Part shown: in pieces, positions 1-41,368 of the stretch | Numbering within the stretch: the first letter of the stretch is position 1 | How the letters are laid out: the number at the start of each line of letters is the position of its first letter | Assembly (NCBI RefSeq): GCF_003334255.1 | Contig: NZ_QOWU01000051.1 | Length of the DNA stretch: 41,368 nt | From: Escherichia coli | Lineage (GTDB): Bacteria; Pseudomonadota; Gammaproteobacteria; Enterobacterales; Enterobacteriaceae | Reading direction: 5' to 3' (one strand) | Notes under the pieces: generated by a model | Told to the model about the DNA's origin: nothing | The model's input: only the letters and a program-made list of their open reading frames with translations | The model's database searches: none | Position numbers and translations under genes: made by a program

Positions 1-77
1 AATCGGTGGAGCTGCATGACAAAGTCATCGGGCATTATCTGAACATAAAACACTATCAATAAGTTGGAGTCATTACC
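1..77 (+). mobile_element. insB: IS1 right-end fragment: last 19 codons of insB plus the terminal inverted repeat (IRR); the element body lies left of the window
   Basis: Frame 3 of 3..62 translates to [19 protein letters not shown]-stop, which I recall as the InsB C-terminus. Bases 55..77 (atcaataagttggagtcattacc) are the reverse complement of the IS1 IRR GGTAATGACTCCAACTTATTGAT. The same 77 bp recur inverted at 41292..41368. Confidence 0.85.
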
Positions 78-282
78 TAAAATGACTGGTTTAGTAAAAT
101 GGTTTAACGCAGATAAAGGTTTTGGCTTTATCACTCCTGATGATGGCAGCAAAGACGTTTTCGTCCATTTCACCGCCATCCAGAGCAATGAATTCCGCAC
201 GCTGAACGAAAATCAGAAAGTTGAATTTTCTATTGAGCAGGGGCAACGTGGCCCCGCGGCAGCGAACGTTGTTACGCTCTAA
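78..282 (+). pseudogene. cspG: Cold-shock protein CspG, 5'-truncated at about codon 3 by the IS1 junction; an 82..282 ORF from the internal Met5 remains
   Basis: The ORF product ...[66 protein letters not shown] matches CspG from residue 5. The expected N-terminus MSNK and the native leader are replaced by IS1 sequence ending at base 77. Confidence 0.6.
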
Positions 283-481
283 GGTTGCCATTATTACTCA
301 ACATCTCCATTTCCGCTGTCCATGTTGTCATGGTTCACAGTACCGCACATCGGCATTCGATGTGACGGAGCGAAACCCTTTGGGCGCTAAGTGTATTTTT
401 TGTAAATCGACGATGATCACCTTTGATAACGTCGCGCTGCAAATACGCACTGACCATGCGCCGCTGGATTTCACAAAATAA
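221..481 (+). CDS. ymcF: Small zinc-ribbon protein (CPCC...CIFC), YmcF-like; start uncertain, the true product is probably shorter than the 86-aa ORF
   Basis: ORF between cspG and ymcE with two CxxC pairs. The ATG at 221 lies inside cspG; no canonical start is obvious after the cspG stop. Confidence 0.3.
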
Positions 482-686
482 TATCAGGCTCCCTCGTGGA
501 GCCTTTTTTATATCTGCCTTATTTTTCTTCAACGCTGTATGTATAGTAAGCGATAACCTGTTGATTATTGAATCTTTCGGGGAGATGGCTTATAACATTT
601 CTTACCTGACCAGGGTACCGGGAACCAACACCTTACTGGCGTGTTGCTGTCTTTTAAGACCAGAAGAGGTTAACAGTGAATATTGA
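456..686 (+). CDS. ymcE: Small membrane protein YmcE (Sfa), 76 aa
   Basis: Internal Met of the 423..686 ORF gives [34 protein letters not shown]...; hydrophobic, at the K-12 position between cspG and gnsA. Confidence 0.5.
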   Translation: MRRWISQNNIRLPRGAFFISALFFFNAVCIVSDNLLIIESFGEMAYNISYLTRVPGTNTLLACCCLLRPEEVNSEY

Positions 687-849
687 AGAGTTAAAAAAAC
701 AAGCCGAAACGGAAATCGCCGACTTTATCGCGCAAAAAATCGCCGAGCTGAACAAGAATACAGGGAAAGAAGTCTCTGAAATTCGCTTCACCGCACGAGA
801 AAAAATGACCGGGCTTGAAAGTTATGATGTCAAAATCAAAATAATGTGA
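676..849 (+). CDS. gnsA: GnsA-family small protein, 57 aa, GTG start
   Basis: GTG at 676 preceded by agaggt; translation MNIEELKKQAETEIADFIAQKIAELNKNTGKEVSEIRFTAREKMTGLESYDVKIKIM, stop at 847..849. Absent from the ORF track because it is under 60 aa. Confidence 0.6.
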   Translation: MNIEELKKQAETEIADFIAQKIAELNKNTGKEVSEIRFTAREKMTGLESYDVKIKIM

Positions 850-897
850 TTTTGTGAACATCACCCCGTGCGAGGTGATGTTCCGCTTGTTGCTAAT

Positions 898-1971
898 TTA
901 GTGACCAATCATTGGCGCTTGTGGAATTAAGCGTCGGTACAATTCCTCCGGCACCGGGCTTTGCCATACTCCCGCATACATTGCGTAACCAATCACCGCG
1001 AACATAATCCCCAGAACCAGTAGCGTCATTAACCAGCCAGACAACGCAAAAGCTTTTTTATTTGCCGCAGGTTTTTGCAGTGAAAAGGTCAATGTTGAGG
1101 CTACCGGACATGACTCTACGCAAGTCATACAGCCGGTACATTCCACTGTTCGTACCTGAATTAATTTATCGACCGGGATCCGTGATGGGCAATTTTTTGC
1201 GCATTTGCCACAGCCGATACAACTTTCGGCATTGCGACGAATCTTAAACGGCGATAATAGCGAAACCACGCCCATCAGCGCGCCATATGGGCAAAGATAA
1301 CGACACCAGGCATGGCGAATAAACAGGCTGGCAATCAGCAAAACGGTCACGCTGATTAATGTCGCGGTCCCCATATGACGAAAGAAATCGAGCATTTTTA
1401 CGTCCATCACCACGCTGTAGGGCGACAACATAAAATAGTGAATCGCCTGAGCGGGCATCAATAACGCGATATAGAGAAAAAAACTCAACAGCAAATACTT
1501 CACGCCGCGCAGAGGAATATCCAGCCAGCGGGGAAGGACACATTGCCGACCAAACAGTTTGTTACCGAGATCGCCGATTAATTCAGAAAGCGTACCAACC
1601 GGGCATAACCATGAGCAAAAGGCCTTTTTGAGTAATAGACTGATGACGATAAAAGCGACCAATAACAGCATCGCGGCGGCGTGGACGGACGGTAACTGAC
1701 CTGTTGTAAGGCTATATTTCAGATTCATCAGACCGGCAATCGGTAGCCAGCCTTCGATACCTCCCGGTCTGGCGACAAATGTCGTGCTACTTGCCGTTTC
1801 GTAATAGCGCACCCAATACCAGAACGTGATGGCAATATAAATATTCATTGCCAACAGTAATAATTGCGTCGCTTTACGCCAGGTCGTGGCATTGCGCCAG
1901 TCATTCCACGGTAATTTGCCGCCCGTCGTGCCTGGCCGCCGCTGCCAGCGGGTTCTTTTTTTCTCTGCCAT
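898..1971 (-). CDS. yccM: Polytopic membrane 4Fe-4S ferredoxin-type protein YccM (NapH/MauN-like)
   Basis: 357-aa ORF with several TM segments and CxxCxxC...CP motifs (CIGCGKCAKNCP, CTGCMTCVESCP). Confidence 0.9.
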   Translation of the reverse strand: MAEKKRTRWQRRPGTTGGKLPWNDWRNATTWRKATQLLLLAMNIYIAITFWYWVRYYETASSTTFVARPGGIEGWLPIAGLMNLKYSLTTGQLPSVHAAAMLLLVAFIVISLLLKKAFCSWLCPVGTLSELIGDLGNKLFGRQCVLPRWLDIPLRGVKYLLLSFFLYIALLMPAQAIHYFMLSPYSVVMDVKMLDFFRHMGTATLISVTVLLIASLFIRHAWCRYLCPYGALMGVVSLLSPFKIRRNAESCIGCGKCAKNCPSRIPVDKLIQVRTVECTGCMTCVESCPVASTLTFSLQKPAANKKAFALSGWLMTLLVLGIMFAVIGYAMYAGVWQSPVPEELYRRLIPQAPMIGH

Positions 1972-2042
1972 GATTTTGCCAGTCCGTTAAGTTGCATACC
2001 AAATGCCACTATTCTAGTTGTTCTTAACTGGCTGATATTGAT

Positions 2043-4787
2043 TCAAATCGCGTTCAGGTCTTTCTTATTCAACCATGCTTCCAGATCGGCAACACTGCGT
2101 GTAATTTCTTCGTGTGGAAGGGGGGCAGATAATGGCTGCTGCTCCAGTTGTGCGCATAGCTGGCTGGCGATACGCATTCCCAGACTCGAGCAACTGCTTT
2201 TTAGCTGATGCGCGGCACGCTTTATTTTCTCGCTATCCTGACTGGCGCGGGCAATGTCGATTTCATCGAGAAGCGGCAGGGCATGTTGTGTAAATAATAC
2301 CAGCCATTCGTGGATCTTCTCCGTCCCCATTAACTGAGCATCTTCATTGAGTTGCGATACATCCAGCGATTGATCGTTATTGACTTGCAGTTGGAGATAG
2401 TGCGCCAGTAACTGACCGAGCACTTCACGCGGCACCGGTTTAGGGATAATCCCGCGGAATAATGAACTGGTACGCTGGCGCAGCGTTTCGTCAATGACAT
2501 GGGCGCTAAAGCCAATCAAAACCAGCGACGGATATTGCTGTGCCAGTTGTCGGGCAAGCGTAATGCCGTCGACATCCGGCAGATCAAAATCCACCAGTGC
2601 GGCAGCAAACGGTTCGCTATTTTGCAGTGTCTCTAAAGCCTGCGCGGCATTGCCAACAGCAACAACCTGCGCACCACTGGTGTTCAGCATCTCAACGGTA
2701 ATTCGCTGGGTTAGCGGGTTATCTTCAATTAACAGCAAACGTAAACCGTCAAGACGCACCGCCTGATTGACTGTTTTTGGCACGGGTGCCGTGGCAACAC
2801 GTAACGGCAAGCGTAAACAAAAACAGCTTCCAACCTCCGGCGTGCTGGTGGCGCTCAGTTCGCCGCCCATCGCCTGGGCCAGACGGCTACTGATAGTCAG
2901 CCCCAGCCCGGTGCCGCCGCGTTTGCCGCTTACCTGCACAAATGGCTGGAAGATTTCTGCCAGTTTCGCGGGATCAATACCGCAGCCGCTGTCTTCCACT
3001 TCGACCAGCCATTGCTCGCCATCAGTGCGACTACGCAGGATAATGTACCCTTCGTCAGTAAAACGCAGGGCGTTGCTCAACAGGTTGGTTATAACCTGAC
3101 GAATACGTCGTGGATCGCCCATTAACGCGCACGGCATATCATCGGCAATTGCCGTTGCCAGGCGAATCGGGCGACCTTTCACCCGTCCGCTCATTAATTG
3201 CAGGGTACTTTCCAGCAGCGGGCGCGGTTCAAAGGGCTCATCGCTGACCGAAACATTCTTGCCACCTGCTTCGATAGCGGAATAATCGAGAATATCGTTG
3301 AGGATGGTCAGCAACGATTCACCAGAGTCAGTAATTGCCCGCAAATCATCACGCTGGGCGTTAAGTGCGGGGTTATCTGCCAGCAGTTGAGCAGTGCCGA
3401 GAATACCGTACAGCGGTGTGCGGATCTCATGGCTCATCGCCGCCAGAAACGCCGATTTTGCCTGGCTGGCTTTTTCTGCTTCCGCCCGTGCCTGTCGGTG
3501 TTCTATCACCAGTTCCTGCAATTCAGCTGTACGCGCTTTGACCTGCGCCGCCAGCTGTTCGCGGTGGCGATTCAGTGCATGAACATTGCTGCGAAACGCA
3601 TCCATCAGCCGCCCGATGGTATCCAGCTCCCGTACGCCAGCGGTTTCCGGGAAAGGGGAGTCAATATCACCGTCCAGCAGCCGTTGCAGCGCCTGCGTTT
3701 GTTCGGCAAGTGGACGCGTGACTGAGCGATAAACCACGCGCCAGAGGATCAGAATCAGTGCGCAAAGTGAAACCATCCCCAGCAATAACAGGCTGTATTG
3801 CCCGCGTGCACTCGCTTTTTCCAGATGCGCCAGTCCGTGCTGATTACGCAGCTCAATGGTGTCGACCAGCTGACTGACTTCGCTACTAAACTGCGCGAAC
3901 TGGGCGATGTTATTTTGTGCGAGAGTTTGTAGGTGATTGCTGATTTCACTGTCCTGCTGATACAGCGCCAGCAAATCGCTATATTGGCTAACGGTAGTTA
4001 ACGTTGTTGCGACCTGCGCACGAACACCCGGATCTTCAATGCGTATTTGCCGACGTTGCAGAATTTTCACCGCATTATTGAGCTGCTTTTCCAGCGTTGG
4101 TGCATTTTTCTGGATCTGCTCCAGCCCCAGATTCATCACCATTTGCTGCACCCGCAGAGCGCTAAGGCGCAGTTCATTCATCTGGTTAACATACTCAAGA
4201 TCGATATCAATCAGCCGATCGAGTGCACTTTCAGCAGCCTGACGCTGATCTTGTTCGATCAAATCGTAAATCCCGGCCTGGGTCGCTCCAGCGGAAGTTG
4301 TCGCATTATTCGCCTGACCTTGCGCCAGGCGTGCGATCTCATCGGCGGCAGCGACTATCTGCTGACTGAGTTGCTGTTGTTGCTGGCGCAGTTGCAAACG
4401 CTGCCCCACCAGTTCCCCTTGCTGACGTAACGAACGGGAGATCTCCTGCTCCTGTTGTTCAATAGCGGTGGTATCAAAACCTTGTTCCCGTAACGCTTGC
4501 AGCAACGCATTAATCTTCAGGCTTTGTGCGGTGAGCATTCGCCCCTGCGCCTGCCACATCTTTTCGTTATCGGCACTGGTCAGGTTCTGCGCGGCGAAAA
4601 GTTCCCAGGCGCTGGCTTCGCTCAACTGGCGCGCCATATTCATGGTAGGAATCAATGCCTGAGTGTTGTCTTTTTCCACCTGGCTGATAAAGCGCAGGTT
4701 GTACCATCCCACCAGGGTACTGGTCAGGGTTAACAGCGCCATCAGGGCAAAGCCCATCCAGAGTCTTCGGGTCAGGGTTAAATTCAC
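2043..4787 (-). CDS. torS: TMAO sensor hybrid histidine kinase TorS
   Basis: 914-aa ORF with an N-terminal TM/periplasmic region, HisKA (SHEIRTP), receiver and C-terminal HPt domain; sits divergent from torT. Confidence 0.95.
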
Positions 4788-4869
4788 GGTCGGTGCACTT
4801 TAGGTGAAAAAGGTTGAGTCGCAAAGCGGAATGCATCTAGCATAAAGCCTTATTATTGATGAGGCTATC

Positions 4870-5898
4870 ATGCGCGTACTGCTATTTTTACTTCTTTCCC
4901 TTTTCATGTTGCCGGCATTTTCGGCTGATAACCTGTTGCGCTGGCATGATGCGCAGCATTTCACGGTGCAAGCCTCTACGCCGCTTAAAGCCAAACGCGC
5001 ATGGAAACTGTGCGCGCTTTATCCCAGCCTGAAAGATTCATATTGGTTATCGTTGAACTATGGTATGCAGGAGGCTGCTCGCCGCTACGGTGTGGATTTA
5101 AAAGTGCTGGAGGCAGGCGGCTACAGCCAGTTGGCTACCCAGCAAGCACAAATCGACCAGTGTAAACAGTGGGGCGCAGAGGCCATTTTGCTCGGTAGTA
5201 GCACGACCTCATTTCCCGACCTGCAAAAGCAGGTAGCAAGTCTGCCGGTGATCGAACTGGTAAATGCTATTGATGCTCCCCAGGTGAAAAGCCGCGTTGG
5301 TGTGCCCTGGTTTCAGATGGGCTATCAACCGGGGCGATATCTGGTGCAATGGGCGCACGGTAAACCACTGAATGTGCTGTTGATGCCCGGACCCGATAAC
5401 GCCGGGGGCAGTAAGGAGATGGTCGAGGGTTTTCGCGCAGCCATTGCCGGAAGCCCGGTGCGTATTGTTGATATTGCGCTTGGTGATAACGATATTGAAA
5501 TCCAGCGTAACCTGTTGCAGGAGATGCTGGAACGCCATCCAGAAATCGACGTCGTTGCCGGAACGGCCATTGCGGCAGAGGCGGCAATGGGGGAAGGGCG
5601 TAACCTGAAAACGCCGCTTACCGTGGTGTCGTTTTATCTTTCACATCAGGTGTATCGCGGGCTGAAGCGGGGAAGAGTGATTATGGCTGCCAGCGATCAA
5701 ATGGTCTGGCAGGGGGAACTGGCGGTTGAGCAGGCCATCAGGCAATTACAGGGGCAATCGGTTTCTGATAATGTCAGCCCACCGATTTTAGTTCTGACGC
5801 CGAAAAATGCCGACCGTGAACATATTCGCCGCTCGCTGTCACCAGGGGGATTTCGTCCGGTCTATTTTTATCAGCACACATCAGCGGCTAAGAAATAA
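4870..5898 (+). CDS. torT: Periplasmic TMAO-binding protein TorT
   Basis: 342-aa ORF with a signal peptide (MRVLLFLLLSLFMLPAFSA) and periplasmic binding-protein character; tor locus context. Confidence 0.95.
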   Translation: MRVLLFLLLSLFMLPAFSADNLLRWHDAQHFTVQASTPLKAKRAWKLCALYPSLKDSYWLSLNYGMQEAARRYGVDLKVLEAGGYSQLATQQAQIDQCKQWGAEAILLGSSTTSFPDLQKQVASLPVIELVNAIDAPQVKSRVGVPWFQMGYQPGRYLVQWAHGKPLNVLLMPGPDNAGGSKEMVEGFRAAIAGSPVRIVDIALGDNDIEIQRNLLQEMLERHPEIDVVAGTAIAAEAAMGEGRNLKTPLTVVSFYLSHQVYRGLKRGRVIMAASDQMVWQGELAVEQAIRQLQGQSVSDNVSPPILVLTPKNADREHIRRSLSPGGFRPVYFYQHTSAAKK

Positions 5899-6563
5899 CC
5901 TTCACCATGTTGCGTCACCAGTAAATCCGCGCTGAGTTTATGACGTAAACGACGAATTAACACATCGACGGTGCGCAGGTCAGGGTTTTCCACCCGACGC
6001 GCAGAAAGCATACGTAGCAGACGTTCACGGCTGAGAATTTCGCCCGGATTCGTCACAAATGCCACCAACATTTCATACTCTGCGCGGGTCAGTTTAATCG
6101 GCTCGCCATCCCGCTCCAGCGTATGGCGCGACACATTCAGGCAATAACCGGCAAAGCGATAGCAGTTGTCCTGAGTGTGCGGTTGAGCTTGTCGCGCGAG
6201 GTCGATTCGCCAGAGCAGATTTTTCACCCGTACTACCAGTTCGCGCAGTTCCAGCGGTTTGGTGACGTAATCGTCTGCGCCCATTTCCAGCCCAACAATA
6301 CGGTCAATCCGATCGCTGCGTCCGGTAACCAGAATAATCCCCACCGTTGAGCGTTCTCGCAGGGCGCGGGTTAACATCAGGCCATTTTCATCGGGTAAGT
6401 TGATATCCAGCAGAATTAAATCTACCGACTGATTCTGCATAATTTCCCGTAGCCCGGCACCGCTCGCCGTAACGGAAACGGTATACCCCTCCTGAGTGAA
6501 GTAGGATTGTAATCGCGCCTGGGTAACCGGCTCATCTTCAACAATAACAATGTGATGTGGCAT
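5871..6563 (-). CDS. torR: Response regulator TorR (OmpR family)
   Basis: 230-aa ORF with a receiver domain (IVIVEDE...D) and winged-helix C-terminus; its 3' end overlaps the torT 3' end by 28 bp (convergent). Confidence 0.95.
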   Translation of the reverse strand: MPHHIVIVEDEPVTQARLQSYFTQEGYTVSVTASGAGLREIMQNQSVDLILLDINLPDENGLMLTRALRERSTVGIILVTGRSDRIDRIVGLEMGADDYVTKPLELRELVVRVKNLLWRIDLARQAQPHTQDNCYRFAGYCLNVSRHTLERDGEPIKLTRAEYEMLVAFVTNPGEILSRERLLRMLSARRVENPDLRTVDVLIRRLRHKLSADLLVTQHGEGYFLAADVC

Positions 6564-6581
6564 CAGAGGGTTTTACTCATT

Positions 6582-6644
6582 CTGTTCATATCTGTTCATA
6601 TTCTGCCGTAAGCCGTTCATCCTGACCAGTGCCGCTGTTCATAT
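6582..6644. promoter_or_regulatory. tor boxes: four decameric direct repeats (TorR binding sites) in the torR-torC intergenic region
   Basis: ctgttcatat at 6582..6591 and 6592..6601, ccgttcatcc at 6613..6622, ctgttcatat at 6635..6644, directly upstream of torC. Confidence 0.75.
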
Positions 6645-6692
6645 TTGCTCATTAAGATCGCTTCACTAAACCATAATTCTACAGGGGTTATT

Positions 6693-7865
6693 ATGCGGAA
6701 ACTCTGGAACGCGCTACGCCGACCCAGTGCTCGTTGGTCGGTACTGGCGCTGGTCGCAATTGGGATTGTGATTGGCATTGCGCTGATTGTATTGCCACAC
6801 GTTGGGATCAAAGTCACCAGCACAACCGAATTTTGTGTCAGTTGCCACAGTATGCAACCGGTGTATGAAGAATATAAACAGTCGGTGCATTTCCAGAACG
6901 CCTCCGGCGTGCGAGCTGAATGCCATGACTGTCATATCCCGCCGGATATTCCAGGCATGGTGAAGCGCAAACTGGAAGCGAGCAATGATATCTACCAGAC
7001 CTTTATTGCTCACTCCATTGATACACCTGAAAAATTCGAAGCTAAACGCGCGGAACTTGCCGAGCGTGAATGGGCGCGAATGAAAGAAAACAACTCGGCA
7101 ACCTGCCGCTCCTGCCATAACTACGATGCGATGGATCATGCGAAGCAGCATCCTGAAGCAGCACGTCAGATGAAGGTGGCAGCGAAAGATAATCAATCCT
7201 GCATCGACTGTCATAAAGGTATTGCCCACCAGTTACCGGATATGAGTAGCGGCTTCCGTAAGCAGTTCGATGAGCTGCGCGCCAGTGCTAATGACAGTGG
7301 TGACACGCTGTACTCTATTGATATTAAGCCAATTTATGCGGCGAAAGGCGATAAAGAAGCCTCTGGTTCTCTGCTGCCTGCTTCGGAAGTGAAAGTCCTT
7401 AAACGTGACGGCGACTGGCTGCAAATTGAAATTACCGGCTGGACGGAAAGCGCCGGACGTCAGCGTGTACTCACCCAATTCCCAGGTAAACGCATCTTTA
7501 TTGCCTCGATTCGTGGTGATGTGCAGCAGCAGGTAAAAACGCTGGAGAAAACCACCGTTGCCGACACCAATACCGAGTGGAGCAAGTTGCAGGCCACTGC
7601 GTGGATGAAGAAAGGCGACATGGTGAACGATATCAAACCGATCTGGGCTTATGCGGATTCGTTGTACAACGGCACCTGTAACCAGTGCCACGGCGCACCG
7701 GAAATCGCCCACTTTGACGCTAACGGTTGGATCGGCACGCTCAACGGCATGATTGGCTTTACCAGTCTCGATAAACGTGAAGAACGCACCTTGTTGAAAT
7801 ATCTGCAAATGAATGCGTCTGACACCGCAGGTAAGGCTCACGGCGATAAGAAGGAAGAAAAATAA
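6693..7865 (+). CDS. torC: Pentahaem c-type cytochrome TorC
   Basis: Internal Met of the 6645..7865 ORF gives MRKLWNALRRPSARW... (390 aa); CxxCH haem motifs (CVSCH, CHDCH, CRSCH, CIDCH, CNQCH). Confidence 0.95.
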   Translation: MRKLWNALRRPSARWSVLALVAIGIVIGIALIVLPHVGIKVTSTTEFCVSCHSMQPVYEEYKQSVHFQNASGVRAECHDCHIPPDIPGMVKRKLEASNDIYQTFIAHSIDTPEKFEAKRAELAEREWARMKENNSATCRSCHNYDAMDHAKQHPEAARQMKVAAKDNQSCIDCHKGIAHQLPDMSSGFRKQFDELRASANDSGDTLYSIDIKPIYAAKGDKEASGSLLPASEVKVLKRDGDWLQIEITGWTESAGRQRVLTQFPGKRIFIASIRGDVQQQVKTLEKTTVADTNTEWSKLQATAWMKKGDMVNDIKPIWAYADSLYNGTCNQCHGAPEIAHFDANGWIGTLNGMIGFTSLDKREERTLLKYLQMNASDTAGKAHGDKKEEK

Positions 7866-10411
7866 TGAACAATAACGATCTCTTTCAGGCATCACGTCGG
7901 CGTTTTCTGGCACAACTCGGCGGCTTAACCGTCGCCGGGATGCTGGGGCCGTCATTGTTAACGCCGCGACGTGCGACTGCGGCGCAAGCGGCGACTGACG
8001 CTGTCATCTCGAAAGAGGGCATTCTTACCGGGTCGCACTGGGGGGCTATCCGCGCGACGGTGAAGGATGGTCGCTTTGTGGCGGCAAAACCGTTCGAACT
8101 GGATAAATATCCGTCGAAAATGATTGCCGGATTGCCGGATCACGTACACAACGCGGCGCGTATTCGTTATCCGATGGTACGCGTGGACTGGCTGCGTAAG
8201 CGCCATCTCAGCGATACCTCCCAGCGCGGTGATAACCGTTTTGTGCGCGTGAGCTGGGATGAAGCCCTCGACATGTTCTATGAAGAACTGGAACGCGTGC
8301 AGAAAACTCACGGGCCGAGTGCCTTGCTGACCGCCAGTGGTTGGCAATCGACGGGGATGTTCCATAACGCTTCGGGGATGCTGGCGAAAGCTATTGCCTT
8401 GCATGGTAATAGCGTTGGTACGGGCGGAGATTACTCTACCGGTGCTGCGCAGGTGATCCTGCCGCGCGTAGTCGGTTCGATGGAAGTGTATGAACAGCAA
8501 ACCTCCTGGCCGCTGGTATTGCAGAACAGCAAAACCATTGTGCTGTGGGGCTCCGATTTGCTGAAAAACCAGCAAGCGAACTGGTGGTGCCCGGATCACG
8601 ATGTTTATGAATATTACGCGCAGCTAAAAGCGAAAGTCGCCGCCGGTGAAATTGAGGTCATCAGCATCGATCCGGTTGTTACATCCACCCATGAGTATCT
8701 GGGGCGCGAGCATGTGAAGCACATTGCGGTTAACCCGCAAACTGACGTGCCGCTGCAACTGGCGCTGGCACATACGCTGTACAGTGAAAACCTGTACGAC
8801 AAAAACTTCCTTGCTAACTACTGTGTGGGTTTTGAGCAGTTCCTGCCGTATCTGCTGGGTGAGAAAGACGGTCAGCCGAAAGATGCCGCATGGGCTGAAA
8901 AACTGACCGGCATTGATGCCGAAACCATTCGTGGGCTGGCGCGGCAGATGGCGGCGAACAGAACGCAAATTATTGCTGGCTGGTGCGTGCAGCGTATGCA
9001 GCACGGTGAACAGTGGGCGTGGATGATTGTGGTTCTGGCGGCGATGCTGGGGCAAATTGGCCTGCCAGGTGGTGGTTTTGGTTTTGGCTGGCACTACAAC
9101 GGCGCAGGCACGCCGGGGCGTAAAGGCGTTATTCTGAGTGGTTTCTCCGGCTCTACGTCGATTCCGCCTGTTCACGACAACAGTGACTACAAAGGCTACA
9201 GCAGCACTATTCCGATTGCCCGTTTTATCGATGCGATCCTCGAACCGGGGAAAGTGATCAACTGGAACGGTAAATCGGTAAAACTGCCGCCGCTGAAAAT
9301 GTGTATTTTTGCCGGAACTAACCCATTCCATCGCCATCAGCAGATCAACCGCATTATTGAAGGCTTGCGCAAGCTGGAAACGGTTATCGCCATAGATAAC
9401 CAGTGGACCTCAACCTGCCGCTTTGCCGATATCGTACTGCCTGCGACCACGCAGTTTGAGCGTAACGATCTCGACCAGTACGGCAATCACTCCAACCGTG
9501 GCATTATCGCCATGAAACAGGTGGTGCCGCCGCAGTTCGAGGCGCGCAACGACTTCGATATTTTCCGCGAGCTGTGCCGTCGCTTTAATCGCGAAGAAGC
9601 CTTTACCGAAGGGCTGGACGAAATGGGCTGGCTGAAACGCATCTGGCAGGAAGGTGTACAGCAAGGCAAAGGACGCGGCGTTCATCTGCCAGCGTTTGAT
9701 GACTTCTGGAATAACAAAGAGTACGTCGAGTTTGACCATCCGCAGATGTTTGTTCGCCACCAGGCATTCCGCGAAGATCCGGATCTCGAACCGCTGGGCA
9801 CGCCGAGTGGCCTGATTGAGATCTACTCGAAAACTATCGCCGATATGAACTACGACGATTGTCAGGGGCATCCGATGTGGTTTGAGAAAATCGAACGCTC
9901 CCACGGTGGGCCTGGCTCGCAAAAGTATCCGTTGCATCTGCAATCTGTGCATCCGGATTTCCGACTTCACTCGCAGTTATGTGAGTCGGAAACGCTGCGT
10001 CAGCAATATACGGTAGCGGGTAAAGAGCCAGTATTCATTAACCCGCAGGATGCCAGCGCGCGCGGTATTCGTAACGGTGATGTGGTACGCGTCTTTAACG
10101 CTCGCGGTCAGGTGTTGGCAGGGGCAGTGGTTTCTGACCGCTATGCACCCGGCGTGGCACGAATTCACGAAGGGGCATGGTACGATCCAGATAAAGGCGG
10201 CGAGCCTGGTGCGCTGTGCAAATACGGTAACCCCAACGTGTTGACCATCGACATCGGTACATCGCAGCTGGCGCAGGCGACCAGTGCGCACACTACGCTG
10301 GTGGAAATTGAGAAGTACAACGGAACAGTGGAGCAGGTGACGGCGTTTAACGGCCCCGTGGAGATGGTGGCGCAGTGCGAATATGTTCCCGCGTCGCAGG
10401 TGAAATCATGA
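7865..10411 (+). CDS. torA: Trimethylamine-N-oxide reductase TorA (molybdoenzyme, Tat-exported)
   Basis: 848-aa ORF with a twin-arginine signal ([11 protein letters not shown]); start overlaps the torC stop. Confidence 0.95.
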
Positions 10412-11007
10412 CCACGCTGACAGCACAACAGATTGCCTGTGTTTACGCCTGGCTAGCGCAGTTGTTCTCCCGTGAGCTGGACGATGAACAACTGACGCAA
10501 ATCGCCAGTGCGCAGATGGCTGAATGGTTTTCGTTGCTGAAAAGCGAACCGCCGCTCACTGCGGCGGTGAACGAGCTGGAAAACCGTATTGCCACGCTGA
10601 CAGTACGTGACGATGCCCGTCTGGAACTGGCCGCGGACTTTTGCGGCCTGTTTCTGATGACCGACAAACAAGCGGCGCTGCCGTATGCATCGGCCTACAA
10701 ACAGGACGAGCAAGAGATTAAACGCTTGTTAGTTGAGGCAGGGATGGAAACCAGCGGCAATTTCAACGAACCGGCAGATCATCTGGCGATCTATCTCGAA
10801 TTGCTCAGCCATCTGCATTTTTCGCTGGGAGAGGGGACCGTTCCTGCGCGAAGAATCGACAGTTTGCGGCAAAAAACACTGACGGCGCTGTGGCAATGGT
10901 TACCAGAGTTTGTTGCGCGTTGTCGTCAGTATGACAGCTTTGGTTTTTACGCGGCACTAAGCCAGTTATTGCTGGTGTTAGTGGAGTGCGACCACCAAAA
11001 CAGATAA
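10408..11007 (+). CDS. torD: TorA-specific chaperone TorD
   Basis: Internal Met gives [20 protein letters not shown]... (199 aa); start overlaps the torA stop (ATGA). Confidence 0.9.
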
Positions 11008-11028
11008 CGTCGTTTGTGCGCCTGAAAA

Positions 11029-23528: not shown

Positions 23529-26500
23529 TTAACCTATAGTCATTAAGCTGGCGTTACCGCCAGCGGCAGCGGTATTCACACTCAGCGAACGCTCGATATA
23601 CAGCCGTTCCAGAAGGATATTGCTTTCGCCACGGGCAAAACCCTGCACCGAAACAATTGTGCCATCCCGCGCGGCAACTGCTTCACACAATGCGCGAAGC
23701 TGATCCGAATCACCGTGGAAGATCACCGCATCAAACGGTTGAGCGGTTATATTTTCCGCTTTCGCCAGTTGAATACGTTCGCTGACTGCCGATGGCAATG
23801 CCTTCACTAACTGACGATGCAGCGCGTCATCCGGCCACAGTACCTGGCTGCCCACCGCCAGCACGGCGGCGAGCTGAGTCAGCGCATCCTGCTCATCATC
23901 GGCAATACACAACACGCGCTCACGCGGCAGCAGCGTCCAGGTGTTGCGTTCACCCGTCGGCCCCGGCAGCAATCGTTGTGTTCCTGCCTGCGCCAGCTCG
24001 CCATATTGCGTACATAACGCCTGCAATTCTGGACGATTTGCTGCCCATTCCCGCAGTGCATTTAGCGGCTGAGTCAATGCGGCTTTCAACTGCGCATCGA
24101 CCGGATACTTTGCATCCTGACGCGCGAGCGTCACTGCCAGCGCACTTTCCGGGCGATTCGCCAGCAGACGGTAGAGATAGAGCGGACCGCCTGCTTTCGG
24201 CCCGGTACCGGACAACCCTTCGCCGCCGAACGGCTGCACACCAACCACTGCGCCCACCATATTACGGTTAACATACAGGTTACCAACATGGGCCGAGCCA
24301 GTGACCTGGGCGATGGTTTCATCAATGCGCGTATGGACGCCAAGCGTCAGACCATAACCGGAAGCGTTAATCTGCTCGATCAGCTCTGGTAGCTGGTTAC
24401 GGTTGTAACGCACCACATGCAGCACCGGACCAAAGACCTCTTTTTGCAATTCGGCAAAGTCATCCAGTTCGATCAGCGTCGGGGCGACAAAGGTGCCGCT
24501 TTGCCATTCACGGGCATCTTCGCTGTTTTCCCGCACCGCCTGGAACACCGGACGGCCTTTGCTACGCATGGTCTGAATATGGCGCTCAATATTGGCTTTC
24601 GCTTCGCTATCAATCACTGGACCGATATCGGTGGTCAGGCGACCCGGATTACCCATCCGGCATTCGGCCATTGCGCCGCGCAGCATTTTCAACGTGTGGT
24701 CGGCAATCTCATCTTGCAGGCACAGCACGCGCAGCGCCGAACAACGCTGACCCGCACTGTCGAACGCCGAGGCCAGTACATCCACGACGACCTGTTCGGT
24801 CAGTGCTGAAGAATCGACAATCATCGCGTTCATGCCGCCGGTTTCAGCGATGAGCGGAATAGGGCGACCCTGAGCGTCCAGGCGGCTGGCGATATTGCGC
24901 TGCAGTAACGTAGCGACTTCGGTTGAACCGGTAAACATCACCCCGCGCACGCGATCATCACCCGTCAGTTGCGCGCCCACGGTTTCACCCCGACCTGGCA
25001 GCAATTGCACCACGCCTGGCGGTACACCCGCTTCCAGCAAAATGGCGATCCCTTGCGCGGCAATCAGCGGCGTTTGTTCTGCCGGTTTTGCCAGCACGCT
25101 GTTACCTGCCGCCAGTGCGGCGGCGATCTGCCCGGTGAAAATAGCCAGCGGGAAGTTCCACGGACTGATACACACCACAGGCCCTAATGGACGGTGGGTT
25201 TCGTTAGCGAAATCATCCCGCACCTGTCCGGCGTAGTAGTGGAGAAAATCGACCGCTTCGCGCACTTCGGCAATGGCGTTACTGAAGGTTTTTCCGGCCT
25301 CACGCACCAGAATACCAATCAGTTGCTGCATCTGGCTTTCCATCAGCACGGCAGCGCGGTGCAAAATCGCTGCGCGTTCAGCCGGAGGCGTGGCAAACCA
25401 GATTGGCGCGTTATTAACCGCACTTTCCAGCGCCTGTTCTACTTCACGCGGCGTGGCTTCACGCACATAGCCCACAATATCTTTCGGTTCCGCAGGGTTA
25501 ATAACGGGCGACATCTCACCTGCCGCTACCGGTTGTTCCAGCATTGGCAAGGCCTGCCATTTTTGCAGTGCACTATTGAGCAGGGCAGAGGAGAGCGAGG
25601 CCAGGCGGTGTTCGTTAGCGAGATCCAGCCCTGCCGAGTTGTCGCGCCCGTGACCGTAAAGATCGCGCGGCAGGGGAATTTTCGGATGCGGTAATCCAGT
25701 TTGCCCTTCCTGTTGCGCCAGTTTTTCTACAGCAGTGACCGGATCGGCGACCAGTTCATCCAGTGGCAAAGAGGTGTCGGCAATACGGTTAACAAACGAG
25801 GTGTTAGCACCGTTTTCCAGCAGGCGACGCACCAGATACGCCAACAGCGTTTCATGTGTGCCAACCGGAGCATAAATACGACACGGACGGTTAAGTTTGC
25901 CGTCGGCAACTTTCCCGGTGACCTGCTCATACAGTGGCTCGCCCATACCATGCAGGCACTGGAACTCGTACTGACCCGGGTAGTAGTTCTGCCCCGCCAG
26001 TTGATAAATCGCCGCCAGCGTATGGGCGTTGTGCGTCGCGAACTGCGGGTAGATTAGATTCGGCACCGCCAGCAGCTTTTTCGCACAGGCGAGATAAGAA
26101 ACGTCGGTATACACCTTGCGGGTATAAACCGGATAACCTTCAAGGCCGTCCATCTGCGCACGCTTAATTTCACTATCCCAGTACGCGCCTTTCACCAGGC
26201 GAATCATCAGACGGCGACGGCTGCGGGTGGCGAGATCAATCAGGTAATCGATCACCAACGGGCAGCGTTTTTGATAAGCCTGAATAACAAAACCGATGCC
26301 GTTCCAGCCTGCCAGTTCCGGCTCGAAACAGAGTTTTTCCAGCAGATCGAGGGAGATCTCCAGGCGATCGGACTCTTCGGCGTCAATGTTGATACCAATA
26401 TCGTACTGACGCGCCAGCAGGGTGAGTGATTTCAGACGCGGGTAAAGCTCTTCCATTACCCGGTCATACTGGGCGCGGCTATAACGCGGATGCAGCGCCG

Positions 26501-27491
26501 ACAGTTTGATTGAAATGCCCGGCCCTTCATAGATGCCACGACCGTTAGACGCTTTACCGATGGCGTGAATCGCCTGCTGATAGGAAACCATATACGCCTG
26601 TGCATCTGCGGCGGTCAGCGCGGCTTCGCCCAGCATATCGTAAGAGTAACGGAAACCTTTCTCTTCCAGCTTGCGGGCATTGGCTAACGCTTCCGCGATG
26701 GTTTCGCCAGTGACGAACTGCTCACCCATCAGGCGCATCGCCATATCCACACCTTTGCGGATCAGCGGTTCACCGCTTTTACCGATAATGCGGTTCAGCG
26801 AGCGGGAGAGGCTGGCTTCGTTATGGGTGGAAACCAGTTTGCCAGTAAACAGCAGCCCCCAGGTGGCGGCATTAACAAACAGTGACGGGCTACGACCAAT
26901 GTGTGACTGCCAGTTACCGTTGCTGATTTTGTCGCGAATTAACGCGTCGCGGGTGGCTTTGTCGGGAATACGCAACAACGCTTCCGCCAGACACATCAGC
27001 GCCACGCCTTCCTGCGATGACAGCGAAAACTCCTGCAATAACCCCTGGACCATACCTGCGCGACCACTGGCATTTTTTTGATTACGCAGTTTATCGGCCA
27101 GCTGATACGCCAGTTTGTGCGCCTGTTCAGCAACTGGCTGCGGCAGGCGGGCTTGTTCCAGCAGCATAGAAACCGCTTCGGTTTCCGGGCGGCGATAGGC
27201 CGCGGTGATCGCGGCGCGGGAAACCGACTGGGGCAATATTTGCTCGGCAAAGTCGAGGAATGGCTGGTGTGGTTCCTCTGCCGGAGTCGGTGCTTCATCG
27301 CTCTCATTGGCCGCGCCAGAAAGCAGCGCAGGTAGCTCCGGCAGAGTATCGCTGTTTTCCAGTTGTTCGAGATAAGAAAAAATCGCCTGCTTAATTAACC
27401 AGTGTGGTGTGCGATCGATACGTGTCGCGGCAGACTTAATACGCTCACGCGTCGCGTCGTCCAGCTTAACCCCCATGGTGGTGGTTCCCAT
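23529..27491 (-). CDS. putA: Bifunctional proline dehydrogenase / P5C dehydrogenase and transcriptional repressor PutA
   Basis: Internal Met gives MGTTTMGVKLDDATRERIKSAA... (1320 aa); divergent from putP. Confidence 0.95.
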   Translation of the reverse strand: MGTTTMGVKLDDATRERIKSAATRIDRTPHWLIKQAIFSYLEQLENSDTLPELPALLSGAANESDEAPTPAEEPHQPFLDFAEQILPQSVSRAAITAAYRRPETEAVSMLLEQARLPQPVAEQAHKLAYQLADKLRNQKNASGRAGMVQGLLQEFSLSSQEGVALMCLAEALLRIPDKATRDALIRDKISNGNWQSHIGRSPSLFVNAATWGLLFTGKLVSTHNEASLSRSLNRIIGKSGEPLIRKGVDMAMRLMGEQFVTGETIAEALANARKLEEKGFRYSYDMLGEAALTAADAQAYMVSYQQAIHAIGKASNGRGIYEGPGISIKLSALHPRYSRAQYDRVMEELYPRLKSLTLLARQYDIGINIDAEESDRLEISLDLLEKLCFEPELAGWNGIGFVIQAYQKRCPLVIDYLIDLATRSRRRLMIRLVKGAYWDSEIKRAQMDGLEGYPVYTRKVYTDVSYLACAKKLLAVPNLIYPQFATHNAHTLAAIYQLAGQNYYPGQYEFQCLHGMGEPLYEQVTGKVADGKLNRPCRIYAPVGTHETLLAYLVRRLLENGANTSFVNRIADTSLPLDELVADPVTAVEKLAQQEGQTGLPHPKIPLPRDLYGHGRDNSAGLDLANEHRLASLSSALLNSALQKWQALPMLEQPVAAGEMSPVINPAEPKDIVGYVREATPREVEQALESAVNNAPIWFATPPAERAAILHRAAVLMESQMQQLIGILVREAGKTFSNAIAEVREAVDFLHYYAGQVRDDFANETHRPLGPVVCISPWNFPLAIFTGQIAAALAAGNSVLAKPAEQTPLIAAQGIAILLEAGVPPGVVQLLPGRGETVGAQLTGDDRVRGVMFTGSTEVATLLQRNIASRLDAQGRPIPLIAETGGMNAMIVDSSALTEQVVVDVLASAFDSAGQRCSALRVLCLQDEIADHTLKMLRGAMAECRMGNPGRLTTDIGPVIDSEAKANIERHIQTMRSKGRPVFQAVRENSEDAREWQSGTFVAPTLIELDDFAELQKEVFGPVLHVVRYNRNQLPELIEQINASGYGLTLGVHTRIDETIAQVTGSAHVGNLYVNRNMVGAVVGVQPFGGEGLSGTGPKAGGPLYLYRLLANRPESALAVTLARQDAKYPVDAQLKAALTQPLNALREWAANRPELQALCTQYGELAQAGTQRLLPGPTGERNTWTLLPRERVLCIADDEQDALTQLAAVLAVGSQVLWPDDALHRQLVKALPSAVSERIQLAKAENITAQPFDAVIFHGDSDQLRALCEAVAARDGTIVSVQGFARGESNILLERLYIERSLSVNTAAAGGNASLMTIG

Positions 27492-27516
27492 GCCATTACT
27501 CCTGTTGTTCAGAAAG

Positions 27517-27726
27517 GTGCAACTTAACGTTATCGTGAAATATCCATGATGTTGCAACTTTGTGCAACCATGTTAAATGTGACATGCGTAGCAAGCTTAA
27601 AAATGAATGAAATGTTAATAAAAGAAATCGATATGACAGGGATTAAAAAAATAACTCAGACTTTTTCTCTGCGGCAGTTAACATTTTTGAAAGGTGCAAC
27701 CGCAAAAAATGTGAGAGAGTGCAACC
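27517..27726. promoter_or_regulatory. put control region with five GT(T/G)GCAAC-type PutA operator motifs
   Basis: gtgcaac at 27517, gttgcaac at 27551, gtgcaacc at 27563, ggtgcaacc at 27693, gtgcaacc at 27719, in the AT-rich divergent putA/putP intergenic region. Confidence 0.6.
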
Positions 27727-27913
27727 TGATGAAAAATAGTGTCGCTGAGCACTAAAATTTAATGTAAATGGTGTGTTAAATCGATTGTGAATAACCAGCG
27801 CTTCCGGCAGGATACGGTCGCCCTGGTAAAACATAAACTCTGTTACCCCGTTCCGGTGGCAGATATAACGGCAAGTTTCGACATTGCCGATAATAATTTT
27901 TTGGAGACTTTAG

Positions 27914-29422
<1,509 letters not shown>

Positions 29423-29720
29423 GGGACTTAGCCTGCGGCGGTTTTGTTTGGCTTCAGCAGCGGGTTGCGCTCCCTTAATGTGCCTCGCCATATAAATTGA
29501 ATGGTGCAGGGAGCGCGCAGGGGGCGGCCAATCGCCGCCGCCCCCTGCTGTCCCGGCCTTCGGGGAACGCTTCAGCGATTTTGACGCCACCAACACCCGA
29601 GCTGTTATTATGTTCCGGGCAAAAAGTTAGATTTGATAATCGCGGATGGACGAAATTGCTTGATACACCCGCTTATCAGTTTTACATGGAAGCTCTGATG
29701 CATTGAGTCTGGACAGTTTT

Positions 29721-29757
29721 GTCGGCTGGATACGGCGTTTACGCGGCATCCGGCAAG
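29721..29757. repeat. REP element
   Basis: gtcggctggatacggcgtttacgcggcatccggcaag palindromic unit. Confidence 0.5.
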
Positions 29758-29887
29758 AACACATGGTTCTTTGCAAACAATCCCATCTTTCTACCCTGGA
29801 ATAATCGTTTATATCCCTTGGCATTACCTCTCTTTGTTTACATTCCAACATCATTTTATAAACATTCCGCTTGTGTTTTTCTTTGCC

Positions 29888-29907
29888 GTAATGATAATCG
29901 CTATCAC
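29888..29907. promoter_or_regulatory. Candidate Fur box in the efeU promoter
   Basis: gtaatgataatcgctatcac resembles GATAATGATAATCATTATC; about 60 bp upstream of the efeU start. Confidence 0.45.
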
Positions 29908-29964
29908 TGCGATTTACTTTTCTTTGCATAGATTGACTCAGAAAAACGTTTAAGGGTGGGTGGC

Positions 29965-30795
29965 ATGTTTGTTCCGTTTCTCATTATGTTGCGCGAAGGA
30001 CTTGAAGCCGCGCTGATTGTCAGTTTGATTGCCAGCTATCTTAAGCGTACCCAGCGAGGCCGATGGATTGGTGTGATGTGGATTGGCGTGTTGCTTGCCG
30101 CTGCGTTGTGCCTGGGCTTGGGTATCTTCATTAACGAAACCACCGGCGAATTTCCGCAAAAAGAACAGGAACTGTTTGAAGGTATCGTGGCGGTGATCGC
30201 CGTGGTGATCCTTACCTGGATGGTTTTCTGGATGCGCAAAGTGTCGCGCAACGTCAAAGTGCAACTGGAACAGGCAGTCGATAGCGCATTGCAGCGTGGA
30301 AATCATCATGGCTGGGCGCTGGTGATGATGGTCTTTTTTGCCGTTGCAAGGGAAGGGCTGGAGTCGGTCTTTTTCCTGCTGGCGGCATTTCAACAAGATG
30401 TCGGGATCTGGCCGCCGCTGGGTGCAATGCTCGGTCTTGCTACTGCCGTGGTGCTAGGCTTCCTGCTCTACTGGGGCGGTATTCGCCTCAATCTTGGTGC
30501 ATTTTTTAAATGGACCAGCCTGTTTATTCTCTTCGTCGCCGCAGGGCTGGCAGCTGGTGCCATTCGCGCATTTCATGAAGCCGGATTGTGGAACCACTTT
30601 CAGGAAATCGCCTTCGATATGAGTGCGGTGCTCTCAACTCACTCGCTGTTTGGCACGCTGATGGAAGGGATTTTTGGCTATCAGGAAGCGCCGAGCGTCA
30701 GCGAAGTCGCCGTCTGGTTTATTTATCTCATCCCGGCGCTGGTGGCATTTGCTCTGCCACCACGCGCAGGGGCGACAGCGTCTCGCTCCGCGTAA
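29965..30795 (+). CDS. efeU: Ferrous iron permease EfeU (FTR1 family), intact reading frame
   Basis: 276 aa from MFVPFLIMLREGLEAAL...; two REGLE motifs; one uninterrupted ORF. Confidence 0.9.
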   Translation: MFVPFLIMLREGLEAALIVSLIASYLKRTQRGRWIGVMWIGVLLAAALCLGLGIFINETTGEFPQKEQELFEGIVAVIAVVILTWMVFWMRKVSRNVKVQLEQAVDSALQRGNHHGWALVMMVFFAVAREGLESVFFLLAAFQQDVGIWPPLGAMLGLATAVVLGFLLYWGGIRLNLGAFFKWTSLFILFVAAGLAAGAIRAFHEAGLWNHFQEIAFDMSAVLSTHSLFGTLMEGIFGYQEAPSVSEVAVWFIYLIPALVAFALPPRAGATASRSA

Positions 30796-30852
30796 CAAAT
30801 ACGACGCAAACTCTTGCTTAGTTACAACATACTTTAAAGGGATAGTCTCGTC

Positions 30853-31980
30853 ATGACCATTAACTTCCGCCGTAACGCATTGCAGTTGAGCGTGGCTGCG
30901 CTGTTTTCTTCTGCTTTTATGGCTAACGCCGCTGATGTGCCGCAGGTCAAAGTGACCGTGACGGATAAGCAGTGCGAACCGATGACCATTACGGTTAACG
31001 CCGGGAAAACACAGTTCATTATTCAGAACCACAGCCAGAAGGCGCTGGAGTGGGAGATCCTCAAAGGCGTGATGGTGGTGGAAGAGCGGGAAAATATCGC
31101 CCCTGGCTTTAGCCAGAAAATGACGGCGAATTTACAGCCTGGCGAATACGATATGACCTGCGGTCTGCTGACTAACCCGAAAGGGAAGTTGATCGTCAAA
31201 GGTGAGGCAACGGCGGATGCGGCGCAAAGTGATGCGCTGTTAAGTCTTGGTGGTGCAATTACTGCATATAAAGCGTATGTCATGGCGGAAACCACGCAGC
31301 TGGTGACCGACACCAAAGCCTTTACCGACGCGATTAAAGCAGGCGATATCGAAAAAGCGAAAGCACTGTATGCACCGACGCGCCAGCACTATGAGCGTAT
31401 TGAACCGATTGCTGAACTGTTCTCCGATCTGGATGGCAGCATTGACGCCCGTGAAGATGATTACGAGCAAAAAGCCGCCGACCCAAAATTCACTGGTTTC
31501 CACCGTCTGGAAAAAGCATTGTTTGGCGACAACACCACCAAAGGGATGGATCAGTACGCTGAGCAGCTTTATACCGATGTGGTCGATTTGCAAAAACGCA
31601 TCAGTGAACTGGCTTTCCCACCTTCAAAAGTGGTCGGCGGCGCAGCCGGACTGATTGAGGAAGTGGCAGCCAGCAAAATTAGCGGTGAAGAAGATCGCTA
31701 CAGCCACACCGATCTGTGGGATTTCCAGGCTAACGTTGAAGGCTCGCAGAAAATTGTCGATTTGCTGCGTCCACAACTGCAAAAAGCCAACCCGGAACTG
31801 CTGGCAAAAGTCGATGCCAACTTTAAAAAGGTCGATACCATTCTGGCGAAATACCGTACTAAAGACGGTTTTGAAACCTACGACAAATTGACCGATGCCG
31901 ACCGGAATGCACTGAAAGGACCGATTACTGCGCTGGCGGAAGATCTGGCGCAACTTCGCGGTGTGCTGGGACTGGATTAA
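30853..31980 (+). CDS. efeO: Periplasmic iron uptake protein EfeO
   Basis: 375-aa ORF with a signal peptide ([26 protein letters not shown]). Confidence 0.95.
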
Positions 31981-31985
31981 GCGTT

Positions 31986-33257
31986 ATGCAGTATAAAGAT
32001 GAAAACGGCGTGAATGAACCGTCACGCCGACGTTTACTGAAAGTGATAGGTGCACTGGCGCTGGCGGGAAGTTGTCCGGTCGCTCATGCACAAAAAACGC
32101 AAAGTGCGCCGGGTACGCTTTCACCGGATGCTCGCAATGAGAAACAGCCGTTTTATGGTGAGCATCAGGCAGGGATCCTGACGCCACAACAGGCCGCAAT
32201 GATGCTGGTGGCGTTTGATGTGCTTGCCAGCGATAAAGCCGATCTTGAGCGGTTGTTTCGCTTGTTGACTCAGCGTTTTGCTTTTCTGACTCAGGGCGGA
32301 GCAGCACCAGAAACGCCAAATCCGCGCCTGCCACCACTCGATTCCGGCATTCTTGGCGGCTACATTGCGCCCGATAATCTCACCATCACGTTATCGGTGG
32401 GTCACTCATTGTTTGATGAGCGCTTTGGCCTTGCGCCACAGATGCCAAAAAAGCTGCAGAAGATGACGCGTTTCCCCAACGACTCGCTGGATGCGGCGTT
32501 ATGTCATGGTGATGTGTTGCTACAGATTTGCGCCAACACCCAGGACACGGTTATCCATGCGCTGCGCGATATCATCAAACACACGCCGGATTTGCTCAGT
32601 GTGCGCTGGAAGCGGGAAGGGTTTATTTCCGATCACGCGGCGCGTAGTAAAGGCAAAGAGACGCCGATTAATTTGCTGGGTTTCAAAGACGGCACTGCCA
32701 ATCCCGATAGCCAGAATGATAAGTTGATGCAAAAAGTGGTGTGGGTAACGGCAGATCAGCAGGAGCCTGCGTGGGCAATCGGTGGCAGCTATCAGGCAGT
32801 ACGCTTGATTCAGTTTCGAGTGGAATTTTGGGACAGAACGCCGCTGAAAGAACAGCAGACGATTTTTGGCCGTGATAAGCAAACCGGTGCGCCGCTGGGA
32901 ATGCAGCATGAGCATGATGTGCCTGATTACGCCAGCGACCCGGAAGGGAAGGTGATCGCGCTGGACAGCCATATCCGGCTGGCGAATCCCCGCACGGCGG
33001 AGAGTGAGTCCAGCCTGATGCTGCGTCGTGGCTACAGTTATTCACTGGGCGTCACCAACTCCGGGCAACTGGATATGGGGTTGCTGTTTGTCTGCTACCA
33101 ACACGATCTGGAAAAAGGCTTCCTGACAGTACAAAAAAGGCTCAATGGCGAAGCGCTGGAGGAATACGTTAAACCTATCGGCGGCGGTTATTTTTTTGCG
33201 CTGCCGGGGGTGAAGGACGCGAACGATTATTTCGGAAGCGCGTTATTGCGGGTTTAA
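31986..33257 (+). CDS. efeB: Dye-decolorising haem peroxidase EfeB (Tat-exported)
   Basis: 423-aa ORF with a twin-arginine signal ([17 protein letters not shown]). Confidence 0.95.
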
Positions 33258-33266
33258 TGTTTTTAG

Positions 33267-33400
33267 GCGGATAAGGCATTTGTGCGCAGATGCCTGATGC
33301 GACGCTTGCGCGTCTTATCATGCCTACAATCAGTGCGGGTTTGGTAGGCTGGATAAGGCGTTCACGCCGCATCCGGCGATCGTGCACTGATGCCTGATGC
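33267..33400. repeat. REP/BIME cluster
   Basis: ggcggataaggcatttgtgcgcagatgcctgatgcg and ggctggataaggcgttcacgccgcatccggcg palindromic units. Confidence 0.55.
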
Positions 33401-33434
33401 AAATCCTGCTGAAAGCACACAGCTTTTTTCATCA

Positions 33435-33456
33435 CTGTCATCACTCTGTCATCTTT
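33435..33456 (+). promoter_or_regulatory. Pho box (PhoB binding site) upstream of phoH
   Basis: ctgtcatcactctgtcatcttt contains two CTGTCAT direct repeats with 11-bp periodicity. Confidence 0.7.
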
Positions 33457-33601
33457 CCAGTAGAAACTAATGTCACTGAAATGGTGTTTTATAGTTAAAT
33501 ATAAGTAAATATATTGTTGCAATAAATGCGAGATCTGTTGTACTTATTAAGTAGCAGCGGAAGTTCCCGGCAGTGATAGTCAGTCACTATGGAGATCGCG
33601 G

Positions 33602-34666
33602 ATGGTAACGTCCTGTACTGGACATGTTTTAGATAATCAACGCGCCACCACTCGCGGAGTTTTCTCCTCCGGTAGTCATCTCGTCACTTTGCATTTTCAA
33701 CCTCATCCTTTCTTTTCATGTGTTACCGACGCCGTAAACGGTGCGCGTAGCCGTTTTTCGGCATTTTATCCAAAAGCAAACTATGGCTTACAAGGAAGCC
33801 AACCCTCTGATGTTCGTGCGCATAATCGCGCTGCCAACGGCGCGTGTGATGAATACAAACAACTCAAGGTGCTCTCCATGGGAAGACAAAAAGCAGTGAT
33901 CAAAGCTCGTCGCGAGGCAAAACGTGTGCTGAGACGGGATTCGCGCAGCCATAAGCAGCGTGAAGAAGAATCGGTCACCTCGCTTGTGCAGATGGGCGGC
34001 GTAGAAGCCATTGGTATGGCCCGCGACAGTCGCGATACTTCGCCCATCCTCGCGCGAAATGAAGCGCAATTGCACTATCTGAAGGCTATTGAGAGTAAGC
34101 AGCTGATATTCGCCACGGGCGAAGCCGGGTGCGGAAAAACCTGGATCAGCGCAGCAAAAGCGGCAGAGGCCCTGATACATAAGGATGTCGACAGGATTAT
34201 CGTCACCCGTCCAGTTCTGCAAGCCGATGAAGATCTTGGCTTCTTACCTGGAGATATCGCAGAAAAGTTTGCTCCCTATTTTCGCCCGGTCTACGACGTG
34301 CTGGTCCGGCGCTTAGGGGCTTCCTTTATGCAGTACTGCCTGCGACCGGAAATAGGGAAGGTGGAAATTGCGCCGTTCGCCTATATGCGTGGACGTACCT
34401 TTGAAAATGCAGTCGTCATTCTTGACGAGGCGCAGAATGTGACTGCCGCGCAAATGAAAATGTTTTTAACCCGCCTCGGGGAGAACGTGACGGTTATCGT
34501 CAACGGTGATATCACGCAATGCGATTTGCCTCGCGGCGTGTGCTCCGGATTAAGTGACGCGCTGGAACGTTTCGAAGAAGATGAAATGGTTGGGATCGTC
34601 CGGTTCGGTAAAGAGGACTGCGTACGTTCGGCACTTTGCCAACGTACGCTGCATGCCTACAGTTAA
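33602..34666 (+). CDS. phoH: Phosphate-starvation-inducible ATPase PhoH
   Basis: 354-aa ORF with a Walker A motif (GEAGCGKT); Pho box upstream. Confidence 0.9.
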   Translation: MVTSCTGHVLDNQRATTRGVFSSGSHLVTLHFQPHPFFSCVTDAVNGARSRFSAFYPKANYGLQGSQPSDVRAHNRAANGACDEYKQLKVLSMGRQKAVIKARREAKRVLRRDSRSHKQREEESVTSLVQMGGVEAIGMARDSRDTSPILARNEAQLHYLKAIESKQLIFATGEAGCGKTWISAAKAAEALIHKDVDRIIVTRPVLQADEDLGFLPGDIAEKFAPYFRPVYDVLVRRLGASFMQYCLRPEIGKVEIAPFAYMRGRTFENAVVILDEAQNVTAAQMKMFLTRLGENVTVIVNGDITQCDLPRGVCSGLSDALERFEEDEMVGIVRFGKEDCVRSALCQRTLHAYS

Positions 34667-34683
34667 GTGTGTTATCGGTGCAG

Positions 34684-34710
34684 AGCCCGGGCGAACCGGG
34701 CTTTGTTTTG
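34684..34710 (+). terminator. Intrinsic terminator downstream of phoH
   Basis: agcccgg-gcgaa-ccgggct stem-loop followed by ttgtttt. Confidence 0.6.
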
Positions 34711-34715
34711 GGTGT

Positions 34716-35129
34716 TTATGCCCGGACTAGCGCTTTTTCTGAAACAACCATTTTTATTTGCCCCTGGCTGGTGAAGTGTACGCTCATCCTGTGGCTTTTT
34801 TGTAGTTGCTGATAGAGCTCATCAGGTATTGCTAAGCTCTCTGCATATTCTTGCGGCGTATATTGGTAGGCTGCATGATGCTGCTGTTTTTGAAAACGCA
34901 GCTTATTGTACAGCGCCCAGACAATTAACACGACGGCATTCGCCACTGCCAGCAAAAAATAGAACTGAAGTCGGCTTCTGGCCTCGCTTTGCCAGTAATA
35001 ACCCGTCAGCAGATCCATGGCGAATAAGAATATGAACAACGCAAATAATGTCCACAAGATGGTTGTGGCAACATAATCAACCAGTAAACGTACTGGTGAT
35101 TGTCGGGTCGTAATAATTAAATTGTTCAT
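34716..35129 (-). CDS. pgaD: PGA biosynthesis protein PgaD
   Basis: 137-aa membrane ORF immediately downstream of pgaC. Confidence 0.9.
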
Positions 35130-35130
35130 A

Positions 35131-36456
35131 TTAACCTCTCAGAATCCCGCGATCGGGACTTACCCAACGGGCGCGTTGCTTTTTAGGCATCAACATGACT
35201 CGTGTAAATGATACCAATGTCGTTGCCAGGCTCAGCATCCAGAAAATAACCGGGAACCAAATAATCCAGAAAAGCGATGAAGTCAGATTATGCTCATAGC
35301 GATTCTCGATCATCAGGCTGACAATAAATTGCAGTAAACATAACGTACACAATAATATTCCGGCAGTATGTGTCGCAGCGATATGTGTCAATTCAATATT
35401 TAACGGTACACCGGCAAGTTGGACTGCGTAAATAATGAAACCGACCAGGCAGGTGAAGGCCCATATTGTCGTCAGGCAGTATTCAAAAAACAGCGGCCAC
35501 ATTCGAAAGTTTTCTTTGCGCCACAACCTTGTCATATTTTTGAGGAATACTTCTGCACCGCCCTGAGCCCAGCGCAGGCGCTGTTTCCACAGCCCTTTTA
35601 ACGTTTCAGGCATTAATATCCAGCACAGTGCCCGTGGCTCGTAAAAAATCGTCCACTGATTCAACTGCAGCTTCCAGCTAATATCAATATCTTCGGTGAT
35701 CATATCGTCACTCCAGTAACCCACTTCTGCCAGGGCGCTGCGACGAAATGCGGCAATAACACCGGAAACGGTAAATACGTTTCCATAGATACGCTGGGTT
35801 CGCTTGATCAAACCAATAATTGAGGAATACTCGCCAACCTGAATTTTACCCACCAGGGTAGAACGTGTTCGAATACGAGGATTACCGGTTACGGCACCCA
35901 CACGCGGGTTGTACAACATCGGTTCCACAATATATGCCGCCGCATCGCGGTCTAATAACGCATCGCCATCAATGCACACCAGATATTCACTTTTCGCCGC
36001 GGCAGCTCCGGTTTTAAGCGCAATGGCTTTCCCCTGGTTTTGCGCCAGATGAATGACCCGCAAATGGGGAATTTGTGCAGCCATGCGATCCAGGATGGCA
36101 CGGGTTTTATCTGTTGAACCGTCATTTACGGCAATAACTTCAATGTTCTCATAACGCTGTGCTAAAGCGGCGTGTATGGTTTCCTCAACGTTTTTCTCCT
36201 CATTAAAACAGGGAATGATAATGGAGATAGACGGATTATCTTTCAACTGGGGAGCTGGTGCGTTTTCTCCCCACGGCCAGTGGCGTTCACGATAGACCCA
36301 GAAATAGACGCCGCCAACAATCCACATAATGGACATAAAAAACGGCCAGAAGAAAACGAACCTCATCATCAGTTCACCAGAGTGAAAGTACGCTACGCAT
36401 AGGGGTATGCATAACACCAGACATAATATAAAAAACGATACGATGCGATTAATCAT
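35131..36456 (-). CDS. pgaC: Poly-beta-1,6-N-acetylglucosamine synthase PgaC (GT2 family)
   Basis: 441-aa ORF with GT2 features (DGSTD, QRLRW-type motif). Confidence 0.95.

Positions 36457-41368: not shown

Follow-up and report, generated by a model that had tools for sequence, protein, structure and literature searches.

An IS1 right end adjoining a 5'-truncated cspG gene in an Escherichia coli isolate

The IS1 end, the cspG remnant and the flanking genes

The DNA analysed here, referred to as the window, is a contig of 41,368 nucleotides from Escherichia coli (NZ_QOWU01000051.1, assembly GCF_003334255.1), and it begins inside a copy of IS1. Positions 1–77 on the plus strand are the right end of the element, comprising the last codons of insB, the insB stop codon TAA (60–62) and the right inverted repeat (IRR, approximately 55–77). 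These bases (AATCGGTGGAGC...CACTATCAATAAGTTGGAGTCATTACC) match the final 77 nt of the MG1655 copy of IS1D (768 bp; L001, 1310–2077) at 77/77 positions, in agreement with the original prediction, which had placed the end of the element at base 77. They are also the end of IS1A in strain SCU-176, and the matching copies carry the annotation "IS1 family transposase". The features of an IS1 right end, a terminal inverted repeat and the subterminal sequence ...ATCAATAAGTTGGAGTCATTACC, follow the 3' end of insB, and the repeat terminates with ...GTCATTACC at base 77. The insB transposase gene is read towards cspG, the two genes being co-oriented.

The IS1/cspG junction lies between bases 77 and 78, inside codon 3 of cspG (AA|T), as an alignment to the intact locus of MG1655 shows. 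An uninterrupted run of 922 bases shared with MG1655 opens at base 78, which corresponds to nt 9 of the cspG coding sequence. Across the breakpoint the native sequence in MG1655 is ...GAAGGAAGTAAAATATGTCTAA|TAAAATGACTGG, and that of the window is ...GGAGTCATTACC|TAAAATGACTGG (with a longer left flank, ...TTGGAGTCATTACC). The T of codon 3 and the whole of codon 4 (AAA) are retained, while 8 nt of the coding sequence and the leader are missing. The junction rests on deterministic sequence identity and not on a statistical pattern. An InsB-CspG fusion protein was considered and rejected, since the insB stop codon at 60–62 is intact and the frame differs from that of cspG.

The truncated cspG gene (78–282, plus strand) corresponds to nt 9–213 of the 213-nt coding sequence including the stop codon, as seen from its identity to MG1655 and from the list of open reading frames. 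The ATG at 82 is Met5, and opens a reading frame of 66 amino acids (82–282, plus strand) which is identical to residues 5–70 of the 70-residue CspG protein WP_000066490.1. The annotation of that protein bears out the N-terminus MSNKMTG given in the original prediction. The earlier description of the remnant as CspG from Met5 was thus effectively correct, with the refinement that the break is inside codon 3. Intact strains do not have the window sequence upstream of codon 5, and the proposed junction survives the alignment to an intact cspG.

The 66-residue frame contains a complete cold-shock domain, with both RNP1 (KGFGFI) and RNP2 (VFVHF) present. It gives matches in the PDB to CspA and CspB with E-values down to 1e-30, and aligns over its full length with solved cold-shock proteins of 66 residues (7ot5_B, residues 1–66; 1g6p_A, from residue 1). 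On the basis of these similarities, the remnant would probably fold and bind RNA if it were translated.

What has been lost at the junction is the native start. ATGTCTAA and everything upstream of it are replaced by IS1, and the native ribosome-binding site GAAGGAAG and the N-terminus MSNK are absent. The 5' untranslated region of cspG is 155 nt long and contains a cold box and a downstream box (PMC6719143). The Rfam family RF01766 (cspA thermoregulator) matches the intact MG1655 cspG over model positions 1–428 with 159 bits, and the match begins 156 nt before the ATG, in agreement with the published length. Against the window the score falls to 106 bits, the hit carries a flag for 5' truncation, and the alignment is confident only from base ~78, at about model position 169. 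The 5' positions of the model align only at the intact locus, and the leader of ~155 nt is therefore missing at the junction. Thus both the comparison with MG1655 and RF01766 agree with the earlier claim that the start codon and the cold-shock leader were lost, and the ribosome-binding site is missing with them. The stronger claim, that all upstream control is gone, holds at the junction, but the control region may sit 768 bp away, or farther off after a rearrangement. Because the window begins inside IS1, a control region that is gone and one displaced by 768 bp look the same here.

Downstream of the junction the gene order is as expected, namely cspG-ymcF-ymcE-gnsA-yccM-torS. The first of these neighbours, ymcF (293–481, plus strand), starts 10 nt past the cspG stop codon; its ATT start and the product name "cold shock small protein YmcF" are taken from the RefSeq annotation of an identical locus and from its translation. 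A scan found no terminator-like site between cspG and ymcF, and located a hairpin followed by a run of T resembling an intrinsic terminator at 486–504 (plus strand), which closes the cspG-ymcF unit. The RefSeq product name and the close spacing suggest that ymcF is probably co-transcribed with cspG and has lost the same control region. No literature on cold induction of ymcF was found among the papers searched. Positions 439–519 give a sub-threshold Rfam match to the Salmonella sRNA STnc220 (34 bits, against a gathering score of 60), a stretch that covers the last part of ymcF together with the terminator hairpin. The same match occurs in MG1655.

The other end of the contig is also an IS1 right end (41292–41368, minus strand). 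It is the exact reverse complement of positions 1–77, and this identity stops at exactly 77 nt. From this pattern the 77-nt ends are probably the k-mer overlap (k=77) of a short-read assembler at a repeat boundary. The remainder of the 768-bp element, which would include insA, insB' and the A6C frameshift site, was collapsed by the assembler and lies outside the window, as does the left junction. The 41-kb segment from cspG to pgaA is thus flanked by inverted IS1 copies, both with their right ends pointing inwards. pgaA occupies 38476–40899 on the minus strand, and the second IS1 end is 392 nt upstream of its start codon. Many complete genomes have IS1 at other positions in the spacer between pgaA and dgcT, one example being SX12 with IS1 ~250 nt from the pgaA ATG. 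On this evidence, the spacer looks like an IS1 hotspot which could affect the regulation of PGA biofilm.

Transcription and translation of the remnant

The original prediction left two routes by which the remnant might be expressed, namely read-through from IS1 or a hybrid promoter. A scan for sigma-70-like promoters on the plus strand found none in 1–814, and in the full IS1 the only promoter-like site on this strand is the left-end promoter; on the same scan, the idea that the final part of IS1 holds a complete outward promoter was rejected. IS1 is said to generate hybrid (fusion) promoters, as reportedly described by Prentki and colleagues in 1986. The inverted repeat of IS1 contains an outward -35 box, and a hybrid promoter requires a -10 box at the right distance from it; when IS1 lies upstream of a gene, the transcript may go up, go down or be unchanged depending on this spacing (PMC8764528).

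The window does contain the outward -35-like hexamer, TTGGAG at 64–69 (plus strand), which also includes the sole Shine-Dalgarno-like sequence before ATG82 (GGAG, 66–69). The sequence at 86–93 is CTGGTTTA, so that the hexamers at a spacing of 16–18 nt are CTGGTT, TGGTTT and GGTTTA. None of these has A at position 2 together with T at position 6, and there is accordingly no -10 box at 16–18 nt. In addition, the putative start site of such a promoter, at ~99, lies past ATG82, beyond which no other in-frame ATG occurs in CspG. Expression from a hybrid promoter is excluded by both the spacing and the position of the start site. The junction shares with a known IS1 hybrid promoter, that of afaA in ST131 (PMC8764528), an outward -35-like hexamer beside a co-oriented gene, but differs in having no -10 box at 16–18 nt and in placing the start site inside the open reading frame.

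Since the remnant itself lacks a promoter and the hybrid promoter is excluded, read-through across IS1 is the only route left. The earlier alternatives of an inactive gene or one expressed by read-through or a hybrid promoter are thereby narrowed: the gene is likely inactive, with read-through as its sole route to expression. The scan found no intrinsic terminator between insB and ATG82. InsA represses the IS1 promoter, which is described as "extremely weak", and transcription from upstream is known to enter IS1 (PMC12428005).

The sequence GGAG (66–69) is 12 nt upstream of ATG82, a long distance for Shine-Dalgarno spacing, and the spacer is A-rich. The earlier view that ATG82 has a poor Shine-Dalgarno context is therefore roughly right, but it is incomplete, since the AUG is also predicted to be sequestered in a hairpin. 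In this hairpin (68–87, plus strand), AGTCATT at 68–74 pairs with AATGACT at 81–87 across a loop of ACCTAA, burying the AUG. The 7-bp stem is perfect and is created by the junction, the end of IS1 pairing with cspG codons 4/5–6. The predicted folding energy is -6.6 kcal/mol at 37 °C and falls to -11.0 kcal/mol at 15 °C, and the unpaired probability of the AUG (82–84) is calculated as ~0.03–0.04 at 37 °C and <0.1 at 15 °C. In the cold the hairpin behaves in the opposite way to the native thermosensor, whose opening at low temperature permits translation. On these models, sequestration of the AUG, rather than the missing Shine-Dalgarno sequence alone, is predicted to be mainly responsible for the translational handicap.

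The target also matches the end of IS1 over 7 nt (AATGACT). This is suggestive of end-homology targeting, but it was noticed post hoc, and matches of equal length occur at ~3.8% of window positions.

The list of open reading frames includes a second possible start, a TTG at 64 within the IS1 inverted repeat, which opens an in-frame hybrid reading frame of 72 amino acids (64–282, plus strand). No Shine-Dalgarno-like sequence is present upstream of it, an exact-protein look-up gave no gene on record for the 72-residue product, and this start is probably not used.

It could be argued that the remnant is nevertheless usefully expressed, read-through from IS1 yielding a 66-residue Met5 form, or the 72-residue TTG64 hybrid, that works as an RNA chaperone. 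In its favour, cspG is read in the same direction as IS1, no intrinsic terminator lies between insB and ATG82, upstream transcripts are known to enter IS1, the GGAG and its A-rich spacer are available, and 66 residues make up the full cold-shock domain. However, the AUG is predicted to be sequestered, the more so in the cold, and the thermosensing leader that provides cold-specific translation is not contiguous with the reading frame. Polarity is a further obstacle: since frameshifting is rare, insB goes mostly untranslated, a condition that promotes polarity, and polar effects are a classic property of IS1 insertions. Useful expression is therefore doubtful, and the level of expression of the remnant is probably low.

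Rarity of the junction and related alleles

The junction was absent from all records searched, with no hit in a megablast of positions 1–300 against 5,426 complete E. coli genomes and no exact match for a 32-mer spanning it in the GTDB representative genomes and JGI metagenomes. With a 160-nt probe, the native boundary between leader and start is contiguous in 5,409 of the 5,426 complete genomes, and is therefore intact in 99.7% of them. The nearest complete genome, G1/2, shows 4 mismatches to the window across 36.6 kb. Its cspH-cspG region is intact and free of IS1, and IS1 is likewise absent between gfcA and cspG and upstream of pgaA. As both IS1 junctions of the window are absent from this near-identical genome, they are recent and strain-specific. 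G1/2 does have an IS1 in pgaB (L021, 4283–5050), where 152 bp corresponding to 36704–36855 of the window are missing. By this comparison, IS1 is active in the lineage and can accompany deletions.

Related lesions in cspG were collected by exact look-up of the 66-residue remnant; the set is thereby enriched for such lesions and is uninformative on selection. The closest of them (L007; UGAG01000001.1, GCA_900448895.1) has an IS1 only 2 nt away from the position found here, in the opposite orientation and of a different isoform. It is flanked by a 9-bp duplication, AAATGACTG (nt 11–19), and the intact leader is present on the far side of IS1. The same few codons are hit as in the window and the same 66-residue Met5 frame is left, but it is the left IS1 end that abuts the remnant in L007 and the right end in the window, marking the two as independent events.

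Elements of the IS5 family have inserted at almost the same place. Two sequences have such elements at CTAA, in cspG codons 2–3 (L010, CM132769.1, ~1797–2996; and L019, strain CH4804, ISKpn26, ~1305–2500), and a third has at the same CTAA a MITE-like element of ~109 bp with IS5-type terminal repeats (L004, CP142568.1, 2884–2992). All three are independent insertions that cut cspG within 1–4 nt of the break in the window, but they belong to another IS family, have a 4-bp duplication of CTAA and place a different outward sequence beside the remnant.

The 66-residue form also arises in other ways. One sequence (L008) has a +1 frameshift in cspG, and three assemblies (L005, L009 and L011, at ~2989) have the cspG start changed from ATG to ATA (AAATATATCTAATAAA), together with an 899-residue TorS. 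Given the 66-residue UniProt entry Q0T645_SHIF8, the ATA start may be a trait of the Shigella flexneri lineage, and it could explain why the 66-residue form is common in databases. This form is on record as WP_000147279.1, labelled CspG by NCBI, as well as Q0T645_SHIF8, and is present on at least 1,000 contigs. The product is recorded in tens of thousands of assemblies, being given by other lesions and by the choice of start by gene callers. One further sequence (L013, ADUK01000019.1, 3001–3201) has an intact cspG start region and is annotated as the 66-residue Met5 form all the same, and part of the abundance of this form is therefore due to gene-caller start choice.

In other complete genomes, co-oriented IS1 copies also precede cspG by 18, 108, 212 or 433 nt, and in K-12 the distance is 915 nt. 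From these positions, the AT-rich cspH-cspG region is a general target of IS1. The copy at 18 nt from the cspG ATG, in SCU-176 (L002), is oriented as in the window, presents the same end to the gene and likewise separates it from the leader. However, SCU-176 keeps the Shine-Dalgarno sequence (GAAGGAAG) and the native ATG, so that full-length CspG is translatable from read-through, whereas the window has lost both. In strain 20A24 (L017, 1–1600), the IS1 upstream of cspH adjoins corA/ysgD, not gfcA, on its other side, an arrangement which points to a large IS1-associated rearrangement in that strain. The AT-rich first codons of cspG (TCTAATAAAATGACTGG) are thus a recurrent target of both IS1 and IS5-family elements.

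Origin of the junction and its consequences

On the basis of these observations, we hypothesise that the junction arose by a recent, simple, co-oriented insertion of IS1, leaving cspG knocked out or expressed at a trace level that is not inducible by cold. We give this explanation as a whole a probability of roughly 0.6; simple insertion as a model for the origin leads over deletion and inversion with about the same confidence. IS1 would have transposed into cspG codons 3–6 in the same orientation as the gene, with a predicted 9-bp target duplication TAAAATGAC (nt 9–17 of cspG), and the 5' part of cspG, ending ...ATGTCTAATAAAATGAC, would adjoin the left IS1 end. At least 768 bp of IS1 would then separate the body of cspG from its start codon, its ribosome-binding site, the cold-box and thermosensor leader of ~155 nt, and its promoter. 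Transcription of the remnant could come only through IS1, started either by the very weak IS1 promoter under InsA repression or, should it still lie upstream, by the cspG promoter. Initiation would have to occur at an AUG inside the hairpin and with a distant GGAG, and the outcome would be a knockout or a trace, non-cold-inducible level of CspG, and probably the same for YmcF. Simple insertion is supported by the precedent of L007, with its 9-bp duplication and its leader on the far side of IS1.

There are counterpoints to this explanation. Only 77 nt of IS1 are in the window, and an inward-facing pair of IRR also fits an inversion mediated by IS1, while IS1-associated deletion has occurred in the lineage, as seen from the 152 bp missing in pgaB of G1/2. 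The translational block might also be less complete than supposed, since the hairpin is modest at 37 °C and the A-rich spacer favours initiation. A cold-induced cspG promoter reading across IS1 could give more than trace expression.

The two counterpoints on origin lead to two rearrangements that have to be weighed against simple insertion. A single inversion mediated by IS1, by replicative intramolecular transposition or by recombination of inverted copies, could have made both contig ends. The 41-kb segment from cspG to pgaA would then be inverted, and the 5' part of cspG would lie ~42 kb away beside the left end of the other copy. Replicative inversion predicts what is seen, the same IS1 end facing inwards at both ends of the contig, and both IS1 copies are missing from the closest relative, G1/2; moreover, IS1 transposition is mainly replicative (PMC12428005), and rearrangements of this type have been reviewed (PMC9330008). 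Independent pairs of insertions would give an inverted pair in half of cases and this exact arrangement in a quarter. The gain in likelihood from orientation is however only about 2-fold, and in other strains IS1 has targeted the cspG start and the spacer between pgaA and dgcT independently, which makes two separate insertions unremarkable. We regard the inversion as unlikely. An adjacent deletion, in which a co-oriented IS1 upstream transposed into codon 3 and removed cspH, the promoter, the leader and the start, is quite unlikely too. The IS1 copies upstream of cspG in various complete genomes provide possible donors, lying between gfcA and cspH in K-12 and in the cspH-cspG spacer in other strains. 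Adjacent deletions by IS1 are known (Turlan and Chandler 1995, as cited in PMC9330008), and the loss in pgaB of G1/2 lies next to an IS1. However, G1/2 has no IS1 between gfcA and cspG, which would demand two successive events, and in L007, L010 and L019, where both sides are visible, the elements are simple insertions.

It is also conceivable that the adjacency of IS1 and cspG is a chimeric join made at a repeat by the assembler. Each end of the contig breaks off after precisely 77 nt of a multicopy repeat, a typical boundary in a de Bruijn graph. Against this, the break coincides with the terminal base of the IS1 inverted repeat, which is where true transposition would place it, such contig ends are normally read-supported k-mers that span the junction, and a near-identical junction is real in L007. 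An artefact is in our view scarcely credible. IS fragments at contig ends do mark assembly boundaries, and any claim that a promoter has been lost requires sight of the other junction.

The strain presumably tolerates the loss of cspG, since the cold-inducible CspA paralogues are redundant. Cold sensitivity requires deletion of the four genes cspA, cspB, cspG and cspE (Xia 2001, as cited in PMC4956666 and PMC6719143). Loss of cspG alone would be expected to have almost no effect, with a mild phenotype. A comparable case is the insertion of IS1 into cspC in laboratory evolution (PMC5460176), in which the same element hit a CspA-family gene of ~210 nt within its coding sequence, again in a strain-specific manner. 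That case concerns another paralogue and has a 9-bp duplication, whereas here the break in codon 3 leaves a complete domain reading frame and the second junction is outside the window.

If simple co-oriented insertion is correct, it has a further possible consequence, which we consider rather unlikely but worth stating: the strong, cold-inducible cspG promoter and its mRNA-stabilising leader would now drive the IS1 copy and produce a cold-induced transposase mRNA. The native ATG would then open a 12-codon reading frame, MSNKMTVMLPTY, ending in the IS1 inverted repeat. Were this true, transposase mRNA, and perhaps transposition, would go up after a downshift in temperature, and polar read-through would give a trickle of cold-induced 66-residue CspG and YmcF.

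The junction is thus a new allele of a well-known kind of event, insertional inactivation by IS1, and a routine strain-specific knockout in a redundant family. cspG, and probably ymcF, are likely null in this isolate, and an automated annotation of a 66-residue "CspG" here describes a remnant. The finding has little import beyond the annotation of the strain, its mild interest being that a stress-responsive promoter is possibly reading into a transposase gene.

Follow-up and report, generated by a model that had tools for sequence, protein, structure and literature searches.

Two conserved small-protein genes and one doubtful open reading frame at the cspG-ymcF-ymcE-gnsA locus of Escherichia coli

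The closest described relatives of the locus analysed here are those of Escherichia coli K-12, where YmcF and YnfQ (PF23641 'YmcF-like'; b4723, b4724) are both annotated as starting at an ATT that lies 11 nt behind a cspA-family gene, namely cspI in the case of the paralogue ynfQ. Other E. coli genes with AUU start codons are infC and pcnB, and in infC this codon serves the autoregulation of IF3. In published transcriptomes cspG and ymcF change together, and so do cspI, ynfQ and ynfN. The second family is that of GnsA and GnsB (PF08178; GnsA crystal structures PDB 4XO1, 4XO2; K-12 b4517, b1550). Overexpression of GnsA is described in the literature as raising unsaturated fatty acids, an effect that was confirmed with ASKA clones and has been reviewed, and multicopy gnsA is described as suppressing secG-null and fabA6. 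The suppressor of fabA6 in Sugai 2001 was reportedly gnsA rather than sfa/ymcE. The third is YmcE, or Sfa (PF15939 'YmcE_antitoxin'; NF007379; K-12 b0991). In the literature ymcE-gnsA figures as a type II toxin-antitoxin pair, with the paper on the GnsA structure given as the source, and growth arrest by the toxin together with its neutralisation by the antitoxin is claimed in the secondary literature.

The window analysed here, a stretch of 41,368 nucleotides of E. coli DNA, contains the known cspG-ymcF-ymcE-gnsA locus, whose three small genes were annotated long before, so that detecting them is no discovery. An ORF listing of the window gives three frames, 221..481 (TTG, 86 aa, including FRCPCCHGS...CIFCK), 423..686, within which ATG 456 yields the 76-aa ymcE product, and 676..849 (GTG, 57 aa); gnsA is thus included in the mechanical listing. 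In the mapped RefSeq and K-12 annotation ymcF occupies 293-481 (ATT, 62 aa), ymcE 456-686 and gnsA 676-849, forming a cluster of 557 bp in which ymcF and ymcE overlap by 26 nt and ymcE and gnsA by 11 nt. The initial annotation had reported three small ORFs at these places, with these gene names and with mutual overlaps, and it was right on each point: the products are exact matches to YMCF_ECOLI, YMCE_ECOLI and GNSA_ECOLI of E. coli K-12, and each belongs to a Pfam or NCBIfam family. We also agree with its remark that these small proteins are poorly characterised. The features of the locus are as follows.

1..77, plus strand: right end of IS1, including the insB stop TAA (60-62) and the terminal inverted repeat, which ends at 77; cspG follows without a gap from its nucleotide 9
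78..282, plus strand: cspG remnant, which in comparison with intact cspG is without promoter, cold-shock 5'UTR, Shine-Dalgarno sequence and the first 8 nt
281..284, plus strand: AAGG, a Shine-Dalgarno-like motif that overlaps the cspG stop (TAA 280-282) and lies 8 nt before the ymcF ATT
293..481, plus strand: ymcF, encoding a 62-aa four-cysteine zinc-ribbon protein with an ATT start (RefSeq/K-12 annotation, PF23641)
456..686, plus strand: ymcE (sfa) ORF, 76 aa, as annotated (PF15939, NF007379), doubtful as a protein-coding gene
486..510, plus strand: intrinsic terminator of the cspG-ymcF transcript, a 7-bp GC-rich hairpin (486-504) followed by a T-run, from a pattern scan
555..675, plus strand: block preceding gnsA whose nucleotide sequence is conserved, with promoter-like hexamers, a presumed 5'UTR and GAGG at 666-669
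676..849, plus strand: gnsA, encoding a 57-aa protein with a GTG start (RefSeq/K-12 annotation)
858..888, plus strand: hairpin 3' of gnsA (858-881, read from the sequence) and mapped RNA 3' end

The Qin locus cspI-ynfQ-ynfR-ynfN-gnsB has its csp gene, zinc-ribbon gene, terminator and gns gene in the same order and on the same strand. We consider it likely that the locus in the window is made up of two transcription units of prophage-moron ancestry and one ORF, ymcE, that is probably not a functional gene. By comparison between genomes, ymcF and gnsA are real and conserved small-protein genes, with unusual starts (ATT and GTG) that the same comparison sets. The three ORFs had been treated alike in the initial annotation, which had proposed conservation and codon-substitution analysis as a check; ymcF and gnsA show the strong codon periodicity and purifying selection expected of coding genes, but ymcE, which spans the terminator and the gnsA upstream region, has no coding signature.

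The gnsA product of the window has the same sequence as K-12 GnsA and shares about 67% identity with Qin GnsB; the Shine-Dalgarno sequence and start are at the same position. It matches PDB 4XO1/4XO2 ('Protein GnsA') over residues 1-57 with an E-value of about 1e-31, and PHROG 2301 with E = 1e-33; PF08178 is present in all GnsA homologues. The pN/pS ratio of gnsA is 0.06, and its variable columns are distributed 7/1/18 over the three codon positions. That the gene starts with GTG, as first proposed, is borne out by the alignment of GTG 676 with the ATG of prophage gnsB homologues and by the GAGG (666-669) found 6 nt upstream. The two types nevertheless differ, since the chromosomal gnsA type has GTG and a distinct, highly conserved leader, whereas the prophage gnsB types have ATG and are preceded by ynfN. 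Two loci with GnsA of 76-79% identity (L097, L098) were discarded as divergent orthologues, being E. coli assemblies with homopolymer indel errors.

The presumed leader lies in the block 555-675, where 11 columns out of 120 are variable; among the third-codon positions of ymcF and gnsA the figure is 38 out of 107 (Fisher p = 1.6e-6). Hexamers in the block, read by eye, are TTGATT (561-566), TTGAAT (568-573) and TATAAC (591-596), and the motif GATTATTGA...TTTA is common to it and to the upstream regions of prophage gnsB and of Citrobacter. A consensus promoter scan gave no promoter in window 513-600 and none upstream of Qin gnsB, so that the proposal of a gnsA promoter here rests on the conserved hexamers read by eye. 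A structured-RNA reading of the leader was dropped, as folds of 596-690 and 555-690, on both strands, were no more stable than shuffles (z = +0.88, -0.82, +0.67); the leaders of the gnsA and gnsB subfamilies are too dissimilar, both in length and in sequence, to permit a test of covariation. Downstream, a 'primary' Term-seq 3' end has been mapped for gnsA at K-12 position 1052279 (Adams et al. 2021, PMC7815308), corresponding to window 888. In our model gnsA would form a separate transcription unit, with its promoter and leader probably in the block 555-675, and translation directed by the GAGG Shine-Dalgarno sequence would start at GTG 676 and give the 57-aa GnsA.

The other unit, in strains with an intact locus, would be a bicistronic cspG-ymcF transcript ending at the intrinsic terminator 486-510. 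Term-seq 3' ends at K-12 1051900/1051901, corresponding to window 509/510, were obtained in three conditions, and the site has an intrinsic-terminator score of 8.09 and is not Rho-dependent (Adams et al. 2021, PMC7815308). In a search of 400-720 against Rfam, the only match was to STnc220 (RF02077), a Salmonella sRNA, with 439-519 aligning to the whole model; its score of 34 bits falls short of the gathering threshold, which is 60. The consensus of this model translates to YIRSGQVPLDFRK*, that is, a YmcF-like C-terminus plus terminator, and the STnc220-like element fits the description of a 3' end of ymcF-like mRNAs better than that of an sRNA gene in its own right.

Between these two units runs the ymcE frame, which starts in the 3' end of ymcF, reads through the hairpin and T-run of the terminator, located 54 nt into the ORF, and then covers the conserved block upstream of gnsA. 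Its 76-aa product is identical to that of K-12, and the T-run encodes the hydrophobic stretch 'GAFFISALFFF'. The pN/pS ratio of ymcE is 0.71 and its variable columns are distributed 13/8/10, with no codon periodicity, against control ratios of 0.04 for ymcF and 0.06 for gnsA. Over 555-674 its synonymous sites are conserved like the non-synonymous ones, with a pS of 0.019 compared with 0.21-0.23 in the neighbouring genes. No Shine-Dalgarno sequence was found upstream of ATG 456. The frame stayed open over 483-675 in 2.5% of shuffles of the same composition when the frame was given and in 7.8% when any frame was allowed, and its being open is therefore at chance level. The size of protein clusters was dropped as a proxy for constraint, as it is not comparable among proteins.

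The ORF is also unstable within the genus. Its ATG is found in three of seven Escherichia lineages, with AGG or ATA in four of the six lineages other than that of the window; single-nucleotide deletions break the frame in E1V33, E. whittamii and E69, the last of which lacks 2 nt further upstream too, and the SCPM lineage has a 6-nt deletion and a premature stop. Homologues of ymcE are confined to E. coli, Shigella and E. albertii, many in truncated or frame-shifted forms. The great majority of E. coli genomes carry an intact ymcE, which is annotated everywhere, and its C-terminal reading frame is retained in E. albertii and in two gnsA-type Citrobacter loci. On these comparisons ymcE appears to evolve without constraint at the protein level and not to be a conserved partner of GnsA-family genes, and it is most likely neither a functional protein nor an antitoxin.

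A reading that we regard as slightly more likely than not denies ymcE the status of a gene and takes the 'GnsA-YmcE toxin-antitoxin system' for an annotation artefact. The ORF would result incidentally from the cspG-ymcF terminator together with a cis-element of about 120 nt upstream of gnsA, a promoter or leader under strong nucleotide constraint that possibly controls cold-dependent expression of GnsA. The chromosomal locus, unlike Qin, has no ynfN, and the frame that spans the terminator happens to stay open there as far as gnsA; ymcE arises as a consequence. The same reading extends to Pfam PF15939, to the RefSeq product names and to the lists of toxin-antitoxin systems, and describes GnsA as a modulator of membrane lipids.

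The alternative that survives best, although we regard it as unlikely, is that ymcE encodes a genuine young protein of E. coli and E. albertii that acts as the type II antitoxin of GnsA and is expressed by read-through or from transcripts of the cspG promoter. The two genes are indeed adjacent and co-oriented, with the ymcE stop (684-686) falling inside gnsA; PF15939 is described as a 'putative antitoxin' and RefSeq names GnsA an 'addiction module toxin'; the pair figures among the listed E. coli toxin-antitoxin systems; the ORF is intact in most E. coli; and a phenotype has been reported for the ASKA ymcE clone, namely a small effect on butanol tolerance. Nevertheless, besides the missing purifying selection, periodicity and Shine-Dalgarno sequence, the start is lost or the frame broken in most sister lineages, in all of which gnsA is intact. 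With regard to a single operon, a working intrinsic terminator lies within the ORF, as does the promoter-like conserved block upstream of gnsA.

The distribution of ymcE among gns loci points in the same direction. A YmcE-like sequence is present in one of 79 prophage gnsB loci, the single case being an E. coli chromosomal fragment. Of the same loci, 73 contain YnfN, 72 contain a YmcF-like gene and 69 contain a Csp gene. With ymcE absent from the other 78, the pairing of a YmcE antitoxin with a GnsA toxin is poorly supported. Among eight Citrobacter loci examined, six have no ymcE-like similarity at all, and in the other two it is partial, confined to about 40 residues of the C-terminal frame and without an ATG. 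Multicopy gnsA is tolerated without ymcE and was beneficial in several screens. Although the name of PF15939 implies an antitoxin, the comparative tests support neither a selected protein nor a conserved pairing with GnsA.

Still less probable, in our estimate, is that YmcE has no function as a protein while its translation is regulatory. Ribosomes crossing the hairpin 486-504 would suppress termination, the TGA at 684-686 would be coupled to the GTG of gnsA, and expression of gnsA would in this way be linked to the cold-shock translation of cspG-ymcF. The geometry is suggestive, as the ORF spans the terminator, its stop overlaps codons 3-4 of gnsA and the ymcF stop is only 5 nt before the hairpin. 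There is also a parallel in Qin, where the positionally equivalent ynfR spans the terminator after ynfQ and reads the hairpin in the same frame as the N-terminus of ymcE (KAPSGAF against RLPRGAF); an SPA-tagged YnfR protein was detected and found to be strongly cold-induced, and translation across such terminators thus does occur. The ATG of ymcE, however, is not conserved in the genus, the frames of the different lineages diverge downstream of about 614, a Shine-Dalgarno sequence is lacking, and Term-seq shows that termination does occur at the site (Adams et al. 2021, PMC7815308).

Turning to ymcF, its 62-aa product is identical to K-12 YmcF, and the two have in common the ATT, a location 11 nt behind a cspA-family gene and the CxxC...CxxC pattern; both the location downstream of such a gene and the near-cognate start, by which the YmcF-like family is recognised, are thus found here. 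Of 31 distinct homologous contexts, representing 87 loci, 30 retain the ATT and the remaining one has ATC; TAAGG or TGAGG precedes the start in all 31 unique contexts, with the ATT 8-9 nt further on. The pN/pS ratio of ymcF is 0.04 and its variable columns are distributed 3/2/20, the length of the homologues is 62 aa in 26 of 27 variants, and the protein matches the PF23641 HMM with E = 3.9e-50, residues 1-62 aligning to model positions 1-62, its full length. Genome comparison thus places the start of ymcF at the non-canonical ATT 293 rather than at TTG 221, and the earlier opinion that the real starts cannot be fixed from sequence was too pessimistic for both ymcF and gnsA. A start at TTG 221, which would make ymcF overlap the last 62 nt of cspG and encode 86 aa, can hardly be correct: the frame is open from 206 and the mechanical ORF list gives this TTG as the first canonical start, but four of the six other Escherichia lineages have TCG at the codon and a fifth, E. 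albertii, has ACA, the extension 221-280 has a pN/pS of 1.95 in the ymcF frame and so follows the cspG frame, the Pfam model spans the 62-aa protein end to end, and alternative starts are excluded in many paralogues because an in-frame stop lies 13-14 codons upstream of the Phe of FRCPCC (42 loci, including K-12 ynfQ).

The four-cysteine zinc-ribbon motif noted in the initial annotation is real, the CxxC pairs Cys9/Cys12 and Cys34/Cys37 being invariant in 12 aligned homologues; distant representatives retain these four cysteines and vary at Cys11. The AF2 model is of moderate confidence (pLDDT 69.7), its weak structural matches are all generic zinc ribbons, and no PDB entry reached an E-value below 1 in a Foldseek search. 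YmcF is accordingly described as a putative zinc ribbon formed by Cys9, Cys12, Cys34 and Cys37. Like infC and pcnB, ymcF and ynfQ have a conserved ATT initiation codon. In ymcF this codon comes after a stop codon overlapped by the Shine-Dalgarno sequence, an arrangement that points to possible coupling by reinitiation. In this model ATT 293 would be the translation start, and because the AAGG overlaps the cspG stop and the ATT is 8 nt on, translation of ymcF is probably coupled to that of cspG by termination-reinitiation. As nearly all homologous loci have the gene immediately after one of the cspA family, YmcF most likely acts in the cold-shock response.

In the source genome itself this arrangement is disrupted. 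The initial annotation had placed the cluster beside cspG, and the gene is there, but it had missed that the gene is interrupted, with an IS1 end joined to its nucleotide 9. Window 1-77 is 100% identical to K-12 IS1D (positions 1470-1546 of the K-12 locus L002), and window 78-1200 matches positions 2470-3592 of the same locus. The next in-frame ATG of the remnant is at 82 (Met5). The match to the Rfam cspA thermoregulator (RF01766) scores 106 bits (gathering threshold 78) and covers model positions 85-428 only, with the 5' end cut; the long structured 5'UTR that precedes the csp coding sequence in intact strains is absent from the window because positions 1-77 are IS1. The IS1-cspG junction was found in one piece in none of 5,426 complete E. 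coli genomes, and in the nearest strains cspG is intact and IS1 is absent from the site, for which reason an IS1D-mediated deletion was withdrawn as the sole reading of the junction. The ymcF gene itself is no different from that of K-12, but the cspG upstream of it is cut by IS1 and the native cold-shock promoter is missing. The IS1 end leaves cspG without promoter, 5'UTR or start codon, so that neither cspG nor ymcF is likely to be expressed on cold shock in the source genome.

The doubt over ymcE is in itself a modest annotation point. Databases and modelling papers treat YmcE as an antitoxin, however, and the label spreads to counts of toxin-antitoxin systems, to structure predictions and to machine-learning training sets. 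The ATT of ymcF and the GTG of gnsA are pinned by comparative genomics alone, and finding the starts of small genes is thus not hopeless even without ribosome profiling. With cspG, and probably ymcF too, severed from its promoter by IS1, the cold adaptation of this strain could be affected.

The window is a piece of the E. coli chromosome. Its positions 78-1000 are 100% identical to many RefSeq strains, in which cspG, ymcF, ymcE, gnsA, yccM and torS are annotated, and positions 78-1200 differ from K-12 MG1655 at 2 positions. When annotation from K-12 and RefSeq is mapped onto the window, it gives three small genes beside cspG, all read on the strand presented:

293-481, ymcF, ATT start, 62 aa
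456-686, ymcE, ATG start, 76 aa
676-849, gnsA, GTG start, 57 aa

The same three frames are present in the mechanical ORF list, and their products equal the UniProt K-12 proteins at every residue. All have family models: YmcF matches PF23641 (YmcF-like, E = 3.9e-50), YmcE belongs to PF15939 (YmcE_antitoxin) and NCBIfam NF007379, and GnsA to PF08178 (GnsA/GnsB), with crystal structures 4XO1 and 4XO2. The cluster noticed in the initial annotation is therefore real, and its genes were already known, with nothing new among them. Elsewhere in the window, and unrelated to the cluster, Rfam matches above the gathering threshold were found for Ysr251 (34468-34661, minus strand, 189 bits), naRNA4/CssrE (11019-11097, minus strand, 69 bits) and ES036/CssrF (16984-17026, minus strand, 38.5 bits).

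The initial annotation also held that the starts of these genes could not be fixed from sequence, which was too pessimistic for ymcF and gnsA, where comparative evidence is available. For ymcF, the suggested TTG at 221, overlapping cspG, can be ruled out. This codon is replaced by TCG in 4 of the 6 other Escherichia lineages and by ACA in a fifth (E. albertii), and in many paralogues, K-12 ynfQ (42 loci) among them, the frame is interrupted by a stop 13-14 codons before FRCPCC. Read in the ymcF frame, the extension 221-280 has a pN/pS of 1.95, and thus follows the cspG frame. The 87 loci compared, all with the motif, reduce to 31 different upstream contexts. In 30 of these the sixth codon before the Phe of FRCPCC is ATT, and in the remaining one it is ATC; in every context this codon lies 8-9 nt downstream of TAAGG or TGAGG, a Shine-Dalgarno-like motif that overlaps the stop of the csp gene in front. 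In the contexts with an upstream stop, the remaining candidate starts are this conserved ATT and a further ATT, not conserved in the window. From this geometry, translation from the ATT may be coupled to that of the csp gene by termination and reinitiation.

From 293 onward ymcF is under strong purifying selection, with 45 synonymous and 6 non-synonymous differences (pN/pS 0.04) and variable columns at the three codon positions of 3/2/20; in each of the other two frames the ratio is near 2. The protein has 62 aa in 26 of 27 variants, and Cys9, Cys12, Cys34 and Cys37 are invariant even in distant representatives, with Cys11 variable. Its AF2 model is of moderate confidence (pLDDT 69.7), and the structural neighbours found are weak, all generic zinc ribbons, with no significant match among them. 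The family is small (35 representative clusters out of 1.84 billion), though this count is probably too low, since ATT starts escape gene callers. In published transcriptomes cspG and ymcF change together, as do cspI, ynfQ and ynfN. At 439-519 there is also a sub-threshold match to the Salmonella sRNA STnc220 of Rfam (34 bits; gathering threshold 60). Translated, the STnc220 consensus reads YIRSGQVPLDFRK and a stop, which is how YmcF/YnfQ-like proteins end, and the terminator of these genes comes next. STnc220 therefore resembles the 3' end of a ymcF-like mRNA more than an sRNA gene in its own right.

The window begins inside IS1: positions 1-77 are its last 77 nt (insB stop at 60-62, inverted repeat to 77), joined to nucleotide 9 of cspG. 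This junction was found in one piece in none of 5,426 complete RefSeq E. coli genomes; in K-12 and ST361-type strains IS1 lies further upstream, beyond cspH, and the strains nearest to the window have an intact cspG and no IS1 here. As the window starts within the element, the junction could be either a simple insertion or an IS1-mediated deletion. Under both readings the rest of cspG is severed from its promoter, cold-shock 5'UTR, Shine-Dalgarno sequence and ATG, which is why the Rfam cspA-thermoregulator match lacks its 5' end, and this strain has probably lost the cold-shock expression of cspG and of the ymcF coupled to it. A GGAG at 67-70, contributed by the IS1 end, stands 11 nt ahead of the next in-frame ATG (82, Met5), and read-through from IS1 might therefore still yield a truncated CspG.

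The GTG start of gnsA at 676 is well founded, being preceded by GAGG at 6 nt and aligned exactly with the ATG of at least 30 distinct prophage gnsB-type genes, and the 4XO1 and 4XO2 structures span residues 1-57. Its coding signature is equally clear (pN/pS 0.06, variable columns 7/1/18). According to the literature, plasmid-borne gnsA or gnsB increases the 16:1 and 18:1 fatty acids, and several mutants with membrane-related defects are rescued by it. Apparently divergent GnsA sequences at 76-79% identity were discarded as assembly errors: in an ENA metagenome contig and in GCA_053291565.1, ymcF, gnsA and yccM are broken by many homopolymer indels.

In every test run ymcE differs from ymcF and gnsA. 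Its ATG lies within the 3' end of ymcF with no Shine-Dalgarno sequence before it, and 27 nt beyond the ATG the frame runs into a hairpin (486-504) and T-run. Term-seq places RNA 3' ends here, at K-12 1051900/1051901 (window 509/510), in 3 of 3 conditions, with an intrinsic-terminator score of 8.09 and no Rho dependence; the site was classified as internal to ymcE (+54) and -166 from gnsA (Adams et al., PMC7815308). The hydrophobicity noted initially is present, as the stretch GAFFISALFFF, and is encoded by the 3' arm of the hairpin, the T-run and the T-rich DNA beyond. Homologues are confined to E. coli, Shigella and E. albertii, and a large number are truncated, extended or internally frame-shifted. 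Of seven aligned Escherichia lineages, four have AGG or ATA in place of the ATG. A 1-nt deletion near 614-620 occurs in two, a 6-nt deletion and a premature stop in one, and in another 2 nt and 1 nt are missing at separate sites. The non-overlapping part has a pN/pS of 0.71 and variable columns of 13/8/10, so that no frame stands out, and the coding signature expected of a conserved gene is absent. An open frame of this composition arises by chance in 2.5% of shuffles in a given frame and 7.8% in any frame.

At the nucleotide level, the block 555-675 is conserved despite the frame-breaking indels. Only 11 of its 120 columns vary, roughly as at first and second codon positions, whereas for third positions of ymcF and gnsA codons the figure is 38 of 107 (p = 1.6e-6); indels of 1 and 6 nt are tolerated around 614-620 in the otherwise near-invariant Escherichia block. 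The comparison with E. albertii shows one substitution here and 13 differences in gnsA, counted over its 159 non-overlapping nt. The 5' part (GATTATTGA...TTTA) also occurs upstream of prophage gnsB and of the Citrobacter homologues, and the 3' part in the two gnsA-type Citrobacter loci, one of which also has ynfN upstream and lacks an ATG in the frame corresponding to ymcE. We infer that the block is the promoter and leader of gnsA, with these candidate hexamers, 17 nt apart:

568-573, TTGAAT, part of the putative gnsA promoter
591-596, TATAAC, part of the putative gnsA promoter

A consensus promoter scan did not flag this pair, the leader RNA shows no stable fold and no greater stability than shuffled sequences, and no Rfam family matched the block.

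Databases and secondary literature label GnsA a toxin and YmcE its antitoxin, and the two genes are indeed adjacent and overlapping, as in a toxin-antitoxin pair. They do not co-occur, however: among the 79 prophage loci that carry a GnsA-family gene, ynfN is present in 73, a ymcF-like gene in 72 and a csp gene in 69, and the sole locus with ymcE is an E. coli chromosomal fragment. The conserved order is csp, zinc-ribbon gene, terminator, ynfN and gnsB, the layout of cspI-ynfQ-ynfR-ynfN-gnsB in the K-12 Qin prophage, and the chromosomal locus looks like this module minus ynfN. In Citrobacter and prophage contigs the gene between the ymcF-like and gnsB-like genes is a YnfN homologue, in Citrobacter often extended at the N-terminus (MKKVIVFFNSE...). 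The neighbour conserved beside GnsA-family genes is YnfN rather than YmcE.

By analogy with ynfR (21 codons; positions 1689-1754, minus strand, of the K-12 Qin stretch compared), ymcE may nevertheless be translated to some extent, or its translation may have a regulatory role. ynfR runs through the hairpin behind ynfQ, and ymcE through that behind ymcF (window 483-512), in the same frame (KAPSGAF and RLPRGAF, respectively), and tagged YnfR (21 aa) was detected and strongly cold-induced. Translation into csp-module terminators may be a shared trait of the module. On balance, we lean towards the view that ymcE is neither a selected protein-coding gene nor a conserved antitoxin, and that its frame covers a terminator and a conserved element upstream of gnsA. 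In a locus of low overall interest, this case against ymcE is the most useful outcome of the analysis.

Follow-up and report, generated by a model that had tools for sequence, protein, structure and literature searches.

A native and ancient 28-bp tail-to-tail overlap of torT and torR in Escherichia coli, probably retained as a by-product of gene-end geometry

In the stretch of Escherichia coli DNA analysed here (41,368 nt of contig NZ_QOWU01000051.1, assembly GCF_003334255.1; hereafter the window), torT and torR lie on opposite strands and have 28 nt of their 3′ ends in common (5871-5898). The locus therefore raises the question of whether this overlap is genuine and native, what fixes its length, and whether it serves as a dedicated regulatory device. 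The open reading frame list of the window gives both genes. The torT 3′ end reads ...TAT CAG CAC ACA TCA GCG GCT AAG AAA TAA, and the torR 3′ end, on the other strand, reads ...GGT TAT TTC TTA GCC GCT GAT GTG TGC TGA. The junction is made up of the following features.

4870..5898, plus strand: torT coding sequence, periplasmic TMAO-binding protein, 342 aa
5871..6563, minus strand: torR coding sequence, OmpR-family response regulator, 230 aa
5871..5898, both strands: stretch coding on two strands, TorT Gln335-Lys342 plus stop and TorR Tyr223-Cys230 plus stop
5896..5898, plus strand: torT stop TAA, formed opposite TorR codon Tyr223 (TAT) and the final base of codon Gly222 (GGT)
5871..5873, minus strand: torR stop TGA, which reads TCA on the plus strand and spans torT codons Tyr334/Gln335

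Both partners are real protein-coding genes, as judged from equivalog scores above the cut-off, Pfam domains and PDB relatives, among them 1zgz, the E. coli TorR receiver domain. TorT scored 495 bits against the NCBIfam equivalog NF008185 (curated cut-off 200), and TorR scored 429 bits against NF008034 (curated cut-off 275). The alignment of TorT to Vibrio TorT (PDB 3o1h) extends to residue 332 of 342, and the Pfam Trans_reg_C match of TorR reaches residue 225 of 230 (L225), which lies inside the overlap. Identity between the window and MG1655 is 99.92%, and subtracting 1051391 from an MG1655 coordinate gives the window position. RefSeq annotates the identical 28-bp overlap in MG1655 (torT 1056261..1057289, torR 1057262..1057954) and the same torT/torR overlap in strain 300709.

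It is hardly conceivable that a mis-called stop or a frameshift has produced an apparent overlap. No point in favour of such an artefact was found, the stops come straight from the sequence, homology supports the TorT and TorR frames up to their C-termini, and the same arrangement recurs in thousands of independent genomes and in distant genera. The 3′ end of either gene is unmoved by the choice of start, so a re-annotated start would leave the overlap intact. Chance is likewise the wrong test here, since the overlap joins two verified genes whose stops are set by the sequence. A sequence-only reading of this DNA had placed a 28-bp convergent overlap at 5871-5898 and named a revised start or stop as the change that would abolish it. 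The overlap stands, both from the stops themselves and from the RefSeq annotation, and no plausible re-annotation removes it, as homology backs both frames nearly to their stops.

The distribution of the overlap was followed within and beyond the species. Of 5426 complete E. coli genomes, 5412 covered at least 80% of a 2.1-kb query around the overlap, and 5416 contained the 111 bp centred on it at an identity of at least 95%, with both genes annotated. The homologue listing for E. coli TorT comprised near-identical sequences only, nearly all from E. coli or Shigella. For the wider survey, a TorT alignment built from distant representatives was used to scan one genome per species, and the stop-to-stop distance was measured after locating TorR in each of 80 loci. 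The 28-bp overlap was found at 15 loci, which amount to about six lineages: the window, two other E. coli, E. albertii, four Citrobacter, a record titled Providencia vermicola, S. enterica arizonae and diarizonae, Pragia fontium, two Budvicia and Parendozoicomonas callyspongiae. In the last three taxa TorT is only 43-53% identical to that of E. coli. Serratia sp. H1w has a 21-bp overlap; the stops are separated by gaps of 18 and 51 bp in two Colwellia, 52 bp in Amphritea and 494 bp in two Aeromonas, and torR does not adjoin torT in Vibrio and Photobacterium. The torT-torR overlap is thus old, though not universal. Two real genes meet here tail to tail in a native and ancient overlap, and the earlier view of this as the native arrangement rather than something new is fully upheld by MG1655, strain 300709, the E. 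coli genomes counted above and the distant genera.

Two of the surveyed loci deserve a separate remark. Parendozoicomonas callyspongiae, a non-enterobacterial relative of Endozoicomonas (locus L061, 4948-4975), carries a TorT tail like those of Pragia and Budvicia, and its 28-bp overlap suggests that the arrangement is old or that the entire tor regulatory cluster was transferred. The record titled Providencia vermicola DSM 17385 has a TorT 71% and a TorR 89% identical to those of E. coli, nearer to E. coli than the Pragia and Budvicia proteins are, and both proteins, like the tail sequence, resemble those of Citrobacter. The assembly may be mislabelled or contaminated, or the locus may have been transferred. 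Protein length is also uniform at close range, with 342 aa in 118 of the 120 best-scoring listed TorT cluster representatives (90%-identity clusters). A 352-aa TorT with a differing tail (P0069) was set aside. It comes from a 2.3-kb Logan contig (ERR11042028_247194, 1040-1300) in which torT is fused within the overlap, at ...GCGGCTAA, to hcaR/hcaT DNA of a different chromosomal region, and it is most likely a chimeric assembly.

Why the overlap should measure 28 bp can be read from the ends of the two proteins. The TorR C-terminus, GEGY[FL][LF]xx[DE][VI]x-stop, has a constant length in all orthologues examined, overlapping or not, with 8 residues after the conserved Gly in every one of them. 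The first residues of this motif belong to the last strand of the winged-helix domain (Pfam Trans_reg_C), and the end of torR is set by protein function. TorT homologues align to about residue 332-334 (FRPVY), near which the conserved fold ends; the last 8-10 residues are a tail variable in length and sequence. Where the overlap measures 28 bp, the torT frame reaches torR without meeting a stop, and its stop is TAA or TAG in 15 of 15 loci. The antisense of the TAY codon for the TorR Tyr gives ..TA, and the third base of the preceding Gly codon completes the triplet, GGT giving A and GGC giving G. The torR stop itself is TAA instead of TGA in Budvicia. In the other two plus-strand frames of the window, stops would give overlaps of 21 bp or 65 bp, and the 21-bp frame, with its stop opposite a TorR Leu codon, is the case seen in Serratia sp. 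H1w. Since the length of the TorR tail after the Gly is fixed, the overlap is locked at 28 bp. The TorT tail within the overlap (Thr-Ser ... Lys/Asn-Lys) is the antisense of the conserved Asp/Glu-Val and Phe/Leu codons of TorR, so no selection of its own is needed to account for it. From these comparisons, protein constraints explain the length of the overlap in full.

A related possibility places the constraint on TorT, where folding, export or contact with TorS would require the ~10 residues that follow FRPVY, so that torT cannot shorten. At least two single-base routes would shorten or remove the overlap while sparing TorR. The change C5872T gives torT a TAG (TorT Q335stop) and converts the torR stop from TGA to TAA, leaving TorR untouched, and T5865A/G creates a stop upstream of the overlap, again with TorR untouched. 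The 15 loci and the 120 best-scoring TorT cluster representatives listed contained neither change, and no truncated TorT was found there despite these nonsense routes harmless to TorR. The probability that such alleles are absent by chance is about 5-10% as a rough estimate, which is suggestive only. Their absence could just as well reflect a need for the TorT tail at the protein level, and the enterobacterial model NF008185 does reach residue 339. Set against this, conserved TorR residues, read in antisense, determine the tail sequence within the overlap (T-S-x-x-[KN]-K), homologue tails elsewhere differ in length and sequence, the solved Vibrio TorT chain ends at a position aligned with TorT residue 332-333, and in-frame 2-codon deletions occur just upstream in two loci. 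A requirement for the tail is not exclusive of other readings, and we regard it as unlikely.

The cost of coding on both strands was estimated from the same 15 loci. The third codon positions of torT and torR coincide (5871, 5874 ... 5898), a geometry termed "phase 2" in one paper, and variation is concentrated at these sites. Mean column entropy was 1.16 bits at the shared third positions, compared with 1.30 at torR-only third positions; at non-third positions it was 0.32 in the overlap and 0.46 in the torR-only part. The overlap thus evolves much like ordinary torR coding sequence. Because the third positions are common to both frames, most silent changes in one gene are silent or mild in the partner, and the overlap costs little. 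At position 5898 all 15 loci have A or G, so that the torT stop is preserved opposite a torR Gly codon, GGT or GGC. This restriction is not significant and was not counted as selection, since it could simply reflect codon preference: GGY is favoured in general, and the independent lineages number only about six.

The consequences for transcription were considered next to these coding constraints, and the features that bear on them are as follows.

4788..4869, both strands: torS-torT divergent promoter spacer, with a shared IscR site, the HK022 attachment site and the torT transcription start
5439, minus strand: approximate centre of a Rho-dependent termination region, ~430 nt past the torR stop and inside torT, converted from MG1655 1056830
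5650..5727, minus strand: C-rich, G-poor RNA (C 42%, G 17%), 145-220 nt past the torR stop
6564..6692, both strands: torR-torC divergent spacer with the torR transcription start, its role taken from the literature

A scan with a terminator consensus found no terminator on either strand at or near 5871-5898 or after the stops, and RNA folding around the junction was no better than that of shuffled sequence (z-scores -0.08 and -0.48). A two-way intrinsic terminator, recognisable as a G+C-rich hairpin between an A tract and a T tract, is thus absent from the torT-torR junction. With neither a spacer nor a hairpin, each transcript must enter the other gene as antisense RNA. Rfam has no family near the overlap. 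A promoter-like match at 5813-5785 on the minus strand was not interpreted, as 3 such matches were found and 2.0 were expected from shuffles.

Published data place the end of the torR transcript well inside torT. Adams 2021 (PMC7815308, Supplementary file 2) recorded, at MG1655 1056830 of the minus strand, a region of Rho termination classed as antisense to torT. In the absence of bicyclomycin it had 39 reads upstream and 14 downstream, and with bicyclomycin 52 reads upstream and 81 downstream, with a Rho score of 4.3 and p = 2.2e-5 (PMC7815308). The method compares 800-nt windows, so that the position is approximate (PMC7815308). For torR and torT, the files of this study contain no Term-seq 3′ end and no plus-strand Rho region (PMC7815308). 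The C-rich stretch at 5650..5727 is, by its composition, a plausible candidate for the Rho loading site. ExcludonFinder 2025 (PMC12288877) lists torT-torR among 165 convergent excludons of MG1655 present in at least 50% of 58 transcriptomes, a listing that is near-automatic once both genes are expressed, since their coding sequences overlap. The sequence-only reading had also proposed that the two genes are transcribed into each other. The missing terminator-like hairpin, the published Rho region on the torR strand and the excludon listing all agree with that proposal. Its further suggestion, that this couples the expression of the two regulators, is speculative, and any such coupling is probably weak because read counts are low.

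On the side of the promoters, IscR is reported to keep torT and torS very low in air, and torT is derepressed once anaerobiosis lifts this repression. The torS-torT spacer also holds the attachment site of prophage HK022, and a prophage inserted there rewires torS expression (PMC6814406). This spacer measures 82 bp in the window, the uninterrupted length found in MG1655, so no prophage is present.

These observations bear on whether the overlap is kept for regulation. In that case convergent transcription, through collisions and/or RNase III cleavage of the duplex, would make the expression of torT and torR antagonistic, thereby adjusting the TorT:TorR ratio or the noise in the response to TMAO. 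The transcript overlap is indeed obligatory for lack of a terminator, torR read-through extends ~430 nt into torT, the pair is among the 165 listed convergent excludons, and the exact overlap is kept in about six lineages. Noise in the TorS/TorT ratio has moreover been published to matter for torCAD bet-hedging. Several points weigh against it. The papers examined report no experiment linking torT transcription to torR output or the reverse, and the supplements of a transcriptional-interference paper (PMC10349824) make no mention of torT or torR. The excludon listing follows from geometry for any pair with overlapping coding sequences. Reads are low and TorS/TorT are very scarce aerobically, so collisions should be rare. 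A spacer suffices in Colwellia, Amphritea and Aeromonas, relatives that have the TorT/TorR pair, Vibrio and Photobacterium manage without torR adjoining torT, and protein constraints fully account for the overlap length. Taken together, regulation as the reason for keeping the overlap is doubtful. A more specific form makes terminator-less convergent transcription itself the selected device, and hence the reason why 28 bp were kept from Escherichia to Budvicia and Parendozoicomonas; it would anticorrelate the co-sensor TorT with TorR and so shape torCAD noise and bet-hedging. We consider this form improbable.

The overlap is therefore probably best explained as a retained by-product of the geometry of the two gene ends and not as a dedicated regulatory device, with a transcript overlap that is unavoidable but weak. 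The torT frame, lacking a stop of its own, would enter the antisense of the torR 3′ end and halt at the first in-frame stop, the TAA or TAG opposite the conserved Gly-Tyr codons of TorR (GGY-TAY). The arrangement may have originated when a short spacer was lost, perhaps together with a two-way terminator, or when an older torT stop was lost. Read-through from torR is ended by Rho inside torT, as others have shown. Mutual interference between torT and torR transcription is probably weak, a judgement that follows from the low read counts in the region; given IscR repression in air and the low counts on the torR strand, collisions and duplexes should be rare. Conservation of the exact overlap over such deep divergence could alternatively reflect selection for the overlap.

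Compared with known systems, torT-torR belongs with the bacterial convergent overlapping pairs. About 75 such pairs have been published for one E. coli genome, and their accepted origin is movement of the stop codon. Like them, torT-torR consists of two verified genes on opposite strands with common 3′ ends. The length of its overlap is 1 modulo 3, which puts it in the same phase as the frequent 4-nt convergent overlaps and sets the third positions of the two genes opposite one another. With 28 bp it exceeds that very common class, and its exact length has been kept across families because the stop lies opposite the conserved Gly-Tyr of the partner. The pair is itself on the published list of convergent excludons, and its transcripts necessarily overlap; the reciprocal expression and RNase III processing that define excludons are putative for torT-torR. 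Here the overlap also involves the coding sequences, beyond the 3′ untranslated regions alone.

Two-way intrinsic terminators occupy the same position, the convergent junction, but in E. coli torT-torR has neither spacer nor hairpin, and termination on the torR strand is Rho-dependent and far inside torT instead of at an intrinsic two-way terminator. In a Colwellia MAG, the 51-bp spacer (locus L063, 4522-4574) contains a 9-bp hairpin, GCAAGTAGCA...TGCTACTTG. By its sequence this hairpin could act as a two-way terminator, which would fit the idea of an ancestral spacer. No hairpin was found in the 18-bp spacer of Colwellia 75C3. With respect to the suppression of antisense read-through by Rho, the torR case is one of many bicyclomycin-sensitive antisense regions, with nothing distinctive about it.

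The window contains further features of these kinds. Adams 2021 lists additional minus-strand Rho regions opposite torD, rutR and efeO, together with an orphan near pgaA, at about 10648, 23319, 31900 and 40901 of the window (MG1655 1062039, 1074710, 1083291 and 1092292). At least the first two (10648 and 23319) look like read-through from convergent neighbours (cbpMA and putA). A second convergent pair of the window on the ExcludonFinder list is phoH-pgaD (33601-35128, phoH 3′ end/pgaD). The Rfam antisense-RNA family Ysr251 matches with 189 bits at 34468-34661 on the minus strand, opposite the phoH 3′ end, and suggests read-through of the pga operon or a 3′ UTR antisense to phoH. Three known E. 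coli features were also matched at the Rfam gathering threshold: a cspA-type thermoregulator at 1-336 on the plus strand, cut by the start of the window; naRNA4 at 11019-11097 on the minus strand, between torD and cbpM; and ES036 at 16984-17026 on the minus strand.

The torT-torR overlap is already known from the reference annotation, the excludon list and the Rho table, and it is no new kind of system. As a discovery it has little importance, since both the overlap and the transcriptional overlap have been catalogued. It does carry a caveat for genetics at this locus: removing or replacing the whole of torR changes the C-terminus of TorT as well, and torR is interrupted by any fusion made to the 3′ end of torT. 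In one published strain a torT-lacZ fusion is combined with ΔtorR, and this may be due to the overlap. The case is instructive because the Gly-Tyr of the TorR winged helix supplies the stop of the opposite gene and thereby freezes the length of the overlap for a very long time. With its stop supplied by the antisense of TorR Gly-Tyr, the overlap has been held at 28 bp across several bacterial families.

Follow-up and report, generated by a model that had tools for sequence, protein, structure and literature searches.

What are the GC-rich inverted repeats that follow the stop codon of putP in Escherichia coli, and do they serve putP? The question was raised by a stretch of 41,368 nucleotides (E. 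coli K-12, contig NZ_QOWU01000051.1; hereafter, the window), in which the gene order is putA, putP, an efeU pseudogene, efeO and efeB, according to the RefSeq annotation of the identical K-12 sequence. By the same annotation, the putP coding sequence (an open reading frame of 502 aa) occupies 27914-29422 of the plus strand, with the stop codon TAA at 29420-29422; efeU starts at about 29965, and the putP-efeU intergenic region holds the feature studied here. The 538 bases 3' of putP are 100% identical to those of MG1655 and many other strains. A sequence-only reading of this region had described an 11-bp perfect GC-rich stem nested inside a second inverted repeat and followed by a small third hairpin, none of them with a typical U-tract, and had suggested a putP 3' stabiliser, a variant terminator, a protein-binding site or a small structured RNA.

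The GC-rich stem is real and perfect, but its length is 12 bp and not 11 (29517-29528 paired with 29537-29548 around an 8-nt loop); this hairpin (hairpin B; 29517-29548, plus strand), a conserved helix of the repeat described below, was folded alone as RNA at -31.3 kcal/mol (z = -4.6), and none of 200 shuffled sequences folded as well. The second inverted repeat, GCGCTCCCT / AGGGAGCGC, is perfect and forms a 9-bp stem (29467-29475 / 29508-29516); the resulting hairpin A (29467-29516, plus strand; RNA fold, -23.1 kcal/mol, z = -2.2) has a loop that is variable among copies. Both arms of this repeat lie upstream of the GC-rich stem, so that the two hairpins are adjacent, not nested. The small third hairpin (cccgg...cgggg, about 29552-29565) did not exceed chance (z = -0.23 at -6.6 kcal/mol; 80 of 200 shuffled sequences folded as well), and in full-length copies of the repeat its bases pair elsewhere, in long-range helices. 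Neither large stem is followed by a T/U tract, in agreement with the earlier remark, and the terminator scan was empty before 29896. As for the whole 145-nt stretch, its RNA fold gave z values of -3.3 and -2.8 on the two strands against shuffles, and DNA parameters gave -3.4 and -2.8 (DNA fold of -36.6 kcal/mol at z = -3.4).

When 29423-29610 was searched in 5426 complete genomes of E. coli, the median genome had three places with a match; besides the putP locus, those of K-12 lie between dusC and yohP and between lysO and aqpZ, where the copies are about 270 bp long. BLAST and alignment showed that positions 29451-29606 of the window are homologous to both of these full copies (identity of 76-97% to the dusC and lysO copies over query positions 29-146 and 125-184), the putP copy aligning with their left part, which bears hairpins A and B, and with their right part, while 125 bp between these parts are absent. 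The homology and the deletion were recovered independently here, before the papers on this repeat were found. The family had been named TRIP1 by Rudd in 1999, and the name was kept by Li et al. in 2024, in whose list TRIP1b is located at NC_000913.3 1080855-1081000 and has a 125-bp internal deletion relative to TRIP1a (PMC10888264). Subtraction of 1051391 (the offset obtained from the putP coordinates) from the published position places TRIP1b at 29464-29609 of the window (plus strand), and the detectable homology extends slightly further, from about 29441 to 29612. With homology at both ends of the unit, and with the published position and extent in agreement, the interval belongs to the TRIP1/RRS family (for RRS, see below), and we are practically certain that it is TRIP1b. 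The feature itself is already known and its novelty is nil, and the apparent oddity after putP is settled; the hairpins belong to a repeat fragment that had been catalogued before and are no unrecognised signal of putP. A dispersed repeat, which is the actual identity, was missing from the explanations that had been listed.

TRIP1 was reported in 3529 of 6725 genomes with no function attached, and chromosomal inversions mediated by TRIP1 are documented (PMC10888264). To that survey the present analysis adds the full-length copies at the putP locus (946 genomes), a sixth locus (asmA-yegH), and the homologs in Klebsiella and Citrobacter. The asmA-yegH copy (strain 2017.06.04CC, L049, about 2486-4033) lies outside the five loci a-e of Li et al. 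2024, and its right end resembles the Citrobacter type. Klebsiella pneumoniae is richer in copies than E. coli, with at least 13 places in one chromosome (CP125156.1). Close pairs of copies were also seen, in tandem 437 bp apart in K. pneumoniae (L011, about 1457-2180) and inverted in Pseudocitrobacter (L040, 5415-5789) and Citrobacter sp. MGH106 (L039, 42-445).

The putP locus itself carries the undeleted form in strain 2014C-3011, which has 125 extra bases at 29547-29548; the position of this deletion junction is ambiguous by a few bases in a short ctg repeat. The deleted 125 bp contain the 5' half of an outer helix and both of the hairpins with GGA in their loops (GGA hairpins). To the right of the junction, the remnant at 29549-29609 (plus strand) retains the orphaned halves of long-range helices (cccggcc, gcgattttg and cgcca), of which the partners, as defined on the alignment of 40 copies described below, are deleted here. 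TRIP1b, a spacer and a REP element together form a polymorphic intergenic block (29427-29859, limits approximate), as delineated by the alignment of K-12, Combat2C1, AR_0372 and 2014C-3011. The REP element (29724-29760, plus strand) is single, is separate from TRIP1b and lies between it and efeU; the Rfam search matched it partially to naRNA4 (28 bits, under the gathering score, 59.5). REPs related to it were found by BLAST elsewhere in the window (near 17008-17088, 33339-33377 and 11065-11109). Open reading frames of 64 and 69 aa overlap TRIP1b (29402-29596, minus strand; 29497-29706, plus strand), and a 'hypothetical protein' is annotated over this stretch in some RefSeq genomes; these small calls are probably spurious calls on GC-rich repeat DNA.

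A comparison across strains for compensatory changes, one of the checks proposed in the sequence-only reading, gave a positive result for each of the two large hairpins when made over the repeat family. Forty distinct full-length copies, from Escherichia, Klebsiella, Citrobacter and Pseudocitrobacter, were collected by a pattern scan (one genome per species) and BLAST. RNAalifold predicted essentially the same fold on either strand of the alignment. When the structure was fixed at 52 pairs on the G-rich strand (G strand), 99.4% of 2076 pair cells were paired and 17 pairs had double changes, against 34-43% of the cells and 2-5 pairs in slid controls, and none of 500 column shuffles reached the observed covariation score; note that the copies represent about three clades, so that independent events are fewer than cells, and that the structure was derived from the same sequences. 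In hairpin A, double compensatory changes occur in 3 of the 7 predicted pairs, the stem being GCGCTCC/GGAGCGC in Escherichia and Klebsiella and CGTTCAC/GTGAACG in Citrobacter. Across the family, the stem of hairpin B exists in at least seven distinct, fully paired versions, among them GGGGGAGGA/TCCTCCCCC in LF82 and TAAAGGGCG/CGCCCTTTA in Citrobacter. On these comparative grounds, the structure is under selection at the family level. One-sided changes mostly produce G-U/G-T pairs when the G strand is read (11 pairs; the other strand gives 4, and the counts become 9 and 2 if only pairs predicted on both strands are taken). The bias points to the G strand as the one that folds, and it is equally compatible with single-stranded DNA, which is the published mechanism, and with RNA. 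The G-runs persist in all 40 copies, by which the idea that the G-quadruplex is less conserved than the hairpins is left unsupported; the canonical (G3+N1-7)3G3+ motif is present in none of them.

Do the hairpins nevertheless act on the putP mRNA? The allele census over the 5426 genomes bears on this point. TRIP1 in its full or deleted form occupies the putP locus in 3562 genomes, of which 946 (17% of all genomes) have the full-length copy and, by subtraction, about 2616 (48%) have the K-12-type deletion; 646 genomes (12%) have a different island there, the O157-type allele, and the remainder, about 1218 genomes (about 22%), have the whole block missing. In the B2-type allele (seen in strain Combat2C1), the TRIP1b/REP block is replaced by about 115 bp with a canonical intrinsic terminator, composed of a 13-bp stem followed by the T-run GTTTTTTCTC, 45 nt after the stop codon (L008, 618-646; to 656 with the T-run). 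TRIP1b is dispensable at this locus; the genomes lacking the block, typified by the B2-type allele, have an ordinary terminator. As for the O157-type allele (O157:H7 F7349, L009, 2775-5274), it has a left and a right TRIP1-like half, both diverged, around a segment of about 2.3 kb; compensatory changes have preserved hairpins A and B in these halves. The segment bears, on the opposite strand, a 447-aa open reading frame with four internal repeats and a weak similarity to PipB2_N; the break in homology is near the loop used by an IS110-family element (see below). A cargo-carrying mobile element was considered for this arrangement and rejected, the arrangement being fixed at one locus in the 646 genomes and having no core by the covariance model R1 (described below). 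The island is a lineage-specific allele, not evidence of cargo carriage.

The canonical terminator stands in the TRIP1b-less allele at a distance equivalent to that of hairpin A, which begins 45 nt past the stop codon, and it implies that K-12-type strains, too, need something to end the transcripts of putP. The scan found nothing else terminator-like between putP and the REP element, and hairpin B is extremely stable; the hairpins may therefore define the 3' end of putP in practice, as a terminator devoid of a U-tract or as a 3' stem that stops exonucleases and sets mRNA stability. Against this role, the T-run is absent, the Adams et al. 2021 tables of 3' ends (possibly incomplete) list no end downstream of putP, and the same hairpins are antisense to their neighbours elsewhere and, at aqpZ, lie downstream of a terminator that is already complete. 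The orientation relative to the neighbouring genes is inconsistent among 44 copies (11 -/-, 10 +/-, 9 +/+, 4 -/+ and 9 undetermined, by a crude call based on open reading frames). We consider an RNA-level role for putP unlikely. None of the four explanations first proposed fits as a purpose-built feature, given that the hairpins also occur at other loci and in either orientation; in our reading, they are inherited anatomy and not a signal evolved for putP, and TRIP1b may at most give incidental protection to the putP 3' end or slow polymerases.

Far less credible still is the idea that the interval encodes an independent, structured small RNA or some small protein. The folding z values below shuffles on both strands, the overlapping open reading frames of 64-69 aa and the hypothetical protein of some RefSeq genomes could be taken to speak for one, although single-base indels among copies break any reading frame, and together with the covariation of pairs they led us to reject the protein-coding reading. 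The Rfam covariance-model search, which had also been proposed, gave chance-level matches and the partial REP match only; promoter and terminator consensus scans at the three loci detected nothing in or adjoining the element; and neither the Adams 2021 3'-end tables (possibly incomplete) nor the Shinhara 2011 sRNA survey has an entry at these loci. Moreover, the part of the family that resembles an RNA, the GGA hairpins, is exactly what TRIP1b has lost.

A function is known for the two full K-12 copies, which were found independently by Pham et al. as the Replication Risk Sequences RRS-lysO and RRS-dusC, elements of 222 bp situated 650 kb on each side of dif (PMC10287960, PMC11194060). It is their G-rich strand, with the G-quadruplex-prone run GGGGGTGCAGGGGGCGGCGG, that serves as lagging-strand template; in vitro, the elements block Pol I, II and IV, and in vivo, at any placement, they cause gaps of up to 2 kb that are coated with RecA/SSB (PMC10287960, PMC11194060). 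Deletion of both RRS was impossible unless a 200-kb region was amplified, and an inverted RRS gave no RecA/SSB gap peak in vivo but still permitted viability (PMC10287960, PMC11194060). Only two prominent RecA peaks appear in the wild-type maps, and a third partial repeat is mentioned only in passing (PMC10287960, PMC11194060); no further exact site of the 20-mer was found by the RRS authors (PMC11194060). The action has been credited to a G-quadruplex plus an unspecified secondary structure (PMC10287960, PMC11194060), to which the comparative data add an elaborate fold under selection, in which compensatory changes affect 17 of the 52 pairs and wobbles favour the G strand. The intact copies are conditionally essential elements of which the mechanism is still debated. 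The G-rich strand of an intact copy, when single-stranded as the lagging-strand template, forms a large conserved structure composed of hairpins A and B, the G-quadruplex-prone run and a multi-helix core, and this structure blocks the lagging-strand polymerase and leaves the gap of up to 2 kb seen in the published experiments.

What has TRIP1b kept of this? Scanning for the 20-mer (motif from PMC11194060) gave one match with 3 mismatches, GGGACAGCAGGGGGCGGCGG against GGGGGTGCAGGGGGCGGCGG (17/20 bases), at 29535-29554 of the minus strand, where 0 are expected by chance; the exact 20-mer is absent, and the G-runs kept are of 3, 5, 2 and 2. A covariance model of the core (R1; 17 intact cores, 161 positions, 50 pairs) had no match in the window at E <= 10, whereas it scored 171-187 bits on intact copies and 20-33 bits on copies interrupted by an IS. 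The strand of the run also differs, since lysO has the 20-mer on the top strand, whereas putP has the 17/20 homolog on the bottom one. We take the two loci to be on the same (clockwise) replichore, from the established positions of oriC and dif; the G strand of TRIP1b is then the leading-strand template, not the lagging-strand template as in RRS. The 125-bp loss has removed the core and left hairpins A and B with the unpaired halves of long-range helices, in the orientation that gives no gap signal for an intact RRS in vivo. TRIP1b is presumably still present in the MG1655-derived strains used for the double RRS deletion, a point on which the papers are silent; if so, it was present where both RRS could not be cleanly deleted, and we infer that it is no substitute for them.

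One could argue that TRIP1b is still a working, weaker obstacle to replication, its plus strand (the lagging-strand template) folding hairpins A and B and causing an occasional gap. Both strands fold well with DNA parameters, the G-runs are retained, and, according to a 2026 preprint, about 66% of encounters in vitro end in a block when the lagging-strand template is the C-rich strand of intact RRS (PMC13308219); a weak effect at putP may therefore exist. The inverted intact RRS, on the other hand, has no RecA/SSB peak in vivo, the wild-type maps have no prominent peak besides the two, more than half of the folded structure is missing from TRIP1b, and its presumed presence in the double-deletion strains brought no rescue; we regard this alternative as decidedly improbable. 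TRIP1b is most likely a decayed copy, a crippled relic that is functionally inert, on the basis of the retention of hairpins A and B and the 17/20 run only, the leading-strand orientation, and the presumed presence in inviable double-RRS deletions. The very stable pair of hairpins and the G-runs count against a loss of function, and we judge that loss, taken alone, to be likely; the joint statement, that the interval is TRIP1b and no longer does what RRS does, we hold to be probable to the same degree. That about half of E. coli carry the deleted form may be due to descent or to a use that it has kept. In any case, TRIP1b and the 946 genomes with a full copy at the same locus constitute a natural pair with and without the core.

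Several observations concern the mobility of the family. At lysO-aqpZ, dusC-yohP and asmA-yegH, a 1386-bp IS110-family element was found at the same position of TRIP1 (L003, 2671-4056, strain MSB1_8B; L048, 2561-3946, strain N3; L049, right junction 3948, strain 2017.06.04CC; in L049, the right junction only, located by exact-string search). Its transposase is WP_000868863.1 (WP_059341307.1 in the third strain, 2017.06.04CC), its subterminal inverted repeats are TATGGACGCTCC / GGAGCGTCCAT, and its insertion point, in the second GGA hairpin's loop, has gaggtaac on one side and atccctg on the other; the junction sequence is present in 174 of the 5426 genomes. The TRIP1 loop looks like a site-specific target of this IS110-family element, as REP is for IS621. 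No terminal inverted repeats or target-site duplications were seen by eye at the ends and in the filled, empty and inverted alleles, among which whole intergenic blocks differ. The phage collection had no match to the repeat, and the plasmid matches were mostly mislabelled chromosome pieces, all typed as non-mobilizable. At dusC-yohP and lysO-aqpZ, the element has opposite orientations between strains (L005, 4060-4445, versus L002, 2400-2960; L006, 4841-5370, versus L003), and it follows that the G strand would be the leading-strand template in many natural strains. A simple invertible segment was rejected as the cause, since the whole intergenic block differs with the orientation, including the last codons of dusC.

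The core that TRIP1b has lost raises a further question, namely whether the family has a counterpart among RNA motifs. On the G strand of intact copies, the outer helix encloses two hairpins with the loops C-AUGGAU-G and CA(N)GGA(C/U)G; none of the 40 copies lacks GGA in the second hairpin, whereas any of the four bases occurs at N. The first GGA hairpin was part of the search pattern, by which its invariance is uninformative, though it is the same in copies found by BLAST. The hairpin consensus for CsrA/RsmE is (A/U)CANGGANG(U/A), which the GGA loops of the intact copies match in sequence, so that they are candidate CsrA-type hairpins. The Rfam motif TwoAYGGAY (RF01731) aligned with full copies over its full length at sub-threshold scores of 30.9, 31.0 and 36.4 bits (K-12 copy, 30.9; gathering score, 43). 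The sole copy above 43 was the diverged, inverted second copy of Pseudocitrobacter (L040), with 49.2 bits; the same copy scored 70.8 bits (E = 4e-15) with the TRIP1-core model and keeps the layout of hairpin A, hairpin B and core. In the window, TwoAYGGAY had no match at E <= 10 between 29000 and 30200; the two hairpins with AYGGAY loops in the outer helix are missing from TRIP1b, both being within the lost 125 bp. In its description (PMC2864571), TwoAYGGAY, from gut bacteria and gamma-proteobacteria, was regarded as an RNA that is probably not cis-regulatory; Gardner and Eldai later proposed, in 2014, that it is a CsrA-binding sRNA (PMC4333381). CsrA, Rfam and covariation go unmentioned in both the TRIP1 paper and the 2024 RRS paper (PMC10888264, PMC11194060).

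It may thus be asked whether TRIP1/RRS and TwoAYGGAY are one family, of which the conserved object would be a G-strand fold of about 270 nt with two CsrA-type hairpins; we put this forward tentatively, as a rather doubtful proposal. An RNA or CsrA role in K-12 is opposed by the inconsistent orientation, by the failure to find a promoter or terminator consensus, and by the Potts 2017 CLIP-seq table, which has no peak for dusC or ybjE. The proposal bears on the full copies, all of them elsewhere than in the window; TRIP1b in particular, with the conserved GGA hairpins gone, does not present the GGA loops in an expressed RNA by which CsrB/CsrC-type RNAs sequester. If the proposal is true, either RRS also act via a CsrA-binding transcript, which would fit the observation that the inverted RRS makes no gaps yet restores viability, or TwoAYGGAY in gut Clostridiales and other bacteria represents single-stranded-DNA replication-gap elements rather than sRNAs. 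On either option, TRIP1b would be a natural core-deletion allele that is useful as a control. The fold, with its two GGA hairpins and its match to an orphan Rfam motif, can be tested directly by point mutation in the existing RRS assays. For research on RRS, the covariation, the kinship with TwoAYGGAY and the CsrA-type hairpins, the IS target and the putP alleles can serve as leads.

Finally, the feature can be set beside the known systems. It is the TRIP1b of Li et al. 2024 in its coordinates, its 146-bp extent, its 125-bp deletion and its start 41 bp after the putP stop codon, with nothing different. With intrinsic terminators, of which the criterion is a GC stem with a T-rich run within 0-2 nt, it shares a GC-rich stem-loop shortly past a stop codon; unlike them, it has no T-tract, was undetected by the scan, and belongs to an element that is independent of orientation and locus. 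REP/BIME sequences and TRIP1 are both GC-rich, palindromic, intergenic and dispersed, and both are targets of IS110-family elements (IS621 for REP), whereas TRIP1 has a different sequence, a unit of about 270 bp and 1-5 copies in E. coli. With RRS-lysO and RRS-dusC, TRIP1b has in common the homologous sequence, hairpin B and most of the G-quadruplex-prone run (17/20), and it differs in the loss of the 125-bp core, in having a G strand that is the leading-strand template, in having no reported RecA/SSB peak and, as we infer, in not compensating for the loss of both RRS. As for TwoAYGGAY, the window copy has none of the motif and most enterobacterial copies score below 43, in contrast to the likeness in architecture, the G strand of full-length TRIP1/RRS having an outer helix and two hairpins with the loops AUGGAU and A(N)GGA(C/U); TRIP1 further adds hairpins A and B outside the motif, and the only demonstrated activity of TRIP1/RRS is on DNA.

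Follow-up and report, generated by a model that had tools for sequence, protein, structure and literature searches.

An uninterrupted efeU in an efeUOB operon of Escherichia coli, compared with the frameshifted allele of K-12

Does the efeU gene of this Escherichia coli contig encode a complete iron permease, and what does its state tell about the operon around it and about the strain that carries it? The K-12 literature gives the question its edge: in MG1655 the transporter is inactive owing to a frameshift in efeU (PMC2808357), and EfeUOB has been described as 'cryptic in K-12' (PMC4361602). An earlier note on the same DNA had proposed that the permease gene is uninterrupted here and followed by efeO and efeB, that the system should be functional, and that the source is not an MG1655-type K-12. 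We analyzed the whole stretch of 41,368 nucleotides (contig NZ_QOWU01000051.1, hereafter the window). With a probability that we put at about 0.93, it carries efeUOB in its ordinary, intact and ancestral form, and comes from an E. coli other than K-12.

The list of open reading frames contains a single plus-strand frame from 29956 to 30795, which gives 279 residues if read from a GTG codon and 276 residues if read from the ATG at 29965. The ATG is the start used in the RefSeq annotation of identical DNA in E. coli C. Read from there, efeU (29965..30795, plus strand) is one intact frame of 276 codons, as the earlier note had claimed. Its product, an inner-membrane iron permease of the FTR1/OFeT family, scores 331.2 bits against the NCBIfam EfeU equivalog NF041756 (cut-off 255) and 351.7 bits against TIGR00145 (cut-off 303.8), and the Pfam FTR1 model matches residues 1-275 (2e-89; model positions 1-283 of 284). 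The protein is 100% identical to RefSeq WP_000497942.1, the EfeU of E. coli C and of the O157:H7 strain PV15-279. The two REGLE (REXXE) motifs that had been read in the permease were located on the translation by regular expression, at residues 10-14 (29992..30006, plus strand) and 129-133 (30349..30363, plus strand).

EfeU has been described as an OFeT permease with seven helices and with homology to yeast Ftr1p (PMC9174327). A Kyte-Doolittle hydropathy scan over 19 residues with a cut-off of 1.6 gave, after merging, six hydrophobic stretches in EfeU, at about residues 1-24, 32-60, 68-94, 146-173, 177-204 and 242-266; the segment that holds the second REGLE, the would-be seventh helix, falls below the cut-off. 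A sequence search of the PDB retrieved no solved relative of EfeU.

The difference from K-12 comes down to one nucleotide. In MG1655, efeU (b4490, formerly ycdN; NC_000913.3 1081356-1082185) is annotated by RefSeq as a pseudogene of 830 bases, against 831 in the window. In a pairwise alignment of window positions 29800-30860 with MG1655, 1,060 of the 1,061 columns are identical, the upstream and promoter region included, and the only difference is a G absent from MG1655 at window position 30070/30071. It is also the only indel in the comparison of the 41-kb window with MG1655. At codons 36-37 the window has a GG dinucleotide (30070..30071, plus strand) and reads GATTGGTGTG; the K-12-type allele with a single G, GATTGTGTG, is absent from it. 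This single-G state is the K-12 frameshift: translated from the same ATG, MG1655 efeU meets a stop at codon 37. The statement of the earlier note that K-12 carries a frameshifted efeU thus holds on the pseudogene annotation, the alignment, the codon-37 stop and two published accounts (PMC2808357, PMC7549933). The same alignment, which the note had proposed as a check, shows that the window does not share the frameshift.

The operon continues intact downstream of efeU, in the order efeU-efeO-efeB, with all three genes on the plus strand and separated by gaps of 57 and 5 bases. efeO (30853..31980, plus strand) encodes a periplasmic cupredoxin plus M75 (imelysin) protein of 375 residues with an N-terminal signal-like sequence. 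It scores 772.5 bits against NCBIfam NF007697 and 479.5 bits against NF041757; in Pfam, Cupredoxin_1 covers residues 13-115 (1.4e-24) and Peptidase_M75 residues 135-368 (5.2e-42). The protein is identical to the EfeO of K-12. efeB (31986..33257, plus strand) encodes a DyP-type haem peroxidase/deferrochelatase of 423 residues with a twin-arginine leader (SRRRLLK). The PDB entries 2Y4F, 2Y4D and 3O72, which are YcdB/EfeB structures, match it with E-values of about 1e-264 to 1e-267. It reaches 617.9 bits against TIGR01412 ('tat_substr_1', cut-off 428) and contains the Pfam domains Dyp_perox_N and Dyp_perox_C. Residues D235, H329 and R347, which serve in catalysis and haem ligation in the structure of the O157:H7 EfeB, are kept. 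For all three proteins of the operon, the NCBIfam scores lie well beyond the curated cut-offs. Both genes predicted to follow efeU are therefore present, uninterrupted and with the expected domains, and they correspond to the published description of EfeO as a periplasmic Cup plus M75 protein and of EfeB as a Tat-exported haem protein (PMC9174327).

One feature of the operon departs from the common form. Residue 264 of EfeB is an alanine (window position 32775), in contrast to the threonine of K-12, E. coli C and O157:H7; T264A is the sole difference between this EfeB and that of K-12. An 81-mer spanning the substitution was found as an exact match in 7 of 4,921 complete-genome records. Its carriers are isolates from human, pig and seawater and one unlabelled isolate, and they include JP538 and B-1109. 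The substitution is the only oddity within the operon, and it is rare.

Upstream of efeU, the putP-efeU spacer contains a candidate Fur box, as the earlier note had suggested. The 19-base stretch CGTAATGATAATCGCTATC (29887..29905, plus strand), which lies 60-78 bases before the ATG of efeU, agrees with the consensus GATAATGATAATCATTATC at 15 of 19 positions. A search for the consensus with at most three mismatches returned no match; this stretch has four mismatches and was found when every position of the 41-kb window was ranked on either strand, a ranking in which it is the best match and the only one at 15/19. Its 19 bases are unchanged in O157:H7 and MG1655. As a sequence match the putative box is thus borne out. 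A pattern scan of the same spacer gave a direct repeat on the minus strand at 29913..29927 (TTTACTTTTCTTTGC on the plus strand), with one mismatch to GTAAA-N5-GTAAA, which hints at a possible CpxR site. In K-12, efeU is listed as negatively regulated by CpxR (PMC9600279). Scanned with the sigma-70 consensus, the region upstream of efeU yielded no promoter-like site at the threshold used.

Two further observations concern the spacers themselves. GC-rich palindromes that resemble REP/BIME elements (GCCGGATGCGGCGT...-type units) were seen by eye in the putP-efeU and efeB-phoH spacers, at 29720-29760 and 33260-33420. Intergenic regions of E. coli typically contain elements of this kind. In O157:H7 PV15-279, an extra hypothetical gene of 1.3 kb lies on the opposite strand between putP and efeU (1412-2755 of the compared locus, L003). 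This gene is absent from the window, from K-12 and from E. coli C, which marks the putP-efeU spacer as a variable spot.

Which of the two efeU alleles is the usual one was read from complete E. coli genomes. The intact 81-mer around codons 36-37 occurs as an exact match in 3,588 of 5,418 records, and the remainder carry a substitution within that stretch. The 80-mer with the K-12 deletion is exact in 368 of the same 5,418 records; among the 60 matches listed, all carriers are K-12 laboratory strains, MG1655, C600, DH5alpha, DH1, J53 and NCM3722 among them. An intact efeU is the normal state of wild E. coli and the majority allele, and K-12 is the exception. The window keeps the exact ancestral K-12 efe haplotype: over 1,061 bases a single G sets the two apart, and the 25 kb around them contain just 3 SNPs. 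For this reason, the K-12 frameshift probably arose once and very recently, in the K-12 lineage alone, perhaps during laboratory domestication or just before it; on this view it is not an allele in circulation among wild E. coli.

Two side observations were made with the efeU region itself (window positions 29700-30900) as query. Among 5,426 complete genomes of E. coli, 8 gave no match to it at all, and seven of its matches sit on records labelled as plasmids.

How close, then, is the source to K-12? Window positions 78-41291 are collinear with MG1655 1051469-1092681, at 99.92% identity over 41,214 aligned bases, with 32 substitutions and one indel. The window also has two IS1 junctions that are missing from MG1655. 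These differences bear out the earlier claim that the source is not an MG1655-type K-12. The substitutions are unevenly spread: 21 of the 32 cluster within the 1.9 kb of window positions 1000-2901 (yccM and 3' torS sequence), which leaves 11 for the other 38 kb. The cluster changes 11 codons (for example TorS H907N, A901D, H872R and K702N) and has the appearance of a patch brought in by recombination from an E. coli that is more distant. In the right-hand 25 kb, by comparison, only 3 SNPs and the efeU indel separate the window from K-12. Close to the efe genes, two other nonsynonymous differences from K-12 were found, PutP A432V (29208) and PgaA V540I (39282). The best matches to this right-hand part are JP538, from a pig, and B-1109, from a human, both of which share the rare efeB allele. 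Judged by its nucleotides in this region, the source is a close relative of K-12.

The ends of the window bear on its nature. Positions 1-77 and 41292-41368 carry one and the same sequence, the 77-base right terminus of IS1 (...CAATAAGTTGGAGTCATTACC), as an inverted pair. That exactly 77 bases of IS1 stand at each end points to the window being a complete contig of a de Bruijn short-read assembly (k=77) that was broken off at copies of IS1. On the left, the junction with IS1 falls within codon 3 of cspG (MG1655 1051469); on the right, it falls between pgaA and dgcT (MG1655 1092681). In the 5,426 complete E. coli genomes searched, neither of the two was present as one contiguous piece. Therefore, the source probably has a disrupted cspG, or else an IS1-adjacent deletion that removed cspH. 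Rfam models located four further features in the window. Ysr251 (RF02855) is full-length on the minus strand at 34468-34661, antisense to the 3' part of phoH, with 189 bits against a gathering threshold of 100. The cspA-type thermoregulator of cspG (1-336, plus strand) matches at gathering level and is truncated at the 5' side by the adjoining IS1 terminus. A REP-derived naRNA4 lies after torD (11019-11097, minus strand), also at gathering level, and ES036 (16984-17026, minus strand) scores just above threshold.

Three other readings of the intact frame were weighed against an ordinary operon in a non-K-12 strain. If the source were truly a K-12 derivative, the additional G could be a sequencing or assembly error, or the frame a slip of ORF calling. 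Such an artefact would have to account for one base only, in 1,061 bases otherwise identical to MG1655, and the window does resemble a short-read contig. However, 32 further differences separate the window from MG1655, which is also without its two IS1 junctions; the GG allele is in the majority, with 3,588 records matching exactly; and GG versus G is no long homopolymer prone to miscalls. An artefact is thus extremely improbable, and we rejected it as effectively refuted by the 32 SNPs. A K-12 lineage in which efeU has been repaired, by engineering or by reversion, would likewise explain why the right-hand 25 kb is only 3 SNPs and an indel away from K-12, and an in-frame operon has indeed been placed in K-12 experimentally (PMC7549933). 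A repair at efeU would, however, leave unexplained the 21 SNPs in yccM-torS and the others across tor and yccE, all far from efeU, and it is the wild isolates JP538 and B-1109, with their rare efeB allele, that match the right-hand 25 kb best. This origin, too, has next to no chance of being the right one, and it was rejected on the 32 SNPs.

The third reading accepts the frame and doubts the function: the operon might be intact on paper and yet not work, for example if EfeB T264A impaired the peroxidase or if trans-acting differences intervened. The rarity of the substitution, with its 81-mer exact in 7 of 4,921 records, speaks for it. On the other side, EfeU and EfeO equal reference proteins residue for residue, EfeB D235, H329 and R347 are intact, and a change from threonine to alanine is conservative. 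Moreover, the T264A allele persists in several unrelated isolates (human, pig and seawater), and the promoter region is the same as that of K-12, whose efeU is reported to be CpxR-regulated (PMC9600279). We consider a non-functional operon improbable, if less so than an artefact or a repaired K-12. An ordinary, ancestral and intact efeUOB operon in a non-K-12 E. coli thus remains the preferred reading.

On that reading, the published work on this system suggests how the three genes might act together. efeU, efeO and efeB would be transcribed as one tricistronic operon, which Fur-Fe2+ would repress and which CpxR would repress when the pH is higher. In acid and with little iron, the periplasmic EfeO and EfeB would handle or oxidise Fe2+ and pass iron on to EfeU, and EfeU would move it across the inner membrane by means of the glutamates of its REXXE motifs. 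From the intact efeUOB, a working acid-induced route of ferrous iron uptake may therefore be expected that is missing in K-12. EfeUOB was reportedly shown to work in O157:H7 by Cao et al. 2007 (Mol Microbiol 65:857). That the EfeUOB of the window is functional, as the earlier note had proposed, is accordingly a prediction, well founded on identity with the system tested in O157:H7. Support of another kind comes from an in-frame operon, with which growth under iron restriction is regained according to PMC7549933, which cites Cao 2007.

Neither the intact efeU nor the K-12 frameshift is new, both having been published in 2006-2007 (Grosse 2006; Cao 2007). For the strain at hand, the consequence would be an acid-induced EfeUOB route that laboratory K-12 does not have. 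This could be of use in the choice of a host for work on iron physiology and in the reading of K-12 data, and carries little weight beyond annotation. An intact efeUOB holds for most sequenced E. coli.

Set beside known systems, the locus stands between two close neighbours. With K-12 MG1655 and its efeU pseudogene, it shares the same DNA over 1,061 bases, promoter region included, save one G, as well as an identical EfeO. Unlike the window, MG1655 has one G fewer at 30070/30071, a stop at codon 37 and Thr264 in EfeB. The second neighbour is the EfeUOB (YcdNOB) system of O157:H7. Like the window, O157:H7 has the locus between putP and phoH and in the same gene order, with a 100% identical EfeU and an identical 19-base Fur-box candidate. 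The O157:H7 strain differs by one residue in EfeO and by six in EfeB, where it has Thr264 in place of the Ala264 found here, and by the additional 1.3-kb hypothetical gene between putP and efeU. The EfeUOB (YcdNOB) systems of O157:H7 and of Nissle 1917 are reported to have been described by Cao et al. 2007 and Grosse et al. 2006 (Mol Microbiol 62:120).

At a greater distance, EfeU belongs with the yeast Ftr1p/Fet3p system and with the bacterial FtrABCD, P19-cFtr1 and FepABC systems, with which it shares the Pfam FTR1 family and paired REXXE motifs. The relationship of EfeU to permeases of the Ftr1p/Fet3p type has been set out before (PMC9174327). Like EfeUOB, the yeast system and its bacterial relatives combine the permease with a periplasmic partner of cupredoxin type. 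The partners differ: in the yeast-type system the permease is paired with a multicopper oxidase, whereas the EfeU of the window is accompanied by EfeO, with its Cup and M75 domains, and by a DyP peroxidase.
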